From Candidatus Methanomethylicia archaeon (GTDB lineage: Archaea > Thermoproteota > Methanomethylicia > Nezhaarchaeales > B40-G2): a stretch of DNA of 64,000 nucleotides. The DNA is taken from positions 13,578-77,577 of the forward strand of contig JAPDJI010000025.1 in NCBI GenBank assembly GCA_029259155.1, read 5' to 3'. Positions 1 to 64,000 of this stretch are shown here, piece after piece; position 1 is the stretch's first letter; every line of letters starts with the position of its first letter. The notes under the pieces are model-generated. The model saw only the letters and a list, made by a program, of their open reading frames with translations. It did not search any database and was not told where the DNA came from. The translations under genes and the position numbers were made by a program.

Positions 1-658
1 AAGCTTCCATGTAACAGTGAAGCTTCCTCCACTCCTTGATCCTCATATCTTCGCTGTCAAGGCGCCTATAAGTAAAGGTGTCGCGATTGTTAGGGTAATG
101 GTCGTGAAAGACGGTAGTTTAGTCACAGAGGCTTCGACAACTACATTAGAAGTGAAGGAGGGCCTTGTAAAACCTGACCCTTATCGTGATGTTTTACAAG
201 CAGCGGTAGTGGAGAGACATGGAAAATCGGGTAGAGTTGGTCTAGGCTTCGTGTCAGGATTTAGTTTGAAGAAGGGTGCTATAGCCTCCTCTTATGCTCA
301 CGACTCACACAACATAGTAGTGGTGGGTGCTTCATGGACCGACATGGCTCTTGCTGTGAACAAGGTCGTGGATATGCAGGGAGGTTATGCTGTTGCGGTT
401 GATGGGAGGGTCGAGGCTGAGGTCAAGTTGGAGGTGGCTGGTTTGATGAGTTATGATGCACCTTTAAAAGTGGCTGAAGCCTTTTCAAGAGTACAGGAAG
501 CCCTAGAACGTTTAGGCTGTAGGTTGACTTCACCTCTTCAAACCCTTTCGTTCATATCTTTACCAGTCATCCCTAAGCTGAAGTTGACCGATAGGGGGCT
601 AGTGGACGTGGAGTCTTTCTCGTTAATTGATCCGCTGGTAAGTGTAGAAGTTAACTAA
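1..658 (+). CDS. ade: Adenine deaminase, C-terminal part (5' truncated by window edge)
   Basis: Frame is open from the window start; motifs VVERHG, GAIASSYAHDSHN, LSFISLPVIPKLKLTDRGL. Confidence 0.9.
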   Translation, partial: SFHVTVKLPPLLDPHIFAVKAPISKGVAIVRVMVVKDGSLVTEASTTTLEVKEGLVKPDPYRDVLQAAVVERHGKSGRVGLGFVSGFSLKKGAIASSYAHDSHNIVVVGASWTDMALAVNKVVDMQGGYAVAVDGRVEAEVKLEVAGLMSYDAPLKVAEAFSRVQEALERLGCRLTSPLQTLSFISLPVIPKLKLTDRGLVDVESFSLIDPLVSVEVN

Positions 659-741
659 ACCTCACCATGGAAAATTCGCGATGAACGAGCATTAGCTCCC
701 ATAGTTTCACTTTGGTTTATCTCAGAAAAAGATGTTGTAAG

Positions 742-1551
742 CTATCCTTCATTCTTGGTAGCCTTCAATGCTTGTTTTCTCTTTGTTTTAAAGGCTACTA
801 GCCCTCCAACAACAGCCAACCCTGCAGCTAAGAGAAGCCCTCCGCTTGACTTCGACATTTCGCTTGTTTCATGGATAACCGATGCAACTTCAGAAACTTC
901 TCGGACTGCTTCAACCTCTGCGTATGACCTTTTCTCAACGTTAGGTAGACCTAATTGCTCCGGTGGGGCCGTTAACACCATTATAACACAGGTCCCACCA
1001 GCTTCCTCGAGCCCATATAGGTAGCCGCCTATCTCATTTGCTCTCGCCTGTGCTGTGCGAACGATTTCTTCTCTTTCCCCGAACATTAAAGCTCCTGTTG
1101 GACATGTATGGACGCATGCAGGCTCATAGCCTACAGACTGTCTATCAATACACATAGTGCATTTCCGCGTACCAACTCCTCGCTCAAACTTTGGTACGTG
1201 GAAAGGACATACATTAACACACATTAAACATCCTACACACCGCTCAGAATGTGTCACTACTGCTCCTGTTTCGGGATCTCTCTCTATTGCCCTAACAGGG
1301 CAGATTGCAACACATACAGGATCTAGGCAATGCATACACCGAAATGACACGAAGTGAAGTTTGAAGCTTTCGTCTCCCTCGATACCCACGTATTTAATGA
1401 CATTCCATGTACTCGCAGTGAGTTCCTGCGTGTTCTTGTAGTCTGAGCCTTCAGTATACTCGGCCTCGAGCTCATTCCATCTCTTACACGCAACCTGACA
1501 AGCTCTGCAACCTATACACTTTGAGGCATCATACAGGATTGCATTAACCAA
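742..1551 (-). CDS. 4x[4Fe-4S] electron-transfer subunit (FdnH/HybA/PsrB family) with C-terminal membrane anchor
   Basis: CIGCRACQVAC, CMHCLDPVCVAICP, CVGCLMCVNVCP, CTMC...CVHTCP; hydrophobic C-terminus followed by basic residues; no Tat motif; TTG start. Confidence 0.9.
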   Translation of the reverse strand: MVNAILYDASKCIGCRACQVACKRWNELEAEYTEGSDYKNTQELTASTWNVIKYVGIEGDESFKLHFVSFRCMHCLDPVCVAICPVRAIERDPETGAVVTHSERCVGCLMCVNVCPFHVPKFERGVGTRKCTMCIDRQSVGYEPACVHTCPTGALMFGEREEIVRTAQARANEIGGYLYGLEEAGGTCVIMVLTAPPEQLGLPNVEKRSYAEVEAVREVSEVASVIHETSEMSKSSGGLLLAAGLAVVGGLVAFKTKRKQALKATKNEG

Positions 1552-1692
1552 GCTCTTTTAACCCCCAAGGGGTTACATCGGACCCCCTTTACTTGACTCG
1601 GTATTTAAGATTTATGCTGGTCTAGTTCTAAGACCATCAAGCTTCATAAAAGCTTAAATATCCTTAACTTACGCTGAGCCAACAGAGCTGCA

Positions 1693-3945
1693 ATGTCGCT
1701 CCGATTGAGTAGGCGTAACTTTTTGAAGCTTGCGGCGTCTGGTCTGCTATTGGGCTTAGCTCCTAAGGCTCTAGAGCCCATCAGTGCAGAGGCAGGAAAC
1801 TACTACTATGAAAAGATGTTCAGTTCCTCTCTTCGTTACGGAGTCTGCGGTATCTGTGGCTCTTCGTGTGCCTTAAAGGCGTATGTTGAAGGGGACTATT
1901 TCATAAGGGATTTAGAGGGTAACCCTGATGACTTGCAGAGCCAAGGCAAGCTTTGTGCTAAGGGAAATGCAGGCATCCAGTATGCTTATGACCCTGATAG
2001 GCTCAAGTACCCCATGAAGAGAACAAACCCAGAGAAAGGCATAGATGTTGATCCTGGCTGGGTGAGAATAACCTGGGATGAGGCGCTAGACCTCATAGCC
2101 AATAAATTCAACGAGATTAAAGAAACCTATGGTGGGCAAGCTATAATATTCATGGCGCATCCCGGCGAAAGCATGGCCTGGATGATGAGATTAGCACGTG
2201 CAGTAGGAAGCCCTAACTACATTAATCACCTGGATACCTGTGTTATCACGAACGTCTTAGTCAGGAAGTATACGATGTTCATTCCCACTTTCTGCTGCGA
2301 CCTGGAAAACTCACGGTATATCTTATGCTTTGGTTGGGATCAGCCAGCTAAAGGGAAGATAGTCTATTCTCATCGTTTCATAAGGGCAAAGGATGAAGGA
2401 GCTAAAGTGGTGGTTCTTAACCCAATGTATACACCAACGACCTCTAAAGCTGATGAATGGATCTCTATCAAGCCAGGCACAGACCTCGCCTTTGCCTTGG
2501 CCATGATCAACGTGATAATAAACGATAACCTATACGACGAGGAATACGTAACTTCCTACACGAACTTCCCAGCTTACGAAAATGAGATAAGGTCATGGGT
2601 GGCCCAATACACGCCAGAGTGGGCTGAGTCCATAACCGAGGTACCTGCAGAGACCATTAGGAGAATAGCCACTGAGTTTGCTACTACTAAGCCGTCGGTA
2701 GCTTTAACCCATAAGAGGGACCCCGCAGGTCCTTCCTACACTAATAGTTGGCGCCTCTCCCATGCTATAGTAATACTAAATGCTCTTGTGGGAAGTATTG
2801 ATAACACCGGAGGGATAGTTTACCCGAGAACCTTCCCGGTGCGCAACGTAAATCAGCTCTATCAACCTCCACCTACTCCTACAGTGACCGAAAAGATAGA
2901 CGGCAAGGATAAACTCCCTCTACTCAATCCCCTTAACCATGGAATATTCTCTACTCTTGCTAATGGGATCCTAAACGATCAGCCATACCCAGTGAAAGCT
3001 GCATTGATAAGAGGATACAACGTCCTCTCCTTCCCGAACCCTAATAAGATCATCGAAGCCTTCAAGAAGCTCGAATTCATCGCAGTGATAGACATAATAC
3101 CTAGCGAGATGGCCATGCTGGCTGACGTCGTATTGCCTGAGGCCACTTATTGGGAGGTTAAAGGAATCTCGTCGCGCACGTATAATGGTCTTCACCCTCA
3201 GCTTGCCATCCGGGAACAGGTTATAAAGCCTATGTATGAGGTCAGGAGCCTTGGCTGGATATGCATTGAACTAGGCAAGAGACTAGCACCAGAGTATTTC
3301 GACTTTACACCTGATGAGCTATTGAATGAGCAAGTTAGGGGGACAGGGTTAGCTAACTCCTTTGAAGAGCTCGTCCAAAAAGCGACCAACGGACTCGTTA
3401 GTAGCGGTGAGTTCGTACCTCTCGAAAAGCTTCAAGCACTTACAAGCGGAGGACTAAAGATACAGATATACTGTGAAAACTTTGCTGCCCATGGTTACGA
3501 CCCTCTACCGTCCTGGGAACCTAAGCGGGAGACCCCAACATTAGAGTACCCCTACTACCTGCTGGTAACTCGCCCAGCAGTCCATAGGCATGGTAAGACT
3601 ACGAACATACCATGGTTACATGAAATTTGCCCGGAGAACCATGTATTAATACATCCCGATGAGGCAGCCAGGTTAGGGATAGAGGATGATGAGTGGGTCT
3701 ACGTGGAATCGAGGTACGGCAGGATTAAGCTCAAAGCACTACGTTACGCAGGTATCAGGCGTGACTGTGTATGTGTAGCTCATGGTTTTGGCCACTGGTC
3801 TAGACAGCTCAGCTTAGCTTATGGATGGGGCGCTAATGACGGAGACCTAATCCCCGACCAGACCATAGACGAACTGTTGGCCAGGAAGGATCCAACAGGC
3901 GCTGCACCTATGAGTGATGTCTGCGTCAAAGTGTACAGAGCATAA
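1693..3945 (+). CDS. Tat-exported molybdopterin oxidoreductase catalytic subunit, polysulfide/thiosulfate reductase (PsrA/PhsA)-like
   Basis: SRRNFLK Tat motif; CGICGSSC...LCAKG FeS motif; HLDTC at the Cys-ligand position; ADVVLPEATYWE; C-terminal HGFGH. Confidence 0.8.
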   Translation: MSLRLSRRNFLKLAASGLLLGLAPKALEPISAEAGNYYYEKMFSSSLRYGVCGICGSSCALKAYVEGDYFIRDLEGNPDDLQSQGKLCAKGNAGIQYAYDPDRLKYPMKRTNPEKGIDVDPGWVRITWDEALDLIANKFNEIKETYGGQAIIFMAHPGESMAWMMRLARAVGSPNYINHLDTCVITNVLVRKYTMFIPTFCCDLENSRYILCFGWDQPAKGKIVYSHRFIRAKDEGAKVVVLNPMYTPTTSKADEWISIKPGTDLAFALAMINVIINDNLYDEEYVTSYTNFPAYENEIRSWVAQYTPEWAESITEVPAETIRRIATEFATTKPSVALTHKRDPAGPSYTNSWRLSHAIVILNALVGSIDNTGGIVYPRTFPVRNVNQLYQPPPTPTVTEKIDGKDKLPLLNPLNHGIFSTLANGILNDQPYPVKAALIRGYNVLSFPNPNKIIEAFKKLEFIAVIDIIPSEMAMLADVVLPEATYWEVKGISSRTYNGLHPQLAIREQVIKPMYEVRSLGWICIELGKRLAPEYFDFTPDELLNEQVRGTGLANSFEELVQKATNGLVSSGEFVPLEKLQALTSGGLKIQIYCENFAAHGYDPLPSWEPKRETPTLEYPYYLLVTRPAVHRHGKTTNIPWLHEICPENHVLIHPDEAARLGIEDDEWVYVESRYGRIKLKALRYAGIRRDCVCVAHGFGHWSRQLSLAYGWGANDGDLIPDQTIDELLARKDPTGAAPMSDVCVKVYRA

Positions 3946-3964
3946 AGGAGCTTGCATATTTTCT

Positions 3965-4627
3965 ATGATAAACTTAAAACATTTTTTGGCAGCACGCGCA
4001 AACCTTTACGCAATTCTTGCTCTATGTTTTCATTATCCTGATGTAAACTTTACAAGGGCTTTGGTTAAAGGAGAAGTAATCAAAGTTCTCGAAGAGTCTG
4101 TAGATAGTCTCGGTGAAGATTATTCCTCTCTGAAGGATGGGATAAACCTCGTCAAGAACTATATAAAGAAGTACAAGGACAAGGATATTGAGGAAGTCTG
4201 GAAAGCCCTAGCTGTTGAATATACTAGAATTTTTATTGACTCGAAACATGTTCCTTGTCCTCCATACGAATCGTTCTACGTGAACGGCGGCTATGTGATG
4301 CAGCAGTCGACGAAGGAGGTTCTTAGGTCTTACCTGAGCTCTGGCTTTAAGTTATCAGACAACTTTAAGGACCTGCCAGATCACATCGCTGTTGAGCTAG
4401 AGTTTGTCTCTCTTTCAATCCGCAAATGCCTCGAGTTGCCGGAAACATCAACGATAAAGGAACTTGAAGACTGCGTAGAGAATGCTAGAACTTTTATAAA
4501 AGAACACCTTGCTAGATGGGTCTCTTCATTTTACAAGAGGGTCCATGAATTTAGTAGATGCGACTTTTTCAAGGGAGCAGCTCTTCTACTAAAAGAGTTT
4601 ATCTCCATAGAATCACGTTTACTTTAG
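3965..4627 (+). CDS. TorD/DmsD-family molybdoenzyme maturation chaperone
   Basis: EYTRIF, PPYESFY, LPDHIAVELEF, FIKEHLARW motifs; follows the Mo-enzyme gene. Confidence 0.9.
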   Translation: MINLKHFLAARANLYAILALCFHYPDVNFTRALVKGEVIKVLEESVDSLGEDYSSLKDGINLVKNYIKKYKDKDIEEVWKALAVEYTRIFIDSKHVPCPPYESFYVNGGYVMQQSTKEVLRSYLSSGFKLSDNFKDLPDHIAVELEFVSLSIRKCLELPETSTIKELEDCVENARTFIKEHLARWVSSFYKRVHEFSRCDFFKGAALLLKEFISIESRLL

Positions 4628-4753
4628 GTGATCTATGGATCACTTCATTGATCATTAATTTCTACAGTTATAGATGACGGGTACGACATAGCGCCCTTCG
4701 TCATGGACCTTAACCAGTCATCAACATGAACCTCCAATTCTCCTTCGTTTTTG

Positions 4754-4770
4754 CGAAACGCTTATTAAAG
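4754..4770 (+). promoter_or_regulatory. BRE/TATA promoter of hydrogenase operon
   Basis: CGAAACGCTTATTAAAG, ending 30 nt before ATG 4801; near-identical copy at 7998-8014. Confidence 0.6.
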
Positions 4771-4800
4771 TAGGTATTGGCCCTAGTAAAACGATCGAAC

Positions 4801-5958
4801 ATGAGGCTGTCTAGGCGCGAGTTCCTCAAAACAGTGACCTTACTTGGTGCAGCGGCTGCCATAGAACTGTATAAACCAGAGATTGTCCAAGCGCTTGAAT
4901 CCGCAGCTAGTGGCGAGATACCGGTAGCCTGGGTGCAAGGCGCAGGCTGTACAGGCTGTACGATCTCTCTCATACAGAGCAGCGACCCTGACCTCGTTGA
5001 AGCTCTAACATGGTTTAGGCTTAACCTAAGCTTCCACCCAACCATTATGGTAGAGCCTCAACACGACCCTGAAGGAGCCCTCAAGAAGTTAGAGGAGTTT
5101 CCTGAAGGAGGAGTTTTAATACTTGAAGGAGCCATTCCTCAAGGCAACTACTGCATGGTAGGCGAGAAGGAAGGGCAACCAGTTACCCTTGAGGAGTGGA
5201 TGGAGGAGCTCGGCAGTAAGGCAAGCGTAGCCCTTGCCTTTGGTACCTGCGCTGCTTTCGGCGGCATACCTGCAGGGTACCCCAACCCTACTGGTTGCCG
5301 TGGCCTCAAGGACTTCTTCGATGAAAAAGGGATCACTACACCCGTCATAAATATTTCAGGCTGCCCGCCTCATCCAGACTGGATGCTACTAACAATAGCG
5401 CTGGTAGCGCTTGGCCACGCTGACTGGGTATTAGATAGTCTCGATGAGTATAATAGGCCAAGCTGGTTCTACCCAGACTACATCCATAACCTATGCCCAA
5501 GGAGGCAATACTTCGATAACCTTGAGATAGCTGAACATCCCGGCGACTGGGAGACTAAGTGTCTATGGAGGATCGGATGCCGCGGACCCGTAACCAAGGC
5601 AGACTGCCCCATTAGGCTTTGGAACAATGGCACGAACTTCTGCATCTCTGCCAATGCACCCTGCATCGGGTGCGTAAACCCAGACTTCCCGGGCAAAGAA
5701 GCTAACCCCAAGGGCTTCTATGAACACTTAGCCAACCCTAACGTAGGGGAGCCAAAGGTATTCAGCGCCCCCTTCACCGTGGATCTCAAGACCCTATCAT
5801 ACAGGGACACAGTGGCCTCAACGGGACGAGCATTCGCGCTAACTGCCATAGATAAAATAGCTCTAGCAGCCATGGGCCTAGGAGCAGCCACCGTCCTCTT
5901 GAAAGGTCGTGTTCAGCACAAGGAAAGCAGGAAGAAGGAGGTGAATGAGAATGCCTGA
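4801..5958 (+). CDS. [NiFe] hydrogenase small subunit (group 1, Tat signal, C-terminal anchor)
   Basis: SRREFLK; GCTGC, GTCAAFGG, GCPPHP, HNLCPRR, CLWRIGCRGP, PCIGC. Confidence 0.95.
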   Translation: MRLSRREFLKTVTLLGAAAAIELYKPEIVQALESAASGEIPVAWVQGAGCTGCTISLIQSSDPDLVEALTWFRLNLSFHPTIMVEPQHDPEGALKKLEEFPEGGVLILEGAIPQGNYCMVGEKEGQPVTLEEWMEELGSKASVALAFGTCAAFGGIPAGYPNPTGCRGLKDFFDEKGITTPVINISGCPPHPDWMLLTIALVALGHADWVLDSLDEYNRPSWFYPDYIHNLCPRRQYFDNLEIAEHPGDWETKCLWRIGCRGPVTKADCPIRLWNNGTNFCISANAPCIGCVNPDFPGKEANPKGFYEHLANPNVGEPKVFSAPFTVDLKTLSYRDTVASTGRAFALTAIDKIALAAMGLGAATVLLKGRVQHKESRKKEVNENA

Positions 5959-7474
5959 GGTCGTAATAGATCCTATGAGTAGGATCGAAGGACACATGGC
6001 CATTAAATTAATGGTAGAGGACGGCCAGGTCGTGGATGCATGGTCCATGGGCATGCTATGGAGAGGCTTAGAGCGAGTGGTCCTCAATAGAGACCCGAGA
6101 GACGCCCCGATAATACTCTCACGTATATGCGGCGTGTGCCACGGCGTCCATCGCCAAACATCAATCCTTGCCATCGAACATGCCTGTATGGGTGAAGATT
6201 ACCACCCTCCTGACAACGCAATCAGGATAAGGAACATCATCGAAGGTATTCAGGAGATATGGGATCACGCCGCTCACCTAACAGTCCTAGCTGGCCCTGA
6301 CTATGCGGTCTACGGCCTAGCCGGTAAATACTGTCCCGGCTTACGTCAGCCACCATGGGCTCCTCCTACCTCTACTGAAACAGCTACATCCTCGGCTCCA
6401 TGCTTAGAGATCGACATAAACAGGTACTACAGCCTACTCCATAATGTCATCCTGCCTGTACAGAAGCTTTGCCACGAGGCCATGGCTATCTTTGGCGGCA
6501 AGGTTCCCCACCACATGACAGCCTTGCCTGGTGGAGTAACAGTTACGCCCAGCCCAGCTGACTTGGCGTTAGCGTACGCTAAGATGAGAGAAGTTAAGAA
6601 CATCATAGAGGAGGTCTACAACTATGTATGGGGCACCTTCGTACCCCACCTCTTAGACGAGCACCCGGACGTCGTTGAAGCGATCACCAATATAGGCGTA
6701 GGCGTCAAAAACTTCCTTGCCTACGGCGTCTGTCCAGTTCCGGAGAACAATTACGCAAAGTTCCTAGATGGCGGCGTCATCATAAACGGCGACAGGTATA
6801 GCATTGACTTAAACGAAATCGAAGAACAGGTCAAGTACTCCTGGTACACGGACAGCAGCGGTGGTAAGCCCTCGCAGGAGCCTCCGCCGGAGCCTTATTA
6901 TGGTAAATCCGGAGCTTACTCATGGATTAAAGCTCCAAGATATATGGGCGAGCCCTGTGAAGTAGGCCCCTTAGCCAGAATGCTAGTCAACAACAAATAC
7001 ACCCCTATCTCAAACCAAGGAGCCTCACTACTCGACAGAGTATTAGCAAGGCTGGAAGAGGCTAAACTCTACGCTGAGAACATATTAGACTGGATTCTAA
7101 GCGTAAAGCCAGGACAGCCAGTATATGACACCGACTTCGAGCTGAGAGATGGAGAAGGCTTCGGGACCTGGGAGCCACCCAGAGGCGCGCTACTACACTA
7201 CATCAGGATAAGAGATGGAAAGACCGCGGCGTATCAATGCGTGGTACCTACCACTTGGAACGCCTCTCCGCGCGACGTCAACGGGAAGAAGGGACCCATT
7301 GAGACCGCCCTGATCGGTACCCCAGTACCCTACGACGAGGAAGCAGGGCATTATGACGTGATTAACGCGGTTAGGATCGTTAGGTCGTTCGATCCCTGCT
7401 TAGCCTGCGCCATACACCTAATAACGCCTAAAGGTGAAGCCTTAAGAGTACCTGTTACACCACTCTTACCATAG
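5951..7474 (+). CDS. [NiFe] hydrogenase large subunit (group 1)
   Basis: RIEGH, L1 RICGVC, L2 SFDPCLACAIH plus cleavable C-terminal tail; GGAGGTGA SD before 5951. Confidence 0.95.
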   Translation: MPEVVIDPMSRIEGHMAIKLMVEDGQVVDAWSMGMLWRGLERVVLNRDPRDAPIILSRICGVCHGVHRQTSILAIEHACMGEDYHPPDNAIRIRNIIEGIQEIWDHAAHLTVLAGPDYAVYGLAGKYCPGLRQPPWAPPTSTETATSSAPCLEIDINRYYSLLHNVILPVQKLCHEAMAIFGGKVPHHMTALPGGVTVTPSPADLALAYAKMREVKNIIEEVYNYVWGTFVPHLLDEHPDVVEAITNIGVGVKNFLAYGVCPVPENNYAKFLDGGVIINGDRYSIDLNEIEEQVKYSWYTDSSGGKPSQEPPPEPYYGKSGAYSWIKAPRYMGEPCEVGPLARMLVNNKYTPISNQGASLLDRVLARLEEAKLYAENILDWILSVKPGQPVYDTDFELRDGEGFGTWEPPRGALLHYIRIRDGKTAAYQCVVPTTWNASPRDVNGKKGPIETALIGTPVPYDEEAGHYDVINAVRIVRSFDPCLACAIHLITPKGEALRVPVTPLLP

Positions 7475-7484
7475 CGAGTAAAGA

Positions 7485-7940
7485 TTGTCGAAAAAGACAG
7501 CTGTGATAGGCTTAGGCAACACGCTGATGGCTGATGAAGGTGTAGGCGTAAAGGTGGTTAAGGAGCTTAAAAAACAAGCCTTGCCACCTAATGTGGAGGT
7601 TTACGAAGCTGGAACTCCTGGACTTTTTTTAATTTCTTTAATTGAAGGTTTTGATAAAGTCATTTTGGTGGATGCAGTAGAGCTGAAGGGTCCTCCTGGG
7701 ACGATCTATCGTCTTAGTTTCGAGGAAGGGCTTTTCGAGACTTCTAGCCCGACTTCAATGCACGAGATTGACGCTATAACTGCCTTGAAGATAGCTAAAC
7801 ATACAGGGAAGCTTCCACGAGAAGTGGTTATAGTGGGCATAGAGCCTAAGGTAGTGGAATTAGGGGAGGGTCTCTCTCCTGAGGTTGAGGCCGCTATACC
7901 TAAGGCCGTTAAACTCTTGCTCAACGAGCTAAAAACGTAA
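7485..7940 (+). CDS. Hydrogenase maturation protease
   Basis: GLGNTLMADEGVG, VILVDA, SMHE motifs. Confidence 0.93.
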   Translation: MSKKTAVIGLGNTLMADEGVGVKVVKELKKQALPPNVEVYEAGTPGLFLISLIEGFDKVILVDAVELKGPPGTIYRLSFEEGLFETSSPTSMHEIDAITALKIAKHTGKLPREVVIVGIEPKVVELGEGLSPEVEAAIPKAVKLLLNELKT

Positions 7941-7997
7941 CCAATAGATAGCATTGCAGGCTTCAATACTCTAAGAGAGCTACCTTATTTGGCTGTC

Positions 7998-8014
7998 CGA
8001 AACACTTATTAAAG
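7998..8014 (+). promoter_or_regulatory. BRE/TATA promoter of the FeS subunit-NrfD pair
   Basis: CGAAACACTTATTAAAG, 16/17 identical to 4754-4770. Confidence 0.6.
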
Positions 8015-8069
8015 CCAATCAACGACCACTGTCGCGCTAGCATGAGGCTTCCTGTTGGAGGCTGGAACA

Positions 8070-9011
8070 ATGACTAATGTGGAAAGGAGGCTAACGAGAA
8101 GAGATTTCCTTAAAGTATTCGGTGGGGGTGTCGCGGCTTCATTCATGGGCCTTTCCTCTCCTCAAATGTCTAGCTCAGGAACCTCTAGCGCCTCGGAGAC
8201 GTATGCTATGCTATACGATAACACAAAGTGTATAGGGTGCAATGCCTGTGTAGTGGCATGCAGGTTATGGAATGGAAGATTAGGTGGACGTTTTCCTTTC
8301 CTCTTGGAGGACAGGATTGGCCCTCAGGAACCTCCGGAGGAACCTAAGATCGATGAACATCACTTCCTAGTCATAGTTCCCCACCCTGAGCTTAGACACC
8401 AGGATGGTAGAGGAGTGTTTCAGCGAAGATCATGTATGCATTGTGTTGAGCCGCCGTGTCTATACGTCTGTCCTACAAATGCCATCTACCAATATAAGGG
8501 GATAAACCTAACTGACTATGACCGATGTTTCGGCTGCCAGTACTGCGTTATAGCTTGTCCTTATAAGGCCAGGGTGTTCTATGAAGGTGAAGGATGGGGT
8601 GTTCCAGTTAAGTGCTGGTTCTGCCTTGATAGGCTCGAACAGGGCCTATATCCTGCATGCGTAAGCGTATGTCCCGTGGGTGCGCTTGACTTTGGCACTC
8701 GCGATGAAATGGTTGCTAAGGCTTATGCAAGATGCGATGAGCTTAGAGCTGAAGGTAGGGAAGCTTACATCTGGGGGGCCGGTGAGGAGCATGGTACCAA
8801 CGTGATCTTTGTCTCAGATGTACCGTTCGAAGAGCTAGGCTTGCCTGAACCTGAGATGAGGGTACCTGCACCAGAGGCCTACCCGAAGCTATTCTTAGAA
8901 CGTGGAGGCCTAGCCACCTTCGGAGGCGCAGCGCTTATATTCTTGAGCTTCGCACTGTGGCGCAGATCTAGAATAATTAAAGCTAAGGTTAAGGAGATCC
9001 CGAGGGGTTGA
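8070..9011 (+). CDS. Tat-exported 4x[4Fe-4S] subunit (HybA-like) with C-terminal anchor
   Basis: TRRDFLK; four Cys clusters; C-terminal TM segment then RRSR. Confidence 0.88.
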   Translation: MTNVERRLTRRDFLKVFGGGVAASFMGLSSPQMSSSGTSSASETYAMLYDNTKCIGCNACVVACRLWNGRLGGRFPFLLEDRIGPQEPPEEPKIDEHHFLVIVPHPELRHQDGRGVFQRRSCMHCVEPPCLYVCPTNAIYQYKGINLTDYDRCFGCQYCVIACPYKARVFYEGEGWGVPVKCWFCLDRLEQGLYPACVSVCPVGALDFGTRDEMVAKAYARCDELRAEGREAYIWGAGEEHGTNVIFVSDVPFEELGLPEPEMRVPAPEAYPKLFLERGGLATFGGAALIFLSFALWRRSRIIKAKVKEIPRG

Positions 9012-9970
9012 TCGAGATGATCGAGCTTTTATCGGAGGAACTACCTTGGGGCTTAACTATCGCTTTAGCTCTCTACTTTGGAGGACTGGGCGGAGGCTCC
9101 TTCATAGTAGCTGCAGTCACTAGCTTCATTTCAGGCGAGGAATTCAGGGATATTATGAAGTTCGGTGCCTATATAGGACTGATAGCAACAGCCTTATGCG
9201 GCACCTTCCTTGCTCTCCACGCTGGACATCCTGAACGACTGCTATACATGTATAGTAACCCCATATCTATGATAACCTTCGGCACCTGCGTAATATCTTC
9301 GATACTACCGATAGGGCTAATTTATGCCACCTTCCTGCCGCCAGACTCTCTACCGTGGTTGAAGTCGTTCTTACCGTGGTCCGTGTACGTTAAGCCAAGG
9401 AAGTTCTTCGAGCTACTGCTATTCATACTTGGCTCAGGCCTAGCTGGCTACACAGGTTTCGTGTTAGGTATAGCATGGGCACAGCCTTTCTGGGAGACTC
9501 CGTTGATAACTGTGTTGTTCTATGTTTCCGGCGTGTCCACAGCTTTAATGGCCATAGGCCTATGCATAGCTATTCTTCGTTTAGTGCAGGTTACCGAGGA
9601 ATCCAAGAAGCTCTTCGTAGAAATGATGCATAGGCTCGACGTAGCCGACGGCTACATGTTACTCATAGAGCTGGGCGCTGCTATGCTATACTTATACATC
9701 ATGTTCAACAACCCATCAGAAATTGCACGCGAATCTGCAGCCATACTGGCCTTCGGGGAACTAGCTCCTCTATTCTGGGGAGGCTTCATATTCCTCGGCT
9801 TAATAATACCTATCATGCTAGTAGTGCTATTAGCGTGGAAAGGCAGGACGGCTGCCTTCATAAGGCTTTACGCTCCGTTGATGATAGTCGCTGCGCTATG
9901 CGTACTAATCGGAGGAGCCTTTATGAGATACTGCTTCCTAGTTGCTGGACAGCTACCAGTGGTAGGCTAA
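9008..9970 (+). CDS. NrfD/PsrC-family membrane anchor
   Basis: PWGLTIALALYFGGLGGG, HAGHPER, multiple TM segments, C-terminal GGAFMRY...AGQ. Confidence 0.9.
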   Translation: MIEMIELLSEELPWGLTIALALYFGGLGGGSFIVAAVTSFISGEEFRDIMKFGAYIGLIATALCGTFLALHAGHPERLLYMYSNPISMITFGTCVISSILPIGLIYATFLPPDSLPWLKSFLPWSVYVKPRKFFELLLFILGSGLAGYTGFVLGIAWAQPFWETPLITVLFYVSGVSTALMAIGLCIAILRLVQVTEESKKLFVEMMHRLDVADGYMLLIELGAAMLYLYIMFNNPSEIARESAAILAFGELAPLFWGGFIFLGLIIPIMLVVLLAWKGRTAAFIRLYAPLMIVAALCVLIGGAFMRYCFLVAGQLPVVG

Positions 9971-10022
9971 AAACAGGTAATGCATTTTTTGTTGTTTAGA
10001 TATCCAGTTTCTTCGTTTCTCC

Positions 10023-10301
10023 TTAAGCCCTTGTAACTATGACCTTATCACCAACTCTAAAGTTACCGTCTAGAAGCCTATCTTTAGCTAACCTTATGAT
10101 TCCTTGTCCTTCATCCTCGGGAGGGAGTTCATCCACAGTGGCTATGGTGTAGGTTCCTCTAACGGACCAAAAGCTGGCAGTTATCTCTATTTTATCACCT
10201 TTCTTTACCCCGAGGTAATCCATGGTCTTTTTATCTAGCCTTGCGATGCCTTGATCTCCTTCAAGCGGTGCCTTTATAACAAGTTTAGCCTTATACGGCA
10301 T
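10023..10301 (-). CDS. Stand-alone Cdc48/VAT N-terminal double-psi beta-barrel-like protein
   Basis: DQGIARLDKKTMDYLGVKKGDKIEI and GIIRL...VGDKV resemble the Cdc48 N-subdomain; no AAA domain. Confidence 0.7.
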   Translation of the reverse strand: MPYKAKLVIKAPLEGDQGIARLDKKTMDYLGVKKGDKIEITASFWSVRGTYTIATVDELPPEDEGQGIIRLAKDRLLDGNFRVGDKVIVTRA

Positions 10302-10372
10302 AGCCTCACCCAACACATTGGATTATTGAAAGGATTTATAAGCTTTAATAGTGTCTATGTAGGTTCATAGCT

Positions 10373-10963
10373 TTAAGTGCTGTCTTCTTCTTTCTTTTCT
10401 TCAGCCATCCTAGGCAGCTTCTCATAGATCATGTCGTGTCTTATCTTCATCTCCTTCAAGAGCACTTGATAAATCTCTAGAAGTCTATCTATTTGGTCTA
10501 TCCATCTTCTAAGCTTGTATCCACTTTCAGGACTTTCAGGGATACGTACCATGTAGTCTTCAGTTATATATTTGAAGCCGAACCGTTCATAGAACTTCTC
10601 CAACTCCTTTTCATAACCTTCTTCAGGTGATGGCATGAGAGCTATAATGGTGTCTAGCTCACTTGTTATACTGCTTAGTAATGCGGATCCTACCCCTTTA
10701 CCTCTATAAGGCCTAGCAACCTCGATAGCTTCTATTGCCTTAGCTCCCGGAAGAGCTGGCCAGTCTGATATTATAGCGAAGCCTACTACTTCGTCGTTCT
10801 CGACAGCCAACCACACGTCTAAACCTTCTCTAAGCCTATCTCTAAGCAGCTGTTTAAGCTCTGCCTTTCCCTTTTCATCGTGAGAGGAAATCCACCTAGT
10901 AAACCCTGACGATATCTTAAGCTTGTCTATATCCTCTAAGGTGGCTTTACGTACTGTGACCAT
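10373..10963 (-). CDS. GNAT N-acetyltransferase with C-terminal helical extension
   Basis: VARPYRGKGVGSALL acetyl-CoA motif; KFYERFGF. Confidence 0.88.
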   Translation of the reverse strand: MVTVRKATLEDIDKLKISSGFTRWISSHDEKGKAELKQLLRDRLREGLDVWLAVENDEVVGFAIISDWPALPGAKAIEAIEVARPYRGKGVGSALLSSITSELDTIIALMPSPEEGYEKELEKFYERFGFKYITEDYMVRIPESPESGYKLRRWIDQIDRLLEIYQVLLKEMKIRHDMIYEKLPRMAEEKKEEDST

Positions 10964-11009
10964 GAGTATTCGAACCTTTCTTTCACCCTTCCTTGCTTAA
11001 TGGCCACAC

Positions 11010-11345
11010 TTAAAGTTTAAAGGCTCTCCTCTGGTCAGCTCTCTTCTTCAACTCCCTGAGGGAGCCTTCGTAGTTCTCGAGTATGTGGTTTATCTGCTCA
11101 ATCCAGGTTTTTGCCTTATCGCGTCCTCTAGGGGGTTTTGGGATGAGCCTGCTTGGCATGAACTCAAGGTCAAGCCTCTCGCTGAAGGCCTTCAACTCTC
11201 TTTCGTAACCTTCTCTTAACTTCTTTACATACACCTTGGCTAGCTGCGACCTTAACTTTTCGAAATTCTTCCTAACCAAGTCTTTTAATCTTGGCTCTCT
11301 TAATTCAAGGATTATTTCATCCTCACACGTCAGGATAGATAGCAT
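11010..11345 (-). CDS. Hypothetical protein sharing its C-terminal module with the downstream GNAT
   Basis: EGYERELKAFSER...WIEQINHILENY vs EGYEKELEKFYER...WIDQIDRLLEIY; start uncertain because the frame is open up to 11405. Confidence 0.7.
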   Translation of the reverse strand: MLSILTCEDEIILELREPRLKDLVRKNFEKLRSQLAKVYVKKLREGYERELKAFSERLDLEFMPSRLIPKPPRGRDKAKTWIEQINHILENYEGSLRELKKRADQRRAFKL

Positions 11346-11405
11346 AACTTCCCTGAAAATTTCCTTTAGAGCGTCTACCGTCTCCGACGTGAAGAGCTTC
11401 CTCCC

Positions 11406-12383
11406 TTAAGTTATGTACTCGAAGAAGTCAGTGTGTTTAAAAGTGACTAGAGGCCAACCATAAATTTCCTTAGCTATCAATATGACACCTTGTGGAGGAA
11501 CAGCGCCCTTTTCGGTTATTATAAGGTCAATGTATTCAGGAGGAGTTACGTCGTATGTAGGGTTAGCTACGAAGATGCCAAGTCTCTGTATCTCTTCTTG
11601 AGGCAGTACCCATGAAGGGTCGCCTCTTTCATAGCTAGCTTCCTCGGCAAAGGCTACTTCAGCTGTGATCTTCTGGGTATTGGCAGCCACATAAACCTTA
11701 ACTCTATGTTCCCTTGCTGCTAAGGCTACGGCTCCCGTACCCACCTTGCCTACTATGCAACCGTTAGGACAGATGGCAGTGGCTCCTAATACCACCTTAT
11801 GTACTCTTCTGATGTAGTAATAGTGAGCAGAATCTATGATCAGGGTGGTGGGTAGGCCTAGATCAGCTAGGGCCATAGCTAAAATTCTTCCTTGGAAATC
11901 TGGCCTCGCTTCAGTAACCATCACTTGTATTTTCTTGCCTTCTTCCTTGGCTTTCGCGAGTATAGATAATACTGTGGTACTCGCACCGTGGGTTAAGATG
12001 ACGTCTCCGTCCTCAATATACCTGGCCCCTACCTCGCCTATCTTGTCTATGGCTGACCTCATGGACTTGTTAAACTCCATAGCTTTCAAAGTTACCAGTT
12101 TCTTGAGCTCTGTAACGCTGAGGCCTTTGTCTATGCCCTGCCTAACCTCGTTAATCAGATAACGAGAAGCATTAGCTAACAATATTAACCTAGGTCTTTC
12201 CTTAAGGAAGAGGGCTAAGTACTCTGTTATTTCATGTTCAAAGTCTTCAGGGCGCTTAGCTTTCATGTAGACAGTGGAGGAAGCTATGGCGTCGAGGCAC
12301 TCCATGGTTATCTTGGTTTCGCCAATGATCTTGCCGCTTCTGAGTCCTTGGAGTACTTTTTCAATCGGTGGGTTATAAGTCAT
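11406..12383 (-). CDS. eIF-2B alpha/beta/delta / ribose-1,5-bisphosphate isomerase family protein
   Basis: TEARPDFQG, KVGTGAVALAA, NPTYDVTPPEYIDLIITEKG; catalytic motifs altered (see findings). Confidence 0.88.
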   Translation of the reverse strand: MTYNPPIEKVLQGLRSGKIIGETKITMECLDAIASSTVYMKAKRPEDFEHEITEYLALFLKERPRLILLANASRYLINEVRQGIDKGLSVTELKKLVTLKAMEFNKSMRSAIDKIGEVGARYIEDGDVILTHGASTTVLSILAKAKEEGKKIQVMVTEARPDFQGRILAMALADLGLPTTLIIDSAHYYYIRRVHKVVLGATAICPNGCIVGKVGTGAVALAAREHRVKVYVAANTQKITAEVAFAEEASYERGDPSWVLPQEEIQRLGIFVANPTYDVTPPEYIDLIITEKGAVPPQGVILIAKEIYGWPLVTFKHTDFFEYIT

Positions 12384-12479
12384 AAGATCACCAAGGCCTA
12401 TAAGCTAGCCTTGTTAACTAAGCCTCTACGACATACTTATACGTTATTCCTAAACATCTACCATAAATATGATTTTTAA

Positions 12480-13418
12480 TTAGTTCAATAGAATTGTAAT
12501 TAAGAAACCCAAGGCTAAAAGCGCCTTTACTCCAAACAAGTGTAGGAAGGAAGCCTTAATGCAAGGTACAAGCCTCCTCCCTTCCTCATACCTATATCTG
12601 GCTTCATAGACTTTCCACACAGCAATGGGAAAGAAGACCAGGCCTACAAGGCAGGTATACGGTAAAAGTCCTAGCCATACTTCAAGTACTAAGATAGTGG
12701 CGCTGACGATTACCGGATATAAAGCCACCCTAGCGGCTTTCTCCCTTCCAAGGTATCCTGCTAGGGTAAGCTTACCGGCCTGCTTATCGGCGTAGTAGTC
12801 GGGGATTTCGCCTAATAGCCTTGGAGCTAAGGGTGCTATAAGCGCTGGTATACAGGCTACGAGTGGCTCCATAGCAAAGCTGCCCAGCTGGATGTAGGAG
12901 GTGGCTAGCACTATAAGAAAGGTGAAGTTAAATGGCATTAAGAACTCTGGAACTCCGTAGACTCTATATGAAAGCTTCAAGGGAGGGGCTACGTAGAAGG
13001 CTCCTGTAAAGGCAGCTATGAGTCCTATAGCTAAGAGCGGCCATAGACCTGTCAGGAAGACTAGGTATAGGCCAAGTACTCCTGCGATGGTAAAGGAGAC
13101 GATCGACATGACTAATAGCGTGGAAGGTGATATGAGCCCCATCACTGTTGGTTTTCCTCCTCCTGTCCACTTAGTTGCGTCTTCATGGCTAACTAGCGTG
13201 TCTACCCCACTCACATAGTCGGCATAATCGTTTATGAAGAAGGAGCCGAAGGAAATCAACATCACCACAATTAACGTTAATGTCGCTAACACCCCGTCGA
13301 AGACCCCATAATAATAATAAGTGGAAGCTAGCCCCAGCGCGACTCCTGCTACTGGGCTCCAAGCATGCCTTAAGTTGAGGATGTCTATCAACTTGATCAG
13401 AGGTTTAGGCTGTGCCAT
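12480..13418 (-). CDS. UbiA/MenA-family prenyltransferase
   Basis: NDYADYVSGVD, EIPDYYADKQAGKLTL, YVAPPLKLSYR; multiple TM segments. Confidence 0.88.
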   Translation of the reverse strand: MAQPKPLIKLIDILNLRHAWSPVAGVALGLASTYYYYGVFDGVLATLTLIVVMLISFGSFFINDYADYVSGVDTLVSHEDATKWTGGGKPTVMGLISPSTLLVMSIVSFTIAGVLGLYLVFLTGLWPLLAIGLIAAFTGAFYVAPPLKLSYRVYGVPEFLMPFNFTFLIVLATSYIQLGSFAMEPLVACIPALIAPLAPRLLGEIPDYYADKQAGKLTLAGYLGREKAARVALYPVIVSATILVLEVWLGLLPYTCLVGLVFFPIAVWKVYEARYRYEEGRRLVPCIKASFLHLFGVKALLALGFLITILLN

Positions 13419-14830
13419 AATGTATCCACCTTTCTACTAATCTCCTCGTCCATCTTCAGTTCTTCTGGCAGCTCCCTTTCTACTTCTTCCTTCAACTTTT
13501 TGGTGGCATCTATGCCAACCTTAGATCCTAGCCCTATACGAGGGGCTGAGTGGTCTAATGCGTCAAGTGGTGTTTCTTTCAACACTAGCATGTCTCTTGC
13601 AGGGTCAACGCGCGTTGCTATGGCCCATAGCACCTCGCCTAAATCATGAACGTTTACGTCCTCGTCCACGACTACTAGGACCTTAACCAAGGAGAAGGAC
13701 TCAAGGCCCCACAGACCCATCATGATTCTCTTTGCGTGGCCTGGGTACCTCTTTCTCATAGAGACTATGCAGAGGCCATGGAAGCAGGCTTCAGGAGGAA
13801 AGTTGATGTCGACGACCTCGGGAAGTACAGTCCGTAATAGGGGGAGCGTTAAGCGTTGGAAAACCCTCTGGAGCACCGCTCCTTCATTCGGAGGTTTTCC
13901 TTCAACCCAAGCCGGATAAATGGGTTCTTCCCTCATGGTCATGCAGTTTACCCTAAACACATGGCATGGCTGAGGAGGCGAATAGTACCCTGTATGATCA
14001 CCGAAGGGTCCTTCAAGCCTTGTTTCAGTGGGATCGACGTAACCTTCCAAGACTATCTCAGCTCCTGCAGGAACCTCGAGGTCAACTGTTTCGCACTTAA
14101 CAAGCTTGATGGGTGAGCCTTTTAGAAGCCCGGCCACCATCACTTCATTTATTCCTTGTGGTAAGGGCATTGAGGCTGCGAGGATCAACGCTGGGTCTCC
14201 TCCAAGAGCCACTGCCACCTCTAAGGGTTTCTTCTTCTTCCATAGATGGAGCGCTCCGTGTTTATGTATCTGCCAGTGCATGCCCGTAGTAGTGTCATCA
14301 AATATCTGCATCCTGTAGATACCTACGTTGCGGGTTCCTTCCTCAGGGTCTTTAGTGAATACGAGAGGTAGTGTTATGAAGCGTCCTGCCTCTTTAGGCC
14401 AGCATTTTAGAGCCGGTAGCTTACTTAACTTAACCTTCTCTCCTCTCAAGACCACTTCCTTACAAGGCGCGTTCCTAACCAACTTGGGCCTCGTTGCTTT
14501 AACGGCTCTCAAGGCTTGGAATATGGCTTTTAAGCTAGGCTTCCTTGCTACCTTGAGGAGGTCGCTCATCCTGCTCGTGACGTCCTCCACTTTCTCAGCT
14601 CTCAAGGCTAAAAGTACTCTTTCCTCTGTCCCGAAGAGGTTGGTTAAGACAGGGATATCAAACCCTTCAACCTGCTCGAAGAGAAGGGCTGGTCCTCCAG
14701 CTTTAAACACCCTCCTCACGATCTCAGCTATTTCAAGCTCCACCTTTACCTTAGCCTGAACCCTCCTCAACATTCCTCTTTCTTCGAGAACTCTTATGAA
14801 CCCTCTCAGGTCATCAAACATAGTTCTCAC
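13397..14830 (-). CDS. ubiD: UbiD-family (de)carboxylase, menaquinone-biosynthesis type
   Basis: RNVGIYRMQ, LEGPFGDHTGYY, VVVDEDVNVHD, SKVGIDATKK. Confidence 0.9.
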   Translation of the reverse strand: MRTMFDDLRGFIRVLEERGMLRRVQAKVKVELEIAEIVRRVFKAGGPALLFEQVEGFDIPVLTNLFGTEERVLLALRAEKVEDVTSRMSDLLKVARKPSLKAIFQALRAVKATRPKLVRNAPCKEVVLRGEKVKLSKLPALKCWPKEAGRFITLPLVFTKDPEEGTRNVGIYRMQIFDDTTTGMHWQIHKHGALHLWKKKKPLEVAVALGGDPALILAASMPLPQGINEVMVAGLLKGSPIKLVKCETVDLEVPAGAEIVLEGYVDPTETRLEGPFGDHTGYYSPPQPCHVFRVNCMTMREEPIYPAWVEGKPPNEGAVLQRVFQRLTLPLLRTVLPEVVDINFPPEACFHGLCIVSMRKRYPGHAKRIMMGLWGLESFSLVKVLVVVDEDVNVHDLGEVLWAIATRVDPARDMLVLKETPLDALDHSAPRIGLGSKVGIDATKKLKEEVERELPEELKMDEEISRKVDTLWHSLNL

Positions 14831-14886
14831 GCGCTAAAATACCCTTAAAAACTGGGCTAAAAAGGGCTTTAAGGGGTTGGTGGAGG

Positions 14887-15876
14887 GTGAGGGCTTACCT
14901 GGCAGTATTAATGGTTGTTGCAGTGCTCATGGCTGCAACAGCTTACTACCTGTTATCATCCTCTCCTCCACGCACTAACTTAACTTTGGTGATCCCTCCT
15001 TTCACTGCTGAGTATATGGCAACCTACGCTTTGGAGACAGGTATCGTCAGTTCAAGCAATCTTACCATAACAGTCCAGCACACCTTACAGTTCAATGAGA
15101 TCTTAATGGACCTTCAGGCCGACATAGGCTTCATGTCTACCGAAGCGTTTGCTAAGGCTTATGAGATGGAGAGGCCCTTGAAGATATTAGGTACAGCTGT
15201 AATTCAAGGCAATGAGGAGGGTAATGCTCTTCTCTTCGTAAGGTTAGATTCGGAGATTACCGATCCATCTGAGCTTAAAGGTCGGAGGATAGGGGTGCCT
15301 ACGCCTAGAGGATTAAAGAGCAGCAATCTTATACTCTTGGACGTATTAGAGCGACGTTTTAACCTTTCATTATCGCTAGAGAGCGATCTCATCATCGATA
15401 AACCGTTGCCTCAGCTTCCAGCTTTACTTGATGCTGGGGAAGTGGACGCCGTGCTTGTTATAGGTGACGTGGCGGCTCAGATGAGCCTAAGCCCCGATAA
15501 ATACCGGTTAATATGCGACGTATCGGAGGAGTTTAGGCGGCTCTATGGTGAGTACCCTGTAGTGGCTGTATTGGTTGTTAAAGCTGATCTACTCGAGGAG
15601 AATCCAGACTTGGTAAGGGAGGCTTTAAGGTTGCTTAACGAATCGTTGAGCTATAGCTTAATCCATCGTGATGAAGCGTTAGAGTGGGCTTTAACTCAAC
15701 GAGAAGGTGTGGAGCTTGAGGCTGCGCAAAAATCCCTTGAGCAATATTGCATAAGGTATGGTCTAACAGAGGACGACAAGATGGTCATAGGGAAGCTCTT
15801 TGAACTAGCCTATTCGAGAGGTTTAATAAGCGTCCTCCCCGACCCCCTAGAGGTTTTCGTGAGTTTAGAGCCATGA
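14887..15876 (+). CDS. NitT/TauT-type ABC transporter substrate-binding protein
   Basis: N-terminal anchor; ELKGRRIGV, GEVDAV; first gene of the ABC trio. Confidence 0.8.
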   Translation: MRAYLAVLMVVAVLMAATAYYLLSSSPPRTNLTLVIPPFTAEYMATYALETGIVSSSNLTITVQHTLQFNEILMDLQADIGFMSTEAFAKAYEMERPLKILGTAVIQGNEEGNALLFVRLDSEITDPSELKGRRIGVPTPRGLKSSNLILLDVLERRFNLSLSLESDLIIDKPLPQLPALLDAGEVDAVLVIGDVAAQMSLSPDKYRLICDVSEEFRRLYGEYPVVAVLVVKADLLEENPDLVREALRLLNESLSYSLIHRDEALEWALTQREGVELEAAQKSLEQYCIRYGLTEDDKMVIGKLFELAYSRGLISVLPDPLEVFVSLEP

Positions 15877-16625
15877 ACCTTAAGGAGATAGCTAGGCTCC
15901 TGGCCGCTTTCCTTACAGTCTTAGCTGTTTGGCTCTTAGCTGCTAGCCTCGTGAATAGCTATCTCTTTCCTAGCCCTCTCCAGGTTGCTGACCCTTTCCT
16001 CGAGATGATTATGAAGCCTAGTACTTGGTTTCATGTAGCAGCTACCTTCAACAGGGTATTGCTTGGAGTTGCCTTAGGCTCTCTTCTTGGCTTGGTTTTA
16101 GGCATAGCTCCTCGCTATAGCTCCACGGCTTCTTTCGTGGTGGAATCGGTCATCCAACCAGTCTTGGAGTCTGTACCAGCATTATGTTGGGCACTGATCT
16201 TTGCAGCTCTCTTTGGCCTTTCCGGTACAGCTCCCGTCTTTGTCGTGGCAGCTGCTATAATCCCCTTCTTCACCATAAACCTATGGGAAGGTGTCAAGGA
16301 ACTTGACGAAAGCCTCGTAGAGATGGCCTACGCCTACACTAGGAATAAGTTGAGGGTGTTTAAGGCCGTGATATTGCCAATGTTATATCCCTATCTTTTC
16401 GCTGCTCTACGAACTTCCTTCGAGGTGGCTTGGAAGGTGGTAGTGTTAGGCGAGGTCTTCGGTGCTGTGAACGGTATAGGATACATGCTCTGGCTGTCTT
16501 TCAGTAGCTACTCTATAGATCGCATGTTTGCGTGGGTTCTATTCTGTGCAGCCATAATAGCTTTCTTTGAATACGTGGTCTTTAACCTCATTGATAAGAG
16601 GCTCATAAGGAGGTGGCGTAGGTGA
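15873..16625 (+). CDS. ABC transporter permease (NitT/TauT)
   Basis: TM segments; EAA-like LVEMAYAY loop; [11 protein letters not shown]. Confidence 0.9.
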
Positions 16626-17368
16626 AATACGCCATAACCATAAGCGACTTGAAAAAAAGCTACGGTAACCTCCTAGTCTTAGATGGGATTTCCTTTAACG
16701 TAAAGAATAGTGAATTTTGTTGCGTGCTTGGTCCCTCAGGTTGCGGCAAGACGACCTTGCTAAAGATACTTGCCAAGCTCACTTCCTTCGACGGAGGCTC
16801 GGTTGACGTGCAAGGCTCTAACGTGAAGGAAGATGATGGTTTTCTCTCATCCATAAGCGTGGTCTTCCAAGAACCTAGGCTCTTACGTTGGAGGACCGTT
16901 AGGGAGAATGTTAGGCTGTCAGTGGAGCTCAGGAAAGGTAAGGTAGAGGCCGAGGACGAAGAGCTTGTGGATAGCTGCTTAAGGATGGTGGGTCTTCAAG
17001 CATACTCTAACGCTTATCCACATGAACTTAGTGGGGGTATGAAGCAAAGGGTAGCTTTAGCTAGGGCCTTAGCGGTTAAGCCTAAGATACTGCTCATGGA
17101 TGAACCTTTAACAGGCTTAGATGTACGAACACGTAAGGAGCTTCAAGAGGAGATTCTCAAGGTGTGGAGTGAAGAAAACCTAACAATACTTTTCGTCACC
17201 CACGATCCTAAAGAAGCCATATATTTAGCTGAAAGGATCGTCGTGTTTTCCGATAAGCCGACTAGGGTGAAGGATATAATAGATGTGGACATACCTAGGC
17301 CTAGAGATCTAAGCAGCTCAGAGGCTTTGGCCTTGGAGAGATATATCTATAACTGCTTCTACGCATAG
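16622..17368 (+). CDS. ABC transporter ATP-binding protein
   Basis: [26 protein letters not shown]. Confidence 0.95.
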
Positions 17369-17379
17369 CGCTTAGACGT

Positions 17380-18474
17380 TTATCTAGGCCTAGCACTTTC
17401 GCGATGTGCTTCTGAATATATGTTGATGATCTGGCTAGCTACGCTGTCCCATGCATACTCCTTTAAGGCCTTAAGCCTAGCATTGACCGAAAGCCTCTTA
17501 CGGAGGACGGGGTCTTGGAGAAGGGCTATGACGGCCTCGGCCAGCTTTTTAGGTGAGTTAGGCTTGACGAGCAGACCGCTTACTTCGTTGTCTACCACCT
17601 CCTTCAAGCCTCCGACCTCCGAAGCTACCACCGGTGTTCCAGAGGCCATGGATTCAATGGCTACTATCCCGAACCCCTCACCGTAGAGAGTGGGTACCAC
17701 GGTGAGCCATGCACGTCGATAGAACTCAGCTTTAACTTCATCGGACACGTTGCCTCTAAACTCTACGTAGCCACGTAGCTTTAGACTGGAGGCGAGGGCT
17801 TTAAAGAAGGGCTCCATGTAACCACTGCCCGCGATTACCAGTTTTGCTTCACGCTCCTCCTTAATTACCTTCTTAAAGGCATGCAGTAACACATGAATGC
17901 CTTTACGATATATGAGCCTACCGACGTAAAGAACAAGGGGATCAGAAGGCTCCCTGTGTGAGGGTCTATACTTATTGGTGTCGACGGCATTAGGTATAAT
18001 CACTCTCCTAACCCTTTTATTGACAAGGGCGGCCATGAGATGGTCTACTGCCCTGCTTACCGAAATCATAACTTGGGCCTTTGATAAAAGTAGTCGATGA
18101 GGCATCAATGCGTAGAGGTATCTGACAGGATCGTACTCATAGCCGGGCAATGCGCTGTGGCTGGTGACAACGCCCGGTATGTTTAACTGACTTCCGATAG
18201 CGAGCAGCAACGGAGGTAACCAGTTGAAGGAGTAATGAGCATGAATTAAGTCAGGTGCCTCTTGCTTGATAAAGTCACGTAGCTTAAAGGTGTCGAGCGA
18301 TACTTTCAAGCACTTTAGGCGTGGAGCATTGACAAGACTCTTCTCTTGCCTCCTCCTATAAGCCACTGAGACCTCAAAGCCTTTCTCTTCAAGCCTCTCA
18401 GCTAATCCCCTTATGTGCTCCTCCACTCCCCCGATGATTAAAGGGTATCTCTCGCTCACAAGCAGTATCTTCAT
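17380..18474 (-). CDS. GT4-family glycosyltransferase
   Basis: GGVEEH, VGRLIYRKG, EGFGIVAIESMASGTPVV. Confidence 0.92.
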   Translation of the reverse strand: MKILLVSERYPLIIGGVEEHIRGLAERLEEKGFEVSVAYRRRQEKSLVNAPRLKCLKVSLDTFKLRDFIKQEAPDLIHAHYSFNWLPPLLLAIGSQLNIPGVVTSHSALPGYEYDPVRYLYALMPHRLLLSKAQVMISVSRAVDHLMAALVNKRVRRVIIPNAVDTNKYRPSHREPSDPLVLYVGRLIYRKGIHVLLHAFKKVIKEEREAKLVIAGSGYMEPFFKALASSLKLRGYVEFRGNVSDEVKAEFYRRAWLTVVPTLYGEGFGIVAIESMASGTPVVASEVGGLKEVVDNEVSGLLVKPNSPKKLAEAVIALLQDPVLRKRLSVNARLKALKEYAWDSVASQIINIYSEAHRESARPR

Positions 18475-18623
18475 GTCATCTTAAGGAACTGAAGAACTCT
18501 CCTATAAGAGTCAATTAAGGAGTTTGTTGATAGTCTCTGAGGCTTAAAGCTGAAGTTCTTTTGGCATTGTTTTGTTTCTTAAAAGAAAAGCTATATATTA
18601 AGCCATATGGCTGCCTCTAGCCG

Positions 18624-19736
18624 GTGCTTATGGGCTGCCTCGAGGGACATCTGCCTATTATACTAGGCGGAGATGTAAAGGAATTTGCTTGGGAAGTGAC
18701 CAACAAGTGTAACTTAAGGTGTAAGCATTGCTACCTTAACGATGTTGGATCTGAACCTGAGAATGCTCTCTCTAAAGAAGAAGGCTTAGCTTTGTTGGAA
18801 GAGATGGCTAAGCTAGGCCCTAAAGATGTAATGGTTGTGTTTGAAGGCGGAGAGCCCGTTCTATGTCCCTATATCTACGATTACATAGAATATGCCTCTA
18901 GACTTGGAATGAGGCCTGTCATGACCAGTAATGGTACGTTGATTGACTTGGAGGTTGCTAGGAAGCTTAAGCAAGCTGGCCTCGTAGGTATTTCTATTAG
19001 CATCGATGGAGCTACACAAGAAGTAAACGATGGTATTAGAGGAGTAGGATCCTACAAGAAGGCCTTAGAAGGGTTAAAGGCGTGTAAAGAAGTCGGCATA
19101 CACTGGAACATAGCGTTCGTGGTTAACAAATATAACGTCGACCAAGTCCCAGCTATAATAGAGTTAGCCAAGAAACTTTCAAAGCGAAGCCCAAATGACC
19201 CCATAACGAGCCCTCCAGGCGTCTTCCTTTTCCATTATATCCCCTTGGGTAATGGCGCCAAAAATATGCCCGATGCGGAGTTAAGTAAGGAAGAATACTT
19301 GGGTTTGCTGGACTATATTTTCAAGTATAAGGTGCAACATGAAGGTAGGCTTTGGATAAGACCTGAATGCATGCCTCAGTACTGGCCTTTCATAATAGAG
19401 GAGTATGAAGTAGAATTCGAACAGGACTTCACAGCAGATATGATAAGAATGTGTCAAGCCGGTATAAGGCATTGCTGCGTAACAGTGACCGGAGAAGTAA
19501 CACCATGCCCCTACGTGAGGACCAGTGCAGGTAACGTGAGGGATGGAGGCTTCCTTAAGATTTGGAGGGACGCGGAGCTCTTTAAGAAGCTTAGAAACCC
19601 TCGCAGCTTTCTAAGGGAGCCTTGTAGGTCTTGCAAATATCTAGAAGTATGTGGTGGATGTAGAGGTAGGGCAGAAGCGCACTTTGGAGACTGCTTTGAA
19701 AAAGATCCTTCATGTCCTATTACCCCTAAACCATAG
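18624..19736 (+). CDS. Radical SAM/SPASM protein, AhbC/AhbD/NirJ-like
   Basis: CNLRCKHC, GGEP, SPASM CQAG...PCP...CRSC...CGGCR...DPSC. Confidence 0.8.
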   Translation: MLMGCLEGHLPIILGGDVKEFAWEVTNKCNLRCKHCYLNDVGSEPENALSKEEGLALLEEMAKLGPKDVMVVFEGGEPVLCPYIYDYIEYASRLGMRPVMTSNGTLIDLEVARKLKQAGLVGISISIDGATQEVNDGIRGVGSYKKALEGLKACKEVGIHWNIAFVVNKYNVDQVPAIIELAKKLSKRSPNDPITSPPGVFLFHYIPLGNGAKNMPDAELSKEEYLGLLDYIFKYKVQHEGRLWIRPECMPQYWPFIIEEYEVEFEQDFTADMIRMCQAGIRHCCVTVTGEVTPCPYVRTSAGNVRDGGFLKIWRDAELFKKLRNPRSFLREPCRSCKYLEVCGGCRGRAEAHFGDCFEKDPSCPITPKP

Positions 19737-20143
19737 ATCTGAATGACCATGAACTTACCTGAGTTACTACACCCTGACAACGTGGAAGATGGCTGTCTAG
19801 GGCATTCAGCAGGCGAGCTCGTATGGAACGTCACGTACTCTTGTAACCTTCGTTGCATGCATTGTTATTTACCATCATCTTCTAAACGATCTGAATTGAG
19901 CCTCGAAGAGGGCCTAAAACTCATAGATGAGGTAAGAGCGATCTTTGGGGCAGGCTCTCAACTAGTCTTAAGCGGAGGAGAACCTCTCCTTAGACCTGAC
20001 GTTTATGAATTGGTGGAGTATGCCTCTAGCTTGGGTCTTCGTGTAGCCTTAGCGAGCAATGGTACGTTGATTGACTTGGAGGTTGCTAGGAAGCTTAAGC
20101 AAGCTGGCCTCGACGAGCTCGCTATTAGCATCGATGGAGCTAC
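18930..20143 (+). repeat. Identical tracts shared by the two radical SAM paralogs
   Basis: 55 bp exact at 18930-18984 and 20058-20112; 22 bp exact at 18994-19015 and 20122-20143. Confidence 0.9.
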
Positions 20144-20837
20144 TAAGACAAGCCATGATCATATTAGGGGCGTACAAGGAGCCTTCGATGCAGCTATACA
20201 AGGAGCTCTCAACGCTAAGAAGACTGGATTAAGCCTACAGCTCCACTTTACGTTGATGGAAAGTAACGTTAATGAGCTTCCTTCATTAATAGAATTGGCT
20301 GAACACCTTCAAGCTAGAAGGCTTTTCATCTTCGACCTTATACCGACTGGTAGAGGTGCTTTTCTTAAACCTCATGGTTTAGATCCTTTAGCTCTCTTTG
20401 ACTACCTTTTCAAAGAACAGCGTAGGTTTAAGGTATGGCTTAAACCGCAGTGCTACCCATACTTCTGGGTCTATTTACTGAGCAAAGCTGGTGACCTAGG
20501 AGTTGATGAAGAAGTTCTTAAAGGATACTTTAAGGGATGTTTAGCGGGCAGGTCCATGGTAAGGGTTTCCCCTGATGGAGAAGTTACTCCATGCCCCTTC
20601 CTTCCTGTATCGGTTGGAAACGTTAAGAAAGATAGGCTTAGCTATCTATGGAGATCTTCAAAAGTCTTTGAAGAATTGAGGAGTAGGGATAAGTTTAGAG
20701 ATGCATGTGGTGGATGCGTGCTTAAAGAAGTATGTGGTGGATGTAGGGCTAAAGCCTACGCCCTGCTCAATGATTATTTAGCTGAAGATCCTTCATGCCC
20801 TTATGCCCATGCGCCGTCATCCATGTCCAGGGCCTAG
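19743..20837 (+). CDS. Radical SAM/SPASM protein, AhbC/AhbD/NirJ-like (paralog)
   Basis: WNVTYSCNLRCMHC, SGGEPLLRPD, GCLAG...PCP...CGGCRAKA...EDPSC. Confidence 0.8.
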   Translation: MTMNLPELLHPDNVEDGCLGHSAGELVWNVTYSCNLRCMHCYLPSSSKRSELSLEEGLKLIDEVRAIFGAGSQLVLSGGEPLLRPDVYELVEYASSLGLRVALASNGTLIDLEVARKLKQAGLDELAISIDGATKTSHDHIRGVQGAFDAAIQGALNAKKTGLSLQLHFTLMESNVNELPSLIELAEHLQARRLFIFDLIPTGRGAFLKPHGLDPLALFDYLFKEQRRFKVWLKPQCYPYFWVYLLSKAGDLGVDEEVLKGYFKGCLAGRSMVRVSPDGEVTPCPFLPVSVGNVKKDRLSYLWRSSKVFEELRSRDKFRDACGGCVLKEVCGGCRAKAYALLNDYLAEDPSCPYAHAPSSMSRA

Positions 20838-21248
20838 TTTGCTGTCTAAGCCCTTAACTGTGACTATTCTTCTATCAAACGGTTTAGCTGGCTCTGCCAT
20901 CTTTAATGGACTATAGATTAACTCTTCTTTGGTATAGGCTGCTATCTCGTATTCTTGGGTGTGTTCAAGTGCAGCTCGAGGACAGTATTCGACGCAGAAG
21001 CCACAGAAGCAGCATCTACCATAGTCTAGCTGGGGGTACTTCCTTCCTTCATGTTCAACTAACGTAATCGCCCTATTAGGACATATATAGCTGCATACGC
21101 CACAACCTATGCATTTATCCATGTTAAGCTTAATCCTACCTCTATAGCGCTCAGCGGGTTGAAGTATTTCGAAAGGATACTTGACGGTGAAGGTTCTCTT
21201 AAATGCGTGGACCAAGGCCATGTATAGGGGTCTTAGATACGAAGACAT
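20817..21248 (-). CDS. nuoI: Complex I-like subunit I
   Basis: TVKYPFE, RYRG, CIGCGVCSYICP, CCFCGFCVEYCP. Confidence 0.92.
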   Translation of the reverse strand: MSSYLRPLYMALVHAFKRTFTVKYPFEILQPAERYRGRIKLNMDKCIGCGVCSYICPNRAITLVEHEGRKYPQLDYGRCCFCGFCVEYCPRAALEHTQEYEIAAYTKEELIYSPLKMAEPAKPFDRRIVTVKGLDSKLGPGHG

Positions 21249-21258
21249 ACCTCTCACC

Positions 21259-22368
21259 TCAGACAACTATCACCTTCAATACATAGACGAGGACTATAGC
21301 TATGAACACTTGGACCAGCGCTAAGGGGATCAGTTTCCTCCAACCTGCATCGAGTAGTTGATCTATTCTCAACCTAGGCCAAGTCGACCTCCCTATCATA
21401 AAGAACATCGACAGTATGCCCATCTTTATCAGGAGCCAAACCAACGGATGTAGGCCTGGTCCATGCCATCCGCCTAGGAATAAGATGCTAGTTAAGAAGG
21501 AGGCGATAGCAACATCTACGTACTCCGACATCATTATTAACCCATACTCCATCCCCGTATACTCGGTCCATGGCCCAAACACTATTTCCTGTTCAGCAAC
21601 TATTATGTCAAGGGGCCTACGGCAAATCTCAGCCATCGTGGAGATGAAGAAGACTATGAAGCCTAGGAAGCAAGGAACTATAAACCACATGTTAGCTTGG
21701 CTTTCTACTATCTTGGCCAGGTCGAAGGAGCCCGCTAAGATCACCACGCTAGCCATGGATAGCATGAGAGGCACTTCGTAGGCCAAGAGTTGGAAGGCTG
21801 CTCTCATGGCCCCCATCATGGTGTACTTGTTATTGGAAGCCCAACCAGCCATTATCATGATGAAAGGCCTAAGCGAGAAGAGCGCTAAGATGATGAGCAG
21901 GCTGTACTCTGAGTAATAGATTGTCCAGTATTCTCCTGGGCCGACGGGGAAGAATGGTATGAAGGCTAGGGTGATCATGGATAGTGACATTATCAGTACT
22001 GGGGCTAGATGGTAGAAGAATTTGTGCGACCTTTCAGGGGTGACTATCTCCTTGCCTAGAAGCTTTATACCGTCAGCCACTAGCTGAAAGAGACCGAAGA
22101 TAGGTCCCACATGGTAAGGCCCTATCCTTAAATGTATCCTAGCATGTAGCTTACGTTCTCCCCACACAGCTAGCATGGCGTAGAGCATGATGAAAGCTAG
22201 ACCAGGGAAGACGAGGAGCTTGAGAGAGAGTTCAACGGCAAACTCCATGAACTCTGAGGTTTGCATGAACTCGATTAATACATCAAAAGGAGGAGGTAGT
22301 ACCGGTAGAGGTATCGGGGGTAGGCCTGGGATGTTTGGTAAGGTTGGTAGAGATATGGGGAGGTTCAC
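21259..22368 (-). CDS. nuoH: Complex I-like subunit H
   Basis: ERKLHARIHLRIGP, ADGIKLLGKE, SNNKY...GAMR, PRLRIDQ. Confidence 0.93.
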   Translation of the reverse strand: MNLPISLPTLPNIPGLPPIPLPVLPPPFDVLIEFMQTSEFMEFAVELSLKLLVFPGLAFIMLYAMLAVWGERKLHARIHLRIGPYHVGPIFGLFQLVADGIKLLGKEIVTPERSHKFFYHLAPVLIMSLSMITLAFIPFFPVGPGEYWTIYYSEYSLLIILALFSLRPFIMIMAGWASNNKYTMMGAMRAAFQLLAYEVPLMLSMASVVILAGSFDLAKIVESQANMWFIVPCFLGFIVFFISTMAEICRRPLDIIVAEQEIVFGPWTEYTGMEYGLIMMSEYVDVAIASFLTSILFLGGWHGPGLHPLVWLLIKMGILSMFFMIGRSTWPRLRIDQLLDAGWRKLIPLALVQVFIAIVLVYVLKVIVV

Positions 22369-22382
22369 GTCACATACACCTC

Positions 22383-23459
22383 CTACCTATCTACGTCTAA
22401 GAGAAGGATGTCGAGGCTATAGTAAATTACAGGTATGTCACCCATAGGTATGTCTCTACAAAGGTATACCAACCCAGCCAAGTTCCTGAAGGAAGGTGCG
22501 CTTATCTTTAGCCTGTAGGGCTTATTGGTACCTGAGCCCACGATATATACTCCCAGCTCTCCTCTACCGCTTTCAATTCTGGTATAGGTTTCTCCTCGAG
22601 GTAGCATGGGCGGTGTCTTGCATCGAATAGGGCCTTCAGGCAAATCTTTGAGGGCCTGCTTGATTATCTTTATGCTCTGGGCGATCTCATAGAACCTCAC
22701 TAAGGCCCTAGCATACGAATCTCCTTCTTTTTCCACTACCACTTCGAAGTCAAGTTTATCGTAAGCCTCATAAGGGTCATCTCTCCTCACATCGAAGTCT
22801 ACGCCTGAGGCTCTAAGGTTTGGCCCTGTAATCCCTAGCTCTATGGCATCTTGCTTGCTCAATACGCCTACTCCCATTGTCCTATCTTGAAAAGTCTTAT
22901 TCTGGAATAACATCTTGTAGTAGTCCCATATACGTCTCTCCAAGTAGTTCAATACATCATAGGCCTTTTCCTTAAATCCTTTGGGTATGTCTGCCCTCAC
23001 TCCTCCAGGAATTATGTAGGTGTGAGTCACTCTAGCTCCTGACAGCCTCTCTAAGAGATCTAAGATGAGTTCACGGTCGTTTGCGGACCACACGGTCATG
23101 GTTTCAAAGCCGCCGGTCATCGACAGCAAGGCCTGAGCGTAAAGGTGGCTCATGATTCTACTCAGTTCAGCTGCTATTACCCTGAGGTATTTCGCCCTCT
23201 CAGGAACTTCTATCCCCATTAAGGCTTCTACAGCTCTCACGTAACCTAACGCAAAATTGGAGGCATCAAAGTCGCAAGCCCTCTCTATTACTGGGACGTA
23301 CTGAATGAAGTTCCTGTACTCTGCTATCTTTTCAAGCCCTCTATGAGTATATCCCACGTCGGCTTCAGTGTTAAGTACTATATCACCATCCACGTCTAGG
23401 TAAAGTGTGAGGTGACCGCTCATTGGGTGCTGTATTCCCCAAGCTACCCTAATCGGCAA
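22383..23459 (-). CDS. nuoD: Complex I-like subunit D
   Basis: QHP, GYTHRGLEK, GPNLRASG, ESGRGELG, C-terminal DVDR; no NiFe CxxC pairs. Confidence 0.92.
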   Translation of the reverse strand: MPIRVAWGIQHPMSGHLTLYLDVDGDIVLNTEADVGYTHRGLEKIAEYRNFIQYVPVIERACDFDASNFALGYVRAVEALMGIEVPERAKYLRVIAAELSRIMSHLYAQALLSMTGGFETMTVWSANDRELILDLLERLSGARVTHTYIIPGGVRADIPKGFKEKAYDVLNYLERRIWDYYKMLFQNKTFQDRTMGVGVLSKQDAIELGITGPNLRASGVDFDVRRDDPYEAYDKLDFEVVVEKEGDSYARALVRFYEIAQSIKIIKQALKDLPEGPIRCKTPPMLPRGETYTRIESGRGELGVYIVGSGTNKPYRLKISAPSFRNLAGLVYLCRDIPMGDIPVIYYSLDILLLDVDR

Positions 23460-23471
23460 CTTTGACTCCTC

Positions 23472-23930
23472 CTAGGACTCAGGTTTAAGCTTGAATTCTT
23501 TCCTTAGAGGATAAACTCCCTCCTCCCAGTCCTCTTGGAGGAGGAAGCGTTTGAGTTCAGGATGTCCTTCAAACTTTACCCCTAGCATCTCCCACGTCTC
23601 ACGTTCATGGAAGTGGACGCCTCTCCAGATTTCTCTAAGCGAAGGCATGGAGGGCTGGCCTCTAGGTAGAGCAGTCTTCAAAGCAACAAGGCTTTTTGAA
23701 TCGAGGCAACTAACATGATATACTACTTCTACTTCTCCTCGATCTGGATAATCTACTCCACTTACAGAAAGTGGATGATTAAAGCCGTTTTCTTTTAGAA
23801 GGGTGGCAGCCTTAACCATGCCCTCAGGCTTAACTTTTATTGAAGCATATCGAGGTCGATCTATTTTTGACTCTACTAATACGTCAGATAGTTTAGTCTT
23901 GATTTCTTCGAGTAACCGCTCTACATCCAC
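23472..23930 (-). CDS. nuoC: Complex I-like subunit C
   Basis: SGVDYP, ERETWEMLGVKFEGHP, YPLRKEF. Confidence 0.92.
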   Translation of the reverse strand: MDVERLLEEIKTKLSDVLVESKIDRPRYASIKVKPEGMVKAATLLKENGFNHPLSVSGVDYPDRGEVEVVYHVSCLDSKSLVALKTALPRGQPSMPSLREIWRGVHFHERETWEMLGVKFEGHPELKRFLLQEDWEEGVYPLRKEFKLKPES

Positions 23931-23931
23931 T

Positions 23932-24411
23932 TTACTTTCCCTCCATGATCTTCTTCTGGAGCAACCTGAACCCCTGTAGTATCTGTTCAGGTCTAGGTGG
24001 ACAGCCTGGAACGTATACGTCTACTGGAACTACCTTGTCGACACCTTGAACTACACTGTAGCTATCCCACCAGAACCCTCCTGTGATGGCACAGTCGCCT
24101 AGAGCTATGACGTACTTAGGATCAGGCATCTGGTCATATATCATTCTTAGCCTCTTGGCCATTTTCTTGGTCACGACTCCCTCTATGATTATTAAGTCGC
24201 ACTCCCTCAATGTAGGGAAGGGGATAGCCCCTAGTCTTTCATGGTCAAACCTCGCTGCTACGAGCGACATTATCTCAGGGCAGCAACAGCCTGTCTCATA
24301 GTGGACCCACCATAAGCTCCAAGCTCTCCCCCAATTAAGCATGTCCTTGATGGGCTTCCAACAGCTAATCTTGGTTCTAATCCGTTCTATGGGTTTGAGA
24401 GACAACGCCAC
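23932..24411 (-). CDS. nuoB: Complex I-like subunit B
   Basis: GCCCPE, QMPDPKYVIALGDCAITGG, PVDVYVPGCPPRPE. Confidence 0.93.
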   Translation of the reverse strand: MALSLKPIERIRTKISCWKPIKDMLNWGRAWSLWWVHYETGCCCPEIMSLVAARFDHERLGAIPFPTLRECDLIIIEGVVTKKMAKRLRMIYDQMPDPKYVIALGDCAITGGFWWDSYSVVQGVDKVVPVDVYVPGCPPRPEQILQGFRLLQKKIMEGK

Positions 24412-24787
24412 CCCTCCTACGCTTAACTACAGGTTGAAGGGTCATGATCGCCCCCATCAAAGCGAAGGCGAATGCTCCCAATATGAGTATTACTATCCAT
24501 AGTTGATCAACAGGCATTGCGCTAATAGAGGGGGCAGCTAATAGGAGGATTATGGCTAAGGCCCCATATATGGCATAGATCACAGCATAAGGGTAGTACT
24601 GTATGGTGAACCGTGCCTTCGTAGGCTCGGTTGGTATCTGACCACATTCATAAGTCATGGTCTTACGAGGGTTAGGTCTTGAAGGAGAGACTATCTTAGC
24701 CAGGAGGAGGGAGGACAGGCAGAATACGAATGCAATGATGACGTATATAGCGAGGCCTACTCCTTCTAGCACCGCCTCGCTAACCAT
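24377..24787 (-). CDS. nuoA: Complex I-like subunit A
   Basis: KTMTYECG, FTIQYY, 3 TM segments. Confidence 0.88.
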   Translation of the reverse strand: MVSEAVLEGVGLAIYVIIAFVFCLSSLLLAKIVSPSRPNPRKTMTYECGQIPTEPTKARFTIQYYPYAVIYAIYGALAIILLLAAPSISAMPVDQLWIVILILGAFAFALMGAIMTLQPVVKRRRGGVVSQTHRTD

Positions 24788-24962
24788 TTCAGGCCCCTCC
24801 ACCGTTAAGGCCTACTCTTTATAAAGCTTTTTCTAACTGATGTGCTTTTTTCATCGTCAAACCATCGAGTTGGCCCATGCCCGATCAAGGACTTCCATGG
24901 ATATTAGCTAACCGCAAAATATCTAAGCCCCTACCGCTTCACGTCATAGCCGGGGGTAAACC

Positions 24963-25268
24963 ATGCGACCAAGCTTGGTTAACCGCGCACTCGTACTTTT
25001 TAGCTTAATGGTTTTAGTAGGTGTCTTTAGGACCTACCTGCCGGCCTTCGCCACTCCTTTGCTGGGGTTAGCTGGTGCACTGGGTCTTTTCGGGGCTATA
25101 CTTATGTGGCTGGGTTTAACCCTAAGAACTAAGGAAGAGCTGGAGCGCCTCCCTGAGGAAGCTCAACAGATGGAAACATCAACCGGCCTCTTCGAGATAC
25201 TGCTGATAATTGTAATCATCGCGGCGGCCTTAGCTATCGGCGGCGTCCTCTTACTAGCTCTGCTTTAA
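24963..25268 (+). CDS. Small membrane protein of unknown function between the nuo half-clusters
   Basis: 101 aa, three hydrophobic segments, GGGGGT SD. Confidence 0.65.
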   Translation: MRPSLVNRALVLFSLMVLVGVFRTYLPAFATPLLGLAGALGLFGAILMWLGLTLRTKEELERLPEEAQQMETSTGLFEILLIIVIIAAALAIGGVLLLALL

Positions 25269-25453
25269 TCTCCATGCCCTGAAGCTAACCGCGTGAATCA
25301 TGTCGACTTTCATGTTTTCTTCTTCACGATTGCTTTACGGAACGTAGCCTCAGACTTGCAGAGGCGAAGGCTTTATATTAGGGTTAAAAACGGTAGGGGG
25401 GCTGGGACGTAGAGCATCACTCATGGAGGCCCGCGCCTGCGGGAGGTTCCGGG

Positions 25454-25690
25454 ATGATCGAATACCTCGAAATTGCGTTGCTGGCACTCACAATAGTGTC
25501 CGCTATAGTCGCTGTGGAACATCCCAAACTCATCAGAGCTGTTGCCTCCTTTCTTATCATGAGCATACTCCTCGCTGTTATATTCCTCGTCCTTAACGCG
25601 TACTTGGCTGCTTTCTTCCAACTCCTCATCTACGCGGGGGCTGTTGTGGTGATATTCCTAGTAGCTCTACACACGGTTAAGAGGTGGTAG
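25454..25690 (+). CDS. nuoJ: Complex I-like subunit J, N-terminal half
   Basis: LNAYLAAFFQLLIYAGAVVVIFL. Confidence 0.88.
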   Translation: MIEYLEIALLALTIVSAIVAVEHPKLIRAVASFLIMSILLAVIFLVLNAYLAAFFQLLIYAGAVVVIFLVALHTVKRW

Positions 25691-25998
25691 TTGTGGGAGC
25701 TTGGGGGAAGGCTGTAGGGATCATAGTTTCCATAGTTTTCGCTCTTATTGCTCTTTATCTTGGCTCCCTCCTAGCTTTTGGATTTACTCCATATTTACCG
25801 TCAACACCTTCGCAAGCTCCTCCTCAACAATGGTTTGCAACCTTTAGAGCTTTAGACGTGGCTTTCCTCTCCTTGGCTGTATTTGCGGCTACTGTTGGGG
25901 TTGCTGCGCTTTTCAGGTACGAAGGAGAGAGGCCTGGACCTGAAGAAGAGACCTTAGTGGAAAAGGAGGTCGAAGAGGAAGCGGAGGAGGAGGTGTAA
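25684..25998 (+). CDS. Complex I-like subunit J, C-terminal half
   Basis: Two TM segments, lies between nuoJ-N and nuoK; acidic tail. Confidence 0.65.
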   Translation: MVVVGAWGKAVGIIVSIVFALIALYLGSLLAFGFTPYLPSTPSQAPPQQWFATFRALDVAFLSLAVFAATVGVAALFRYEGERPGPEEETLVEKEVEEEAEEEV

Positions 25999-26001
25999 GG
26001 C

Positions 26002-26319
26002 TTGGCACTACACCCTGGATGGTACATAACCACGAGCATCATACTCTTCGCTATAGGCGTCTATTGCCTTGCTGTTAAGAGGAACATGATAAAGATAGTG
26101 ATAGGACTTGAGATCATCACCTCAGCAATGCACCTTAACTTCATAGCCATGGGCTACGCGTTATCCCTGGTAGCCTTCAATCCCCTTACACAGGTCATAG
26201 TAGTGATATCTACGGGCCTAGGAGCGTGTGTGGCCACGGTCGCGCTCATGTATGTGATTAATGCTTATCGACATTATGGGAGCTTAGACGCTAGGAGGTT
26301 GAGGAGGTTAAGGTGGTAG
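26002..26319 (+). CDS. nuoK: Complex I-like subunit K
   Basis: KRNMIKIVIGLEII; 3 TM segments; C-terminal LRRLRW. Confidence 0.9.
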   Translation: MALHPGWYITTSIILFAIGVYCLAVKRNMIKIVIGLEIITSAMHLNFIAMGYALSLVAFNPLTQVIVVISTGLGACVATVALMYVINAYRHYGSLDARRLRRLRW

Positions 26320-26321
26320 GA

Positions 26322-27878
26322 ATGTCCTTGTCAGTCCCCTTAATCCTTCAACCCCTCATCATCCTATTCCTAGGGGCAGTTCTCGTCCCCCTTGTAGACG
26401 TGGTAGGGAAAAGGGTGAACGCTGAAAAGCTGAAGGACTTCTTTGCCGTAGCTATCTTCGCCCTTGCCTTATACAAGCTATATACCCTTTACCTCGAGGT
26501 GGCAGCAGAGGGTTACGTTGAGTTTACCATCCCAGGATTCGGCCCTCCCTTTGGCTCAGCCCTTAGGGTCGACGCCCTCAGCTCCTTTATGTCGATGCTC
26601 TTTTGCGGAGTAGGGCTACTTGTAGCCATATACTCCATAAGGTACATGGAAGAGGATACAGGCTTAGACAAGTACTACGCTCTCCTGTTGGCCATGGTTG
26701 CAGGCATGGTCGGGGTTGCGTTTGCATGGGACTTCCTAACACTTTTCGTTTTCTGGGAGACCATGGCAGTGTCAGGTTACGTCCTAGTAGGTTTCAGGAA
26801 ATATAGGTGGGAGCCGGTAGAGGCTGGCTTCAAATACTTAATCATGAGCACCTTCGGCTCCATACTCATGTTCTACGGGGTCTCCTTCCTCTACGGGATG
26901 ACCGGCACCTTAAACTTCACATACATGGCTGAAACTCTCCTCAGTCAAAACAACCCATACCTGTACCTAGTAATATGTATGATAGTGGCCGGCTTCGGTG
27001 TAACCGCTGCTATGGTGCCCTTCCACACATGGCTACCCGACGCCCACCCAGCCGCTCCCAGCGGGATAAGCGCGATGTTATCAGGCGTTGTAATTAAGGC
27101 GGGAGTATACGGCATGTATAGGTCTGTGTTTACCTTTTTCAACCCTGCTTTCTACAATTACGGAGCTGTACTCATGATCTTCGGCGTGCTCACACTCACC
27201 GTGGCTAACCTCATGGCTCTGCTCCAAAGAGATATCAAGAGGCTTTTCGCGTACTCTAGCATAGTCAACATAGGGTACATAATTACCGCTGCTGGCATTG
27301 CCGCCTACGCTCTAACTACCTACTACGCTAGCTCCCCCATACTGGCCACGAGCGTGGCTGTTTTCGCTTTAGCAGGCGGTCTCTTCCATGTATTTAACCA
27401 CGCCATAGGTAAAGGGCTTCTCTTCCTTTGCTCTGGCTGCTTCCTTCATGAGGCTAAAACCAGGGACCTAACCATCCTAGAGGGTATAGGTAAACGTATG
27501 CCTTGGACTGGTGTTTCCCTGTCCATAGGGCTACTAGCTCTAGCGGGTGTACCGCCCCTAAACGGGTTCTGGAGTAAGCTCTTCATAATCCTAGCTGGTC
27601 TTAGCATACCTCAAGACGGTTATATGGTAATTATAACGGCCATCCTCATTTTAAACGCTATATTCTCAGCTGCATATTATCTATGGGTCATGCAACGTAT
27701 CATGCTCAAGTCACCCACGGAAAGGGTGGCCAAGGTGCATGAAGCCCCCTTCTCCATGGTTCTACCCATAGCTCTCTTGGCATCAATCTGCGTGGTCGTG
27801 GGAGCTTTTCCTGGCCCCGTTCTCGGCTTAGCTGATACTGCGGCTAAAAGTCTATTAAGCTTCATCATTGGGGGGTGA
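26322..27878 (+). CDS. Proton-translocating antiporter-like subunit (MrpD-like, presumed NuoN counterpart)
   Basis: FVFWE, EAGFKYL, FHTWLPDAHPAAPSGISAMLSG, DIKRLFAYSS. Confidence 0.85.
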   Translation: MSLSVPLILQPLIILFLGAVLVPLVDVVGKRVNAEKLKDFFAVAIFALALYKLYTLYLEVAAEGYVEFTIPGFGPPFGSALRVDALSSFMSMLFCGVGLLVAIYSIRYMEEDTGLDKYYALLLAMVAGMVGVAFAWDFLTLFVFWETMAVSGYVLVGFRKYRWEPVEAGFKYLIMSTFGSILMFYGVSFLYGMTGTLNFTYMAETLLSQNNPYLYLVICMIVAGFGVTAAMVPFHTWLPDAHPAAPSGISAMLSGVVIKAGVYGMYRSVFTFFNPAFYNYGAVLMIFGVLTLTVANLMALLQRDIKRLFAYSSIVNIGYIITAAGIAAYALTTYYASSPILATSVAVFALAGGLFHVFNHAIGKGLLFLCSGCFLHEAKTRDLTILEGIGKRMPWTGVSLSIGLLALAGVPPLNGFWSKLFIILAGLSIPQDGYMVIITAILILNAIFSAAYYLWVMQRIMLKSPTERVAKVHEAPFSMVLPIALLASICVVVGAFPGPVLGLADTAAKSLLSFIIGG

Positions 27879-27884
27879 ACTTGA

Positions 27885-29999
27885 ATGAGCGAGTTTATAG
27901 AAGCCTTCGTACCTCAAGCATGGCTTTGTTGGATGCTCCCTATGGCTGGAGCCTTACTGACCCCTATCTTCGCTAAGATTAACCCTAAGCTAAGAGACTA
28001 CGGTGCTGTCTTCTTCTCTCTGATGGCTGCATTAATGACGGTCTCCATGATACCTCTCATCTTCGACCCTCACGTATACTACTATCAAGTAGAATGGATT
28101 AGGCTGCCCGGGTCGCCCATACTCAGCGAGCTCAAAGCAGGGGTAATAGTGGATCCGTTGAGTATAATAGTGGCTAACGTCGTGGCGGTCATAAGCTTCC
28201 TCATAATGGTGTACTCGCTTGGCTACATGCACGGCGACCCTTCATTAACACGGTACTGGTTCTTCATGAACTTCTTCATAGGCAACATGCTCCTCTTGGT
28301 CATGTCTGACAACATACTGCAGATGCTCTTCGGCTGGGAAGGCGTAGGTTTGTGCAGCTACGCGCTCATAGGCTTCCGCTACCAGGACTCTAAGGAAGAC
28401 TGGTTTACCTTCTGGGTAGGCGAACCCCCTGAAGTTTATCCTCCCTCACACTGCGGTATGAAGGCTTTCATAACCACTAGGGTAGGCGACGTGGCCATGT
28501 TTATAGGCGCCTTCATCATTTTAGCCTTGACAGGTACCTTAAGCTTCAAGGAACTCATGGAGTTTGTGCAAAGCACTCAGTTCCACCACGAAGTAATAGC
28601 TCACCCCGAGCTACTAAGATACTTGGTAGTAGCTGCTGTCTTTCTCTTCGGCGGCCCTATAGGGAAGTCAGCTCAGCTCCCACTGATGGAGTGGCTTCCA
28701 GACGCTATGGCTGGTCCTACGACAGTTAGCGCCTTAATACACGCAGCGACTATGGTTAAGGCAGGAGTATACCTTGTAGGCAGAATCTTCCCCATCTTCT
28801 ATGCTGCTGCCTGGATAGGAGGTCAAGCTAACGACTTAGTCACCTTCTTCTACCTGGTGGGCTGGGTAGGTGTGCTCACTGCCTTTATAGCTGGGACGCA
28901 GGCAATGGCTTCAAGCGAAATTAAGAAGGTGTGGGCATACTCCACGGTTAGCCAGATAGGCTACATGATGATGGGACTAGGCGTGGCAGGGGCAGCAGCC
29001 GAGTTCGCTATTGGTTATACTGGAGGGATCTTTCACCTAATGAGCCACGCCATGTTCAAGGCAGCGCTCTTCTTGACCGCAGGCTCTGTAATACATGCTA
29101 CAGAGTCGAGGTTCTTCAGGGACTACGGCGGCTTAAAGAAGCATATGCCCATAACCTTCTGGTGTATGGCTTTAGCTGCCTTCTCGCTTATGGGTGTACC
29201 CATATTCTTCAGCGGCTTCTGGAGCAAAGACCTCGTACTCGAAGCGTCCTTGATGGCTACTACCTCCACCTGGCCCCTATTCGTCCTAGGAGTCCTGGCT
29301 GTTTCGATAACTTGCTTCTACACTGTAAGAGCATTAGGCTTAACTTTCTTTGGACATGAAAGCAAGCACATCCACGAGCTGGAACGCGAAGGCAAACATG
29401 TGCATGAAGCACCTAAGGTGATGTGGGTTCCTTACGCTGCCTTAGCTGTTGCAACCGTAATCTTTGGTATAGGCGGTTACTTTGTGAGTGGATGGCTTGA
29501 ACAGGTCTTCCACCACCAGCTGGAGGCATGGGGATTAGGAGGTCACCTATTACACTCAGCTGAACACGCTGTCGAAACGGCTCCAGCTATGTCACATGAA
29601 ATGGCGGTAATAGTGACTGCGGCGACGTCCATATCCATGCTACTCATAGGTGCGCTACCAGCTTACCACATCTACATTAAACGCAAGGTTGATCCTGAGA
29701 AACTACTCGAGCCTAGACCAGCCCTCAAAGCGCTTTGGCACTTCCTCTTCCGAAGATGGTATGTGAATACCTTCTACTACAAAGCCTTCGTTTACTCTGT
29801 AATAAGGGCAAGCGGATGGCTGTTTAGGAACATTGAGACTGCCGTAATAGACAGGTTCAACTACGCTTTAGCCGACTTATCACAAGCGATCGCTTCGAGG
29901 TTCAGGAAGACTCATACAGGCATATTGAACTATAACGTGATAGGCATCGTCCTAGGTTTCATACTTTTTATCGTGTTGGTAGTGTTCGTCTTCGGGTGA
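27885..29999 (+). CDS. nuoL: Complex I-like subunit L
   Basis: GWEGVGLCSY, GKSAQLPL.EWLPDAMAGPTTVSALIHAATMV, long C-terminal extension. Confidence 0.93.
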   Translation: MSEFIEAFVPQAWLCWMLPMAGALLTPIFAKINPKLRDYGAVFFSLMAALMTVSMIPLIFDPHVYYYQVEWIRLPGSPILSELKAGVIVDPLSIIVANVVAVISFLIMVYSLGYMHGDPSLTRYWFFMNFFIGNMLLLVMSDNILQMLFGWEGVGLCSYALIGFRYQDSKEDWFTFWVGEPPEVYPPSHCGMKAFITTRVGDVAMFIGAFIILALTGTLSFKELMEFVQSTQFHHEVIAHPELLRYLVVAAVFLFGGPIGKSAQLPLMEWLPDAMAGPTTVSALIHAATMVKAGVYLVGRIFPIFYAAAWIGGQANDLVTFFYLVGWVGVLTAFIAGTQAMASSEIKKVWAYSTVSQIGYMMMGLGVAGAAAEFAIGYTGGIFHLMSHAMFKAALFLTAGSVIHATESRFFRDYGGLKKHMPITFWCMALAAFSLMGVPIFFSGFWSKDLVLEASLMATTSTWPLFVLGVLAVSITCFYTVRALGLTFFGHESKHIHELEREGKHVHEAPKVMWVPYAALAVATVIFGIGGYFVSGWLEQVFHHQLEAWGLGGHLLHSAEHAVETAPAMSHEMAVIVTAATSISMLLIGALPAYHIYIKRKVDPEKLLEPRPALKALWHFLFRRWYVNTFYYKAFVYSVIRASGWLFRNIETAVIDRFNYALADLSQAIASRFRKTHTGILNYNVIGIVLGFILFIVLVVFVFG

Positions 30000-30005
30000 T
30001 GTAAG

Positions 30006-31535
30006 ATGATGGATACGAGCCATATCCTACTCCAAACGATCCTTATACCCATGGCTTTCTCGGTGATAGCTCTTGTCGCCGGTAGGGCAATGGGTAAGAA
30101 CACAGGCTGGCTGGTCTTCGCGGTACTGGCTTACGTGACAGGCCTCTTAGCTTATGTGACATTGTCGCTTCCCTACATACCTGAGGGCCTCTTAAAGGCT
30201 GAGTATTACTGGGGGCCTTACATAGGCAATTTCACCCTGATAGCTGATGGCCTCAGCGCACCCATCGCTTTAACCATAGCCCTCCTATGCGCACTGATCG
30301 CGATATATTCGATAGGATACATGGAACACGAACACCGCCTAGACGCCTACTTCTCGCTATACCTCCTATACGCGGCCGGCATGATAGGGACAGTACTTGT
30401 CACCAACTTAGCAGCCTTCTTCCTCTTCTTCGAGTTGATGCTAATACCCTCCTGGGCTATGATAGGTATCTGGGGTACTGGCCCTAAGGAGAGAATAGCT
30501 TTCAAGTACTTTATGTTCACTGAAGCTGGTGCACTATCCCTGCTAGGCGGAATCGTGGCCACCTACTTCCTTACAGGGACATTTGACGTAATGGAAATGG
30601 CCACCAAGCTTTCAGCCTACGATGTAAACCTACTCACGGTCATAGTAGTAGCCATGTTACTAGGCCTGCTCGTTAAGATGGCAATATTCCCCCTACATAC
30701 TTGGCTTCCTGACGCCCACGCAGAAGCCCCTACACCTATAAGCGCCCTATTATCTCCAGCCATGATAGGTATAGGCGGTTACGCTGTAATAAGGATAGCA
30801 TACACCGCTTTCCCCATGGTAATGGCTAACTGGCCCTTCGTAATAGGCCTAGCCACTCTCGCAGTAATAACTATGGTCTACGGAGGAGTTATGGCCTTAG
30901 CTCAGGACGATATTAAGAGGCTCCTCGCCTATTCCAGTATAAGCCAGATGGGTTACCTACTCTTCGGCATAGCTTCGATCTCAGTGTTAGGGTTAGCTGG
31001 CTCTGTGCTCTTCTACGTAAATCACGGCTTATGTAAGGCAGTCCTCTTCATGATGTCAGGGATACTGATCCATAGTTTCCATACGAGAAGCATTAGCAAG
31101 TTCGGCGGCTTAGGACCTAAAATGCCACTAACCGCTACAGCGTCCCTCATAGCTTTCCTAGGTTTAGCAGGGACTCCTCCCATGGTTGGTTTCTGGGGAG
31201 AGGTATTCATATTTGCAGGTTCCATGCACACCGCATTTGCTAGCTTAGCAGGCGTGGACGTTGCGAGAGTCCTGGTAACCGCCATAGCCATCGTCGGCTC
31301 TGCTCTAACTGCGGGCTATGGGTTATGGACTATTAGGAGAGTTTTCTTCGGCCAACTGAACCCCTATGTTAAGGACGCTAAGGAGGGATCGCCGTTAATG
31401 GTGGCCCCCATCATGATATTAGCGGCATTAGCTGTCATTATCGGCGTCTACCCAACGATCATAACGGAGCCCGCGGCTTCATGGGCTTCAAGGCTAGTCG
31501 AAGTAATAGCTGCCCTTGCAAGGACATCAATCTAA
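30006..31535 (+). CDS. nuoM: Complex I-like subunit M
   Basis: FFLFFELMLIP, VKMAIFPLHTWLPDAHAEAPT, DIKRLLAYSSISQMG. Confidence 0.92.
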   Translation: MMDTSHILLQTILIPMAFSVIALVAGRAMGKNTGWLVFAVLAYVTGLLAYVTLSLPYIPEGLLKAEYYWGPYIGNFTLIADGLSAPIALTIALLCALIAIYSIGYMEHEHRLDAYFSLYLLYAAGMIGTVLVTNLAAFFLFFELMLIPSWAMIGIWGTGPKERIAFKYFMFTEAGALSLLGGIVATYFLTGTFDVMEMATKLSAYDVNLLTVIVVAMLLGLLVKMAIFPLHTWLPDAHAEAPTPISALLSPAMIGIGGYAVIRIAYTAFPMVMANWPFVIGLATLAVITMVYGGVMALAQDDIKRLLAYSSISQMGYLLFGIASISVLGLAGSVLFYVNHGLCKAVLFMMSGILIHSFHTRSISKFGGLGPKMPLTATASLIAFLGLAGTPPMVGFWGEVFIFAGSMHTAFASLAGVDVARVLVTAIAIVGSALTAGYGLWTIRRVFFGQLNPYVKDAKEGSPLMVAPIMILAALAVIIGVYPTIITEPAASWASRLVEVIAALARTSI

Positions 31536-32777
31536 GAATCCTTTAAGCCCTTTTTGAACTACTTTAAATTCAAGTTTCCCGTAAACCCCGTCGTACCCCG
31601 GGATTATCCTATACCTCCCCTCTCTTACCATGATTATGGCTATAGCCACTTCCCTAGGGGCTGCTTGTATTAGTTCCTCGTAGCTGGCGTGTAGTAGTAC
31701 GTTGTACTCTGAACCTAGCTTCACAACTAAGTTTTCATATAGCTCTCCTACTACCTTGGACTGAAGAGACTTCATACCTCCAGGCTTCAAGGCAGCGGAT
31801 ATGACTTCGTGGAGTGGAAGTACCTTAACGTAGTTCATGTTTTTCTCTGGTTTAAAGCCACTTGGCCTATCAGCCAGCTCCTCCACTCTATCCTCCACTC
31901 CTTTCGTTAAAGGCTTGCTGCATACAGGACATCTATAATTTAGTTTAGAGGCTTCAGCTGGGGAGAGGGGGCCTACACCACATTCACGATGCCCTGAGTA
32001 ATGGTATTTTCCATACTCCGGCGGTACCTCGAGCGTGGCCACCTTACCTGTCCTGATGGCTTCAATTAACTCTTTGTAGCTAAGTTTACTTAGGTTAAAA
32101 ATAGTGCATTCTCTACCGAGCCTCCAAGGCCATGGAGAGTGGCTATCTGAAAAGCTCAATAAAGTGAAGCGGTCGAGCCTACTTACCCTCCAGTTCATGG
32201 CTGGATCGCTACTAAGCCCTGTTTCAAGGGCATAGATGCGCTTAGCCATGTCTTCGTAGCATTCTTCAATACTATCCACTCCGCTGAAGGAACCGAAGAT
32301 CGACCTCCACGGCGTCCATGCATGGGCAGGAAACACAAGGCAGCGATCGTCAACTCCCAGTATTGTTTCTACCAGCTCTGAAGGTTTGATGGTTAGCGTA
32401 GGCCTGCCGTCACGTTCAAGGTCTCCATACCTCGATAACGCCTCACCCAGCTGCTCAGCTACCTCTAAACTAGGCATGAATATAACGTGGTGTATCCTCT
32501 TAACTCTGCCTTCATAGAGGTGGACGGTTTCCACCTCCGCCTCGACGAGAAACAGCACATTTTCGTCAGCCCCTCTTGCTTTATAGAGGCCTGTACCGTC
32601 TACTTCTTCTAAGGCTAAGCTTAACTGGGAGAGCCAGGCTGGATGTAGAGCATCTCCTGTACCTAATAGGTTTAAGCCCTTGATCTTGGCGAAGCCTACT
32701 AAGTCAAGGGGGTTCATCTTCTCGCTTGTAGCCCTTGAGAAGGGACTATGTAGATGTAAATCAGCGTAAACTTTCAC
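31527..32777 (-). CDS. Endonuclease Q family (PHP domain plus Zn finger)
   Basis: DLHLHSPFSRATS, PAHAWTPW, ETGLSSD, SDSHS, GKYH, CPVC, PGYDGVYG. Confidence 0.88.
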   Translation of the reverse strand: MKVYADLHLHSPFSRATSEKMNPLDLVGFAKIKGLNLLGTGDALHPAWLSQLSLALEEVDGTGLYKARGADENVLFLVEAEVETVHLYEGRVKRIHHVIFMPSLEVAEQLGEALSRYGDLERDGRPTLTIKPSELVETILGVDDRCLVFPAHAWTPWRSIFGSFSGVDSIEECYEDMAKRIYALETGLSSDPAMNWRVSRLDRFTLLSFSDSHSPWPWRLGRECTIFNLSKLSYKELIEAIRTGKVATLEVPPEYGKYHYSGHRECGVGPLSPAEASKLNYRCPVCSKPLTKGVEDRVEELADRPSGFKPEKNMNYVKVLPLHEVISAALKPGGMKSLQSKVVGELYENLVVKLGSEYNVLLHASYEELIQAAPREVAIAIIMVREGRYRIIPGYDGVYGKLEFKVVQKGLKGFLD

Positions 32778-32869
32778 GTACTCCGCCTAAAGTACCTAGC
32801 GTAGCCATGAGGTTATAAGCTTAAAGGAACTAGCCAGTAGAGTTTTTCACCTGTTTCATTTGAAGGCTC

Positions 32870-33643
32870 TCAGCTCTTTATGCTTTTACGAGCAAACACC
32901 AAGTACCCGGTATGGCCTACCATGAACGTATGAGGCCTCGTAGCGCCCACCTCAACCTTCAACTTTCTGAGGAGACATTCAATAGCCTCTATATCCACGA
33001 ACCCTTCTCTCCTAAGAGCTTCCACGGTCTTTTCTACTTGATTAATTGTTGGACTAAAACTAGCTAGGCCTCCACCTCCCTTTAACGCTTCGTAGGCATG
33101 AGGTACAACATCCCATGGGGAGGCTAGGTCCAAGACTACGGCGTCCACCTCTTTCTCCTCGATCCCTTCGGTCAGATCTTTATTCTTGAGCTCCACGTAG
33201 TCAAGCAACCCTACCCTAGCGAGGTTTTTTCTCGCCACCTCTAACACGTCGCTCCTTACTTCGTAGCTGTAAACTTTACCTGTAGGTTTAACGAAGAAAG
33301 CTAAAGCTGAAGCTAGAGCCCCACTCCCTGTCCCTCCCTCGACTACTCTTGAACCGGCTCCTATGCCGAGCCTAAGTATTATCAACGCTATATCCTTATA
33401 GTATAGTATCTGTGTCCTCCTCGCTAGCTTAGCTATGTAGTCGTAAATCGTGGGCTTAAGAGCTATGAAAGACACCTTCAAATTACTTTCCACGCTGACC
33501 CCGTAAGGCCTGCCTATTAGCTCTCTTAGCTCCACGTAGCCTTTATGCGTGTGAAAGCTCCTATCCTCAACTTTAACTAAGTACCTTCTACGCTCATCGA
33601 GGTATAGGAGAACATCATCTCCTTGCTTAATTTCCTCCGTCAA
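32870..33643 (-). CDS. trmI: tRNA (adenine-N1)-methyltransferase
   Basis: FHTHKG, TQILYYKD, VEGGTGSGAL, LDLASPW, MVGHTGYL. Confidence 0.93.
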   Translation of the reverse strand: MTEEIKQGDDVLLYLDERRRYLVKVEDRSFHTHKGYVELRELIGRPYGVSVESNLKVSFIALKPTIYDYIAKLARRTQILYYKDIALIILRLGIGAGSRVVEGGTGSGALASALAFFVKPTGKVYSYEVRSDVLEVARKNLARVGLLDYVELKNKDLTEGIEEKEVDAVVLDLASPWDVVPHAYEALKGGGGLASFSPTINQVEKTVEALRREGFVDIEAIECLLRKLKVEVGATRPHTFMVGHTGYLVFARKSIKS

Positions 33644-33708
33644 CTTACACTCCTCGCCTGAAGTTTAATACGAGCTCTTCCCCTTTTATGCTAGGGGGGG
33701 TTCTAAAC

Positions 33709-34818
33709 TTGAAGTTTAGAGCTGACGCACGCTTACTTAAGAGCCCTTCAGTTAAGGAAGCCTTGCTTTATGAACAGTTGAGTGGAGGTAAAGTTAGATG
33801 TAATACTTGTGCTAGGAGATGTGTAATACCTATCGGGTTTAGAGGTTTTTGTAGGACGAGAGTGAATGTGAATGGGAAGCTCTACACCATAGTTTATGGA
33901 GATTTAAATGCCGTGGAGTCTAGACCAATAGAAAGCCTAAGGCCTTTAGGCCTAGGCCTATAAATAAAGCCTTTCTTTCACTTCTGGCCAGGCTCCACGG
34001 CCTTAACCTTCTCCACTTGGTCCTGTAATTTATACTGTTTGTGGTGTCAGAACTGGCACCTCAGCAAGGAAGAGCCTAACCCCTATCAACCAAACTATGT
34101 GTCTCCTGAAAGGCTCATATTTATGGCTAAGAGGGCTGGCGATGAAGGCCTCTGCATCTCCTTCACTGAGCCCTTAATGCTCTTCGAGTATAGCTTGGAG
34201 GTCTTTAAGTTAGCTAGGCAGCAAGGCCTCTACAACACCTACGTGAGTAACGGCTACCTTACCTTGGAAGCTTTACGAGAACTCAAGAAGGCTGGCTTAG
34301 ATGCCATAAAGATAGATGTTAAAGGAGACCGCGAAGTGTATAGACGTTTCTGTGCAGCCCCAAGCGATGAACCTGTATGGAGTACAGCTAGAGAAGCTAA
34401 GAGACTCGGGCTCCACGTAGAAATCGTTAATTTAATGGTTACAGGCGTAAATGACCAAGAGGAGCAGGTAAGGGGGTTGGTTAGGAGACATTTAAAGGAG
34501 CTGGGGGCTTACACCCCCCTCCACTTCACTAGGTATTACCCTGCATTCAAGTTTAATGCTCCTCCAACAAGCGTATCGAAGCTTGAAGCTGCTTATAAAG
34601 TGGCTAAGGAAGAAGGTCTACTCTATGTATATTTAGGCAACGTTCCTGGCCATCGTTATGAGAACACCTACTGCCATGAATGCGGACAGCTAATCATTAG
34701 GCGGGAAGGTTTCAAGGTATTGGAATGTAGATTGGTTAAGGATAACCGTTGTCCCAGCTGTGGAGCAGCTATCCCCATAGTGGGAAGGTATGTCTCAAAG
34801 CCCTGGCGCTTCCTTTAA
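33709..34818 (+). CDS. AmmeMemoRadiSam-type radical SAM enzyme; predicted join(33709..33933,33964..34818), 359 aa after removal of a 30-nt intron
   Basis: N-terminal CNTCARRC...GFCRTR; one frame throughout; removing 33934-33963 gives ESRPIE-IKPFFHFWPGS...SCNLYCLWCQN; C-terminal YLGNVPG...TYCHECG...CPSCG; TTG start after a G-run SD (alternative ATG 33688). Confidence 0.85.
33934..33963 (+). other. Predicted 30-nt bulge-helix-bulge mRNA intron
   Basis: Central helix AUAG(33928-31)/CUAU(33958-61); AAA at 33932-34 and 33962-64; 9-bp intron stem 33935-57; in-frame TAA. Confidence 0.82.
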
Positions 34819-35021
34819 GTTTTAGAGAGTACAAGGGCTTTAAGCTCCTCTAACATCCTCTCCAGCTTTTCCAAGCGCTTAGCTACCTCATCCAGCCTTT
34901 TACCTAAGGAGATAAGGAGCGGTAAGACCTCATTCATCCACGGTGGAGCTAGCGGTGATAGCTGGGGAGGTAAGTTCTCCAATCTACGCCTAATCAGTTC
35001 GCTTACATCTTCTCTTGACAT
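34815..35021 (-). CDS. Small hypothetical coiled-coil protein
   Basis: 68 aa ORF with heptad-like C-terminus, co-oriented with its upstream neighbours. Confidence 0.6.
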   Translation of the reverse strand: MSREDVSELIRRRLENLPPQLSPLAPPWMNEVLPLLISLGKRLDEVAKRLEKLERMLEELKALVLSKT

Positions 35022-35051
35022 CTTAAACGACTAAGGGGAAAGGTGTCTTTT

Positions 35052-35900
35052 TTACTTTATCAAGGGTTTAATGATGTTTAACGCCCTCGCAAGATCCTTA
35101 AACTTTGCAGGTTTCCTCTTGCCTGCCCAGTGAACCTCAAGCAATATCATGCTACAGCCAGCCTCCTTCAGCAGGGAAAGGTCTTTCTTGACGTCAGCTG
35201 AGCCTGTGCCTGGCAGGAGGTGGTCTTGGAAGCTGTGGTCTTCAGCTGCGTAGTCGTGAAGGTGACCTACAAGCACCTTACCTTTAAAGGTCTTTACCCA
35301 CTCCTCTAGGTCTACAGCCTCTTCTTTAAACAGGTCCATACCCCTATGCTCCACGGTCCAGCGGGCATAGGCTACGTGGCCTACGTCAAGACATAGCTTG
35401 ACTCCTTCTATCTCTACCATCGGCTTAAGCATGCTTGGTACACCAAATAGAGGGTCTGGGTTATTTTCAACCGTGATTTCGATTCCAAGCTGCCTAGCTT
35501 TCTCGGCTATGTGTTTAATGGAGCGTACCGCGGCTTCTTCCAGGGCTTTCCTCACTCCTTCAATGGTCCAAGCTTCCCTTGAAGCAACATGAAGGTTAAA
35601 GTAGAGGGGGCTTAACTTCGATGCGAACTCAAGACACTCATCAAATAGTTTAAGCGCGGCCTCTCTTAGTATTGGTCTTGGGCTAGCTAATGATACATCT
35701 CTCCATGGAGCATGGATCGCTAGCTCTACTCCGTATTTAGCTTTCGCTTCCTTAATCTCCTCCAACGTCTTCCCTCTGAGTTTTTCGGGCCATGGATAGT
35801 CGAGAGAAATTTCCACATAGTCAAAACCGTACTCATTGGCTTTATTTATTGCCTTAACCACTGATCCTGCTCTTGGCCATACTGGTAGTGCTATCAACAT
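35052..35900 (-). CDS. Sugar phosphate isomerase/epimerase (AP endonuclease 2 TIM barrel) family
   Basis: IHAP, TVEN, CLDVGH, HLHD, DHLLPGTG, LLEV. Confidence 0.85.
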   Translation of the reverse strand: MLIALPVWPRAGSVVKAINKANEYGFDYVEISLDYPWPEKLRGKTLEEIKEAKAKYGVELAIHAPWRDVSLASPRPILREAALKLFDECLEFASKLSPLYFNLHVASREAWTIEGVRKALEEAAVRSIKHIAEKARQLGIEITVENNPDPLFGVPSMLKPMVEIEGVKLCLDVGHVAYARWTVEHRGMDLFKEEAVDLEEWVKTFKGKVLVGHLHDYAAEDHSFQDHLLPGTGSADVKKDLSLLKEAGCSMILLEVHWAGKRKPAKFKDLARALNIIKPLIK

Positions 35901-35911
35901 TTCATGTCCAC

Positions 35912-36994
35912 CTAGAGCGTGATTAAGCGGTAAATGGTCTCACCGACTCCCAGCTCTTTAGCTATCTCTAAGTGTCTTCGAGGGTCTGTGCCATTTACTT
36001 TGGCTAAGAAGTTAGGCGGCTTAGCTTCGTGCCATGAATGTACCGCTGCAGCCTCTATAAGGTCTAAAGCTGCAGCGTCTATTGCTACGGGGTCTAAGGA
36101 GGCTAGGACCCCTACATCAGGTATTAGGGGCCTACCGGCTGGAGTCGCGCAGTCGCATAAGGGCGTTACGTCTTGGACGAAGCTTAGTATAGCTATCCTA
36201 TCTTTAAATTGTTTTAGTACAGCATAGGCTGCGTGTGCCAAGTAGACCTGGAACCTTTCCTTTCCTTCTTCTGGCCAACTCCATGCTCCGTTGGGACAGG
36301 TAAAGAGGCAGGTATTGCAATACATGCATTTCGAGGGGTCCCTGACAGCTTTACCATCCTCAACCTTTAATGCTTGAAAGGGACAAGACTCTGCGCAGAT
36401 ACCGCATCCGTCGCATTTTTCAGCGTCGAAGACTAAGCCGCAGGCAGCGTGTTGAGCTGCCTTCGACCTCTTAGTGACGCATCCCATAGCGGCGTGTTTG
36501 AGGGCTCCTCCAAAACCTGCTAGGAGGTGTCCTTTAGCGTGTACAATTAGTAGAAGAGAATCAGCCTTTGCTATGGCTGAGGCTATCTCTACTTCATTTA
36601 AGCTGCAGCCCTCTATGGATTTATCAATCTTTACTTTGACCCCTGCGTAGCCATTTGGGGCATCCCCCACCACGAAGGGGGCGCCTAGCTTCTCGGTGAA
36701 GCCGTGGAGCTCTGCAGTACGGTAACAGTCTTCTACGGTGAACCTATGTTTAGGGTATAGCGTCGTGGTCTCAACGATAAATGGCTCTCCTCCTATCTCC
36801 TTTACTAACTCCACAGCTCTATGGACTAAGATTGGTCTTAGGTACGTTATATTTCCTCTTTCACCAATATGGACCTTGACAGCTACTTTACCTTTCAGGG
36901 CCTTCGCGAACCCTGCTTTCTCAAAAAGCTCTCTTAGCCCTTCCAATACGTCAGTATCCTTGGAGTAGTCAAGGAAGTAAACTTCGGGGATCAA
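35912..36994 (-). CDS. DUF362 domain protein with 2x[4Fe-4S]
   Basis: VKVHIGERGN, HAKGH..AGFGGALK, two CxxCxxCxxxCP, CDC, SLDPVAIDAA. Confidence 0.85.
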   Translation of the reverse strand: MIPEVYFLDYSKDTDVLEGLRELFEKAGFAKALKGKVAVKVHIGERGNITYLRPILVHRAVELVKEIGGEPFIVETTTLYPKHRFTVEDCYRTAELHGFTEKLGAPFVVGDAPNGYAGVKVKIDKSIEGCSLNEVEIASAIAKADSLLLIVHAKGHLLAGFGGALKHAAMGCVTKRSKAAQHAACGLVFDAEKCDGCGICAESCPFQALKVEDGKAVRDPSKCMYCNTCLFTCPNGAWSWPEEGKERFQVYLAHAAYAVLKQFKDRIAILSFVQDVTPLCDCATPAGRPLIPDVGVLASLDPVAIDAAALDLIEAAAVHSWHEAKPPNFLAKVNGTDPRRHLEIAKELGVGETIYRLITL

Positions 36995-37061
36995 GGCTAG
37001 CCATCCTCATCGCTACAGCTAAAAGTCAACCTAAATATAAACGATTTGAGGTTCACCTGGG

Positions 37062-37817
37062 TTGAGCTTCGCAGAGCTCATGTCCAAGTCTAAATCTAGA
37101 ATAATCCTCGCTCTCGACCTGACTGGGCCCTCACTGCTGGATAGAGCCTTAAAGATACTCGATGAAGTTTATCCTTACGTATCAGCCGTCAAGGTGAACC
37201 GCCACCTATCAGTGCCTCTGAACATAGAGGAGCTTTCCAAGCTGGTCCATGCTATACATGATCGAGGCCTCCTCGCCATTATGGATTGCAAGATAAACGA
37301 CGTAGGAAGCACCAATAAAGTGATGGCTGAGCTTTTCTTCCATGCTGGTTTCGATGCTTTAACTGCAAGTCCCTTTACTGGGTGGAAGGAGGGTCTTGAG
37401 CCTGTATTCAACCTAGCTAAAGATAATAGTAGAGGAATTCTCGTCCTTGTTTACATGAGCCATGAAGGGGCCTCCGAAAACTACGAGAGGTTAGTGTTGG
37501 ATAGATCTTCAATATCCTATAAGAGGATGTATGAGATATTTGCTGAGAAGGCCCTACTGTGGAGAGCTGACGGAGCAATAGTGGGCGCTACTCGCCCACG
37601 AATCTTGGCTGAAGTAAAACGTCTCTTAAAAGGTAAGATACCGATATACTCGCCCGGCATCATAGTTCAGGGAGGTAGTATTGAGGTTTCATTGAAGGCT
37701 GGAGCCGACTACCTGATAGTCGGAAGGGCTATTGTGGAGGCTCCGAATCCGAGCCAAGTCGCCGCTAATCTTAATAGGCTGGTGGAGGAGACGCTAGCCC
37801 GCTTACGTGGAGGGTGA
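37062..37817 (+). CDS. pyrF: Orotidine 5'-phosphate decarboxylase
   Basis: IILALD, DCKINDVGST, VGAT, SPG...QGG, IVGRAI. Confidence 0.92.
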   Translation: MSFAELMSKSKSRIILALDLTGPSLLDRALKILDEVYPYVSAVKVNRHLSVPLNIEELSKLVHAIHDRGLLAIMDCKINDVGSTNKVMAELFFHAGFDALTASPFTGWKEGLEPVFNLAKDNSRGILVLVYMSHEGASENYERLVLDRSSISYKRMYEIFAEKALLWRADGAIVGATRPRILAEVKRLLKGKIPIYSPGIIVQGGSIEVSLKAGADYLIVGRAIVEAPNPSQVAANLNRLVEETLARLRGG

Positions 37818-37820
37818 CTT

Positions 37821-38246
37821 ATGGAGAAGGTGGAACGCTCATCTCTCATAGATATCAGGTCTTTCGAGGGAGGGCAGGCTCATCACCACTTCCTCACCGA
37901 GGCTTTAAAGCAGAGGTTAGAGATCATAAAACACCTTACAGCTCGAGACGTTGAGGAAGTGGCGAAGGAGCTGGGAGCTCATTTAGTGGACCTTAAAATA
38001 GACGACGCTACGGAGTGGGCATTAAAGATCTCTCCCTTCCGAGGATTCGATATCTTTTTCGTCCTCCAACGATACTCACCTGAATTTGAAGATAGCCTTC
38101 TAGCCTTCTACAATAGGGAAGCTCCTAGCATAGGTGTGCCAGCTGAAGACGCCTCCGATTTTACCGTGCTTTATGCTAATGCTATCATATATGCTGCTAA
38201 GAGAGTGTTGGATAAGGAGCTTCCTAGGCTTTCAAGATACCTATAA
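37821..38246 (+). CDS. Hypothetical protein
   Basis: 141 aa ORF tightly packed between pyrF and etfB, with SD. Confidence 0.7.
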   Translation: MEKVERSSLIDIRSFEGGQAHHHFLTEALKQRLEIIKHLTARDVEEVAKELGAHLVDLKIDDATEWALKISPFRGFDIFFVLQRYSPEFEDSLLAFYNREAPSIGVPAEDASDFTVLYANAIIYAAKRVLDKELPRLSRYL

Positions 38247-38258
38247 GGGGGTGTCTAA

Positions 38259-39047
38259 ATGGATCTAGTGGTATGCGTTAAAAGAGTAGCTGAACACGCT
38301 GAAGCCGAGTTTGAGGTTGATGAAACAGGGAAGAAACTAAAGGCAAAAGGAGCAGCCTACGACATAAATGAATGGGATGATTATGCGTTAGAGGAAGCCT
38401 TAAGGCTCAAGGAGGCCTTGGGGGGTAGATTAACAGCAGTAACCGTGGGTGACGAGGATAGCGAAGAAGTATTGAGGAAATGTTTGGCGAAAGGAGCTGA
38501 CGAAGCGATTAGGGTAGATGTTCCAACTGAAGAAATGGACGCCTACGCAGTGGCGAAGGTGTTACACCGTGTTCTGAAGAAGCTCAACTTTGACCTCGTC
38601 TTGATGGGTGCTCAAGCCTCTGACGATGGTTATGCCCAGGTAGGCCCCATATTAGCTTTCCTCTTAGGGGTTCCTCACGCCACTTTGGTTAAGAAAGTGG
38701 AGGTTTTAGAAGAATGGATTAGGGTGCATAGAGAGCTTGAAGGTGGAGCTGAGGAGGTAGTTGAATTACGTGTTCCAGCTTTACTCACGATACAGACAGG
38801 CATCAATGAGCCCAGGTACGTATCCATTATGGGTCTTAGAAGAGCCTCTAAAAAACCATTAAAGGTCCTATCGCCAGGAGAGCTCGAACTGACTTCTGAA
38901 GACGTGGGCAGGGAAGGGTCTTGGGCTAGGCTAGTACGATATGAGATCCCACGCGTTGAAAGACGGGCCTTAATCATTGAAGGCCCCGCTGAGAAGGCTG
39001 CTTCATTCATCTTTAACCTATTGAAGGAGAGGGGGGTCACGGCTTGA
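38259..39047 (+). CDS. etfB: Electron transfer flavoprotein beta subunit
   Basis: VCVKRV, INEWDDYALEEA, GAQASDD, INEPRY. Confidence 0.93.
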   Translation: MDLVVCVKRVAEHAEAEFEVDETGKKLKAKGAAYDINEWDDYALEEALRLKEALGGRLTAVTVGDEDSEEVLRKCLAKGADEAIRVDVPTEEMDAYAVAKVLHRVLKKLNFDLVLMGAQASDDGYAQVGPILAFLLGVPHATLVKKVEVLEEWIRVHRELEGGAEEVVELRVPALLTIQTGINEPRYVSIMGLRRASKKPLKVLSPGELELTSEDVGREGSWARLVRYEIPRVERRALIIEGPAEKAASFIFNLLKERGVTA

Positions 39048-40003
39048 ACCCTGAGCTACTGGCACTAGCTGAGCATAGAGAAGGTGAGCTTAGAGAGGTC
39101 ACCTTTGAATTAGCGGGGCTAGCGAGAAAACTTGAACTTAAAGCCACCTGTGTTCTACTAGGTTTCAAGGCTCAATCCATGGCTGAGAAGCTGGCATCAT
39201 ACTTTGATGAGGTGTTTTACGTAGAACACGACCTCCTCAAGCATTTCAACTCTGACCTCTATCAACCTCTTCTAGCTAAGTTGACGAAGGAGCGTAGACC
39301 TAAGCTGGTAGCTATGGGTCACACCTCCATAGGCATGGAGCTGGCCCCCAGTTTAGCTGCTGAGCTAGGCTGTCCTCTGATAACCGACGTTCTGGACGTT
39401 CAACTTAATGGAGAGAAGCTGTTAGCTAGGAGGCAGATATATGGGGGTAAGGTGGAGGCTTTAATGGAGCTTAAGGAGTCTCCATGCCATATGATCACTA
39501 TGAGGCCAGGAGTGTTACGCCAGCCTGAACCTAAAGGTCAAGGCAAAGTAACCAAAGTTGACATGGAGTTAAAGGAGTCGCTGCGTAAAAAAGTTGTAGG
39601 CTACGTAGAGCCTCCGGTAGCCGAGGTTGACATAACTAAAGCTGACGTCATAGTTAGCATAGGTCGAGGCATCAGGGATGCAGGCAACATACCTGCTGTC
39701 GAAGAGTTAGCTCGCATGTTGGGTGGAGTACTAGCTTGTTCTAGGCCAGTAGTGGATAAAGGATGGCTTCCTAAGGATAGACAAGTCGGTAATTCAGGTA
39801 AGACCGTGAAGCCTAAACTTTACCTAGCGCTCGGCATTAGCGGGGCTTTTCAGCACGTGGTAGGAATGAAAAACTCTGACCTAATCATAGCAGTGAACAA
39901 GGACCCTAATGCACCGATTTTTAATGTGGCCCACTACGGCATAGTGGACGACCTAATGAAGGTGGTAGAGGCCTTAAAGAACCTGCTTAAGGCTAGGAGC
40001 TAG
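39044..40003 (+). CDS. etfA: Electron transfer flavoprotein alpha subunit
   Basis: SRPVVD, QVGNSGKTVKP, GISGAFQH, NKDPNAPIF. Confidence 0.95.
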   Translation: MNPELLALAEHREGELREVTFELAGLARKLELKATCVLLGFKAQSMAEKLASYFDEVFYVEHDLLKHFNSDLYQPLLAKLTKERRPKLVAMGHTSIGMELAPSLAAELGCPLITDVLDVQLNGEKLLARRQIYGGKVEALMELKESPCHMITMRPGVLRQPEPKGQGKVTKVDMELKESLRKKVVGYVEPPVAEVDITKADVIVSIGRGIRDAGNIPAVEELARMLGGVLACSRPVVDKGWLPKDRQVGNSGKTVKPKLYLALGISGAFQHVVGMKNSDLIIAVNKDPNAPIFNVAHYGIVDDLMKVVEALKNLLKARS

Positions 40004-41105
40004 GAAGAGCTTGTGCCAATAGTTCAGCTACATCCATGACTCTAAGTTTATCTTCTAACCCAGCCGTCTTCACCCCGTCCTCTAGGTTAGCTAAGCAGAA
40101 GGGACAAGCAGTTGCGAGGATAGATGCTCCTGTAGAGGATGCTTCGACTACTCTAACTTCAGCTAATCTTCTGCCAGGTGGTCCTTCAAACCACATCCTT
40201 CCTCCACCCCCTTCACAGCATAGACTCCTCGACCTGGAACGCTCCATCTCAACAAGTTTGACCCCGCGTATAGCTTTCAGAAGCTTACGTGGCTCCTCGT
40301 ATACTCCGCTACGTCTACCTAAGTAACATGGGTCATGGTAGGTGACCACCACGTCAGCTAAGCCCTTGAGCTTAAGTAAACCCTCGTCTAAGAGGCGGGC
40401 TAAGAATTGCGTATAATGAAGCACCTCAGCCTTAAGCCCAAGATACCTGTTCTTAAAGGCATAGTAGCAATGGGGGGAAGTGGTAATGATTGTTTCTACG
40501 CCTTCTCCCATGTTTGCTTTATTCGTTTCCATGAGTTCCTCGAAAAGCCCAAGTTCACCTATATTGTATACCTCATTTCCGCAGCAGACCTCGTCCTCGC
40601 CCAGAAACGCTGGTTCAACGCCGGCGGCTTTAAGTACCTTGACCAGGGCTCTAGCAGCTTCTTGAGCCCTAGGGTCATAGGCTGATGCGCAACAAGTGAA
40701 TAAGAGAATCTTGGAATCTTCGAGCTCTAAAAGCCTCTTGATACCTAGGCCTGAGGCCCACTCCCCACGTTTAACCCTACTCTTACCCCAAGGGTTACCT
40801 TGTTTGAATGTGTTTTCAAGGCTGTCTCTAAGTGTAGGCGGTATTTTTCCGGCCTCCACACGCTCCGACCTTAACTCAATGATAAGGTCGAGGGGCTTAG
40901 TACCTCTAGGGCACCTGTAAACGCATAGGTAACAGGTTGTACAGTCCCATAGTTCATCGCCTACCTCAAGGCTTTTAGTCATAAGTGACGCTGTTATTCG
41001 CCTAACGTTGAGCGTAGACCTCGTACTTAAAGGACAGCTACCTACACATACTCCGCACTGCATGCAGGCTAATAATTCATGCCTGCTTAACGCCTCCAAC
41101 TTCAT
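39993..41105 (-). CDS. HdrD/GlpC-like Fe-S oxidoreductase (2x[4Fe-4S] plus CCG domains)
   Basis: CMQCGVCVGSCP, CTTCYLCVYRCP, CCG, YHDPCYLGR, CCEGGGG, TACPFC. Confidence 0.88.
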   Translation of the reverse strand: MKLEALSRHELLACMQCGVCVGSCPLSTRSTLNVRRITASLMTKSLEVGDELWDCTTCYLCVYRCPRGTKPLDLIIELRSERVEAGKIPPTLRDSLENTFKQGNPWGKSRVKRGEWASGLGIKRLLELEDSKILLFTCCASAYDPRAQEAARALVKVLKAAGVEPAFLGEDEVCCGNEVYNIGELGLFEELMETNKANMGEGVETIITTSPHCYYAFKNRYLGLKAEVLHYTQFLARLLDEGLLKLKGLADVVVTYHDPCYLGRRSGVYEEPRKLLKAIRGVKLVEMERSRSRSLCCEGGGGRMWFEGPPGRRLAEVRVVEASSTGASILATACPFCLANLEDGVKTAGLEDKLRVMDVAELLAQALPSS

Positions 41106-43459
41106 CGCGCCTCCATTGCTCTACTTAGCCTAACTCTTTCCTCAGCCCCTAAGGGACCTAGGTCCCTGACCATGGAGGTATGCGTGCGCAGTATGTCGGC
41201 TATCTTTCTATAGGCAGGTAACTCGATAAGGCTATAGTAGACCCGCGTCGACTCCACGCCAGCTTCCTCTAGGCTAGCGAGGGCTTCTTCAAACCTCCAT
41301 CTGAATGCTTCATCCACCCATTTCTGCCCCTCTATAACCACTATTCCATCGGCTCCAAGCATGAAGGCTTTGAGAAGTAAGTCTCTTCCTAAGATAGCTG
41401 AGGAAGGTATAGCTATTGGCAAGGTTTCAGCAGGATAATTAACTCTGTCTAATCCTAAGAAGTCAAGCCCTGTGTAGGCAATGTTCTTCTCCACGAAAGC
41501 GACGATAACTACATCGCCTTCTCTCTTTTCAGCTAGCAATCCTTTAAGTTGAGCTTCTAGCTGTCTACGCGTATAGTTCTTAAAGTCTATGGCGCTTTTC
41601 GGGCAAGCTGGGATGCAGGCGCCACACCCTATACATGAGACCACCTTAACCGCTGCTTTTCCTTCCTTCAACTCTATCGCAGCAATAGGGCAAACCTCCA
41701 TACAAGCGCCGCATCCATCGCAATGCTCCCAGTAAACCCATGGTTTTTCTGGACTTGAGATCACAACCCCTCTCCTGAGAAAGGTATCTACGCGAGACGA
41801 GGCAGCCAAGGCATCAGCAACGCTATCTCGTACATCTCTAGGTCCTAAAGCACAGCCACAAGCATAGATGCCGGCTCTAAGTAGATCAACTGGACCCAGT
41901 TTCGGGTGTTTCTCCTGTATGAAGCCATCCTCACCTATAGGCAGTGATACTTTATCAGCTAGTTGACGTAGTCCTGAAGGTGGGATCATGGGAGTAGCCA
42001 GAGCCACTAAGTCGAATTCCTCCTCCATCACTTTTCCGAGTAGTGTGTTTTCAGCTCTTACAAGGAGACCATGTTCTCCACGCCTAATCTCAGCTACCCT
42101 ACCCCTCACGAATACTACGCCACTCTCTTGAGCCTTAACGTAGAGCTCCTCATAGCCTTTCCCTGCAGCTCTAATATCAGTATAAAATATCCATACTTCA
42201 ACTCCAAACTGTTCTCTGAGCAGTACGGCCTGCTTTAATGAGTACATGCAGCATACCTTGCTGCAGTAAGGCACGTATCTATTCCTATCCCTAGAGCCGG
42301 CACATAGCACAATGGCTATTTTCTTAACCTCGCTCTGGTCGCTAAATTTCCTTAATAACCCCTTTGTTGGGCCGAAGAGGGAAGTCAAGCGTTCAAGCTC
42401 CATCATAGTTATTACGTCAGGGTACTGGCCATAGCCATAATCCTCGAGAAGCTTAGCGTCGAGGAGCTCATAGCCTACCGCTACCACGACCCCTCCAACC
42501 TTAAGCTCCAGCTGGCTTTCTTCTTCGTCTAGTCGTATAGCGTCACGTGGACACTTCTCTATACAGGCGCCGCAGCGAGTACAGGCAGAGAAGTCGATGA
42601 CATAAGCATAAGGTACTGCTTGAGGAAAGGGTACATAGATAGCTTTCCTCTTGCTTCTATTTTCATTGTATTCATCGTCAACCTCAACGGGACAAGCTTT
42701 ACTACATATACCGCAACCAGCACACTTGGATACGTCCACTCCTCGAGGTTTAACTTTCACCTTAACCGTATAGTTACCCGGATATCCTTCGATATTTTCA
42801 ACTTCGCTTAACGTGAGCAGCGTTATGTTAGGGTGTCTACTCACCTCAGCCATCTTAGGTGTTAGTATGCACTGCGCACAGTCGAGGGTGGGGAAGACCT
42901 TAGTCAACTTGGCCATGTTTCCTCCTATCGATGGGCCCTTCTCGACCAAGTAGACTTTATAGCCCTTGTCGGCGAGCTCTAGAGAACAGGTTATCCCAGC
43001 TATACCTCCTCCGATCACGAGCACTTCCTGTCTACAAGGCTCCTCCACGGGTTCGAGAGGCTCGAGCTCCAGGCATCTTTCATAGCCTCCCTTAAGTAGC
43101 CTTAGAGCTTTCTTCGTAGCGGCCTCTTTATCGTCAGCGTGGACCCATGAGCATTGTTCCCTTATATTGACGAACTCTAACATGTAAGGGTTAAGGCCTG
43201 CCCTGCGCATAGCGTCATGAAAAGTGGAGAGATGCATCCTAGGCGTACAACAAGCTACAACTACTCTATCGAGGCCACGTGACTTAATAGCTTCTACAAG
43301 CCTATCTTGAGAAGGCTTGGAGCATAGATAATCTTCGACCCTCGCAACAACTACGTAACTCCACTTAGAAGCCTTCTCCCGCAAATGATCGCAATCGACA
43401 GTATCGCTTATGTTACCTCCACATCTACATATAAATACGCCCACCTTCGGTTGGGGCAA
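41102..43459 (-). CDS. hdrA: Heterodisulfide reductase subunit A family, fused to a degenerate MvhD-like domain
   Basis: CRCGGNI, ACCTP, NIREQCSWVH, GGGIAG, FPTLDCAQC, CAGSRD...YCSKVCC, ferredoxin domains, C-terminal AF..GADG. Confidence 0.92.
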   Translation of the reverse strand: MPQPKVGVFICRCGGNISDTVDCDHLREKASKWSYVVVARVEDYLCSKPSQDRLVEAIKSRGLDRVVVACCTPRMHLSTFHDAMRRAGLNPYMLEFVNIREQCSWVHADDKEAATKKALRLLKGGYERCLELEPLEPVEEPCRQEVLVIGGGIAGITCSLELADKGYKVYLVEKGPSIGGNMAKLTKVFPTLDCAQCILTPKMAEVSRHPNITLLTLSEVENIEGYPGNYTVKVKVKPRGVDVSKCAGCGICSKACPVEVDDEYNENRSKRKAIYVPFPQAVPYAYVIDFSACTRCGACIEKCPRDAIRLDEEESQLELKVGGVVVAVGYELLDAKLLEDYGYGQYPDVITMMELERLTSLFGPTKGLLRKFSDQSEVKKIAIVLCAGSRDRNRYVPYCSKVCCMYSLKQAVLLREQFGVEVWIFYTDIRAAGKGYEELYVKAQESGVVFVRGRVAEIRRGEHGLLVRAENTLLGKVMEEEFDLVALATPMIPPSGLRQLADKVSLPIGEDGFIQEKHPKLGPVDLLRAGIYACGCALGPRDVRDSVADALAASSRVDTFLRRGVVISSPEKPWVYWEHCDGCGACMEVCPIAAIELKEGKAAVKVVSCIGCGACIPACPKSAIDFKNYTRRQLEAQLKGLLAEKREGDVVIVAFVEKNIAYTGLDFLGLDRVNYPAETLPIAIPSSAILGRDLLLKAFMLGADGIVVIEGQKWVDEAFRWRFEEALASLEEAGVESTRVYYSLIELPAYRKIADILRTHTSMVRDLGPLGAEERVRLSRAMEAR

Positions 43460-43493
43460 GGAAACCCTTCACGCGGTAGAGTGTTAAGATTAT

Positions 43494-44900
43494 TTAAGCG
43501 ATTGGGCGTTTTGCTGAGTACGTCACTAAACGTGAAATGGCTGAGACCGCTAAATCTACTGTTGGATAGACGGGCACTTTAACTTCCAGCAGTTTTCTTC
43601 CAGCTTTCTGATAGTCTTCGTAGAATAGTCTCGGTTGCATGACCACGAATATCGGTTTACCGTAGCGTTGCTTAACGCGGCATACCACGTCGGTAAGCTC
43701 ATGGAAGCGTTGTGCTCCTCGGTATAATGAAGGCCACTCCATGCTTTGAAGAATTAGGAGCCCATCAATGTTAGGGTCTTCTATCAGGAAAGATAGTATC
43801 TCTAAGTAGGTTTCTGGGTCCAGGGCAGCTAATTGAATATCCACAGGGTTTCTTATGCTGGACCCGTACCTAGGAACTATTTTTTCAAGCTTCTTCAAGG
43901 TCTCTCCAGAGGGTCTAGGGAGGCTTAAGCCATGCTTACTACAGGCGTCAGCTGTTGATACGGCCTCCCCTCCACTTATTGAAACGACTGCCAGCCTTCC
44001 CCCGCTAATTTTTGGGATTAATGAGAATGTGAGGGACGTGTAGGCGGTGTCTTCTAGGCTATAAGCCTGGATGGCTTGACCCTGCTTTAAGGCTACCCTC
44101 CACAGGGTCCAAGACCCTGCCATAGCTAACGTATGAGTCGATACCGCCTCTGCCCCTTCCTCCGTCACCCCTCCTTTCCATACAATAACTGGTTTCTTGG
44201 CCGTGGTTTTCTTTAGAGAGCTTATGAGCTGTCTTCCGTCCTTAACTCCTTCCACGTAGGTTGCTATCACGTGGGTCTCAGGGTCTTCGCCGAAGGCCTC
44301 GATTAGCTCAGGTAAGTCTACATCAACCGCATTGCCATAACTTACAATAGCACTAAACTTAAGTCCTATAGATGCTCCTAGCCACCCCATGGCTGCAGCG
44401 TGTCCCCCGCTCTGAGCCAGAAAGGCTACATTTCCAGCTTCCTTAGGGAAGCCGTGGGCAAAGCATAGTCCAGAGCTAGGCCTGTAGATGCCTAAGCAAT
44501 TTGGTCCTATCACCCTAAACTTCCAGCGTTTAACTGCCTCAACTATAGCTCTACTTATTCCCCTATCACCCGTCGGTGAGAGGATGTCGGAGTCAGAGGT
44601 GAAGATAATGATGGCTTTCACACCTTTAACGCCACACTCTTCCAATACCTCTGCTACTGCTTCTCTAGGCACGGCTATGAACGCTAAGTCTACTGCTTCC
44701 TCTATCTCGCTTACCTTATGGTATACCTTGAACCCCAAGATCTCGCTTTCCTTTGGATTTACGAGGTAGAGGCGGCCATGATAACCATACTCGAGGAGGG
44801 TTCTAACGTAGTGGTTGATGTAATCGTCTTCTCTTTTAGATACTCCGATTATAGCCATGGAGCGGGGCGATAGAAACAAGCTCCAGGGTGCCTTACCCAA
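43494..44900 (-). CDS. ADP-forming acyl-CoA synthetase alpha subunit (CoA-binding)
   Basis: IGPNCLG, QSGG, SYGNAVD, YVEG, STHT phospho-His region, NPVD; no ATP-grasp domain. Confidence 0.88.
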   Translation of the reverse strand: MGKAPWSLFLSPRSMAIIGVSKREDDYINHYVRTLLEYGYHGRLYLVNPKESEILGFKVYHKVSEIEEAVDLAFIAVPREAVAEVLEECGVKGVKAIIIFTSDSDILSPTGDRGISRAIVEAVKRWKFRVIGPNCLGIYRPSSGLCFAHGFPKEAGNVAFLAQSGGHAAAMGWLGASIGLKFSAIVSYGNAVDVDLPELIEAFGEDPETHVIATYVEGVKDGRQLISSLKKTTAKKPVIVWKGGVTEEGAEAVSTHTLAMAGSWTLWRVALKQGQAIQAYSLEDTAYTSLTFSLIPKISGGRLAVVSISGGEAVSTADACSKHGLSLPRPSGETLKKLEKIVPRYGSSIRNPVDIQLAALDPETYLEILSFLIEDPNIDGLLILQSMEWPSLYRGAQRFHELTDVVCRVKQRYGKPIFVVMQPRLFYEDYQKAGRKLLEVKVPVYPTVDLAVSAISRLVTYSAKRPIA

Positions 44901-44986
44901 TGTTCTTTCCTCCTCTGCGAGGTAGGATGAAAGCTTTTTATAGGCTCAGTTATTTTATAGCTATAAAATATTATGTGGTGGTGGAT

Positions 44987-46057
44987 ATGGGCAAGATAAG
45001 AGTAGCAGTAGCAGGTGTAGGTAACTGCTGCTCTGCCCTTATCCAAGGCATATATTACTATAGGGGTGCTCCTGACGACTCAGATATACCGGGACTCCTC
45101 TACCCTAACTTTGGAGGCTACAGGGTCGAGGATATAGAGTTCGTGGCTGCTTTTGACGTAAACGCGGAGAAGGTAGGCAAAGACCTCTCTGAAGCTATCT
45201 TCGCTTACCCCAATAACACCAGAAGGTTCGCAGAAGTCCCTCGGCTAGGAGTCACTGTCATGAATGCTCCGGTAATGGATGGAATAGGCAGGTATCTGAA
45301 GGATATAATTAAGCTATCCGATGAACCGCCTGCCGACGTGGCTCAAGTGCTTAAGGACACCAAAGCTGACATCTTGGTAAACTACCTTCCCGTGGGCTCT
45401 GAAGAAGCAGTCAGATGGTATGCTGCGCAAGCGCTCGAAGCAGGATGTGCTTTCGTTAACTGCATGCCGGTGTTCATAGCTTCCGACCCAGTGTGGGCTA
45501 AGAAATTCGAGGATCGAAGAATTCCTGTGGCAGGCGACGATATACAAAGCCAGCTAGGAGCTACGGTCTTGCATAAAACCATAGTCAAGCTCTTAGAGGA
45601 GCGCGGTGTTAGGATCGAAGAAACCTACCAGCTCAACGTAGGTGGCGATACAGACTTCCTTAACATGTTAGAGCGTGAGCGTCTAGCCTCTAAGGAAGTC
45701 AGCAAGACTATGGCGGTCCAGAAGATGGCTGGCCATGAGTTCCCTGTGAAAATAGGGCCTAGTGACTACATACCGTTTCTAGAGAATAGAAAGATATGCT
45801 ACATATGGATTAGAGGGAAACACTTCGGCGATACCCCCATTAGCATCGACGTAAAGCTCTCAGTGTGGGATGCTCCAAACTCAGCGGGTGTGGTCATAGA
45901 TGTGATAAGAGCAGTGAAGATAGCTTTGGACAGAGGCGTGGGTGGTCCCTTAACCAGCATTTCAGCCTGGGGCTTTAAGCACCCGCCAGTACATGCCCCA
46001 GCCTCCGTCGCTAGGCAATGGGTAGAGGAGTTCATAAAAGGAGCAAGAGAACGATAG
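44987..46057 (+). CDS. ino1: myo-inositol-1-phosphate synthase
   Basis: GVGNC, NYLPVGS, GDDIQSQLGAT, YQLNVGGDTDFLN, DAPNSAG. Confidence 0.95.
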   Translation: MGKIRVAVAGVGNCCSALIQGIYYYRGAPDDSDIPGLLYPNFGGYRVEDIEFVAAFDVNAEKVGKDLSEAIFAYPNNTRRFAEVPRLGVTVMNAPVMDGIGRYLKDIIKLSDEPPADVAQVLKDTKADILVNYLPVGSEEAVRWYAAQALEAGCAFVNCMPVFIASDPVWAKKFEDRRIPVAGDDIQSQLGATVLHKTIVKLLEERGVRIEETYQLNVGGDTDFLNMLERERLASKEVSKTMAVQKMAGHEFPVKIGPSDYIPFLENRKICYIWIRGKHFGDTPISIDVKLSVWDAPNSAGVVIDVIRAVKIALDRGVGGPLTSISAWGFKHPPVHAPASVARQWVEEFIKGARER

Positions 46058-46062
46058 TAAAA

Positions 46063-46800
46063 CTACTCAGAAATAGGGCCTTCCACCACTATGCCCTCTC
46101 CTCTAACGATCCTAAACTTATAAAGCACTGGATCAACAGCAGTCCACCTCATTTTTCTTACACATAAGGTTCTATAAACTTCATTACCTTTTCTAAGTAT
46201 CCCTAACGTTATGATGCCTGAGGCTAAGAATTCCTCTACGCCGAATCTACTCAAAGTATTTGACCCTGTAGGTACCTCTGAGACGATCAATGTTGTACAT
46301 CCAAGCTCGCGCTCGATTGCCAGCACCAACTCTCTAATATACTCCCTTGTAAAGGGGAGGTCTTCCTCCTTTGTTAGTAGAGGAGCTATAGGGTCTATGA
46401 CCAGCCTAGTAGCTCCTATCCTCATCATCTCCTGTCTAATACCTACGATGACTGAACCGACAGCTGCCTCAATATACTTCTTCTTAAACTTCTCGGCAAA
46501 GCCTGGTACTATCTGAGTTATAGACAAAAGGTTCTTCTCAAGCAGACTGCTTACATCCCAGCCGAAGCCTTCAGCTCCCCGAATCACGTTTTCCCTATCC
46601 TCATCAATGGCCATGTAAATACCTCTCTCCCCTATCTTCACTCCATGGAGGAGAAACTGAAGGGAGAATATGGTTTTTCCAGTTCCCGTCTCGCCTGCGA
46701 TGAGGTGGGTTCTACTTTTCAATAGTCCTCCTTCAATGAGTTCGTCGAGCCCAGGTATACCTGTAGGGGTACGTTGAATAGTTCTCGTAGGAGTTATCAA
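46063..46800 (-). CDS. Single-domain KaiC/RAD55-family ATPase
   Basis: TGIPGLDELIEGG, GETGTGKT, RLVID, VRKMR. Confidence 0.9.
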   Translation of the reverse strand: MITPTRTIQRTPTGIPGLDELIEGGLLKSRTHLIAGETGTGKTIFSLQFLLHGVKIGERGIYMAIDEDRENVIRGAEGFGWDVSSLLEKNLLSITQIVPGFAEKFKKKYIEAAVGSVIVGIRQEMMRIGATRLVIDPIAPLLTKEEDLPFTREYIRELVLAIERELGCTTLIVSEVPTGSNTLSRFGVEEFLASGIITLGILRKGNEVYRTLCVRKMRWTAVDPVLYKFRIVRGEGIVVEGPISE

Positions 46801-46802
46801 AA

Positions 46803-46988
46803 CTAAACCTCCTCTAATCTAAGCTCTCTAGACTTTGCTCCTCGAATAGTCCATAACTCTCTTTGAAGTAGATCACGTATAGCTATCCTTATAGCTTCGC
46901 TTCTAGAAGGAAATAGCCCAGCCTCAATGAGTCTATTAAGTTCTTCAAGATAAGCTTTAGGCACTTTAACTGTTATCACCCTCAACAT
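46803..46988 (-). CDS. Ribbon-helix-helix regulator (CdrS/aCcr1-like)
   Basis: VITVKVP...GLFPSRSEAIRIAIRDLL. Confidence 0.85.
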   Translation of the reverse strand: MLRVITVKVPKAYLEELNRLIEAGLFPSRSEAIRIAIRDLLQRELWTIRGAKSRELRLEEV

Positions 46989-47077
46989 TAACCCTCCTCT
47001 GATCTAGACACTTTGTAAAAACCTTTAAACAATCTCTTTATAAAGGTAGTGTTTTTCAACACCTTCCCTTACAATTA

Positions 47078-48154
47078 TTAAAAGGTTCGTTCTATTAAGA
47101 AGTCTGCGAGCTCCTCGAAGAAGACCATGGAATGCTTCGTTAAGCTAGGTTCAGCTTCTCTCAGCTTCTCTTTGGCCAGCTTCACGAGATCTTGAGCGAG
47201 TTGACGGGCGTAGCTCAAAGCTCCTGTACTTTCCACGATGTTCCTAGCCTCCTCAACTTCTTCTCTTGTAAGGTCTGCTTTACCTAATAGCTTTCTGAGC
47301 CTGTTTCTATTTGTTTCATCGGCTAGCTCCAGAGCCTTAATGACGAGTAGCGTCATCTTACCTTCTCTAATATCACTTCCTACGGGTTTCCCTATTTCTT
47401 CTTCTTCGCCAAAGAGGCCTATGATGTCGTCCTGGATCTGGAAGCCCTGAGCTGAAAGAACAGCGTAGCTGCTTAAGGCTTTTAATTGGCTATCAGTGGC
47501 TCCACCTAGTGTCGCACCTATCAAAATGGCTTTCTCGAAGAGAGCTGCAGTCTTCAACCTAACCATTTCTAGGTACTCCTTCTCCTCAACTTGTTCACTT
47601 AAGGGTAGATAAGTATCTAGGAGTACGCCGTCTATGAGTTGCTGGTAGGCCTCAACATAGAGCTTAAGCGCCTTAACTAACAGTTTCTCATCAAATCTTG
47701 CATAGGCTAGGGCCTTAAACCCTAGGTTAAATAAGATATCTCCTCCAAGTATCCCCAGGCTTAAGCCGAAATGCTCTGAGTCTCCTGAGGCTTTAACCGC
47801 TCTATGCCAATCTCTATACTTGGCATGGAAGGTTGGTCCTCCTCTCCTAAGTTCGTCTCTATCGATTATGTCGTCGTGTATGAGACTTGAGTTGTGGAGT
47901 AGCTCAACGCATATGGAGGCGTCTATCGATGCCTGTTCGTCACTGCCTCCTACACCTCTATAAGCCATTACTAGGGCGATGGGTCTAAGCCTCTTCCCTC
48001 CTCTAAGGAGGTACTCCTTTAAGTTAGCGTAGTACTCTTCATGAAACCTGCTTAGCTCTCTCGCCTGTGCAAGCTCCTTTCTTAAGAACCTCTCCAATGC
48101 TTCTTCAACTTTTGGGCTGTAGAGAGCTATGGTTTCCTTAAGCAAAGCTTTCAC
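47078..48154 (-). CDS. Polyprenyl (geranylgeranyl) diphosphate synthase
   Basis: GGKRLRP, HDDIIDRDELRRG, KTA, FQIQDD, GSDIREGK. Confidence 0.93.
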   Translation of the reverse strand: MKALLKETIALYSPKVEEALERFLRKELAQARELSRFHEEYYANLKEYLLRGGKRLRPIALVMAYRGVGGSDEQASIDASICVELLHNSSLIHDDIIDRDELRRGGPTFHAKYRDWHRAVKASGDSEHFGLSLGILGGDILFNLGFKALAYARFDEKLLVKALKLYVEAYQQLIDGVLLDTYLPLSEQVEEKEYLEMVRLKTAALFEKAILIGATLGGATDSQLKALSSYAVLSAQGFQIQDDIIGLFGEEEEIGKPVGSDIREGKMTLLVIKALELADETNRNRLRKLLGKADLTREEVEEARNIVESTGALSYARQLAQDLVKLAKEKLREAEPSLTKHSMVFFEELADFLIERTF

Positions 48155-48206
48155 CGAGAAAACCGTTAAACCTTATACGCTAAAAAGCCTAGCTGGGGGC
48201 CGAGTT

Positions 48207-48962
48207 TTGAGTAAAGTGGAGGTTTACGGGCTTAAGGTTAAGGAGGAGATTAAACCTGGCTTCGACCTAGCTGAGGCCATAGTTAGAGAAGCTGAGCGCC
48301 AAGCTGGAGGTTTAAAGGACGGCGACGTTGTGGTAGTAACCTCTAAGGTTGTATCTAAAGCTGAAGGTAGACTGGCCTCGTTAAATACGGTTAAGCCCTC
48401 ACCCTTCGCTGAAAGGTTAGCTGCTTCTCTAGGCAAACCTGCTGAAGTGGTCGAGCTTGTTTTACGTGAAGCTTCACGTATTGTCAGGATGGGCAAGCGG
48501 GTCTTGATCACTGAGGATTTAAGAGGATGGATAAGCGCTAATTCAGGTGTAGATGTATCTAATGCCCCACCTGGCTACGCTATTCTTCTTCCAATAGACC
48601 CAGACGCTTCTGCGAGAAAACTTAGAGACGCCTTGTCAAAAGCTACTGGTAAGGAAGTGGCGGTCATAGTATCTGATACGCAGGGTAGACCCTTCAGGAA
48701 AGGACAGGTGGATGTAGCAGTGGGTCTGGCTGGGCTAAAACCGATATGGGATAGGAAGGGGGAGAAGGATCTTTACGGGTATTCCTTAAGGATAAAGGAG
48801 ATAGCTTTAGCTGACGAGCTGGCTTCTGCGGCCGAGCTGGTGATTGGTCAGGCGGCTGAAGCCACACCTGTTGCTATCATAAGAGGGGTTAGCTATGAGA
48901 AGGACGAGAAAGCCGAGGCGAAAGACATTCAAAGACCTAGGCCTGAGGATCTTTTCGCTTAA
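48207..48962 (+). CDS. cofE: Coenzyme F420-0:L-glutamate ligase
   Basis: [39 protein letters not shown]; TTG start after GGGGG. Confidence 0.92.
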
Positions 48963-49033
48963 AGGAGTCGGAGGTAAACTATTTATTTTACCCTAACAAG
49001 AGGGGTAGCGCTGCGAACAAGGAGGTAAACAAC

Positions 49034-49354
49034 ATGAGCAAGGAGGCAGAGGCTTCAAAGAAGGAGAAGGCCGCCAGGCCCATAGGAGAGAACGTAGTCC
49101 TGGTGGGGAACAAGCCAACCATGAACTATGTGCTGGCCACAGTCATTCAGTTCAACCAGGGAGCCGACAAGGTGATAGTTAAGGCTAGAGGGAGAGCTAT
49201 ATCCAAGGCGGTCGACACTGCTCAGATCGTTCAACTACGATTCTTACAGGACCAGGTAGAGGTCAAGGACGTCAAGATAGGCACTGAGAGAGTTGGCGAG
49301 TACGGGCAAGAGAGAAACGTGTCTACCATCGAGATCCTGCTAGCCAGGAAGTAG
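49034..49354 (+). CDS. albA: Chromatin protein Alba
   Basis: [30 protein letters not shown]. Confidence 0.95.
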
Positions 49355-49374
49355 GCGGCCTCAACGCTACATCA

Positions 49375-49388
49375 TTTTTCCCTCTTTA
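49375..49388 (+). terminator. Putative pyrimidine/oligo-T terminator after alba
   Basis: TTTTTCCCTCTTT about 20 nt after the stop codon, between convergent genes. Confidence 0.4.
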
Positions 49389-50636
49389 TAGTTCTCTGAA
49401 CCCTAAGTTTAGGAGCTCCGCTATCTCCCTTAGCTCTTCCATAACATCACCATAAACCATCAATAAGTGCCCTCCTACTAATTTACTTAACAGCTCAACT
49501 GGCTCCTCCACCTCCACCTCTGCTTGGGTCCTGCAGAACCCTTCCTTCTTCAGGAATGACGCCTTCATGTAACCTTTGAAAGCTACTATCTCCTTCAATC
49601 CTTTATCTACATTAAAAAGCGTGACAGCCCCTCTTTTCAACTCCACATCCAGACCTGCTGGAAGCCCGCTTTCAAAATGTGGAAGGACGTCTATCCGTCT
49701 CTCGGCCATGGAGGCTGGCGCTGTACAGTGTGCTATTAGCAAAGTCCTACCGGTGTATGATGAGACGTTGGACATGAAGAACTCTCTCTTAAGTAGTTTA
49801 CGTGTCAAGACGCTTGCAGCTATGGACTGAATTTCTCCTTCACATACAGCTACGTAGCCTTCATCGCTTAATAAAGACATAGTAAGGCAGGGCGTGGAGC
49901 CTATCTTGCTCAGTAAATTGAAGCAGTTGAAGGTGAAGCCGTCGGCCCCTCTAGCTTCAAGTAGACTTTTGGTAGCCAAATACAACCTGATAGCCTTTGT
50001 TAAGCTCGTGTCTTTTATTGCCATCGAGGCTCTCAACCGTTTCTCCATCGTCTCCACCTCCTCTTCACCTACCTTTATGATGGCTTCCTCCAAGTCCTTG
50101 TATGGTACTTCCTCGATTTCCACGTTAAACATCTCGGCGAGTCTTTCTGGACTGGCTTCTTTAAGGTCAGCTCTCGCTGCCAGTCCCCCGAAGGATAGAA
50201 TCTTAGCTTTACTTTCTTCTCTGAGGGATTTAGCTTTCTCCAAGAATCTTCTGACTTCTTCTGCGTAGCCCTCTCTAACCATTACTATCTTTGCCATGGC
50301 TTGCTCCCTCAAGAGAGCATTGGCTTCAAGAGCTGAAGGGAGGGCGTTATGGCGGGGCGATGCTATGAAAATTAAAGGCTTAGCTACATCTTGCAGGATT
50401 TTCGCAGCTGATTTAGAAGTCCCTCCCGTTAGAAACACTATTATGGTCCCATGTACTCTTTTGCTGAGCTTTACTTCTCGGTAATGGGGTTGACCTACGA
50501 TGAGGTGTTCATGGAACTCTAAGCCTACGTCTCTCAATTTTTCTAGGCATTGTTCAAGATCTCTTCTCCACTCCTCCTCTGGATGAATTGGTGACGCAAA
50601 GGCCACTAAGTTTGTTCTCAAGTATCCCCCCAGCAA
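49386..50636 (-). CDS. L-fucose/L-arabinose isomerase-like protein
   Basis: TGGT, NALPSALE, CF...PCL, CEGE, AHCTAP, HFESG, CRTQ. Confidence 0.75.
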   Translation of the reverse strand: MLGGYLRTNLVAFASPIHPEEEWRRDLEQCLEKLRDVGLEFHEHLIVGQPHYREVKLSKRVHGTIIVFLTGGTSKSAAKILQDVAKPLIFIASPRHNALPSALEANALLREQAMAKIVMVREGYAEEVRRFLEKAKSLREESKAKILSFGGLAARADLKEASPERLAEMFNVEIEEVPYKDLEEAIIKVGEEEVETMEKRLRASMAIKDTSLTKAIRLYLATKSLLEARGADGFTFNCFNLLSKIGSTPCLTMSLLSDEGYVAVCEGEIQSIAASVLTRKLLKREFFMSNVSSYTGRTLLIAHCTAPASMAERRIDVLPHFESGLPAGLDVELKRGAVTLFNVDKGLKEIVAFKGYMKASFLKKEGFCRTQAEVEVEEPVELLSKLVGGHLLMVYGDVMEELREIAELLNLGFREL

Positions 50637-50681
50637 CCCTATTATCCCTCTAGGACTTAACTATTGAGCTCGGAGGTATTC

Positions 50682-51800
50682 TTGATACCTATCAACGTAC
50701 CTATAATGGGAGAAGAGGAAGTTCAAGCGGTAAGGGAGGTTCTAGAGTCTGGCAGGCTAACTGAATGGAGACCTGAAGGAGGACCTGCTGCAAGAAGGTT
50801 TGAGGAAGCTTTCGCCTCTTATATTGGAGTTAAACATGCTATCGCTGTAAACTCAGGTACAGCTGCGTTACATGCAGCTCTTCTTGCAATTGGTGTTGGT
50901 AAAGGAGATGAGGTGATAGTGCCAGCCTTTACTTTCGTAGCTACAGCTAACGCTGTATTACTGACTGGTGCGAAGCCGGTAATAGTGGATATAGACCTAG
51001 ACACTTATAATATTAGCTTGGAAGCGGTTAGGAAGGCGCTTACAAAGAGGACTAAAGCCGTGATACCCGTACACCTTTACGGCTTGCCTGTCGATATGGA
51101 CCCTGTTATGGAGTTGGCTGAGGAGAAAGGCCTCTACGTTATCGAGGATGCGGCTCAAGCTCATGGAGCTGAGTATAAGGGACGTAAAGTAGGTGGATTA
51201 GGCCACTTGGCTTGTTTTTCTTTCTATTCAAGCAAGGTGATAACCACGGGGGAGGGTGGAATGGTGACGACTAACGATGACGAACTAGCAGATAGGTTAA
51301 GGTCCATAAGGACACATGGACAAAGGAAGGGTTACGATACCGAGAGGCTCGGACATAATTATAGGATGCCAGAAGTTCAAGCAGCGATAGGCTTGGTGCA
51401 GCTTAATAGAATTGAAAATTTCCTCCGCTCAAGGAGGAGGAACGCTGAGATCCTGTCGGAGGGGCTTTCAGGCCTTGAGGGTACTCATTTGCCCATAGAG
51501 CCTCGAGGATTCAAGCACTGCTGGTATCTATACACGGTACGTGTGGAGGATCAAAAGAAGAGAGATAAGGTGGTGAGAGAGCTAAATAAGGTAGGAATAG
51601 GGGCCGCTGTATATTACAGGACGCCTATACATCGCACTCCCCTACACCTGAAGGTAGCTAGGAAGGTACGACCAGTTAACGCGGAGTTAGCTTCGCGAAC
51701 AGTGTTTCAGTTACCAGTTCATCCAAAGGTCACCGAGGAACAAGCTAAATGGATAGCTAATGAGACGGTTAAGCTTCTTAGGAGGAAATTGGCTGAGTGA
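50682..51800 (+). CDS. DegT/DnrJ/EryC1/StrS PLP-dependent aminotransferase
   Basis: NSGTAALH, PVHLYG, IEDAAQAHG, FSFYSSKVITTGEGG. Confidence 0.93.
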   Translation: MIPINVPIMGEEEVQAVREVLESGRLTEWRPEGGPAARRFEEAFASYIGVKHAIAVNSGTAALHAALLAIGVGKGDEVIVPAFTFVATANAVLLTGAKPVIVDIDLDTYNISLEAVRKALTKRTKAVIPVHLYGLPVDMDPVMELAEEKGLYVIEDAAQAHGAEYKGRKVGGLGHLACFSFYSSKVITTGEGGMVTTNDDELADRLRSIRTHGQRKGYDTERLGHNYRMPEVQAAIGLVQLNRIENFLRSRRRNAEILSEGLSGLEGTHLPIEPRGFKHCWYLYTVRVEDQKKRDKVVRELNKVGIGAAVYYRTPIHRTPLHLKVARKVRPVNAELASRTVFQLPVHPKVTEEQAKWIANETVKLLRRKLAE

Positions 51801-52684
51801 GACGCATAACATCGGGAAGACTGATCCAGGCGGCCTCACGCAGATATAAACCCATAAGGCTAGTAATGGACCTTTGGCTGCCGGGCATGGATGCTTCAAG
51901 TAAACTGATTGAAGCTTTGAAGGGTAAAGCAAACAACGGAGACATACTGGTAGTTTCGGAGAAGGCACTATCAGTATCTAAAGGCCTGGTTGTTGATGAA
52001 GCTTCCATAAAGCCCTCTATTCTCTCCATGGTGATTACCCTCCTATTGATGAGGATTGTATGGGGGTACCTTCTAGGCCCTTTATGTAGACTTAAGCCTT
52101 ATACCTTAGAGTGGCTTAGAGCCTACCCTCTAAGGGAAGGTTCTCGTCATAAACAGCTTGCCGCGAAGCTGGGAGGTTTACTAGAGGTTCTTAAACCCTC
52201 GTCAGAGGCTGGAGTGGATGCAAGTAACTTACCAGGTAGCCTTGTAGCTCTTCCTCTTTTCAACCCTTTAAGAGAGGCGGAAGAGTTGAGGTCTAAGATA
52301 AAGAAGTGTTTAGGTATAAATGTGACGGTAGTGATCTCGGATAGCGATAGGCTCTATATACATCGTTCCTCAGGTTTTGCATTGACAAGTCGCCGTTCAG
52401 CCTTGAAGAGATCTCTTTATCTAGGTTTCTTAGCCTACATTATCGGCAGGACATTTAGAGGGAAATTTGCGCCATTTGCTACCCCATTGGCCGTGGTTGG
52501 GGAGCAGCTTGATAGTTTCATGTTACTTGGCTTGACAGAGCTAGCTGATAGGCTTAGGGGCTCTGGTGCTGGAAGAACTGTGTTTGAGATGGCTGAGAGG
52601 TTTGAAGTAGGTTTAGAGGAAGTTACTTGGAGGATGTTAAGTTCGATTAAACATTGCCCTGCGGTCCTGTTTAAGCCTCGTTGA
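51797..52684 (+). CDS. CofE-like gamma-glutamyl ligase paralog
   Basis: GDILVVSEKALS, GVDASNLPG, VVISDSD. Confidence 0.7.
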   Translation: MRRITSGRLIQAASRRYKPIRLVMDLWLPGMDASSKLIEALKGKANNGDILVVSEKALSVSKGLVVDEASIKPSILSMVITLLLMRIVWGYLLGPLCRLKPYTLEWLRAYPLREGSRHKQLAAKLGGLLEVLKPSSEAGVDASNLPGSLVALPLFNPLREAEELRSKIKKCLGINVTVVISDSDRLYIHRSSGFALTSRRSALKRSLYLGFLAYIIGRTFRGKFAPFATPLAVVGEQLDSFMLLGLTELADRLRGSGAGRTVFEMAERFEVGLEEVTWRMLSSIKHCPAVLFKPR

Positions 52685-53102
52685 TTAATGAAGCCTCGCT
52701 GCGGAGCGGTATGGTCATTACCTCTACCTGTTCTATACCTCTAAGCGTAGATAGTTTGCCTGTAAGTTCCTTTATGCGCTCTCCTTTCCCTTTAATTACG
52801 AGTATCTCTAAGCAATTTTCCTCCTCGAGGTGCATGTGTACCTCGGTGGCTATGACGTCATCGAACTCGTGCTTAAGTACATCCAACACGTCTGCCTTCA
52901 CTTTTCCTTTAAGGTAGGTGAACATCAAAGTGGCTATGAAGGAACCCTTAAGGTCTGTTAGCCACTTACGCTTTGAAAGAAAGCTTCTAAGAGAAGCTCG
53001 AACTACTTCTGATCGGCTAGAATATCCTTCATCCTCAACGACCCTATCCAGCTCCCATAGTAAGCTATCCGGTAAGGCTAAACTTATGATCGCCACCTTC
53101 AA
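52671..53102 (-). CDS. nikR: Nickel-responsive regulator NikR family
   Basis: RHH GYSSRSEVVR; H...HMH...CLE Ni site. Confidence 0.85.
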   Translation of the reverse strand: MKVAIISLALPDSLLWELDRVVEDEGYSSRSEVVRASLRSFLSKRKWLTDLKGSFIATLMFTYLKGKVKADVLDVLKHEFDDVIATEVHMHLEEENCLEILVIKGKGERIKELTGKLSTLRGIEQVEVMTIPLRSEASLINEA

Positions 53103-53107
53103 CCCCT

Positions 53108-54061
53108 TTAAGCGTCTCTAACTCCCTCATCGGTTATCATGAAGACGACCTCTCCTTCAGGAAGATAAGGTGAATCCACCAACCTAGCTATACGCTTTTC
53201 CCCCTTAGATTTCCTAAGGTAAACTCTTGCACCTGGAGCATGAGCGAGTATATGTCCTCCTACAGCTGCTGTAGGGTCGCCGAAGAACATGTCGGGCCTT
53301 GCCATCACCTGGTTGGTCGCCACTACGCACAGCTCATATGCATCTGCTAATCTAGAAAGCTCGTGAAGGTGGCGGTTAAGCTTCTGTTGCCTAGCTGCTA
53401 GGGCTTCCCTGCCAGGGTATTCAGCTCTAAAGTGACCTGTAATGCTGTCTATGACGAGGAGCTTTACGTTTTGTTCTGGTACAAGCTCCTTAGCTTTCTC
53501 CACCAACAACATTTGGTGATCGGTGTTGAAGGCTCTGGCCACGATTATGTTCTTAAGAGCTTGTTGAGGATCCAGGTTCAAGGCCCTTGCCATTGCTATT
53601 ATCCTTTCCGGCCTAAACGTGCCTTCAGAGTCGATGTAAAGGGCTTTTCCTTCAAGTCCTCCCGCCTCGCGAGGTAGTTGTACGTTAACACATAGTTGAT
53701 GGCAGAGCTGGGTTTTACCTGTCCCAAATTCTCCATAAAACTCGGTTATGGTTTGAGTTTCAACACCACCACCAAGTAGCTTGTCCAGATTCTTGCTACC
53801 TGTAGTAAGCTTAGCTACCTTGAGCCTTCTGGCGTAGATTTCATCCGCGGTCTTAAAGCCGATATCGAGAGCCTCCCTAGCTGCAGCTATGATTTTCTGA
53901 GCAGCGGCTACTGAAAGGCCGGTTACTGCACTAAGTTCTTGAGGTGAAGCGACAGCTATGGCTTCGAACGTTTTAAACCCGGCTTCCAATAGCTTCTCTG
54001 CCGTGGCGGGGCCTACACCTGGTAGGTCGGTTAAATCTCTAGGTCTTGAAGGTTTGCTCAA
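53108..54061 (-). CDS. radA: DNA repair and recombination protein RadA
   Basis: Hh[39 protein letters not shown]; TTG start after AGGTG. Confidence 0.96.
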
Positions 54062-54144
54062 CTTACACACCTTGAGGTATTGCCTCAAAATAAGTTAGCT
54101 TAGACCGAGATAAATACTTCTTTTCAGCCAGGGCTATCTTTCCA

Positions 54145-54417
54145 CTAAACGATGTAGCTTTTAGCAACTCTGGGGGCAGACCATCTCCTTCGTCCTTTAA
54201 ACCGGAAGAATTTACCTCTCTTTTCTATGGCATCTCTCGTAAGCAACCTATTGAGAGCTGACGCCACTAGGTCTAAGTTGTCGCCTACCTTAACCGCTAT
54301 GAAGCGCATGGTGGCACCCCTCTTCCTTGATCTTAAGAACTGGAGGATTCTTTCTTCTACGTCGTTCTCTAAGCCTCCTGCACTATTAATAGCGGCTTCT
54401 TTCCTCATTTTCGTCAC
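54145..54417 (-). CDS. Small basic winged-helix protein
   Basis: RILQFLRS...ATMRFIA...VASALNRL...IEKRG wHTH-like pattern. Confidence 0.55.
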   Translation of the reverse strand: MTKMRKEAAINSAGGLENDVEERILQFLRSRKRGATMRFIAVKVGDNLDLVASALNRLLTRDAIEKRGKFFRFKGRRRWSAPRVAKSYIV

Positions 54418-54475
54418 CGTTCAAGAATAGTTCCTTCGACCTTTTAACGCTCAGAGTTTAAACTAAGTAATAATG

Positions 54476-54505
54476 CTCCAGAGATTAGCTCTAGCATCTC
54501 TGGAG
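54476..54505. repeat. Perfect 10-bp inverted repeat downstream of cdc6
   Basis: CTCCAGAGAT-N10-ATCTCTGGAG. Confidence 0.8.
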
Positions 54506-54557
54506 GTTTTTCCATCTTTAAATCTACATAAATGTCGGAGTTTGATGCTTAACTCCT

Positions 54558-55727
54558 TTAAGCAGGCCACCTCAGCCTTCCAGTATTCAGTAGTTCAACA
54601 AGTGCTTGTTCAAGCATAGAAGCTGGAGCATCGAGAAGCCCTACTTGGCCTTCCTTAATTACTATGAGCCCTTGACTATGTAGAGCATAAAGGTCCTCAA
54701 CCACTTCGTCGCTCGGCTTAACCTCATATTCCTCGCAGATTAGACGGTAATCCTTCATTAAAGCCTCAAAGGAGGCGTAGGCCTGCTCCACTCTTTTAAA
54801 GTATCGAGCTACGGCTAGAAGTAGTAATCTTTGATGTAGACTCAAAGCATAAAGCTCCTCTCTCCTTATCTCGGGATGGATCTCAGCCTTAGCTTTCCTA
54901 ACATGTTCGAGCAGTACTTGATCTAAACCCTCCACGTCAGCATATTTTCCTGCTCTCCAAGCTAGTTCTAGGGCATAACGAGCATCCCCCCAAGGAGACG
55001 CTAAGTCAGCTATCATCCGAATTACCTCGCGGCTAACAGCATTAGGCTGAAAAGCTTCCTCAACGCGCTCGCTTACTATATCGTAGAGCTCCTCCATACC
55101 ATACTTATTGAACCTCACAATGCTGGCCTTGAAGGTGCTTTGAGAAGCCTTATCGAGGGATTCCAAAAAACTTTCATCCCTTGAGATGAGTATTAGGTGA
55201 AGCCTCTTAGCCCCCCTAAACTGTTCATGGATTCTCGATAGGTCGTAAACAACATCCTTCACCTGTCTAGCCATGAGGTAATGGGCTTCGTCAAGGGTAA
55301 GAATCAACTGTAGATCTCCCTGTTCTAGGCAGTGCCAAAGAGCTTTTAACATGTCAACGTAGCTTAACCCCCTCCTGGGGAAGGATGGTATGAGAGCCGT
55401 AAGCACCGAGTTCAGCACCTCTCTACCATCCTTCAACACCCTGGTGTTGAGATAGACATACCTTAAGTTTACCTTGATTCTCCTAGCCTCCTCGGCCATG
55501 ACTTCTCCTAACTTTAAGGCGACTGCTGTTTTGCCGGTACCAGTGCTACCTAATAGTACAGCTCGACAAGCTTTTGAACCAGGATTTATAAGTACAGAAC
55601 TGAAGAGTGCTAGCAGCTGTTTAAGTTGTTCTTCACGGTGCGGGAGTCTAGGCGGAACGTAATGTATGTCCAGCTTGCTTTCGTCTTTAAACACAGAAGG
55701 CCTGAAGATAATCTCTCGTAGCCCCAC
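54558..55727 (-). CDS. cdc6: Orc1/Cdc6 replication initiator
   Basis: YVPPRLPHREEQ, GSTGTGKT, LDEAH, GDARYALE, C-terminal wHTH. Confidence 0.92.
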   Translation of the reverse strand: MGLREIIFRPSVFKDESKLDIHYVPPRLPHREEQLKQLLALFSSVLINPGSKACRAVLLGSTGTGKTAVALKLGEVMAEEARRIKVNLRYVYLNTRVLKDGREVLNSVLTALIPSFPRRGLSYVDMLKALWHCLEQGDLQLILTLDEAHYLMARQVKDVVYDLSRIHEQFRGAKRLHLILISRDESFLESLDKASQSTFKASIVRFNKYGMEELYDIVSERVEEAFQPNAVSREVIRMIADLASPWGDARYALELAWRAGKYADVEGLDQVLLEHVRKAKAEIHPEIRREELYALSLHQRLLLLAVARYFKRVEQAYASFEALMKDYRLICEEYEVKPSDEVVEDLYALHSQGLIVIKEGQVGLLDAPASMLEQALVELLNTGRLRWPA

Positions 55728-55813
55728 AGAACTCCCCTTAAGCGTGGAAGGTTTTTAACGTTGTTCACTTAACCCTAGGTCTTAAATACTCAATTTTTCA
55801 TAGCCCTTTAGCG

Positions 55814-56824
55814 ATGGATCCTACATGGACTGTACAATGGTTTAAATCGATACTCATACTGCTCGACGACCTCTCAGTGTCCATAGATCCCTCCTCGTCT
55901 ATAGGCGGGGGGGACTATGTGTTGATCTCGCATGCTCACGGAGACCACGTGGCCGGGTTTAGGTCAAAGGGCTCTAAGATATGTAGCTCGTTAACTGCTG
56001 AACTTTACTCGGTGTGCTATGGAGGTAGGGTTAACGAAGCAACGCTTTTACACCTGCCAGCCGCTTTAAAGCTAGACAGCTTATCAATAGAACTTAAAGA
56101 AGCAGGACACATACTTGGCTCAGCTCAGTTTCTCCTATCTCACCCTGAACATGGAGTGCTAGTATACACAGGAGATTTAAACGTTGAAGGCTCCATAGTT
56201 ACGAGTCCCGCCGACGTGCTCAATTGCGACGTGCTGATCGTGGATGCTACCTTCGGCCATCCTCACCTGAAGTTTCCCCCTCGCGAAAGACTCTACGAAA
56301 GCATAGCTACGTGGACGCAGAGCGTAGTGAATGCCGGAGGCACTGCAGTGCTTTATGCTCATCCTTTAGGTAAGGCCCAGGAGTTGGTAAAGGTGCTTAA
56401 TCAATATGTTGACATAGAGCCTGCGGTTCACCCTAAAATAGCTAAGGTTAATGAAGTATATGCGAAAGCCGGAGTTAAGTTAAGGTACATTGAGGAGGAC
56501 CGTGAGGTACGTGAGGCTCTAAGAGGAGGGGGCGCTTACATCGTTCCTCTCAGACCTAGACCTTCGAAGCTTGAAGCAGCCAACCCCTATAAAGCAGTGG
56601 TTACAGGCTGGGCTGCAGTATTTGAGTACAATGCCTTTGACAAGGCTTTTCCTCTCAGTGGACATTCCTCTTTCCCCACGCTCATAGAGTATGTGAAGCA
56701 AGTTGGGGCGAGGCGCGTGTATACCTTAGGGTACTACGCTGAGGAGATGGCCAATTGGATACGTAAAAGGTTGAGGATAGAGGCTTGCTCGCTAGCAAGT
56801 AGGCTAATAAATAGGGCGGGGTAG
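55814..56824 (+). CDS. Metallo-beta-lactamase/beta-CASP nuclease
   Basis: ISHAHGDH, AGHILGS, YTGD, DATFG, LGKAQE, SGHS. Confidence 0.88.
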   Translation: MDPTWTVQWFKSILILLDDLSVSIDPSSSIGGGDYVLISHAHGDHVAGFRSKGSKICSSLTAELYSVCYGGRVNEATLLHLPAALKLDSLSIELKEAGHILGSAQFLLSHPEHGVLVYTGDLNVEGSIVTSPADVLNCDVLIVDATFGHPHLKFPPRERLYESIATWTQSVVNAGGTAVLYAHPLGKAQELVKVLNQYVDIEPAVHPKIAKVNEVYAKAGVKLRYIEEDREVREALRGGGAYIVPLRPRPSKLEAANPYKAVVTGWAAVFEYNAFDKAFPLSGHSSFPTLIEYVKQVGARRVYTLGYYAEEMANWIRKRLRIEACSLASRLINRAG

Positions 56825-56827
56825 GGC

Positions 56828-57763
56828 TTACATGCCCTTGTAGATGTTCTTTGCAGCCTCCACAGCCTCTTTATGGTAGATCTTGAAGGGTCCTAGGCTT
56901 CCACCAAAGTTCGCCGCAGTTACCATTTTAATCCCTTTTACGTCACAAGCGGCTAATACACCTACTCCCTGAGCTATCTTCACTAGGTTGGCGTTCAGGC
57001 CGTTGATTACTATCTCCAACACGCTATTAACGCCTGGGGGCACTTTAGAGTCAGGTACTTTATCTCGTATGGCTGGGCAGTAGAGATGGTTAGTGGAGGC
57101 TGGGAGCTTAGGATACTTTAGTGACCCCACCTTTGAACCGCTCCTAACGATGCCTCCAGGGAATGGCATAACTACGCCTTTACAGTATTTCTTGATCGCC
57201 TCTACAGCTTTTGTGGCTCCCTCGAGCGTTACATCTTCATCCTCCCCTAGGACAAGCAGGTTTCCTCCAGCTACTGCTTTAACGACGCCTAGCGTATCCT
57301 CGACATAGAACCAGCCTTGCATCACAGGGATCTTATACACTTTTCTTCCACCCATCTCTTCGATGGTCTCGAAACCATCGCCAAACTTGCCTACAGCACT
57401 GCCGATATGCATCTTGCGCTTGGCCTTAGGGAGCCCGTCGAAGGCTCTAGCCGTAGGGCATGTGAGGATACATTGTCCTAACCTCGCTAATACCTGAAAT
57501 TTCAGCTCAGGAACAGACCTATGGTAAATGTGTATTAGTGCTCCTGGTCTACCATCAGGTGTTTCGCTTGGAGGTACTAATCTTTCAATTCCTGCCTCTG
57601 CAGGGGACATTATGATGGAGCTAGCAAAGCCTGTAGCTACCTGAGCTGCGGTTAAAGCCCATTTTTCATCTTTAGCGGTGATAAGAATCCTCGTCCCTAC
57701 CATGGGGAAAGCCTCAGCGAAAGTATCTTCTACGTCGACTTCGTTCACCTTGAAGAAGGACAC
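56828..57763 (-). CDS. ftr: Formylmethanofuran:H4MPT formyltransferase
   Basis: EDTFAEAF, TPDGRPG, GQCILTCPT, FGDG, PGGIVRSGSKVGS, EIVING. Confidence 0.95.
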   Translation of the reverse strand: MSFFKVNEVDVEDTFAEAFPMVGTRILITAKDEKWALTAAQVATGFASSIIMSPAEAGIERLVPPSETPDGRPGALIHIYHRSVPELKFQVLARLGQCILTCPTARAFDGLPKAKRKMHIGSAVGKFGDGFETIEEMGGRKVYKIPVMQGWFYVEDTLGVVKAVAGGNLLVLGEDEDVTLEGATKAVEAIKKYCKGVVMPFPGGIVRSGSKVGSLKYPKLPASTNHLYCPAIRDKVPDSKVPPGVNSVLEIVINGLNANLVKIAQGVGVLAACDVKGIKMVTAANFGGSLGPFKIYHKEAVEAAKNIYKGM

Positions 57764-57884
57764 GCTCCCTTCACCCCCCAGCATCAAGACTGTAGTAGAG
57801 GCTACGTGAAAGGGTATAAAAGTTCTTGGGTTCTACATGAAGGGAAAGAATAAGTGCTCCCTGAAACCTCTCCTTTAAAGGTGC

Positions 57885-58265
57885 GTGGACTTATTGAACG
57901 AGTGGATTAGCGCCAGTAAGGAAACGCTTAAACTCATAGGTGACATGGCTTCCAAGAAGCCTAGAGATAGATTGGACTTACTCAACCTCATGAATCTATC
58001 CCTCTATGCTATGGCCAAGAGCTTACTGGACTGGTATCAGCGCTTAGAGAATCCTGAGACCTTATCGATGTTAAGCGACGAGGAACTACAGGAATTGGCA
58101 GGTAAGATAAGTAAAATCGCTAAGGAGTTCGTTAAGTATGATATCAAGACCACTAGGAGGTTCTCTAAAAGAGGCGTCAAAAGCGACGAGTTAAAAACCT
58201 TCGAGGACCTATACTCTCAAAGCCTAGAGGATCTACTATCGTTTGAAGATGAAGAAGGATACTAG
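57885..58265 (+). CDS. Conserved archaeal helical protein (DUF2153-like)
   Basis: DRLDL...W...L.EL...F.KYD pattern, recognised from memory of the family. Confidence 0.6.
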   Translation: MDLLNEWISASKETLKLIGDMASKKPRDRLDLLNLMNLSLYAMAKSLLDWYQRLENPETLSMLSDEELQELAGKISKIAKEFVKYDIKTTRRFSKRGVKSDELKTFEDLYSQSLEDLLSFEDEEGY

Positions 58266-59017
58266 TAGATATAGTTGAAGAACTTAGAAGGTTTCTCCTC
58301 GCTTGTTTTCCTTATCCTGTCTACCAGCTCCAGCATGGTTTCTGCCTCTGCCCTTAGTCTCTCGAGTTCTAGATCTATCCCTGTGAGTTTACATAGCGTT
58401 TTAAGAGTTAGGTAAGCGGTCTTTAAGTCAGGTGACCTCAACTGTGTCAGGGTCGAGTAGCGCTGGAAGGGTACATGGCCCCATAGGCTCATTGCTTTCA
58501 CTCCTCGCTCTCCACATCGACGTATGATAACTGTGTAGATGCTGCAAGGGCCCTCGTAATTTATCAACTCGGCCCCCACAACCCTAGCCTCCTCTTTAAG
58601 TTCAGGAGAGCTTACTACGGCTGATACCTTCGACTCCTCCACGTAGTCAATTAAACCTCCAAGAGTATAGAGAGAGGACACGTTGGCCTCCTCTATAATC
58701 TCCATAACTTCCTCCACGTAGTCTTCCCAGTTTATGTTGGGCTCCTCTCCTCTTAAGGCTAATAGCCCGGCTTTCTTCGAAACGTAAAGCTCCGTGCAGG
58801 GATACTTAACCTCCTCAACGAGACCTGTCCTTATGACCGTGATCGGCCGGCTTGTCGAAAGCACGTATAGACCTCTTTTAAGCGATGTTAGCTTCTTAGC
58901 CCCCGTCTTCTTAATGAGGTAATCTATGCTAAAGCTAGCGACTCCAGCTGCATCAGTGTAGCCTGAGAAGCCAATAACCATTATGGGGTTCTTTAATGAT
59001 CTAAGGTTAGCCCTCAA
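58262..59017 (-). CDS. PAC2 family (proteasome assembly chaperone-like)
   Basis: GFSGYTDAAG, SRP, GEEPNINW, TLGG, YEGP, SLWGHVP. Confidence 0.82.
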   Translation of the reverse strand: MRANLRSLKNPIMVIGFSGYTDAAGVASFSIDYLIKKTGAKKLTSLKRGLYVLSTSRPITVIRTGLVEEVKYPCTELYVSKKAGLLALRGEEPNINWEDYVEEVMEIIEEANVSSLYTLGGLIDYVEESKVSAVVSSPELKEEARVVGAELINYEGPCSIYTVIIRRCGERGVKAMSLWGHVPFQRYSTLTQLRSPDLKTAYLTLKTLCKLTGIDLELERLRAEAETMLELVDRIRKTSEEKPSKFFNYIY

Positions 59018-59029
59018 CCCTAGTCCTCC

Positions 59030-60013
59030 TCAACTCTCCTCCAGGCTTTCTCCTCTAATTGGCCTTAAGTAGTCCTCAGCTCTTTCACCATACTCTGCTA
59101 AGAGCCTATAAAGCAGCCTACTATACACGGCTTTCACGATTCCTCCATGTACCTTGGTGTGAACATCGGCTTTCACCACGTGTACCGGAACTCCCATGAC
59201 CGAGTCGGAGGTGGCGAGTATTGTGGCGAGTATTTCATCAAAACTACACCAAGAAGGATACTCTACACGTAGCGGCTCTCTTCTTGAAGAGGTTTTAACG
59301 TAAGAAACCATGATTACAGGTAGCTTGACCCCTACCTTTCTAAACGCTTCAGCGTATCTTCTCACTGAAGCTTCCTCGGCTGGTCTAGGCTCTGTAGCCT
59401 CTCCCTCTTCTAGGTCTAGGAGGGCGGCATCTCTATGTATACCGTCGAAAAGTTTACCTCTAGGCCTCTTGACGATACCGGCTATATTTATGCCAATTTT
59501 CTCAGTCAAGTTAAGCAGCTTTGCTAGTTCCATGAGGCAGCCTTCAACCTCGATTTTACAGTCTCCCTTAGAAGCGAAGAAGGTTGGATGTAATAGTAGC
59601 CCCCCATCGATAAAGACTGCTTCTGGCTTTCTTTCGATTACAGCTCTAGACGCTGACTTAAAGGTTAGCCTTCTCTCCAGAGCCTCAGCCCATGCTACAG
59701 GTTCGTCTACATCGGCTAGTCTGACCTCAGCCTCAATTACGGGCTCTAAGTCCTCAATTAGGCTCAAGGAGGAAGTGTAGGCTACTCCGGTTGCTATGAT
59801 TAAGGAGCCTCCGCAAAGCTCCTTGACCTGGAAGCCTCCATCGACGCCTGTTATGATTGATGCTGGGGTGGGGGGTTGACGAGGCTTAAAGATGGGTGGT
59901 TTAAGTTTGACAGGGTTTAAGGTGATCTTCTCAGCGGCTTCCACAAGCCTCTTCACGACGTGAGGATGAGGCTTCAATAGGAAGAGGTCTAGGGTTAGCT
60001 CCTCTAAGTTCAT
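59030..60013 (-). CDS. NurA-domain nuclease
   Basis: GVDGG, IDGGL, GIVKR, LRVE, late P...KAD motif. Confidence 0.78.
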   Translation of the reverse strand: MNLEELTLDLFLLKPHPHVVKRLVEAAEKITLNPVKLKPPIFKPRQPPTPASIITGVDGGFQVKELCGGSLIIATGVAYTSSLSLIEDLEPVIEAEVRLADVDEPVAWAEALERRLTFKSASRAVIERKPEAVFIDGGLLLHPTFFASKGDCKIEVEGCLMELAKLLNLTEKIGINIAGIVKRPRGKLFDGIHRDAALLDLEEGEATEPRPAEEASVRRYAEAFRKVGVKLPVIMVSYVKTSSRREPLRVEYPSWCSFDEILATILATSDSVMGVPVHVVKADVHTKVHGGIVKAVYSRLLYRLLAEYGERAEDYLRPIRGESLEES

Positions 60014-60579
60014 AGCTCACCCTCTTCCCTACAACATTTACACCTATTATCCTCAGCTATTCGTTGAATCAGTTCAGCCAATCTAACTCCATTATTATCG
60101 AGGTCTATAACCGGTATTCCATTCCAATAGCCTTTAAGCTGTTTTGCGACGGGACCTGTTATAGCAGCTATAGGGGGTTTGAGCTGGCCTAGTAGGTCCT
60201 CCAACTCGTTCACCGTTTTGGCGGTTACTATCTTCATGAATGACTCTTCGTCGCTTACAAAAGACTTAAAGCCTTCAATAATCACTACATCAACCTCCTC
60301 CTCTACTAGCTTAATCAAGCCTTTAAGGCTCCAGGCAACGTCTTTCTTGAGCACTGCCACCTCGCTATGAGAGGCAGCCACCACTACTTTAGCCCCTGCC
60401 TTAGCAAACCTCCACGTATCCTTCCCTTCTTTATCTATCGTCTCAACGTGGTGGAGATGTTTAAGGGCAGCTACTCGAAGCCCCCTAGACGTGAAGTATG
60501 AGGTAAGAAGCTCTACTGCCCTCGTCTTATAGGTATCCTTGCCTCCTACAACAGCTACTATGATAGGCTTCATTTTCAA
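60010..60579 (-). CDS. mobB: Molybdopterin-guanine dinucleotide biosynthesis protein B
   Basis: Degenerate P-loop GGKDTYKT, KH, DKEGKDTWRF..AGA, IIEGFK. Confidence 0.88.
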   Translation of the reverse strand: MKMKPIIVAVVGGKDTYKTRAVELLTSYFTSRGLRVAALKHLHHVETIDKEGKDTWRFAKAGAKVVVAASHSEVAVLKKDVAWSLKGLIKLVEEEVDVVIIEGFKSFVSDEESFMKIVTAKTVNELEDLLGQLKPPIAAITGPVAKQLKGYWNGIPVIDLDNNGVRLAELIQRIAEDNRCKCCREEGEL

Positions 60580-60583
60580 TCCC

Positions 60584-61576
60584 TTACGCCGCCTTGCTAG
60601 CCACCTTAAGCTCCCTATATACCTTTAATGCTTCATTAAGCAGCTCCTCGGCTTTATCATCGTCTACCTTCCTTAAACACGCAGAAGCGTCTACAAGGGC
60701 ACGGGCGTAGAATAGCTTTAACCCTCTACGTAAGTACTCTTCACCCTCCTTTTTAAACAGGTTAGAAGCCTCTACCAACATCTTTTGATCTTCTCTAAGT
60801 CTAGCTACGTAAACCCTTGTTAACGCTGACCAAAATAGGTTTCCGGCCTCATCCGCTATCGTGGGCAAACCCGCATCGACGGCTTTAGACACGATCCTAA
60901 CCACTTCACTGGAGGATAGCTGAGGCTTTATCGCAAAGCTCTCTTTTTCCTCCTCTACCCAGGGGGGTGGAGCATGGAGATCGGAAGGACGGTTAATGTT
61001 GATGAAGCTCTTAAGCTCAGGGTCTAGAGGCTTTACCTCCAACGGCACTGAAAGGAAGAAAGTGGTAAGTCCAGCCCTTATGAGATCATCCGTCCTAGAT
61101 CTATCAACTCTGGCTAAAGCCTCACTTAGTTTAAGGGCCTCCTCCCTGCGGTAGGCCGCTAGTAGAGGTTCATGTTTTCCGTTAGGCCATAATGGTAATA
61201 CGCCTTCAAAGCCTTCTTCTACCTTTCTAAGCAATTTATCGAGCACTAATGGTTTAAGGAAAGGGGAATCACATGGAACTACAAGGCAACTATCAGCTGT
61301 TAATTTACGGAGACCTGTCCTAATTCCTCTCAGAGGTCCTCGCGGCCCTCCTTCATCCACCACTACGTCTATCCAGTCTACGAGCTCAGCGTAGTTCTTA
61401 GCCTTGGTTTCACTATCCACCGCGACTACTACTTCATCTACTACCTCCTTTACGGATTCAGCTACTCTGACAAGCATAGGCTTACCTTCCACCATGAAGA
61501 GCGCCTTGTCTACAGCTCCTCCAGCCGACCTGAATCTACGCCCAGCTCCTCCTGCTAAGATTATAGCTCCACGCAT
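60584..61576 (-). CDS. mobA: Molybdenum cofactor guanylyltransferase with C-terminal extension
   Basis: IILAGG.GRRF, DKAL, GPLRGI, PCDSPF, EPLLAAY, FININRPSDL. Confidence 0.88.
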   Translation of the reverse strand: MRGAIILAGGAGRRFRSAGGAVDKALFMVEGKPMLVRVAESVKEVVDEVVVAVDSETKAKNYAELVDWIDVVVDEGGPRGPLRGIRTGLRKLTADSCLVVPCDSPFLKPLVLDKLLRKVEEGFEGVLPLWPNGKHEPLLAAYRREEALKLSEALARVDRSRTDDLIRAGLTTFFLSVPLEVKPLDPELKSFININRPSDLHAPPPWVEEEKESFAIKPQLSSSEVVRIVSKAVDAGLPTIADEAGNLFWSALTRVYVARLREDQKMLVEASNLFKKEGEEYLRRGLKLFYARALVDASACLRKVDDDKAEELLNEALKVYRELKVASKAA

Positions 61577-61637
61577 GTTTCCACAGCCGCTTTAACGGAT
61601 TTATAGGGCGTCTCTTCACCCCTATATGGGTGTTCTT

Positions 61638-62489
61638 ATGTCTGGGAAGGAGACGGTTGTGAAGGTAGGCATCGTTAAACTAGGTTGTGTAGGCACTGCC
61701 CCCATGCTAGAGTTCCTGTTAGATGAAAGGGCTGACCGAAAGGACATTGATGTGAGGGTGGTATCGTCAGGCGCCAAGATGGACCCTGACAAAGCCGAGG
61801 AGGTAGCCAAGAAACTGCTAGACTTTAAGCCCCACTTCGCCATAGTGGTTAGCCCTAATGCTGCTCTGCCTGGACCCACGAAGGCTAGAGAGATCTTAAA
61901 GGAAGCGGGCTTACCTGTCATAGTAATCTCTGACGCACCTGCTAAGAAAGCTATGGGCGACTTAGAATCTAAGGGCTTCGGCGCCATCATCGTGGAGGCC
62001 GACGCCATGATAGGTGCTAGGAGAGAGTTCCTAGACCCGGTCGAGATGGCATGCTTTAATGCCGACATCATAAAGGTTCTCGCCGCTACCGGCGTATATA
62101 ATATAGTAGTGGACTACGTAGACAGGGTCATAGCCGCCTTTAAGGAGGGCAAGACACCTGAGCTGCCAAGGGTCGTAGTGGACAAGGAGACAGCTAATGC
62201 TGCTACTGGCTACTCTAATCCTTATGCTAAAGCTAAGGCTATGGCTGCCTTTGAGACCGCACGCAGAGTAGCCGACTTGACCACTGAGGCTTGCTTCAAG
62301 ATACAGGAATGGGAGCGCTACACCCCAATAGCAGCAGCGGCTCATGAAATGCTCAGAAATGCTGCTAAGCTAGCAGATGAAGCAAGGGAGATCGAGAAAT
62401 ATAGCGATACGCTTCAGCGCGCACCTCACGCTAAAGACGGATCCCCCATGGTGAAATCGAAGCTGATGGAGAAACCGGTTAAGAAGTGA
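61638..62489 (+). CDS. mtd: F420-dependent methylene-H4MPT dehydrogenase
   Basis: LLDERADR, SGAKM, SPNAALPGP, MIGARREFLDPVEMA, AAAHE, RAPH. Confidence 0.95.
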   Translation: MSGKETVVKVGIVKLGCVGTAPMLEFLLDERADRKDIDVRVVSSGAKMDPDKAEEVAKKLLDFKPHFAIVVSPNAALPGPTKAREILKEAGLPVIVISDAPAKKAMGDLESKGFGAIIVEADAMIGARREFLDPVEMACFNADIIKVLAATGVYNIVVDYVDRVIAAFKEGKTPELPRVVVDKETANAATGYSNPYAKAKAMAAFETARRVADLTTEACFKIQEWERYTPIAAAAHEMLRNAAKLADEAREIEKYSDTLQRAPHAKDGSPMVKSKLMEKPVKK

Positions 62490-62648
62490 GCCCTCAAATC
62501 CTTCCCATTTATTTCACCTGTCAAAGCAGCTAACTCAAGGATTGACGTAGAGTATACCTTCCGAGACACTGTCAACCTTTTATCATTTCCATTTAATTTT
62601 CCACATACGATTTCTTGAACAGTTTACGAACCATAACTTGGGGACTGC

Positions 62649-63506
62649 TTAGCCGCTTAGTTGAAGCAAGCTGATGAACCTATCAGTACCGTATTTCGAG
62701 GCTACTTTCACGGTCAGGTCTCTCTCAGTTACAATACCTATGAGCTTGCCAGCTTCAACAACAGGTAGGCTACCTATAGCTAGGTTCTTCATACGGCTAG
62801 AAGCCTCAGCCACATCGGCTTGAGGGTTTACGGTCTCCACCGTCTTAACCATGATCTTCGAGATAGGCCACATCAGAGAGAAGGTATCTAAGTCTAAGCA
62901 GCGGAGTATGTCTAGCGCTGTTATTAAACCTATAAGCTTCCCATCATTATCAAGGATAGGAAGCCTCCTAATCTTCTGCTTAAACATAAGCTCGACGGCT
63001 CTGTTTAACTCATCGCTTGGCCTGGCGTAGACCAAGTCTCTACTCATGACATCTGAGACCTTTATATTGGTGGGTCTCTTCAATAATACAGCTAGGTCCC
63101 TTTCGGTTACAATTCCCATCAACTTACCTTCATGGTCAATGAATATAGCAGCTCCTATCAAGCGCTCGGCCATGGTCCTCACCACGCTTTGTAGGTCACC
63201 ATCCACGGGAACCGTGGGCGCTTCCTTCATGATCGATTTGGCGGCCTCAAACAATGCGCTCTTAACGTCCCCACCATACTTAGCAACAACTATCTCATGG
63301 TAGAGGGGTCCTTTGAGAAGGCTTAAGATATCCATAACGGTTACTATGCCCAGCACCGCTCTTTCCTTGTCAATTACCGGTAGATGACGTACACCCTTAT
63401 GAGACATAAGCCGTATTGCTATTCTGATGGGCATATCAGGGTTAAGCGATATAGTTGGCCTCTCAAAAACATGCCTAAAATGAGAGATATCAACAAGTTT
63501 ATCCAT
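62649..63506 (-). CDS. CBS domain protein (two CBS pairs)
   Basis: HLPVID...GIVTVMD, GIVTERD, RLPILD...GLIT, SLPVV...GIVTERD. Confidence 0.9.
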   Translation of the reverse strand: MDKLVDISHFRHVFERPTISLNPDMPIRIAIRLMSHKGVRHLPVIDKERAVLGIVTVMDILSLLKGPLYHEIVVAKYGGDVKSALFEAAKSIMKEAPTVPVDGDLQSVVRTMAERLIGAAIFIDHEGKLMGIVTERDLAVLLKRPTNIKVSDVMSRDLVYARPSDELNRAVELMFKQKIRRLPILDNDGKLIGLITALDILRCLDLDTFSLMWPISKIMVKTVETVNPQADVAEASSRMKNLAIGSLPVVEAGKLIGIVTERDLTVKVASKYGTDRFISLLQLSG

Positions 63507-63912
63507 AAAGTTACACCAAGTTTTGGGGTTCGAGGTTTTCACAAAGGACTTCAGGTTGACATCCAAATAGATCCAGAATATAAGCTTTCCCTCCATTACA
63601 TCTCTATTGAACTATAAGAACTAACGCTGAGTACATCATAGAGAGGCTCGTAAAGAGTTCATGAATGGTTAACCCTTAAAGGCTCTTCTCATAACCTATG
63701 TAACAGCTAAGCAACGAGGGGGAGGCTAAGCTCGACGAGGCGGTGAGGAAAATCCTCGAGCTCGATCAACAGGTTTAAGAAAAGCGAGCTGAAGGTGAGG
63801 GTTTAGGTCAGCTAAGCTTCGCTCTTCACTTGGTTGAGCTTAAACTCAGCGTGGTAACCTCGTCGAAGCCAAGTGAGGTTTGAAGCTCTACGCTAAAATG
63901 AAGGTGGTGGGG

Positions 63913-64000
63913 ATGAAGCGTGAAGGTTTTGGGTCGGTTGGAGCAGCCTTAATAATCATCCTCGCCGCCGTGGGCATATACTTCTTCTCCGCAGGTAAAC
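63913..64000 (+). CDS. 5' end of a secreted or membrane-anchored protein (truncated by window edge)
   Basis: GGTGGTGGGG SD, then MKREGFGSVGAALIIILAAVGIYFFSAGK, open to the window end. Confidence 0.6.
   Translation, partial: MKREGFGSVGAALIIILAAVGIYFFSAGK

Follow-up and report, generated by a model that had tools for sequence, protein, structure and literature searches.

How exceptional is an intron within an archaeal protein-coding sequence? In the archaeal bulge-helix-bulge (BHB) motif, the tRNA splicing endonuclease EndA cuts after the second nucleotide of each 3-nt bulge. The closest described system, the cbf5 pre-mRNA intron of Crenarchaeota, reportedly goes back to Watanabe 2002 and Yoshinari 2006. 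In the accessible sections of Yokobori 2009 (PMC2738675), this intron is limited to the Desulfurococcales and Sulfolobales. A further mRNA case, HVO_1309 of Haloferax volcanii, has a BHB intron of ~46 nt in its 5' UTR (PMC7714728; review PMC10485636, both in excerpt); the excerpts of PMC7714728 describe demonstration by circRNA-seq and in vitro cleavage, with a homodimeric EndA and a canonical BHB. Published circRNA-seq disfavours small circles (PMC7714728). The non-canonical tRNA introns of Crenarchaeota have relaxed BHB or bulge-helix-loop motifs, according to the available parts of PMC2724299 and PMC12397907. In the literature searched, taken in excerpt, cbf5 is the sole archaeal coding sequence with a reported BHB intron (PMC7714728, PMC10485636, PMC12397907), and HVO_1309, with its intron in the 5' UTR, is the sole other archaeal mRNA case. 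The available text of a 2025 paper (PMC12397907) cites only the cbf5 papers, and nothing on protein-gene introns was found in the excerpts of the Caldiarchaeum genome paper (PMC3082918) or of a 2026 Asgard tRNA-intron preprint. The 2023 review (PMC10485636, in excerpt) expects that more mRNA BHB introns remain to be found.

Here we describe such a candidate in a 64,000-nt stretch of DNA (the window) from an archaeon of a Nezhaarchaeales-related lineage. A 30-nt insert at 33934-33963 on the + strand interrupts a gene for a radical SAM enzyme, and it is very probably an archaeal BHB intron within an AmmeMemoRadiSam-type coding sequence. Like the cbf5 intron, it is short, of BHB type, within coding sequence, and relaxed in its motif (as cbf5 introns often are); it is also linked to a hetero-oligomeric EndA, and its removal is predicted to be required for an active enzyme. 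Unlike the cbf5 intron, it lies in a gene for a radical SAM enzyme rather than a pseudouridine synthase, in phase 0 rather than inside an Asp codon, and in a Nezhaarchaeales-related host rather than in the Desulfurococcales and Sulfolobales given as cbf5 hosts in the accessible 2009 text (PMC2738675). With both gene and position differing, its origin is, as judged from the sequences, independent of that of the cbf5 intron. The mRNA of HVO_1309 is likewise cut by the tRNA splicing endonuclease, as is predicted from sequence for that of the radical SAM gene, whereas its intron sits in an untranslated leader and the radical SAM insert interrupts the reading frame. The insert resembles the non-canonical tRNA introns in having a helix of 4 bp, bulges of 3 nt, and a weak helix on one flank, and also in its size range and presumed enzymes; unlike them, it stands in an mRNA context with no tRNA body aiding recognition. 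We hold with high confidence that the insert is a genuine mRNA intron of the EndA type, belonging to a class that is known but very rare. The first-pass annotation of this DNA had known of no report for this enzyme family, in agreement with the literature searched.

Do the two sides of the insert belong to one gene? ORF 33688-33963 (91 aa) shares its frame with ORF 34039-34818 (259 aa), 33687 and 34038 each being a multiple of 3, and read-through translation gives ...ESRPIE SLRPLGLGL* IKPFFHFWPGS...SCNLYCLWCQNW, with the in-frame TAA at 33961-33963. Exon 1 (33688-33933, + strand), taken from the ORF list and the translation, has a putative start at ATG 33688, the first one listed in its open frame, and comprises 82 codons ending ...ESRPIE. 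Exon 2 (33964-34818, + strand), delimited by the translation and the TIGR04337 profile, starts IKPFFHFWPGS, comprises 284 codons plus a stop, and contains the C-x3-C-x2-C cluster motif at 34024-34047. TIGR04337 matched the N-terminal piece over profile positions 4-59 (residues 28-83; 25.8 bits) and the C-terminal piece over positions 60-336 (196.9 bits). Because the first match ends at position 59 and the second starts at position 60, the insert interrupts the gene by exactly 10 codons. The curated whole-protein cut-off of this profile is 220 bits, and L130, an orthologue that has no interruption and shares 66% identity across exon 2, scored 235.4. By these profile matches, the interrupted gene is probably of the AmmeMemoRadiSam type. 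AMMECR1 (C1:117847-118392) and Memo (C2:17806-18624) are encoded in the genome, neither adjoining the radical SAM gene, and there are two uninterrupted paralogues, at C5:65335-66177 (a 362-aa open frame) and C15:2555-3376 (397 aa).

The predicted intron and its flanks form the core of a BHB motif, with two 3-nt bulges on opposite strands and a 4-bp helix between them. On the exon side, AUAG (33928-33931, + strand) pairs with CUAU (33958-33961, + strand) on the intron side, and the bulges are AAA at 33932-33934 and AAA at 33962-33964 (both + strand). The intron stem-loop (h'; 33935-33957, + strand) pairs 33935-33939 with 33953-33957 and 33941-33944 with 33949-33952, giving a 9-bp stem, GCCUA.GGCC / GGCC UAGGC, with A33940 bulged and a UUUA loop, and it is seen in the minimum-energy fold. 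Outward of the central helix there is a single closing pair, A33927-U33965 (5' base at 33927, + strand), which is A-U in all five known variants (alignment columns 22/61); the next outward pair would be C-A. Since the exon-side helix is thus just 1 bp, as it is in all five variants, the motif is of the relaxed HBh' form and not the canonical hBHBh', and with this single A-U pair it depends on a broad-specificity EndA. Under the established BHB rule, the cuts would fall at 33933/33934 and 33963/33964, although, with both bulges reading AAA, the same mature sequence would result if the two cuts were jointly shifted by a single base in either direction or by two bases upstream. The first-pass annotation had read the two ORFs as one frame split by a TAA-bearing 30-nt insert and had drawn the same fold, bulges, intron stem, and sole exon-side A-U pair; every coordinate it gave is correct to the base, translation and profile contiguity bear out the single frame, and the fold was recovered from the sequence.

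How much weight can such a motif carry? The 30-nt string is unique in the window (one match at ≤3 mismatches, with none in any of 100 shuffles), and the hairpin of this genome does not surpass dinucleotide shuffles in stability (z -0.55 and z -1.09). Scans that looked, by structure only, for BHB motifs connecting one open frame to another returned 12,548, 1,067, and 21,239 candidates, the last being the count for this genome under a loose definition, and were uninformative without homology. A stricter stem filter left 54 candidates and dropped the radical SAM insert itself, its outer helix being 1 bp. BHB-like motifs are common genome-wide, and the motif by itself is weak evidence. Its significance comes from comparing the sequences of relatives, not from the single sequence.

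We therefore turn to the relatives, all genomes considered here being metagenome-assembled. An insert at the same codon was found in 4/4 species genomes of one family of the order and in one further metagenome variant, that is, in 5/5 distinct sequences, and the best orthologue matches in 24 other genomes are open frames of 341-478 aa. Among 150 loci fetched, 144 show the flanking motif: 9 (5 distinct sequences) have the insert and 135 are uninterrupted there. The inserts measure 30 nt in the source genome (G000), 30 in G001, 31 in L049, 29 in G002, and 31 in G003, so that three of the five shift the frame. Cuts placed by the BHB rule nevertheless give CCA-ATA-GAR|ATA-AAG, in frame, in all five, and only these cuts fit all five. 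The first-pass annotation had predicted that removing 33934-33963 restores ...PIE|IKP... and had proposed looking for covarying inserts at the same codon in orthologues; the frame is restored in every variant, and such inserts, 29-31 nt long, are present in all five family sequences. Removal at the rule-given sites yields an in-frame product, predicted to be functional, in which profile positions 59 and 60 are contiguous. The spliced junction peptide aligns without a gap across the junction to the uninterrupted proteins of G008 (71% identity over 70 aa, E 1e-35) and G016 (47% identity, E 1e-17). The putative intron is taken to go back to the common ancestor of a single family within the Nezhaarchaeales-related order, and comparison with relatives likewise supports the earlier proposal of an mRNA intron in a gene other than cbf5.

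The structure of the insert is, by alignment of its variants, maintained through compensatory change. In a MAFFT alignment of the five related sequences, 92.9% of 70 cells are paired, compared with ≤41.4% when the partners are slid. Changes on both sides occur in 4 pairs (8 cells), a number reached by 0/500 shuffles, and two of five structure measures were matched by 46/500 and 79/500 shuffles; with only five related sequences, this shuffle control overstates significance. Helix 3, part of the intron stem, changed on both sides in 3/5 pairs with 100% of its cells paired, and helix 4 of the structure string is only 75% paired, its register in G002 and G003 being another one. All four central-helix pairs and the bulge positions are invariant across the variants, both bulges reading ARA in 5/5. 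In G002, the version of the insert folds at minimum energy with the central helix and a 3-nt bulge both formed, and folds of 4/5 variants have z of -2.3 to -3.9 against shuffles.

Both exons also appear, from their substitution patterns, to be under purifying selection. Exon 1 has dN/dS of 0.09-0.22 (last 61-62 codons; 4/6 pairs with computable dS) and exon 2 of 0.06-0.17 (7/10 computable pairs), with dS >1.2 or saturated, and neither exon has further stops; relaxed selection, with dN/dS near 1, had been named beforehand as evidence that would speak against the intron. The synonymous sites beside the insert are invariant in the five carriers, and across 77 intronless sites the same positions vary (CCA in 17/77, the first ATA in 41/77, the second ATA in 29/77).

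Could the insert instead be a short DNA palindrome that stays in the transcript for good, leaving a pseudogene or only a truncated 91-aa product? It does hold an in-frame TAA at which gene callers would split the gene, and the two uninterrupted paralogues might compensate. However, the interruption is kept in 5/5 diverged lineages in which dS is saturated, both exons are open, and dN/dS is low; furthermore, the stem shows compensatory substitutions around an unchanged helix and bulges, and nothing similar occurs elsewhere in the genome (only one match; short matches at E ≥0.1), all of which makes a dead insertion very improbable. A repeated or tRNA-derived element was rejected, as blastn-short of four introns against the genome gave just 12- to 18-nt matches at E ≥0.1. 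In Rfam, no family reached its gathering score anywhere in the window, and none matched 33700-34200 at E ≤1. We also regard as highly unlikely a split gene whose polypeptides of 82-91 aa and ~260-284 aa are made separately and then assembled. Two ORFs do exist, but exon 2 has no start codon ahead of TTG 34039 in the ORF list, and the ORF opened by this TTG begins inside C-x3-C-x2-C and retains the last Cys alone, as the first-pass annotation had pointed out in noting the loss of two of the three cysteines. Nor does a split gene offer a role for the conserved helix and bulges or an explanation for the 29-31 nt variation of the spacer.

Ribosome hopping, for which phage T4 gene 60 is the model, would have ribosomes bypass the hairpin during translation. 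A stable hairpin with a stop codon inside a coding sequence, with ATA codons on either side, is what such recoding might look like. ATA/ATA is, however, the only matched take-off/landing pair, and a hop between the two would delete the Glu-Ile of ...PIEIKP..., a motif retained by 77 distinct intronless sites; moreover, no stop follows the take-off codon, and what is conserved corresponds exactly to a BHB, leaving bypass extremely unlikely. The source genome is a metagenome-assembled draft in 47 contigs, 94% complete, which could raise suspicion of an assembly or sequencing artefact, yet differing inserts occur at the same site in four species genomes and on another metagenome contig, and the G001 version is identical at four separate loci (L003, L048, L092, and L128). 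We assign an artefact a very small probability. Group I and group II introns and inteins likewise break up protein genes and are taken out again, but the former were discarded, 30 nt being far too small for a ribozyme and Rfam having no match, as was an intein, which can neither hold a stop codon nor shift the frame.

Does the host encode the machinery that a BHB intron with a relaxed motif would need? The genome contains two EndA paralogues, on C1 and C6; when set against fused-type models, one corresponds to their C-terminal half and its partner to the N-terminal half. The catalytic EndA can be aligned over its whole length with the structurally solved enzymes 3p1z_B, 3ajv_B, and 2zyz_B, which are of the two-subunit type, loop region included: against 2zyz_B it spans segment D34-A46 (paper numbering) and is 3 residues shorter there, and against 3p1z_B it is gap-free over the loop segment. 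We take this segment to be the crenarchaea-specific loop of the P. aerophilum enzyme, on the organism assignments that we presume for these three PDB entries. The host EndA thus has, as aligned, the features of the two-subunit type with a crenarchaeal-type loop region, the kind accepting relaxed motifs, which fits the earlier pairing of a relaxed exon-side helix with such an enzyme. An RtcB gene is present, and ARAGORN predicts an intron in 13/41 tRNAs of this genome.

For the BHB intron, we propose that exon AUAG would pair with intron CUAU in the transcript, leaving a 3-nt bulge on each strand and the 9-bp intron hairpin on the inner side. The two-subunit EndA would cut in both bulges, and RtcB would join the exons and probably circularise the 30-mer. 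The mature mRNA would then encode ...PIE|IKP... across the junction ...CCAAUAGAA|AUAAAGCC, and its product would be a full-length enzyme, ~366 residues long and possessing each of the three cluster cysteines. That the RNA is cleaved and ligated and its spliced form translated is what we infer.

Is the radical SAM gene the only protein gene so interrupted? A genome-wide look for other split genes, which the first-pass annotation had suggested, found cbf5, uS5, aEF-2, and a second radical SAM gene likewise interrupted. The cbf5 gene is interrupted after the first letter of the catalytic Asp codon, the position published in the accessible part of PMC2738675, in 6/6 genomes tested, drawn from all three families of the order. 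The uS5 BHB intron occurs in two of the three families, those of aEF-2 and of the AmmeMemoRadiSam-type gene in one family, and that of the second radical SAM gene in one genus only, in a sequence-level view from G000. The halves flanking the inserts in uS5, aEF-2, and the second radical SAM gene are contiguous on profiles or on a relative. These counts are a minimum, as the screens for further interrupted genes used one distant and one partial comparator (the G008 screen covered 1.20 of ~1.49 Mb). Other candidates were rejected: a binding protein followed by a permease, not an interrupted gene (C6:82996); neighbouring unrelated genes (C8:33973, C8:29968, and C8:8090); neighbouring paralogous ABC ATPase genes (C8:6231-6314 and C11:33600-33834); a site inside an intact open frame (C1:133707); and C3:2049-2089, judged by eye to be more likely a frameshift, its removal deleting conserved glycosyltransferase residues. 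Junction-peptide matches weaker than ~1e-16 were all partial. It is likely that a few protein-coding genes of this lineage retain introns spliced by EndA/RtcB, which were acquired at various depths in its tree.

If confirmed, these introns would add new host genes, a ribosomal protein and elongation factor 2 among them, and one genome could hold at least four or five. Their gains would form a dated series in which the entry of introns into protein genes could be studied where there is no spliceosome. Annotation pipelines would be missing essential genes of these lineages by reading them as split or as pseudogenes, which would also distort completeness estimates and metabolic inferences for uncultured archaea. 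Should the lineage indeed keep several such introns, essential translation genes would depend on the tRNA-splicing machinery, and archaeal mRNA intron gain would be an ongoing process, not a single cbf5 oddity. In Bathyarchaeia, a homologue from the same enzyme family is interrupted at a different codon by a BHB intron of independent origin, which suggests that the phenomenon may be wider still.

What interrupts the AmmeMemoRadiSam-type radical SAM gene of the source genome (G000)? The DNA and ORF list agree with the first-pass annotation: 33600-34900 reads as described there, and the two ORFs, 33688-33963 and 34039-34818, share one frame. Read through, this frame encodes ...ESRPIE, ten codons ending in TAA, and then IKPFFHFWPGS...SCNLYCLWCQNW. 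The 30-nt insert lies, as proposed, at 33934-33963; it occurs once within the window, and a search of the genome indicated that it is not a repeat. On the family model for the AmmeMemoRadiSam system radical SAM enzyme (NCBIfam TIGR04337), the upstream piece covers profile positions 4-59 and the downstream piece 60-336, so that the insert is an exact interruption between two neighboring family positions. AUAG (33928-33931) can pair with CUAU (33958-33961)—each directly followed by AAA—around a 5+4-bp hairpin that has a single bulged A, and pairing on the exon side is limited to A33927-U33965. The stability of the hairpin relative to shuffled sequences was unexceptional (z -0.55 and -1.09), and the loosest genome scan returned 21,239 bulge-helix-bulge (BHB)-like motifs joining two open frames; thus, one sequence alone proves little. 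No Rfam family reached its gathering score across the 64-kb window, which thus gave no match to tRNAs, rRNAs, or known small RNAs. The genome also contains two uninterrupted paralogs (G000:C5:65335-66177 and G000:C15:2555-3376; identity 44 to 45%, open frames 362 and 397 aa), the predicted intron being present in only one of its three radical SAM copies. AMMECR1 and Memo homologs are encoded elsewhere in G000.

Do relatives carry the same interruption? The source contig (C7) belongs to a 1.55-Mb assembly of 47 contigs, and the exon 2 protein (33964-34818) was searched against 41 genomes of the class; all genomes compared are metagenome-assembled. Best matches within the family of the source genome (f1; G000 to G003) had open frames of merely 284 to 286 aa, and best ortholog matches in 24 other genomes had open frames of 341 to 478 aa. 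Aligning orthologs for inserts at the same codon, as the first-pass annotation had advised, revealed one in all four f1 genomes, between CCAATAGAR and ATAAAGCC. One sister record bears the title Candidatus Nezhaarchaeales archaeon. Metagenome contigs and species genomes contributed a fifth distinct variant (locus L049) and three more copies of the G001 version. The flanking motif was seen in 144 of 150 loci (the other six had no match to the motif expression): nine carry an insert, in five distinct sequences, and 135 have an uninterrupted site. The inserts are 30, 30, 31, 29, and 31 nt long, three of the five thus shifting the frame, and in every variant ...CCA ATA GAR is joined again to ATA AAG... 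once both bulges are cut behind their second base.

Several explanations other than splicing have to be weighed. An assembly artifact is excluded, as the insert sequences differ between independent assemblies. The idea of a dead insertion conflicts with the selection seen on both exons and with the covarying stem. Pairwise dN/dS was 0.09 to 0.22 over the last 61 to 62 codons of exon 1 (33688-33933; four of six pairs, dS being saturated in two, with L049 excluded because of contig ends) and 0.06 to 0.17 in exon 2 (seven of ten pairs, three saturated), rather than near 1, the value named at the outset as a sign of relaxed selection. Throughout, dS exceeded 1.2, and other stops or frame shifts are absent from both exons. 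Synonymous sites elsewhere are saturated, yet all five carriers share the same codons where the exon strand of the helix is formed; at 77 distinct intronless sites, CCA occurs in 17, the first ATA in 41, and the second ATA in 29. No gap opens at the junction when the predicted peptide is aligned to the uninterrupted proteins of two comparator genomes, G008 (71% identity over 70 aa, E 1e-35) and G016 (47% identity, E 1e-17). Judged from its sequence, the radical SAM gene is alive. As for the stem, the five aligned sequences agree without exception in the central helix, in the two ARA bulges, and in the lone outer pair, and the anticipated covariation is found in the outer intron stem, where three of five pairs are changed on both sides (C-G to U-A; U-A to C-G or G-C; A-U to G-C). 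Paired cells amount to 92.9% of 70, against 12 to 41% with partners slid by one to three columns. Double-sided changes fall in eight cells, a value reached by 0 of 500 shuffles in a sample of just five related sequences; for two of the five measures in the shuffle control, 46 and 79 of 500 shuffles attained the observed value. Pairing in the innermost helix is 75%, because the G002 and G003 stems are an unbroken 9 bp in another register when folded separately. The minimum-energy fold of the G002 version is exactly helix, 3-nt bulge, stem.

Two further readings leave the insert in the mRNA. Against an enzyme made as two polypeptides stands the absence of a start codon upstream of two of the three cysteines, and ribosomal bypass of the insert would lose two conserved residues. 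Comparison of these sequences makes it highly probable that 33934-33963 is a relaxed HBh'-type intron of the mRNA, cut by the tRNA splicing endonuclease EndA and ligated by RtcB. EndA would cut in both bulges of the transcript, and RtcB would ligate the exons; since both bulges are AAA, the mature sequence would be independent of the exact cut register within them.

Does the genome encode such machinery? An RtcB gene is present, as are two EndA paralogs: a 183-aa protein corresponding to the catalytic, C-terminal half of fused-type models and another (ORF of ~209 aa) that corresponds to their N-terminal half and, weakly, to beta-subunit models. The catalytic paralog aligns end to end with the solved chains 3p1z_B, 3ajv_B, and 2zyz_B (E 3e-53 to 1e-45). 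This alignment spans the stretch named as the Crenarchaea-specific loop (D34-A46) in the paper on the P. aerophilum enzyme, where loop deletion is described as abolishing activity. ARAGORN predicted an intron in 13 of 41 tRNAs, some of these predictions being doubtful.

The radical SAM insert is not the sole predicted BHB intron in G000. The suggested genome-wide scan of other split genes, run with a homology filter, recovered cbf5, uS5, aEF-2, and a radical SAM gene on contig C3. Among the 21,239 candidates, full-span junction matches were obtained against G016 at E 1e-17 or better for cbf5, aEF-2, uS5, and the AmmeMemoRadiSam-type gene, and against G008 at E 1e-34 or better for aEF-2, the latter gene, and the C3 gene; the resulting intron count is a minimum. 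The next best matches (1e-11 and 1e-16) were weak or partial, and the 1e-16 candidate was false by inspection. For three other genes (G000:C2:59898, G000:C2:107065-107075, and G000:C20:1066-1078), alignment to a single protein of a relative needs two frames, as one base is lacking; no BHB motif accompanies these -1 frameshifts, which could reflect assembly errors, pseudogenes, or programmed shifts.

The putative cbf5 intron (G000:C2:28850-28872 = L034:2262-2284, minus strand, 23 nt) has a canonical hBHBh' motif, with outer helix GGGA/UCCU, central helix CCCU:GGGG, and bulges AGA and UUA. The rule-given cuts place its boundary after the catalytic Asp codon's first letter and before its second, the published cbf5 intron position (PMC2738675). 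G000 and all five relatives tested (G001 to G004 and G007), from three families of the order, have a split cbf5, with inserts of 19 to 23 nt at the same profile position in the relatives. In the 2009 survey, the cbf5 intron was confined to Desulfurococcales and Sulfolobales (PMC2738675), whereas here it is predicted in G000 and its order relatives.

Scanning for BHB motifs with broken frames located a 28-nt, frame-shifting insert in the gene for ribosomal protein uS5 (G000:C13:32002-32029 = L270:1002-1029, plus strand), whose halves are contiguous on NF003125 (6-66 and 67-207). Across five genomes (G000 to G003 and G007), the insert keeps its helix ACGG:CCGU, and its stem differs in sequence and covaries, the length being 22 to 34 nt. 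The gene is split in all four f1 genomes and 5 of 10 genomes of family f3, and the split is absent from the f2 genome and from 25 other-family genomes with a match. The other five f3 genomes (G006, G009, G010, G011, and G013) have a one-piece match, ~45 nt longer and with internal stops, which suggests in-frame versions of the same intron. The uS5 motif expression had no match at loci from G006 and G010, nor from the split-type G008 and G012.

A homology-first screen, in which the ORFs of a distant genome (G016) were compared with G000, brought up the gene for elongation factor aEF-2, where a BHB insert of 32 nt shifts the frame (G000:C13:34951-34982 = L270:3951-3982, minus strand) and the halves are contiguous on TIGR00490 (4-64 and 66-719). 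All four f1 genomes carry it (32, 32, 29, and 29 nt), and the stems covary; the G004 gene has no insert and encodes exactly the predicted junction ...EIEQ|LRQM.... In another family, the aEF-2 of G029 (G029:C38:6452-8598) is split at profile 93/100 into pieces overlapping by 10 nt, perhaps by a frameshift, perhaps by another intron. A second screen, using 1.2 Mb of G008, found the insert in the unrelated radical SAM gene (G000:C3:38302-38324 = L340:1515-1537, plus strand): 23 nt, just upstream of C-x3-C-x2-C, in a nearly canonical motif with helix GCGG:CCGC and a 6-bp stem. Its junction peptide is 67% identical to the G008 ortholog without gaps. Open frames are longer in the G001 to G003 orthologs, making the insert apparently specific to G000.

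Have such introns been described before? The first-pass annotation knew of no report for this radical SAM family, and none was found in open-access full texts and bioRxiv preprints; nor did the same literature yield reports of BHB introns for radical SAM, uS5, or EF-2 genes, or for Nezhaarchaeota. A 2020 Haloferax study gives cbf5 as the only other BHB intron reported in an mRNA (PMC7714728), a 2023 review puts the number of spliced archaeal genes at two, with more expected (PMC10485636), and a 2025 structural paper cites the cbf5 work alone (PMC12397907).

The enzyme family appears to be interrupted at another site in Bathyarchaeia. There, an AmmeMemoRadiSam-type gene carries a 30-nt insert with a canonical BHB (L150:1577-1606, also L105 and L110) and a stop inside C-x3-C-x2-C; the three loci are nearly identical, which leaves no covariation to read among them. 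The motif's outer helix is ACAU/GUGU and its central helix GCCC:GGGU; the bulges read AUA and AAG, and the 10-bp stem contains a single mismatch. This predicted intron lies at a different codon and is independent of the one in G000; its removal restores ...CPWCQNW, and the two halves are contiguous on TIGR04337 (4-83 and 86-330).
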